14,796 bases of DNA from Promethearchaeota archaeon (GCA_048939765.1 JBHLPF010000055.1:1-14796); one strand, 5' to 3'. Counted from the first letter of the stretch, positions 1-14,796 are shown. Program-made: numbers and translations. The notes: generated by a model not told the origin, from the letters alone.

Positions 1-735
1 GGTGCTAGAGGTCCTCTGGTTTCAGCCTTCATTATCTATCATGTGAATTATGGAAGGGCGGGTTCTAAGGCATTACTGAAGAAAGTGCTGAACTGGCGGG
101 TGGCACTCCCCTGGTATATCCTTGCATTTGGCCTACCAATTCTCATCAAGTACGGTGCCTTCTACTTCAATGTCTGGTTCTTGGGGGGGACGTTCATACC
201 AGATCTTGAAACAGCGTCAATATTGACTATCCTCATGACATTCGGATCGGAGCTGATACCAACAGGAGGGCAGGAAGAAGTCGGTTGGACTGGTTTTGCA
301 CAGCTACGACTTCAACAACATACATCAGTTGTCAATGCGACTCTAATCAAGGCACTACTCGGCTGGATCTGGCATCTACCATTGTATCTAGTCTTCCCAT
401 GGGACAGCTCTTTTGGAAGCAACATCTGGCTATTCCTATTTTTCTATATCGCTATTGCTTTCATTCTGACTTGGCTATTCAATAATACAAATAGCGTTCT
501 TATTCCAGCGTTATTCCATGCCTCGTTCAACACAGTTGGATCATTTGCTCAGCTCTACTCCACATCTTTGGATGCCAGCACCCTCACTGTGGTCGTGATT
601 GGGCTACTCGCCTACATCATTGTTGTATTCGCCTTTGTGAAATTTGGGAAGAACCTAACCAGGAAGGAACTACCTCAGCTTGACGCAAATCGTCATCCCG
701 ACGAGTTCGAGTCTAGAAAGGCAGCATCGACTTGA
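1..735 (+). CDS. CPBP (Abi/CAAX type II) family intramembrane glutamic endopeptidase, 5' end outside window
   Basis: Frame is open from base 1 (GARGPLVSAF...). Multiple TM helices and motifs GGQEEVGWTG, WIWHLP and LFHASFN, plus the 'LTWLFNNTNSVL' segment typical of CPBP proteins. Confidence 0.9.
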   Translation, partial: GARGPLVSAFIIYHVNYGRAGSKALLKKVLNWRVALPWYILAFGLPILIKYGAFYFNVWFLGGTFIPDLETASILTILMTFGSELIPTGGQEEVGWTGFAQLRLQQHTSVVNATLIKALLGWIWHLPLYLVFPWDSSFGSNIWLFLFFYIAIAFILTWLFNNTNSVLIPALFHASFNTVGSFAQLYSTSLDASTLTVVVIGLLAYIIVVFAFVKFGKNLTRKELPQLDANRHPDEFESRKAAST

Positions 736-751
736 GCCCAAGTCCAATAAA

Positions 752-771
752 TCCTCCTTTACAAAAGGGGA
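752..771. terminator. Possible short hairpin between convergent genes
   Basis: TCC(T)CCTTT-ACA-AAAGGGGA, 8 bp with one bulge, 16 nt after the CPBP stop. Confidence 0.3.
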
Positions 772-993
772 CAGGTCCTAGTCACGTCAATCATGTAATT
801 TCTTGAGTGAGCTAATCGAATCCATAACCTCTGCATCTTAAATCATTTGCAATTCTATCCGGAAACCATCAGATTATGTACTCTGGCTATTTTTGGGGAT
901 GCCGAGGAGTTTGCTAATCTCACGCTTCGAGTATTCCTCGAGATTCTTAGCTCCTGAGTTTTTCGTGGCATCTGATAGCAGGGAAATTATCCA

Positions 994-2349
994 CTACCTG
1001 AGGAGTGGGATTATAGGGTCTGTCAGTTTCTCAAACACATGAGCTGTTGCCGTCCCTATGGTCCCATTTCTTCTGAGAAGATGTTGTATGAGTCCTTTGT
1101 TCTTCGCAAAATTCAATTTAGCTTCAGAGAAATCGCCTGAGAAATTGAGCTGGTGTCTACTTGCCTGGCCTCTCTGTTTTCTCCACTCAGGACGGGTGAT
1201 TCGGCCTCTGACTTTTGTGTATAGCCCTGTTCCAACTATGGGGTACGGAAAGGAGTATGACAGGTAGTCAAGTGACAATGAAGAAGAGAATCGTAATGTC
1301 TCTAGGAGGGAAGAGTTGGTTTCTCCAGGATAACCAAGAATAAAGAAACCTCCAGTTGCGATTCCAGCTCGCTGAACTAGATCAATAGACTTCATGACAT
1401 CGAGAGGGACTATCCGCTTATTCATGACTCTCAACATTCGTTCATCCCCAGATTCGATTCCGAAGAATATCTGCACACATCCTGCCTGAGCCATCTTCCT
1501 AGCAGTTCTTCGATTCAATCTGTCAGCTCTACTCAGACACATCCATTCAAGGTCGAGCTTTTCCTCGATCAGAATATCACAGATCTCATCCACTCGATTG
1601 AGATTCTGCGTGAAACAGTCGTCGGCGAAGAAGACTCTATCATAACCAAGTCCTTTTATCTCCCGCATCTCAGCGACAACGTTCGAAGCTGAACGCTCTC
1701 GGTAGCTCCTGCCGAAGATAGGGTTGCTGCAGAAATCGCAGAGGTATGGGCAACCTCTCGTTGTTATCTGGCTGGTCACAGTGTACCCATGGTGCTTTTG
1801 CCAGAAGCGTTTGTAGGATCGATTGGGAAAGAGGTCGCGAGCGGGGAATGGAATACTGTCTAGATCCATCTCGAAAGGACGTGGCTGATTGATGTGACAG
1901 GTTCCACCATCATTTGCGTATGCAATACCTAACACCTCTTTCCAAGAGGTGCCCGAAAGATGATGTTTCACAAGCTCAAGAAAAGTATGTTCTCCCTCAT
2001 GCAGTACAACAGCATCGAAGACATCCAAGAACTCTTCAGGGACAACACTAGGAAGCGGTCCACCTGCCACAAGAAGCTCCGCATCACCACGGAGTTGTCT
2101 AGCGAAGTCTGTGGCGTGATGGTTAATAGTGACCATCGAATAGATACCCACAATTCGAGGCCGCGCTTGTCTGATTACTCGTATAGCTTGCTCAGGTTTC
2201 GTAAAGGAGCAATCTAGAAGTCGAACAGATACACCGTTTGTTCGCAACACTGAGGCGAGATATCCCAGCCCCAATGGAGGATAGCGAAAGATGGAGCGAT
2301 CAAGCTCCTCGTTAAAGTAGGGAAATACTAGAACAACATCCACTCCCAC
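994..2349 (-). CDS. Cobalamin (B12)-binding domain radical SAM protein (class B, BchE/HpnP/HpnR-like superfamily), substrate unknown
   Basis: N-terminal YPPLGLGYLAS, VAGGP and EGE B12-binding-domain motifs. TRGCPYLCDFC gives the CxxxCxxC motif, followed by FADDCF, FFGIESG and FILGYPGET. The GTG start is preceded by GAGGTGA (2357-2363). Confidence 0.93.
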   Translation of the reverse strand: MGVDVVLVFPYFNEELDRSIFRYPPLGLGYLASVLRTNGVSVRLLDCSFTKPEQAIRVIRQARPRIVGIYSMVTINHHATDFARQLRGDAELLVAGGPLPSVVPEEFLDVFDAVVLHEGEHTFLELVKHHLSGTSWKEVLGIAYANDGGTCHINQPRPFEMDLDSIPFPARDLFPNRSYKRFWQKHHGYTVTSQITTRGCPYLCDFCSNPIFGRSYRERSASNVVAEMREIKGLGYDRVFFADDCFTQNLNRVDEICDILIEEKLDLEWMCLSRADRLNRRTARKMAQAGCVQIFFGIESGDERMLRVMNKRIVPLDVMKSIDLVQRAGIATGGFFILGYPGETNSSLLETLRFSSSLSLDYLSYSFPYPIVGTGLYTKVRGRITRPEWRKQRGQASRHQLNFSGDFSEAKLNFAKNKGLIQHLLRRNGTIGTATAHVFEKLTDPIIPLLR

Positions 2350-2352
2350 GAT

Positions 2353-3204
2353 TTAGTCACCTCTGAATTCGCTTGGTCCAACTGCGATATCATACTTCAG
2401 CTCACTACATGCTGGAGATAGCATGAAGATCACTCCACTCCAACAAATATCCCGCCCAATTATCTCTCTACCACGAAATGCTCTAATCCTATTGGGAATA
2501 TCTACTCGAAATCCGATATTCATAGCCGGAGATAAGAAAGCCGCCCATGCGGCATGGATTCTATCCCAACCACCAATCTCATCTCCTTTTAGCTTAATGC
2601 CAGAACTGTCTGTATAGACATCAAAGTAACTTCCACCAAGTTCATTGGACACATAGATGTGCTGAAGACCTGAAACATCAATTCCCGAGAAGTCCAATTT
2701 CACAGTGATGACACCGGTGTCCGCATTCAGCCGATATGCCGCTAGGATAGAGCCTTTGCTCTTCACTCTGAAGAAAACAGAGGGATCAGAGTCGGGTGCA
2801 TTGAAACCTAATCTACTCGTCATAAGCTGTAGGATTCTTCTCCCTTGAGGAGACTTGTAGGCTCTGTTGTACATCCTCTGAAAGACCCACGAGAACGAAT
2901 TGATTGATTCAGAATCCTGTTGTTGGCGTCTATCAATCAGATTCATACTGAAGCACTTCCATGCGTTGTCGCCTCTGACTCTACCTTCTTCCGACACCAC
3001 AGCGGTTCCTGGAAAATAGAAGTCCCTCTTGTACTGGAGAATAGGCACACCAAAACCAACTCCCTCTTCACACATTTCAGCAAGATTGCCTGATGCGCTT
3101 GGGAGGAGGCCCTTTTGCACGGGAGAGGATTTACCGAGATGCGGCCAGAGATCTCTCGTCAAGTAATATGATAGCACTGAATCTGGCTTCGCCTCTCGTT
3201 CCAT
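2353..3204 (-). CDS. Hypothetical soluble beta-rich protein, likely co-transcribed with the radical SAM gene
   Basis: 283-aa ORF ending 3 nt before the radical SAM start, with the SD of that gene inside its 3' end. Motif-like segments QKGL, EEGVGFGVPI, NELGG and FRGRE. Confidence 0.8.
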   Translation of the reverse strand: MEREAKPDSVLSYYLTRDLWPHLGKSSPVQKGLLPSASGNLAEMCEEGVGFGVPILQYKRDFYFPGTAVVSEEGRVRGDNAWKCFSMNLIDRRQQQDSESINSFSWVFQRMYNRAYKSPQGRRILQLMTSRLGFNAPDSDPSVFFRVKSKGSILAAYRLNADTGVITVKLDFSGIDVSGLQHIYVSNELGGSYFDVYTDSSGIKLKGDEIGGWDRIHAAWAAFLSPAMNIGFRVDIPNRIRAFRGREIIGRDICWSGVIFMLSPACSELKYDIAVGPSEFRGD

Positions 3205-3388
3205 TCCAATTTCATGACTCCGAAGTCAAGTAAACTTGCCGATATGTCATTTGACCAGAGAGCTGGCTCCCAGAGTTCGCTCATTCCTTAAACTATGTTG
3301 AGAATTCAAGCTCAATCTTGAGAAATCATAATCAGTCTTTACGAGGCTATTTCTCTATTCGTGTCCATATTGAGCATAGTGGTCTATT

Positions 3389-3946
3389 ATGAATCAACAA
3401 GAAGACGAACATTCGTTTGAATACGTGGAACAGGAAGTCCGAAAGAGAAAGTTCGGTGTGCTCAGTGTTGTTGACTCAAAGGGTCGACCTCACTCAACAG
3501 GAATCATCTATAGTGTTTCAAGCCCGGATTCAGAATTGGCATTCTATATCGTGACGCAGAAGAATGCTGCAAAGGTCAGACACCTCAAGAAGAATCCAAA
3601 TGTCACGCTGACTGTGACGTTTCCGCATTACTATCTCAGGTTTGTACCTGACAGCTATGTGATGTTCAGAGGAACCGCAGACTTTGTGACGCTTGATGAT
3701 GAAGATGCTCAATGGGCGTTCTCGCAGGGGAAACTCTTGCGTGAGAATCTTCAGGTCGACTCAGAAGTGATGACGGATGTAGTGGTGATCAGGATAAGAC
3801 CCCGCAAGACTGTCTATGTCTATGGACTGGGTATCAGCATGAACCAGCTGAGGAAAGATCCGACTGCTGCTCGCTACAAAGTCAGGATTCCTACCGATAG
3901 GTTTGGGAGTCCTGAAGAATCTCAATTGGTCACTGTGGAGGTCTAA
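3389..3946 (+). CDS. Pyridoxamine 5'-phosphate oxidase-like (FMN/F420-binding split barrel) protein
   Basis: FGVLSVVDSKGRPHST, KVRHLKKNPNVTLTV and VMFRGTA match the PNPOx_N pattern. Confidence 0.85.
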   Translation: MNQQEDEHSFEYVEQEVRKRKFGVLSVVDSKGRPHSTGIIYSVSSPDSELAFYIVTQKNAAKVRHLKKNPNVTLTVTFPHYYLRFVPDSYVMFRGTADFVTLDDEDAQWAFSQGKLLRENLQVDSEVMTDVVVIRIRPRKTVYVYGLGISMNQLRKDPTAARYKVRIPTDRFGSPEESQLVTVEV

Positions 3947-4780
3947 GTGTTGATTAGAGAGTGGGTTCGAAGACATGTGTTGCCCACCTATGTTCTTTTA
4001 GCCTACGGGCTGACCTGGCTTATTGCGCTCCCTCTTGCACTCTCCTATTATGGGATATTGGCGATAGAGGTGCCCTTTGCCATTCACTATCTCTTGCCAT
4101 TCGGGCCCATGGTCGCAGCTATTGGTACGACTTGGCTGGAAAGAGGCACTGATGGTGTCCGGGAGATTCTTGGAAGGATGACAAAATGGCGTGTCAGGCC
4201 AGTATGGATAGTTGTTGCTGTCTTCTCAGTGTGGGCGCTCTACGTCATCTCCGGGATAATCATCGTGATGACGGGACAGTCCTGGCCTGACATCAGCCTG
4301 TTTGGGCAGGTCATGTACATGCCATACTTGACTGTCGTAGGCACTTGGCCACTCTGGGTCTTCACATACGGTCTCGGAGAAGAAACCGGTTGGAGAGGCT
4401 TTCTACTTCCTCAGCTTCAAGGGAAGTACAGCGCATTGACAGCCGCATTGATGGTCAGCATAATCTGGGCCGGATGGCACTTTCCGATGTTTCTCTATGA
4501 TGAGAATCTCATGGCGCTTGGACCAGTTGGCACCGTCTTCTGGGCGATTGGCCTGATGTTTGGATCGATTTTGCTGACTTGGCTGTACAACAGCAGTGAA
4601 GGGAGCATCCTGATGACTGCTCTTTGGCATGGCACCTTCAACCTGTTCACAGGAGCTGCAGGGCAGGCAGCAGGACTCGCTGCGGGAATAATCAGCATGT
4701 TTGTGATGATATGGGTTGTAATCATAATCGTGGTATACAGACCCAGGCACCTTTCTCGTCATGAGAGGCAGACAAGGTAA
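3947..4780 (+). CDS. CPBP (Abi/CAAX type II) family intramembrane glutamic endopeptidase
   Basis: Canonical GEETGWRG, WAGWHFP and LWHGTFN motifs, about 8 TM helices. The GTG start directly abuts the upstream TAA. Confidence 0.93.
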   Translation: MLIREWVRRHVLPTYVLLAYGLTWLIALPLALSYYGILAIEVPFAIHYLLPFGPMVAAIGTTWLERGTDGVREILGRMTKWRVRPVWIVVAVFSVWALYVISGIIIVMTGQSWPDISLFGQVMYMPYLTVVGTWPLWVFTYGLGEETGWRGFLLPQLQGKYSALTAALMVSIIWAGWHFPMFLYDENLMALGPVGTVFWAIGLMFGSILLTWLYNSSEGSILMTALWHGTFNLFTGAAGQAAGLAAGIISMFVMIWVVIIIVVYRPRHLSRHERQTR

Positions 4781-4830
4781 GAAAAGAGGACTTGAATTCG
4801 AGAGAGATTCATCTCTCTCATCCTTTTCTC
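4781..4830 (+). terminator. Hairpin plus pyrimidine tract after the PNPOx-CPBP operon
   Basis: GAGAGAGA-TTCA-TCTCTCTC (4800-4819) followed by TCCTTTTCTC, which can also pair with GAAAAGAGGA (4781-4790). Confidence 0.55.
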
Positions 4831-4868
4831 AATCCGGATGTACTAGGAAGCAATCCTCCTCGGTGCGT

Positions 4869-4878
4869 ATGGTTAAAT
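4869..4878 (+). promoter_or_regulatory. Putative TATA box for the 4914 gene
   Basis: ATGGTTAAAT about 36 nt before the GTG start. The same 10-mer recurs intergenically at 7641-7650. Confidence 0.4.
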
Positions 4879-4913
4879 CCCTAGCTGAGGTATAGGTATC
4901 TGGGGAGACATTC

Positions 4914-5753
4914 GTGCAATTCAATCCATTTCTCGCATATCTTCAGCTCGGAGTACCAATCCTGGGTATCGGTATTCTTCTCACTATTTTGTGGGTGGTC
5001 GCGACGCGGAGGTATCGCGCTGAGCGCCTGACAGCAGACCAGACTACTACTCTCGGTAACCTAGGAAAGAAGATTGCCAATACACAGTTTCTGACATTCA
5101 AAATTGCTTGGTCTGTCACACTGGCGGTGGGATCCCTCTTCGTATTGATGTCCTTCTTGATGTCCTTCTTTGAACAGTTGGGTTACGAGAACATTATACT
5201 ACCGTTGCTTGTTTTCGCGCTGGGGTTGATCGTAATCGAAGGCCTATTCTATGGTGCTACTGTCAGAGGGCGTGCCATCTTATGGAGAGGGAGGATAATA
5301 AGCAACTACGTGGAATACGGACATCAAGAGTGGGTGATTCAGAAACGCCTAGCAGAACTGGTGAGAGAAAAAGAGGGCTCTGACAGATTTCGTGCCAATA
5401 TCGCCCAGAGAACCCTTGAAAGCCTGATGGTACGGGAGGACATGACCGGGGATGCAGTTCGCAGGATTATGGCCGACCCCACAGGACCGATTGATAGATT
5501 CGAGGACCAGAACATTCCCAGTCTTCTCTCGCAGTTCAAGGTTTCGATTTCCCTGACGGTCTTGATCTATGCTGCAGTGCCCGTCATGGCATGGGGACTT
5601 GCTGTCGGACTCATCTCAGACCTGGCAACCTCGACCCGGTTAATCATAGCTATCATCGGACTCCTAACGGTGTCACTATGCAGCTTCTTCATTGAAGGCT
5701 ATATCGCGATTAAGAAGCGGCGTCGACTTCAACGAAAGATGGCCTCATCCTGA
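4914..5753 (+). CDS. Hypothetical membrane protein (about 5 TM, central soluble helical domain)
   Basis: 279-aa ORF with hydrophobic segments and a basic C-terminus. GGGGAG SD-like motif upstream. Confidence 0.8.
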   Translation: MQFNPFLAYLQLGVPILGIGILLTILWVVATRRYRAERLTADQTTTLGNLGKKIANTQFLTFKIAWSVTLAVGSLFVLMSFLMSFFEQLGYENIILPLLVFALGLIVIEGLFYGATVRGRAILWRGRIISNYVEYGHQEWVIQKRLAELVREKEGSDRFRANIAQRTLESLMVREDMTGDAVRRIMADPTGPIDRFEDQNIPSLLSQFKVSISLTVLIYAAVPVMAWGLAVGLISDLATSTRLIIAIIGLLTVSLCSFFIEGYIAIKKRRRLQRKMASS

Positions 5754-5838
5754 AGCTGCTCTGCATCGGAACAGATTTCAATCACCTCTCCGTATGCAAG
5801 AAACTCGGTTTCACAATCAAACTACTGAGGTCTTTCGC

Positions 5839-7113
5839 GTGTCTGAACAAGTCAAGGTCTTTCGGTATCGGTGGGCGGTGTTGCTTGTGTTCGGTCTGAT
5901 CTTTATGATCGGACAGATGATGTGGCTGGTATTCTCCCTAATCCGGAACGAGGTCACGCCTGTGCTTGGACTGCCTGCAGGGGACCCGGGCGTCGTGCTC
6001 CTCACTGCCTCGCAGCCCCTGGCCTTCATAATTCTCTCAATCCCAGTGGGACTGCTTGCTGACAGAAAGGGGCTGGTAATTGTTGCTGGCCTTGGTTCAA
6101 TAATTCAGGCTCTGTTTGGCACACTCAGGATATTCATCATCAATGACTTCACCATGATATTCATTGCCCAATTTGGACTATCAGTAGGATCCGTCATGAT
6201 TCAGAACTGCATTGTGTACTTGAGCGTCAGCTGGTTTCCAAAGGGTGAACGAGGACTAGCAACCGGAATAAGCACTCTCTTTATGCTTCTTGGAATGCTC
6301 TTGGGTACTGCACTGAGCATGATTCTCTGGAACGCTCCTCTGTATGGCGACCCTGGTTATACGGTGGCTCTCGCACAGGCGAACCTGGTCTGGATACTGC
6401 AGATTGATGCGGCATTGGCCATAATACTCACAGTGGTCTTTTTTGCCGTCGCAAGAGACAAGCCTCCACAACCTCCAGACATAGACGTTCTGGCAGAGGC
6501 GACTCCAAGTGTCAGGGCGATGCTCAGGGACAGAAACGTATGGATTGTTGCATTCGGTTTCTTCGGGGGCTTCGGCATATTCATCGGTCTGACAGCCATC
6601 GTCGAGGAGCTTCTCCTGAGCCTTGGAATTCCAGTCGCTGCAGGTCTCGGAAGCCCAGCAATAGTCATGATACTCCTTCTGACGTTTGGAATAATTGGCG
6701 CTGTGGTTGTGCCTGGAATATCGGACAAGGTTCAGAGGAGGAAACCATTCCTCATAGTCGCAATGGTGGTCGGTACCATTGCAACCCTCATTCTGGGGAC
6801 AAGCACGATGCTTGAGCTCACTTACGTCTCATCCGCGATTCTAGGATTCTTCCTAATTGCAGTGATGCCCATAGCTCTCTCCGTGGTGGAAGAGTTTGAA
6901 ACCGTGGGGCCAGAGCTGTCAGGTGCGAGCACAGGGCTAGCATTCTGGTTTGGCAATCTAGGTGGCTTCCTCGGATCAATTCTTCTTGAGGTATTCAGGG
7001 TGGGAACATCATACTTCTATTCAGTGCTCTATCTAGTCATAGTAATGGGCATAGCGACTCTGTTGATCCTTACAATTCCCGAAACAGGAGGAGGGCACAG
7101 AGAACACCCATAG
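5839..7113 (+). CDS. MFS transporter (12 TM, FLVCR/SLC49-like N-terminus)
   Basis: Motif A 'GLLADRKG' and its repeat 'GISDKVQRRK', 'WFPKGERGLATG', and N-terminal KVFRYRWAVL. Start moved to GTG 5839, which follows GAGGT. Confidence 0.92.
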   Translation: MSEQVKVFRYRWAVLLVFGLIFMIGQMMWLVFSLIRNEVTPVLGLPAGDPGVVLLTASQPLAFIILSIPVGLLADRKGLVIVAGLGSIIQALFGTLRIFIINDFTMIFIAQFGLSVGSVMIQNCIVYLSVSWFPKGERGLATGISTLFMLLGMLLGTALSMILWNAPLYGDPGYTVALAQANLVWILQIDAALAIILTVVFFAVARDKPPQPPDIDVLAEATPSVRAMLRDRNVWIVAFGFFGGFGIFIGLTAIVEELLLSLGIPVAAGLGSPAIVMILLLTFGIIGAVVVPGISDKVQRRKPFLIVAMVVGTIATLILGTSTMLELTYVSSAILGFFLIAVMPIALSVVEEFETVGPELSGASTGLAFWFGNLGGFLGSILLEVFRVGTSYFYSVLYLVIVMGIATLLILTIPETGGGHREHP

Positions 7114-7229
7114 CGTTCCTTTCCTTTCAACAAAGATCTCCGAGATTCAGGGGCCATAACTGTCCCATGCTCAGGTTTTTCAGCGTTGGGGCAGTATTGC
7201 TTTGCGTTAGCGTGAAGAGAGGCGTCTTA

Positions 7230-7607
7230 ATGAACCCGAATTCTAAACGTGAGATTGCCTTATCATTTTTCGACCTTATAGCTACAGGGAGAATTCGTGA
7301 ATGGTTTGACGAACACACGAATGAAGACCTTATACACCACAACCAGTACTTCAAGGGAGACCGAGAAACTCTGATACAGGCTATCGAAGAAGATGCAAGA
7401 GCTAATCCTGACAAGAGAGTAGAGGTCAAGATGAGTCTTGAAGATGGAGATCTTGTGTCCACTTATTCTCATGTTCAGCAAAATCCAGATGACCCTGGGT
7501 TTGCACTGATGCATATATTCCGATTCAAGGGCTCCACCATCGTGGAGATGTGGGACATGCATCATGCTGTTATGACAGACTCTCCTAACGAGCATGGGAT
7601 GTTTTGA
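7230..7607 (+). CDS. SnoaL-like / NTF2-fold protein
   Basis: LIHHNQYFKGDRE, EDGDLV and HIFRFKGSTIVEMWD. Start moved to ATG 7230, which follows GAGAGG. Confidence 0.88.
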   Translation: MNPNSKREIALSFFDLIATGRIREWFDEHTNEDLIHHNQYFKGDRETLIQAIEEDARANPDKRVEVKMSLEDGDLVSTYSHVQQNPDDPGFALMHIFRFKGSTIVEMWDMHHAVMTDSPNEHGMF

Positions 7608-7763
7608 CGAAGGATTCAGCTGGAGCGTATCCACCACTTCATGGTTAAATGTCACAGTCAACGCTTGAAGCATAACGGACTGATTATATGCCTGAACGAT
7701 TCATTTGGGACTGCGGTCATTCCCAGGACTGCCAGTCTAGAAGAAGAACTGAAGGGACTTCCA

Positions 7764-8237
7764 ATGTCTGATAAGAGGGAAATGCTGCGACATTTCATCG
7801 CATCCATTGCATACCATGCAACAAAGGCAATACAAGACGCACCATCTGGATATCCGGAATTCAATTCGGGTCAGGAGGCAAGGACGCCAAGACAGATCCT
7901 GCATCATATGACAGGCGTGCTCTCATATGCACATAGCTTCTTCGAAGAGTATGACACGACCTACTTCGAACACAAGTCATGGGATGCTGAGAAGGCACAC
8001 TTCTATGAGACCCTCTCGAGGCTGGATACATCACTCAAAGAGAAGGGCCCTAGAGATATGTCTGAGGAGCAACTGCTTCAAGGTCCGCTGTCAGACACTA
8101 TGGCGCATATAGGCCAGCTGCTAATGTTGAGAAGACTTGTTGGTTCTCCTGTACCCTCTGAGAACTTTATCTTCGCAGACATTCGCAAGGGAGCCGTAGG
8201 TTCAGACCAACCTCCACCTGTAGCACCCGACGAATGA
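7764..8237 (+). CDS. DinB/YfiT-like four-helix-bundle protein
   Basis: RTPRQILHHM ... DTMAHIGQLLMLRRLVG, the His pattern of the DinB superfamily. Start moved to ATG 7764. Confidence 0.8.
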   Translation: MSDKREMLRHFIASIAYHATKAIQDAPSGYPEFNSGQEARTPRQILHHMTGVLSYAHSFFEEYDTTYFEHKSWDAEKAHFYETLSRLDTSLKEKGPRDMSEEQLLQGPLSDTMAHIGQLLMLRRLVGSPVPSENFIFADIRKGAVGSDQPPPVAPDE

Positions 8238-8392
8238 TAAAACCAATCAGTGATGCTGCATCATTTGATATAAAGCAAGAAGGCCATAGAATTCTTGGGA
8301 TGCGATCCATTCACCTTCACAGATATCACAGTGATGCTTGTGGCCCATGTTTTGTTCCATCTTCTGTTTGGTGTATTCTTTCTTTGAACAAG

Positions 8393-8740
8393 CTATCCAG
8401 TTTTCGATGCCTTCAAAAAATAGTACACCAGCGAAATTATGAAGAGGAAAAGACCTCCGAGGTGAATCACAGTAATCGTCCACCACTCAATCGCCACGGC
8501 TTCGGGTGGGGCCCCCCAGTTACCCGAGAACAAATCCCTAAGGTAATAGAAGAACTGTATGTATATGGGCTGGTCAAGTCCATGTTGAGCAATGATCCCG
8601 GGAATTGCAGATGGAGGCGTTGTTTCATCGATGAACATTGTAATAGGATTTCCAACAACATAAGCCAGATTGAACGTCGCAAGTAGTCCGCCTATGAATA
8701 GGACTATGCCAACTATGGCTAATTTTCCTGAGATATGCAA
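8393..8740 (-). CDS. Small 2-TM protein consisting of a DppB/OppB-type permease N-terminal domain only
   Basis: GNPI...HGLDQPIYIQFFYYLRDLFSGNWG matches the GDP...GLDxP..QY..YL..LL.GDLG signature. The TTG start follows GAGGGAG. No EAA-motif core. Confidence 0.7.
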   Translation of the reverse strand: MHISGKLAIVGIVLFIGGLLATFNLAYVVGNPITMFIDETTPPSAIPGIIAQHGLDQPIYIQFFYYLRDLFSGNWGAPPEAVAIEWWTITVIHLGGLFLFIISLVYYFLKASKTG

Positions 8741-8824
8741 AAGGCTCCCTCACCCAAGATATAGAATGCCTATCCGGATTAATTTTCCGCTTGCCTGTCG
8801 ATGCTAGATAGTTGAACAATGGAT

Positions 8825-8868
8825 CAAGAAAAGTAAATGTAACAATGCGGTTGGCATAAAGCAAGAAA
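8825..8868 (-). terminator. U-rich archaeal-type terminator region after the candidate ncRNA
   Basis: UUUCUUGCUUU begins at the last base of the closing helix, and UUUACUUUUCUUG follows further downstream. Confidence 0.5.
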
Positions 8869-9093
8869 GCCGTCTGAGCCAAAGCCTCGATAGTGGTTCA
8901 ATTGCTCTCGTCCGGGAACACTTTCTTTGTCGTGACTTATACCATCGAACGGGCAGATCATCACTCAATGTCACCGTTCATCATTCTGCCCTATGTGTCG
9001 TCTTAGTCGCTCGGCCAACTTCCGAATGTGTTTATGGCTCTGCTCGACACATCAAGCCCAGACGCCTATCGTGAGCGTACTCCTCAGACGGCC
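8868..9093 (-). ncRNA. Candidate ~226-nt structured non-coding RNA of unknown family
   Basis: Closing helix GGCCGUCUGAG/CUCAGACGGCU, four internal stem-loops whose G.U pairs favour the minus strand, a TATA box 30 nt upstream and a U-rich tail. No convincing ORF. Confidence 0.75.
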
Positions 9094-9116
9094 GGAATAC
9101 AGTATGAAGAGTTTTG

Positions 9117-9133
9117 TATTAAAGATTTCTTCG
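9117..9133 (-). promoter_or_regulatory. BRE/TATA promoter for the candidate ncRNA
   Basis: Minus strand reads CGAAGAAATC-TTTAATA. The first T (9123) is 30 nt upstream of the G at 9093 that opens the terminal helix, which is standard archaeal spacing. Confidence 0.65.
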
Positions 9134-9140
9134 CAAGTCT

Positions 9141-9866
9141 TTAGCGGTGCAGCAACCCCTGAGCGCGTAAAATCGTATCGAGGTATTCATTTGGAGGAAC
9201 CTGAGTCACATCGGCGGCGTCTATATCGATGATGTAGATCTTGTCAATCTCTGACAGAGCGAGAGCATCCAGCAATATTGGAGGCGATTTGTAGTACAAA
9301 TCACATTCCCGTTTTATCCGCACAAGCTCCTCCTTATCTCGAAGTCCTGGAGGTCTCAATAGAATACTTGGGATCTGCAATACATGATAGTTTGGGGTCG
9401 CCAGACCGAAAGAGTGGCTGTATCTGCAATAGCGAGCAATCTTTGCAGCAATCCTGGTCTGTCGGTATCTTGTTGGATAGAGCGCAGCCTTGGGCGGGAC
9501 ATAGCCGGTCTCTATCTCCACGACCATCGCCTCCTTTCTCTCAGAAAGCCCAAGGCGCTCGGATATCAAGACGTTCTCAATATCCCGTTCCAACTCAAGG
9601 CCTCTATCACGTACAGCAAAGAGGTCTGCAACGAGTTGACCTCCTACAAGCGGATGCTCACTATCGACCTCATAGCCTTGCTCGATGAGGTGTTTTGCAC
9701 AGATTAACTGCATCACGCTGTGGTTGATCTTGATGAGCCGTTTTCGGTTTAGCTCAACTAGACGATTACGAATCTCTGTTAGCTGGCGCATAGTCTCTTC
9801 GTCTGATGTTGACTCAAACTGTTCCATCAGCGTATCCAAGTCGCGAGAGAACTTGTTCTTGGCCAA
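9141..9866 (-). CDS. Conserved archaeal hypothetical protein with a putative PD-(D/E)XK restriction-endonuclease-like fold
   Basis: KINHSVM, GYEVDSEH, VADLFA, VVEIETGYVPP and KIARY resemble an uncharacterised TACK-type family as I recall it. The E...AD...ExE arrangement fits the nuclease fold. The TTG start follows GGTGGT. Confidence 0.8.
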   Translation of the reverse strand: MAKNKFSRDLDTLMEQFESTSDEETMRQLTEIRNRLVELNRKRLIKINHSVMQLICAKHLIEQGYEVDSEHPLVGGQLVADLFAVRDRGLELERDIENVLISERLGLSERKEAMVVEIETGYVPPKAALYPTRYRQTRIAAKIARYCRYSHSFGLATPNYHVLQIPSILLRPPGLRDKEELVRIKRECDLYYKSPPILLDALALSEIDKIYIIDIDAADVTQVPPNEYLDTILRAQGLLHR

Positions 9867-10033
9867 ACAACCACCAACGATTCCTGTTTCATCAATTGAT
9901 GCAAGGACAATCCTATTACCCAGTCAAGATTGTTGCTACCTTTTAACATAATCCCACGGTGGAATCATCCATCGAGCTTTTCCATCAGGTCAACTTCAAC
10001 AGTTATTCCAAGGCCGAATAAAGCGAGTTTCTA

Positions 10034-10315
10034 TTACCACTCGTCCATTTTCATTATCTCAACGAACTCGATTCCAACCCTGTGTTCTCCATCAGGAAAG
10101 TCATAGGTGTCAATCTCTACCAGTATCTTTCTTCCACAGACTCCAATCATGTACATAGTCAGATGCACCGGGTCAAAGGTATGCAAGACTTCTCGCAGCT
10201 TGTACACTTTCTTATTGCCAACACTCTGAAGCGCAAATCTCTCGAGTTGTCGAAAGCCGCCCCTTCCTTTGGTGCTCCCCAAATCAGTTTCGTCATATCC
10301 AGTAGGTTCCGACAT
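10034..10315 (-). CDS. Small hypothetical protein (93 aa)
   Basis: ATG at 10315 follows a GGGGATGAG SD-like motif, with TTTTATAT upstream (10405-10398). Alternating hydrophobic beta-strands at the C-terminus. Confidence 0.65.
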   Translation of the reverse strand: MSEPTGYDETDLGSTKGRGGFRQLERFALQSVGNKKVYKLREVLHTFDPVHLTMYMIGVCGRKILVEIDTYDFPDGEHRVGIEFVEIMKMDEW

Positions 10316-10424
10316 TCTCTCATCCCCCAAACAGACATAGTGACTTCATGATGAATTCCCTATTCACTGAGATTGTAGGTGGTCTCTTGCATTGCTCATA
10401 TAAAATAGGCTGTTATCCTCATAG

Positions 10425-10577
10425 GCTGGATTACCGAATGCACGTAGAGTATTGTACTATGTACTTCATAGCCATAACGAGAACGTAGGCAGTATTTCAG
10501 ACAAACTGACACTGAGGGAAGAAACAGTCCGTGAGATTCTAAAGCGATTTAGAAAGGACCACGCCCTGTCATTATAG
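10425..10577 (+). pseudogene. Possible small or degenerate HTH protein
   Basis: Open frame AGLPNARRVLYYVLHSHNENVGSISDKLTLREETVREILKRFRKDHALSL* has an HTH-like pattern. The only in-frame start is TTG 10452. Confidence 0.35.
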
Positions 10578-10670
10578 ACAGAATGACAAATCTCTGCTTT
10601 CAGAAAATCTGGAGACAATCCTGCACCACTTATATCGAAGGTATGTTGATACTATGCTCGGGGCTGATTC

Positions 10671-11210
10671 GTGTCGAGTGTCCTCAAGAAACTAGGGCAA
10701 AGAGAACTCCTTGCATTTCTTTGGATTATGATGCTGATTTCAACATGGGTCATATGGGACTCTACAGAGCCAACATATTATGGTGGAACACATACAACTT
10801 TGGAGGCGAGCGAGATAGAGGTCGGTTGGTGGAGCGTACCAACATCCACTGATGAAACAGTGGTGATCAATTATGAAACGGAACTTGGGCCAATAGACCT
10901 CTATGTGGTTTCACAGGACTCCTACAATCGAACAAGTGGGGACCTCCCACAATCGTACTATCTCCATCATTATGGAAACGGTACAGAGTTGCAGCTGAAA
11001 GGCCCATTGCCACGACTCTACACCGTGATTGTGTCTGAAATCGCCCAAGAGATCAACGAGCAGACGTGGACTTACTCATCAGCTGCGATGCTGGCGAGAG
11101 CGCTCGCGTATCCTATCACTGTATTTCTGATTGTGGTCACAGGGATCAATCTGGGTTGGTATTGGAGGACACGGAACGCCTCACAGAACAAAGAGCCCGA
11201 CTTAGTATAG
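10671..11210 (+). CDS. Membrane protein with N- and C-terminal TM helices and an extracellular beta-sandwich-like domain
   Basis: Two hydrophobic segments, GPIDLYVV, and N-glycosylation sequons NRT and NGT. TTATAT at 10630-10635. Confidence 0.78.
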   Translation: MSSVLKKLGQRELLAFLWIMMLISTWVIWDSTEPTYYGGTHTTLEASEIEVGWWSVPTSTDETVVINYETELGPIDLYVVSQDSYNRTSGDLPQSYYLHHYGNGTELQLKGPLPRLYTVIVSEIAQEINEQTWTYSSAAMLARALAYPITVFLIVVTGINLGWYWRTRNASQNKEPDLV

Positions 11211-11309
11211 GATGGCTCCTACTCGCATCTACCCCCATCACTCTTCTTTAATAATGAAAAGCATCGATAGAGCAAGTTCCTTATCTTGATTTGTGACTGT
11301 TGGGTCGCT

Positions 11310-11651
11310 ATGCGAATAGACGACTACCGATTCGGCCGTATCGTGGTCAATGGTCGGGAATACACCAACGATGTCATCATCTTTCCTGACCATGTCGAGA
11401 GTGATTGGTGGAGAAAGAGGGGGCACGAGCTGTGTGTGGAGGATCTCTCCTCAGTCCTTGATTTCAGGCCGAGAATGTTGATTGTTGGCACAGGCAATTA
11501 TGGCAGAATGAAGGTCCTGTCTGAAACCACTAGCATATTGAAGGATGTTGGCTGCGAACTCATCGAGAGAAAGACCAAGGAAGCCTGTGAACTCTATAAT
11601 GCGAGAAGGAATGGGGATGGAGTCGTTGCCTGTCTGCATCTGACATGCTAG
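11310..11651 (+). CDS. Mth938-like domain protein (DUF498/AAMDC family)
   Basis: IDDYRFGRIVVNG, WWRKRGH, LIVGTG, EACELYN and C-terminal HLTC. Start moved to ATG 11310. Confidence 0.92.
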   Translation: MRIDDYRFGRIVVNGREYTNDVIIFPDHVESDWWRKRGHELCVEDLSSVLDFRPRMLIVGTGNYGRMKVLSETTSILKDVGCELIERKTKEACELYNARRNGDGVVACLHLTC

Positions 11652-11677
11652 GATATTTCGAGTCGACATGGAGTACC

Positions 11678-11695
11678 TTGGAACACGTGTTCCAA
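11678..11695. repeat. Perfect 18-bp palindrome between convergent genes
   Basis: TTGGAACACGTGTTCCAA equals its own reverse complement. Confidence 0.85.
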
Positions 11696-11698
11696 CAT

Positions 11699-12028
11699 TC
11701 ATTCCTTCTTCCCATGGAGCAGCCCGTCTGGAATTCCCTCAAGAAGCCCCTTCAACTTGACAATATACTCTCGGAAAGTTTCCACCCCTGAAGGGGTGAT
11801 CTCGACGATGACCAGCGGCCTCCATGAAAGCATTCTCCGACTCCGAACGAGGCTGGTTTCCTCTAGCTTTTTTATGTGATGATCAAGATTGCCCGGCGTA
11901 AGTCCCAGAAGCTGTTTCATCTCAATAAAGCCAATCCTCCTCTTTAGGAAGAGAAGGTACATGATGGAGAAGCGGGGCTGTGACTGGAAGACCCTTTCCT
12001 CTTTGCTAAGAGTCAAGGAGTCACTCAT
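11699..12028 (-). CDS. Winged-helix transcriptional regulator (HTH_34, ArsR/MarR-like)
   Basis: PRFSIMYLL, FIEMKQLLGLTPGNLDHHIKKLEE and EITPSG..F..Y. ATG 12028 follows GGTGGTG. Confidence 0.9.
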   Translation of the reverse strand: MSDSLTLSKEERVFQSQPRFSIMYLLFLKRRIGFIEMKQLLGLTPGNLDHHIKKLEETSLVRSRRMLSWRPLVIVEITPSGVETFREYIVKLKGLLEGIPDGLLHGKKE

Positions 12029-12052
12029 AGTCAGCACCACCCAGCATTCAGA

Positions 12053-12682
12053 CTACGCAGGGGATTTCAGCATCTCAGCAGCCATCCTGTTCATCGCAAT
12101 ACCAGCAAGGATGAAACACACAGAAAAGGCGACCAGTGCGAGGTACCCCAAGAGAATGGTATCCAAGAAGAGTAGCAGGGGAATCGAGCTTAGGAAGAGG
12201 GATAGGCTGAGATAGAGCAGAATCCGGACTTCTCCATGTGAGCCAACTGTTCTTAGAATCATAAAGGTCAGCAGACATGACGCACCAGCTGCCCAGAGAA
12301 GTGATACAATAGTCAGTGATTCAGGAGCCAGACCTGTCAATACAAAACAAACAAACCACACAATACCAATGATGGGGCCGTGCTTCGTGTCAGTGGGCTC
12401 CTCTTCAGATCTCGTCTTGGGGGTGCCCCAAGCACCAAAGAATGTGTAGGCGACAGACCCGAAGCATAGGATGACCGCCATCAGATTGGCAAGAATCGAA
12501 ATGAACCCTGCGTCCAATCCGATTACCTCAGCAACTATGGCTGCATTCATGCTGACGAGGGCACCTAGGGGTAGCACTGTACCAATGACTATCAAAACCC
12601 TCCCCCAGGTCTTCCTGAAGAGGTATTCCTCGTATCTTTCAACAACACTCAGAGCTTGTAGTACCTTGTCAAGTTCCTCCAT
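12053..12682 (-). CDS. Hypothetical 6-TM membrane protein, likely co-transcribed with the regulator
   Basis: About 6 hydrophobic helices after an amphipathic N-terminal helix. Start moved to ATG 12682, which follows GGTGGGGA. Confidence 0.82.
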   Translation of the reverse strand: MEELDKVLQALSVVERYEEYLFRKTWGRVLIVIGTVLPLGALVSMNAAIVAEVIGLDAGFISILANLMAVILCFGSVAYTFFGAWGTPKTRSEEEPTDTKHGPIIGIVWFVCFVLTGLAPESLTIVSLLWAAGASCLLTFMILRTVGSHGEVRILLYLSLSLFLSSIPLLLFLDTILLGYLALVAFSVCFILAGIAMNRMAAEMLKSPA

Positions 12683-12718
12683 AGGATTTCCCCACCATCG
12701 TATGGAGAGCGAACACAC

Positions 12719-12768
12719 ATTAAATGCGGGCCTGTTCTGCATTACAGAACTCATCCACCCCTTAAGTA
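12719..12768. promoter_or_regulatory. Divergent promoters with a central palindromic operator
   Basis: TTTAAT on the minus strand (12724-12719), TTAAGTA on the plus strand (12762-12768, about 29 nt before ATG 12791), and GTTCTG-N5-CAGAAC (12734-12750) between them. Confidence 0.55.
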
Positions 12769-12790
12769 GAATTGCGTCTCTGTCATACAC

Positions 12791-13744
12791 ATGAAATCTT
12801 CATCGATTGTTTTGGATGCTCGGGACATTTCGAAGAGCTACAATGGAACGAGCATATTGGATGGTGTCAGCCTTGAGATCAGGGCGACTGACTTCTATGT
12901 GTTGATGGGTCCAAATGGTTCAGGAAAGAGTACTCTTCTGTCCATACTGGCTGGCACGAACGCCTTTGATGCTGGATGTGTCAGAATTCTCGACAGGGAC
13001 ATTCATCATGACAGACTCAAGGCGAGAGAACATATCGGATATGTTCCTCAGGAGACCTTCTGTTCAGACTTTCTAACGGGAAGGGAGAACCTCGAGTATT
13101 TCGCTGGCTTGCTGGGACTATCAAAGTCCCAGGCAAGAGGAAAGATCGAGCAGCTGCTTCAGATGATGGACTTGAGTGATGAGGCTGACAGACGTGTTGG
13201 CGAATATAGTGGCGGTATGAAGAAGAAGCTCGACGTTGCCACTGCCCTATTGGGTGATGCAAGAGTCCTGTTTCTGGATGAACCAACCACAGGTCTCGAT
13301 CCGGGTGTCAGAAAGGACTTCCTCTCTCTCCTTCAGAAGATCAACAAGCAGGGTACAGCTGTCCTTCTGGTCACGCACATAGGAGAGGATGCCGAGATGG
13401 CCTCCCACGTGGGCTTCATGATACAGGGAGAGATTGTGGCCGAAGGATCACCTGAAGAACTGAAGTGGCTAAGCGGTCTGAAGAGCACCATCATCATAGA
13501 TGCTGTACCGAGGACTGACGAGCTCATGTTACTTCTGGCAAGCCTTAGCGGTGACTGCGTGGTCATTGAGAAGGACGGGCTACTTGAGCTAATATGTGAA
13601 GACCCAAGGAGCATGGTCCCTAAGATTGTGAGCACACTCCAAGAGGCAGGCTATGACATGCACCGTGTGGAGACAAGACCGCCAAGTCTTGAGGATGTGT
13701 TCTACAGACTCACCGATTGTCCGGTTCGAGGTGAAGTACATTGA
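12791..13744 (+). CDS. ABC-2 type exporter ATP-binding protein (DrrA/NodI-like)
   Basis: Walker A GPNGSGKST, Q-loop YVPQE, signature YSGGM, Walker B LFLDEPT, H-loop VTH and C-terminal PSLEDVF. Confidence 0.96.
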   Translation: MKSSSIVLDARDISKSYNGTSILDGVSLEIRATDFYVLMGPNGSGKSTLLSILAGTNAFDAGCVRILDRDIHHDRLKAREHIGYVPQETFCSDFLTGRENLEYFAGLLGLSKSQARGKIEQLLQMMDLSDEADRRVGEYSGGMKKKLDVATALLGDARVLFLDEPTTGLDPGVRKDFLSLLQKINKQGTAVLLVTHIGEDAEMASHVGFMIQGEIVAEGSPEELKWLSGLKSTIIIDAVPRTDELMLLLASLSGDCVVIEKDGLLELICEDPRSMVPKIVSTLQEAGYDMHRVETRPPSLEDVFYRLTDCPVRGEVH

Positions 13745-14517
13745 GCGGTATACGTCAGTTTCATGCTTCGTTTACGCGCTCAATGAGGATCTTTCTCCGA
13801 GACAAAGCCATCATTGGCTCCTCCGTGATGATGCCTGTCTTCTTCCTGGTTGTACTCCCGATGGTGCTCTTTCAAGACGTGCCTCTCGAGATCATGCCGG
13901 CTCTAATGGGGTTCCTTGTCATCGCCATGGTGACCCTCTTGATCATGAGTACTGCGATGAGCAATCTCCCAGGGTCCATTGCCGCTGACAGAGACCGCGA
14001 CCTATACTCCAAGCTCTCTTCAATGCCAGTCAATCCCCTGCATGAATGCGTGGGAAGGATCGCAACGGTGTTCGTCTTTTCTGCCATTGGTAGCGCATTC
14101 GTCATCGTTCTTGGTCTAGTCCTCGGAGCCGAGCTGATAGTGACATTCATTGATCTACCACTCATCCTAGGACTCGCTTCGGTCATAGTTCTCTTTGCAG
14201 CCGGCATTGGGCTAATCATTGCGAGCGTTGTGAAGAGCGAGTCAGCCGCCGCACACATCGGGGTGGCGATAGTGATGGTCAATTACTTCGTTGGAATAGC
14301 TTTTCCATATCGTAACCTGCCAGACCTTCTCAAGCCATTGGTGCATGTGAACCCACTGTGTCTGGGAAACAACATGATTGCTGCACTCACTGTGGGAGAG
14401 GAGTTCTTGGGATACAATCCATTCAACCTCATTGACATCACTGTGATGCTCGTGCTGACTGCGGTTCTATTCAGTATTGGGCTGTACATCTACTCAAGAT
14501 GCTGCTGGAAGAGATAG
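13741..14517 (+). CDS. ABC-2 type exporter permease
   Basis: 6 TM helices, MRIFLRDK, DRDRDLYSKLSSMP and LPDLLKPLVHVNPL. The TTG start overlaps the upstream TGA, with SD GAGGTGA at 13728-13734. Confidence 0.93.
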   Translation: MSGIRQFHASFTRSMRIFLRDKAIIGSSVMMPVFFLVVLPMVLFQDVPLEIMPALMGFLVIAMVTLLIMSTAMSNLPGSIAADRDRDLYSKLSSMPVNPLHECVGRIATVFVFSAIGSAFVIVLGLVLGAELIVTFIDLPLILGLASVIVLFAAGIGLIIASVVKSESAAAHIGVAIVMVNYFVGIAFPYRNLPDLLKPLVHVNPLCLGNNMIAALTVGEEFLGYNPFNLIDITVMLVLTAVLFSIGLYIYSRCCWKR

Positions 14518-14796
14518 TGCATGGCTGCATATGGGGCTATGCAATCATGCGATCTTATCCAATTCTTCAAGACCAGATCCACCATCTATCAATGGCCATT
14601 TGTTAAGTCAGCACTTCTATCGAGCAGCTTGTCTTCCCCGAATTCCTAGGACTCCAATTTGATGCCGCAAATTCATGCGCTCCATGGCTTCTACAGGGCA
14701 CCTATGTGCACATCCCAAATTGGGAGAATATATTAGCAAATATGAGGGTATCTGAGCATAGAATAAGCCCGCGATGCGGACTCGCCATTGGTGCAC

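What the first reader, a model, noticed from the sequence alone, without database searches (positions are those of the whole stretch)
8868..9093. Unannotated ~226-nt multi-branched RNA with its own promoter and terminator
The minus strand folds by eye as follows. P1 GGCCGUCUGAG(9093-9083)/CUCAGACGGCU(8878-8868) is 10 Watson-Crick pairs plus one G.U. P2 is ACGCU-CACGAUA-GGCGU (9078-9062). P3 is AUGUGUCG/CGACACAU (9052-8993) with apical UUCGG/CCGAG. P4 is GGGCAGA/UCUGCCC (8991-8951). P5 is UUCGAUGGU/ACUAUCGAG (8949-8886) with apical UGUUC/GAGCA. P3, P4 and P5 are separated by single nucleotides, as in a tight junction. The non-WC positions in these helices are G.U on the minus strand and would be A-C mismatches on the plus strand, which suggests RNA-level selection. 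A TTTAATA box starts 30 nt before the first G, and UUUCUUGCUUU runs from the last paired base. CAGAGCC (9042-9036) could pair with GGCUUUG (8886-8880) as a pseudoknot. It lacks RNase P, SRP, tRNA and 5S hallmarks, so I infer a possibly undescribed archaeal ncRNA class.
Basis: partly seen in the sequence, partly recalled or inferred. Interest (0 to 1): 0.92.

Follow-up and report, generated by a model that had tools for sequence, protein, structure and literature searches.

The report
New archaeal pseudoknotted RNA with nuclease partner
The flagged stretch is a real, conserved, roughly 235-nucleotide pseudoknotted non-coding RNA of Thorarchaeota (Asgard archaea) that matches no described RNA family, and across two archaeal phyla its gene lies beside the gene for an uncharacterised nuclease-fold protein, which suggests an undescribed RNA-protein system.

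Summary
The RNA is real. It lies on the minus strand from 9093 to about 8855. Homology to relatives begins exactly at 9093. A TATA box (9123-9117) and a U-rich tail are conserved.

Rfam 15 has no match. The genome's RNase P and SRP RNAs lie on other contigs.

A covariance model found 1-2 copies in 48 of 86 genomes of the family (Thorarchaeota). On 52 sequences my revised structure is 92% paired, against 27-40% when the partners are slid. 53 of 60 pairs show changes on both sides.

Its P2, P4, P5, apical stems and pseudoknot are not conserved. They give way to a long-range P2, helices P6-P8 and two different pseudoknots.

A shorter form (about 150-180 nt) has the same core: P1 | RAGYAN | GCUU...AGGC | UUAGA | P1'. 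It occurs in Bathyarchaeia and Brockarchaeota.

In 40 of 80 loci the RNA lies within 2 kb of one protein family, here 9141-9866. That protein has no Pfam match, a PD-(D/E)xK fold and invariant acidic residues. It is the only conserved neighbour.

Best reading: a new RNA class that partners this nuclease-like protein. The mechanism is inferred. No transcript data could be obtained.

The parts
9117..9132 (-). Archaeal promoter: purine-rich BRE-like GAAGAAA (9132-9126) and TATA box TTTAATA (9123-9117), centred about 27 nt before the RNA's first base
   Evidence: Read. In 52 homologues the columns at -29..-25 are 92-98% A+T and those at -35..-33 are 60-69% A.
8855..9093 (-). The ncRNA gene, about 235-239 nt (RNA position p = window 9094 - p)
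   Evidence: blastn homology to relatives starts at 9093/9092 and ends at 8851-8858. Model R1 scores it 263 bits over 8855-9093.
9083..9093 (-). P1, 5' strand (GGCCGUCUGAG)
   Evidence: Pairs with 8868-8878. 98.6% of cells are paired and 6 of 11 pairs change on both sides.
8868..8878 (-). P1, 3' strand (CUCAGACGGCU)
9074..9082 (-). Family-defining internal loop, 5' side: GAGUAC (consensus RAGYAN) followed by GCU (consensus GCUU)
   Evidence: A, G, A, G and C are present in 32-34 of 34 short-form sequences and are conserved in type A Thor sequences.
8879..8886 (-). Family-defining internal loop, 3' side: GGC + UUUGG here, consensus AGGC + UUAGA
   Evidence: GGCUU is invariant in 34/34 sequences and AGA is present in 28-33 of 34. 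AGGCTTAGAC is exact in 27 loci.
9066..9071 (-).
   Evidence: Pairs with 8888-8893. 97% paired and all 5 scored pairs change on both sides.
8888..8893 (-). P2, 3' strand (CUAUCG)
8993..9052 (-). P3 domain: P3 (9052-9045/9000-8993), P3a (9043-9042/9010-9009) and P3b (9038-9035/9017-9014)
   Evidence: 93%, 98% and 98% paired.
9024..9028 (-). Pseudoknot 1, 5' strand (CAUUC) in the apical loop of P3
   Evidence: Pairs with 8982-8986. Paired in 52 of 52 sequences, with up to 5 pair types.
8982..8986 (-). Pseudoknot 1, 3' strand (GAAUG)
8913..8976 (-). P8 (8976-8968/8921-8913), which encloses P6 (8964-8960/8936-8932) and hairpin P7 (8955-8952/8943-8940). The conserved bulge CGACAAAGA lies at 8932-8924.
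   Evidence: P8 is 79% paired, P6 91% and P7 83%, and every pair changes on both sides. The CGAYAAAGA-type bulge is also seen in short forms.
8944..8950 (-). Pseudoknot 2, 5' strand (GUUCGAU) in the loop of P7
   Evidence: Pairs with 8896-8902. 91% paired and 7 of 7 pairs change on both sides. An equivalent 4-bp loop-tail pairing is kept in 7 of 7 small short forms (my reading).
8896..8902 (-). Pseudoknot 2, 3' strand (AUUGAAC)
8855..8867 (-). U-rich 3' tail UUCUUGCUUUAUG, the likely archaeal oligo-U terminator
   Evidence: Conserved as CUUUCYUGCKUUUUG-like in all Thor types and as U runs in short forms. Function as a terminator is inferred.
9141..9866 (-). Partner gene P0001: 241 aa, PD-(D/E)xK-fold protein with no Pfam family. 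It ends 48 nt before the RNA start.
   Evidence: It is adjacent to the RNA in 40 of 80 loci across phyla.
8271..8285 (-). Second copy of the RNA's last 15 nt (GGCCTTCTTGCTTTA), 586 nt downstream. Together with 8857-8871 it brackets most of ORF 8234-8686.
   Evidence: 0.01 matches expected by chance. Its meaning is unresolved.

Best explanation
Window 9093 to about 8855 (minus strand) encodes a stable non-coding RNA of a previously undescribed archaeal family. It is independently transcribed and has two pseudoknots.

Architecture:
- An 11-bp closing helix P1.
- A conserved purine-rich internal loop, 5'-RAGYAN / 5'-UUAGA, that could stack as tandem sheared G.A pairs.
- A long-range helix P2.
- A compact core. 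In the core the P3 apical loop pairs with the strand after P3 (pseudoknot 1). The loop of an inner hairpin pairs with the strand just before P2' (pseudoknot 2).

Most likely role: the RNA is the dedicated partner of the protein encoded next to it, a PD-(D/E)xK nuclease-fold protein of about 220-240 aa. I infer that the protein recognises the invariant P1-loop-P2 module. The folded RNA would then hold the nuclease in check, in the manner of an RNA antitoxin or inhibitor, or license or direct its activity.

Shown here: the gene boundaries, the promoter and tail conservation, the structure, the distribution, the gene linkage and the protein fold.
Inferred: physical binding, nuclease activity and the direction of control.
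For: The RNA is real and new:
- Homology starts exactly at 9093 and ends at 8851-8858.
- 48 of 86 genomes of the family carry 1-2 copies.
- 60 pairs are 92.2% paired, against 27-40% when partners are slid. 53 pairs change on both sides and 0 of 500 shuffles reach the observed values.
- Pseudoknot 1 is paired in 52 of 52 sequences.
- The promoter is conserved.
- G.U cells far outnumber A.C cells, 293 to 66.
- No Rfam family matches.

Link to the protein:
- The 241-aa gene sits 47-146 nt from the RNA in 15 Thor loci.
- Of 80 loci fetched by the protein alone, 40 hold the RNA within 2 kb.
- In Bathyarchaeia and Brockarchaeota the RNA always lies upstream of the protein gene, within about 100-460 nt, and is divergent. 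In Thor it lies either downstream on the same strand or upstream and divergent. Adjacency therefore survived rearrangement.
- In 23 short-form loci the protein is the only neighbour shared by all.
- In the Thor family the genus-level pattern is identical: 10 genera have both and 6 have neither. All 25 genomes with more than a C-terminal fragment of the protein gene also have the RNA.

The protein:
- AF2 model with pLDDT 90.
- The best structural matches are all PD-(D/E)xK proteins: XisH (Z 8.7), PaqCI, AF1548, YaeQ and the CdiA-CT tRNase toxin.
- E70, D81, E117, E119 and K142 are invariant in 20 sequences that share 41-83% identity.
Against: - No transcript evidence could be obtained, and there is no direct evidence of binding.
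- About 23 Thor genomes have the RNA but no detectable protein gene. These are mostly genus g5 and the paralogue types B-D. The RNA must therefore also work without this protein.
- Half of the protein loci show no RNA within 2 kb. In 3 of 5 such genomes model R2 found none anywhere.
- No variable segment that could serve as a guide is visible.
- PADLOC, PHROGs, NCBIfam and Pfam give no hint of function.
- Related genomes are not independent, so the co-occurrence counts overstate the support.
Confidence: 0.6

Rival explanations
1. The RNA is an autonomous functional RNA, for example a ribozyme, a ligand or protein sponge, or a regulator. Its function has nothing to do with the neighbouring protein, and the adjacency is inherited synteny or co-mobilisation.
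For: - RNA-only genomes are common, and extra RNA copies sit beside unrelated genes: cupin/ACAD, VIT1, PhoU, HypD and GNAT.
- The tight double-pseudoknot fold with invariant loops resembles ribozymes and aptamers.
Against: - The protein is the only neighbour conserved across two phyla, and it stays adjacent in two different gene orders.
- Genus-level presence and absence are identical in the Thor family.
Confidence: 0.25
2. The RNA gene mainly matters as a conserved genomic landmark, like a tRNA gene. Gene cassettes integrate at its 3' end, and the linked nuclease-fold protein (XisH-like) would serve that DNA rearrangement.
For: - The RNA's last 15 nt are duplicated 586 nt downstream and bracket an ORF.
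- Homology between genera breaks exactly at the RNA's 3' end.
- In G005 the full protein gene lies about 2 kb from the RNA, while the RNA still keeps homology to the last ~47 nt of the window's protein gene beside it.
- The best structural match, XisH, is a DNA-element excision factor.
Against: - Only one tail duplication was seen among all loci fetched, and none at the second copy.
- An attachment site would not need 60 covarying base pairs and two pseudoknots.
- This reading could hold alongside the main explanation rather than replace it.
Confidence: 0.07
3. It is a divergent member of a known RNA class, such as RNase P/MRP-like, SRP, a C/D-box or H/ACA guide RNA, or a riboswitch.
For: - Superficial resemblances only: GAGGAG...GGCUU near the ends recalls RNase P CR-I/CR-V (from memory).
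- AUGAUGA...UGAUGA in the window gives weak C/D-box hits, sR12 and sR5 at E about 4.
Against: - No Rfam hit at gathering score for 17 members.
- A canonical RNase P RNA (163 bits) and an SRP RNA are present elsewhere in the genome.
- The C/D-like boxes are not conserved even within the genus.
- No gene lies downstream on the same strand for a riboswitch to control.
Confidence: 0.03
4. It is not a functional RNA: a chance fold, a MITE, or a small protein-coding ORF.
For: - The single-sequence MFE is not better than shuffles.
- Short ORFs overlap the region.
Against: - Covariation is far above the controls.
- There are only two copies per genome, in conserved synteny.
- Indels of 1-2 nt occur between homologues.
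- There are no tandem repeats.
Confidence: 0.01

Closest known systems
Ro60/Rsr with Y RNA or YrlA (protein gene beside its structured ncRNA)
   Same: A protein gene lies next to one or more ncRNA genes. The ncRNAs have a conserved terminal stem with an internal loop, a variable interior, a U-rich tail and several paralogues per genome.
   Different: The protein here has a PD-(D/E)xK fold, not TROVE/vWA. The RNA sequence and fold are unrelated and there is no tRNA-like domain. Binding is not shown here.
Type III toxin-antitoxin systems (ToxIN, CptIN, TenpIN)
   Same: A nuclease gene is paired with a pseudoknotted RNA gene. The distribution is patchy and cuts across phyla. In the Thor family the protein is never found without the RNA, whereas the RNA is found without the protein.
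   Different: Type III antitoxins are tandem 34-36-nt repeats, upstream on the same transcript and processed by a ToxN-fold RNase. Here there is a single 150-240-nt RNA with its own promoter and no tandem repeats. The gene order differs and so does the protein fold.
OMEGA/CRISPR-type RNA-guided nucleases (TnpB/IscB with omega RNA; tracrRNA)
   Same: A compact nuclease is encoded next to a structured, pseudoknotted RNA of 150-250 nt.
   Different: No guide-like variable segment, transposon ends or repeats were seen. The nuclease fold is PD-(D/E)xK, not RuvC or HNH. The RNA persists as independent paralogues in conserved synteny.
XisH (PDB 2okf, 2inb), the closest solved structure to the partner protein
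   Same: A PD-(D/E)xK core. VIA Z 8.7, rmsd 2.7 A over 114 residues; Foldseek E 7e-3 to 1e-2.
   Different: About 15% identity. The protein here adds an N-terminal three-helix bundle and a C-terminal domain. XisH has no known RNA partner (from memory).

Membership tests
Any Rfam 15 family | Score at or above the family's gathering threshold | tested here: not met
   There were 0 matches on the window and 0 on 16 loci holding diverse family members. With permissive settings the best E-values were 3.6-6.2.
Archaeal RNase P RNA | Match to RF00373, and being the genome's RNase P RNA | tested here: not met
   The only RF00373 match in the genome is on contig C46, at 163 bits.
Archaeal SRP RNA | Match to RF01857 | tested here: not met
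   The only match is on contig C12, at 87.9 bits.
C/D-box sRNA | Conserved C (RUGAUGA) and D (CUGA) boxes that form a K-turn | tested here: not met
   The sR12 and sR5 hits are weak (12-13 bits against thresholds of 38-40). The AUGAUGA of the window reads AUGACGA, AUGGCGA or UUGGCAA in homologues.
tRNA / tmRNA | Detected by ARAGORN | tested here: not met
   0 genes in the window.
MITE or other dispersed repeat | Many dispersed copies with target-site duplications | tested here: not met
   There are two copies in the 3.37-Mb genome and 1-2 per genome in relatives, in conserved synteny.
Type III toxin-antitoxin | Antitoxin made of tandem direct repeats upstream of the toxin on one transcript | tested here: not met
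   No tandem repeats were found. The RNA has its own TATA box and lies downstream of, or divergent from, the protein gene.
Type III toxin-antitoxin | The protein is toxic and is neutralised by binding the RNA | not testable with these tools
   This needs expression and binding assays.
RNA-guided nuclease (OMEGA/CRISPR-like) | A variable guide segment next to a constant scaffold | tested here: inconclusive
   No hypervariable single-stranded segment stands out in the 52-sequence alignment, and most variation is compensatory. Targets were not searched for.
PD-(D/E)xK nuclease superfamily (partner protein) | Restriction-endonuclease-like alpha/beta core with conserved acidic residues on strands 2 and 3 | tested here: met
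   AF2 model with pLDDT 90. The top structural matches are all PD-(D/E)xK proteins. D81 and E117-x-E119 are invariant. Catalysis was not tested, and the canonical Lys of the (D/E)xK motif is replaced by Glu.

The most novel reading that the evidence does not exclude
The RNA and the PD-(D/E)xK protein form a new kind of RNA-dependent nuclease system. It would be shared by Asgard archaea (Thorarchaeota) and Thermoproteota (Bathyarchaeia, Brockarchaeota). The structured RNA would activate, target or gate a restriction-endonuclease-fold enzyme. The RNA paralogues (types A-D in Thor, 2-5 copies in some Bathyarchaeia) would give the one protein different specificities.
Probability: 0.15. Interest if true: 0.95.

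Novelty: categorically new. Interest (0 to 1): 0.8.

Why it matters
Large, conserved, pseudoknotted RNAs without a known function are rare. In the past they have led to new biochemistry, for example ribozymes, OLE, and HEARO/omega RNA.

This one is well defined: it has clear ends, 60 covarying pairs and two pseudoknots. It occurs in two archaeal phyla, including the Asgard relatives of eukaryotes. It also comes with a specific candidate protein partner of nuclease fold that itself has no family assignment.

That makes a long-standing kind of question directly testable: what do orphan structured RNAs do? Two genes can be expressed together and assayed. If the RNA controls or directs the nuclease, it would be a new principle for an RNA-protein nuclease system. 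If it does not, it is still a new RNA class for Rfam and a useful marker for annotating Thorarchaeota and Bathyarchaeia genomes.

Tried and rejected
- Thermodynamic test: the MFE z-score is -0.5 on the minus strand and -1.3 on the plus strand, which is uninformative.
- RNase P, SRP, tRNA and C/D-box identities: rejected.
- GNAT acetyltransferases recur next to RNA copies, but they are not related to each other (BLASTP E 0.12 and 1.2). I treat this as coincidence.
- Fused or longer forms of the protein: none found. This is weak evidence.
- Pfam, NCBIfam, PADLOC, PHROGs and PDB sequence searches of the protein: nothing.
- Literature searches for an Asgard, Thorarchaeota or Bathyarchaeota structured ncRNA: nothing relevant.
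- Repeats around the genome's second RNA copy: none.
- The 40 protein loci with no RNA hit: a relaxed motif search found nothing convincing. The 650-nt gap after the protein gene in L148 shows no similarity by eye.
- R2 search of 151 Asgard genomes: it found only the Thor family and one other family. R2 misses Thor-type RNAs under the strict filters, so this does not delimit the range.

Full report
**Observation.** TTTAATA lies at 9123-9117, 30 nt before the first G at 9093. GGCCGUCUGAG (9093-9083) is complementary to CUCAGACGGCU (8878-8868). A U-rich run follows. The region lies between the stop codon of a minus-strand ORF (9141) and the end of a convergent plus-strand ORF (8686). Folding the single sequence gives nothing special: -71.6 kcal/mol against -69.1 +/- 5.0 for shuffles, z = -0.5. 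No tRNA is found and no Rfam family reaches its threshold. With permissive settings only chance-level hits appear, including two C/D-box models at E about 4.

**Homologues and boundaries.** blastn against relatives found the stretch in 19 of 61 genomes at 96-69% identity. In all but the closest relatives the alignments begin at window 9093/9092 and end at 8851-8858. That is exactly the proposed RNA. A covariance model (R1) then found 1-2 copies in 48 of 86 genomes of the family. The window's own genome has two copies, the second at contig C37:6217-6450. Names attached to protein homologues identify the organism as Candidatus Thorarchaeota, an Asgard archaeon. The genome's canonical RNase P RNA (163 bits) and SRP RNA are on other contigs.

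**Promoter, tail and strand.** Upstream of 52 homologues, columns -29 to -25 are 92-98% A+T. They are preceded by a purine-rich block at -35 to -33. This is the layout of an archaeal BRE/TATA promoter, placed so that transcription would start at the first base of P1. The tail after P1 is conserved as CUUUCYUGCKUUUUG-like sequence.

**Structure.** I tested each helix on a 52-sequence alignment (A3).
- Its P2 hairpin (79%), P4 (61%), P5 (77%), the two apical stems (52-54%) and its pseudoknot (64%) do not hold.

A covariation scan and inspection gave a different model.
- P2 is a long-range helix, CGAUAG (9071-9066) with CUAUCG (8893-8888).
- The apical part of P3 is GC/GC plus GCCA/UGGC.
- The P3 loop CAUUC (9028-9024) pairs with GAAUG (8986-8982). 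This is pseudoknot 1, paired in 52 of 52 sequences with up to five pair types.
- P8 (9 bp) encloses P6 and the hairpin P7.
- The P7 loop GUUCGAU (8950-8944) pairs with AUUGAAC (8902-8896). This is pseudoknot 2.

On the whole model, 60 pairs are 92.2% paired against 27-40% when the 3' partners are slid by 1-3 columns. 53 pairs have changes on both sides (518 cells), and none of 500 shuffles reaches any observed measure. The alignment was fitted to part of this model (P1, P2, P3 and pk2). P6-P8 and pk1 were not in the model, so their support is independent of the fitting.

**A wider family.** Searching loci that encode homologues of the neighbouring protein revealed a shorter RNA (about 150-180 nt) in Bathyarchaeia, Brockarchaeota and related Thermoproteota. 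A second model (R2) collected 34 such sequences. Their outer helices covary: 93.8% paired against 22-57% slid, with 124 double-change cells. The core is nearly invariant: P1 | R-A-G-Y-A-N | G-C-U-U ... A-G-G-C | U-U-A-G-A | P1'. The same core closes the Thor RNA. The loop could stack as G.A, A.G, G.A, Y.U, A-U; this is my reading and was not tested. The smallest forms keep a helix equivalent to P8, an inner hairpin and a CGAYAAAGA bulge. They also keep a 4-bp loop-to-tail pairing in the place of pseudoknot 2, which varies as CGGC/GCUG, CAAC/GUUG, CAGC/GUUG, CGGC/GCCG and CGGC/GUCG in 7 of 7 sequences (my reading). None of 16 diverse loci gives an Rfam hit. Some Bathyarchaeia genomes carry 2-5 copies.

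**Link to a protein.** In the window, the ORF 9141-9866 (241 aa, P0001) ends 48 nt before the RNA start.
- Its homologues lie 47-146 nt from the RNA in 15 Thor loci from several genera.
- I fetched 80 loci from the species-representative genome collection using the protein alone. Forty of them hold the RNA within 2 kb. Twenty-six are short forms, always upstream of the protein gene (within about 100-460 nt) and divergent. Fourteen are Thor-type, either downstream on the same strand or upstream and divergent.
- Among 23 short-form loci, the protein is the only neighbour shared by all. Other neighbours are shared only within close relatives.
- In the Thor family, the genus-level pattern of RNA and protein is identical: ten genera have both and six have neither. 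All 25 genomes with more than a C-terminal fragment of the protein gene have the RNA. The two exceptions hold only C-terminal fragments of the gene.

The reverse does not hold. About 23 genomes have the RNA without the protein. The extra paralogues (types B-D) sit beside cupin/acyl-CoA dehydrogenase genes and other unrelated genes. Of five genomes whose protein locus lacks the RNA, two have it elsewhere and in three R2 found none.

**The protein.**
- It has no family in Pfam, NCBIfam, PADLOC or PHROGs, and no relative among PDB sequences.
- At least 1,493 homologues were found, all labelled hypothetical where a name is given, from Thor-, Hermod- and Promethearchaeota, Bathyarchaeia and Brockarchaeota.
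- The AlphaFold model is confident (pLDDT 90, pTM 0.88).
- Foldseek and VIA-align both rank PD-(D/E)xK proteins first for the core: XisH (Z 8.7, 114 residues, rmsd 2.7 A), PaqCI, AF1548, YaeQ, the CdiA-CT tRNase toxin, FokI, HindIII and Cas4. These scores are moderate, so they show the fold and not the function.
- E70, D81, E117, E119 and K142 and the motif KINHS are invariant over 20 sequences of 41-83% identity. This fits an active metal-dependent nuclease, although the canonical lysine of (D/E)xK is a glutamate here.

**Mechanism.** What is shown is a structured RNA gene and a nuclease-fold gene that travel together across phyla in otherwise unrelated contexts, in two gene orders. I infer that they form a complex through the invariant P1-loop-P2 module. 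Two directions of control are possible.
- The RNA restrains a potentially harmful nuclease, like an antitoxin. The asymmetry in the Thor family fits this: the protein is never found without the RNA, while the RNA is often found without the protein. So do the patchy cross-phylum distribution and the tRNase toxin among the structural matches.
- The RNA is a cofactor that licenses or directs the enzyme.

Against a guide role, I see no hypervariable single-stranded segment. Against a pure antitoxin role, the RNA-only paralogues keep their promoter and full structure in conserved synteny, so the RNA must do something on its own. I put 0.6 on a functional partnership of some kind, 0.25 on an autonomous RNA with only syntenic linkage, and small odds on the rest.

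**A side lead.** The last 15 nt of the RNA gene recur 586 nt downstream (8271-8285), where 0.01 matches are expected by chance. The two copies bracket most of ORF 8234-8686. Homology to other genera stops exactly at the RNA's 3' end. In G005 the full protein gene is about 2 kb from the RNA, yet the RNA keeps homology to the last ~47 nt of the window's protein gene beside it. This suggests that cassettes integrate at these gene ends, as they do at tRNA genes. Only one tail duplication was found among the fetched loci, so I record it without building on it.

**Comparison with known systems.** In logic it resembles Ro/Y RNA modules, type III toxin-antitoxin pairs and RNA-guided nucleases. It meets the defining features of none of them. 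There are no tandem repeats, no guide segment, and the protein folds differ. As far as the libraries and papers searched here show, neither the RNA nor the protein belongs to a described family.

**Limits.**
- No expression data could be obtained.
- All genomes are metagenome-assembled, so absences are soft.
- Relatives are not independent.
- E-values from the short calibration of the models are rough.
- The distribution outside the sampled genomes is unknown.

Noticed in passing
window 8271-8285 and 8857-8871 (minus strand): The RNA's 3'-terminal 15 nt (GGCYTTCTTGCTTTA) occur twice, 586 nt apart, bracketing most of the 150-aa ORF 8234-8686 (no Pfam match). By chance 0.01 matches are expected. 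This looks like an attachment-site duplication after a cassette integrated at the RNA gene's 3' end.
   Followed up: partly
G000 contig C37:6217-6450 (+), locus L053: A second, divergent paralogue of the RNA (157 bits, type B/D) lies in the same genome, next to HXXEE and GNAT-like genes. The 241-aa protein gene is not adjacent to it.
   Followed up: partly
Upstream of type B-D RNA genes, e.g. L053 about 6170-6190, also L021, L022, L069-L071: A conserved element TGTGCAG(A/C)NATCT(C/A)AGG lies just upstream of the TATA box in the B-D paralogues only. It may be a transcription-factor site that regulates these paralogues differently from type A.
   Followed up: no
L059 4993-5233 and 6603-6842 (G027): Two divergent copies of the RNA lie in tandem, 1.6 kb apart, on one contig.
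   Followed up: no
L165 6938-7110, 7116-7215 and 10043-10193 (Bathyarchaeia genome G114): Two full copies and a weak partial match (12.9 bits) of the short-form RNA lie within 3.3 kb, interleaved with PhoU/MazE-domain, aspartate carbamoyltransferase and VIT1 genes. A VIT1 gene also precedes the RNA in another genome (L168).
   Followed up: partly
G005 contig C14 (loci L003/L025) compared with window 9141-9187: In this close relative the full protein gene lies about 2 kb from the RNA, yet the RNA keeps homology to the last ~47 nt of the window's protein gene directly upstream.
   Followed up: partly
window 8952-8987 (minus strand): AUGAUGA ... UGAG ... UGAUGA gives weak C/D-box sRNA hits (E about 4). 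The boxes are not conserved in homologues, so this is a chance resemblance.
   Followed up: yes
window 7641-8237 (+) and 8234-8686 (+): Two overlapping ORFs downstream of the RNA have no Pfam family. They are shared only with the two closest genomes (G002, G005).
   Followed up: partly
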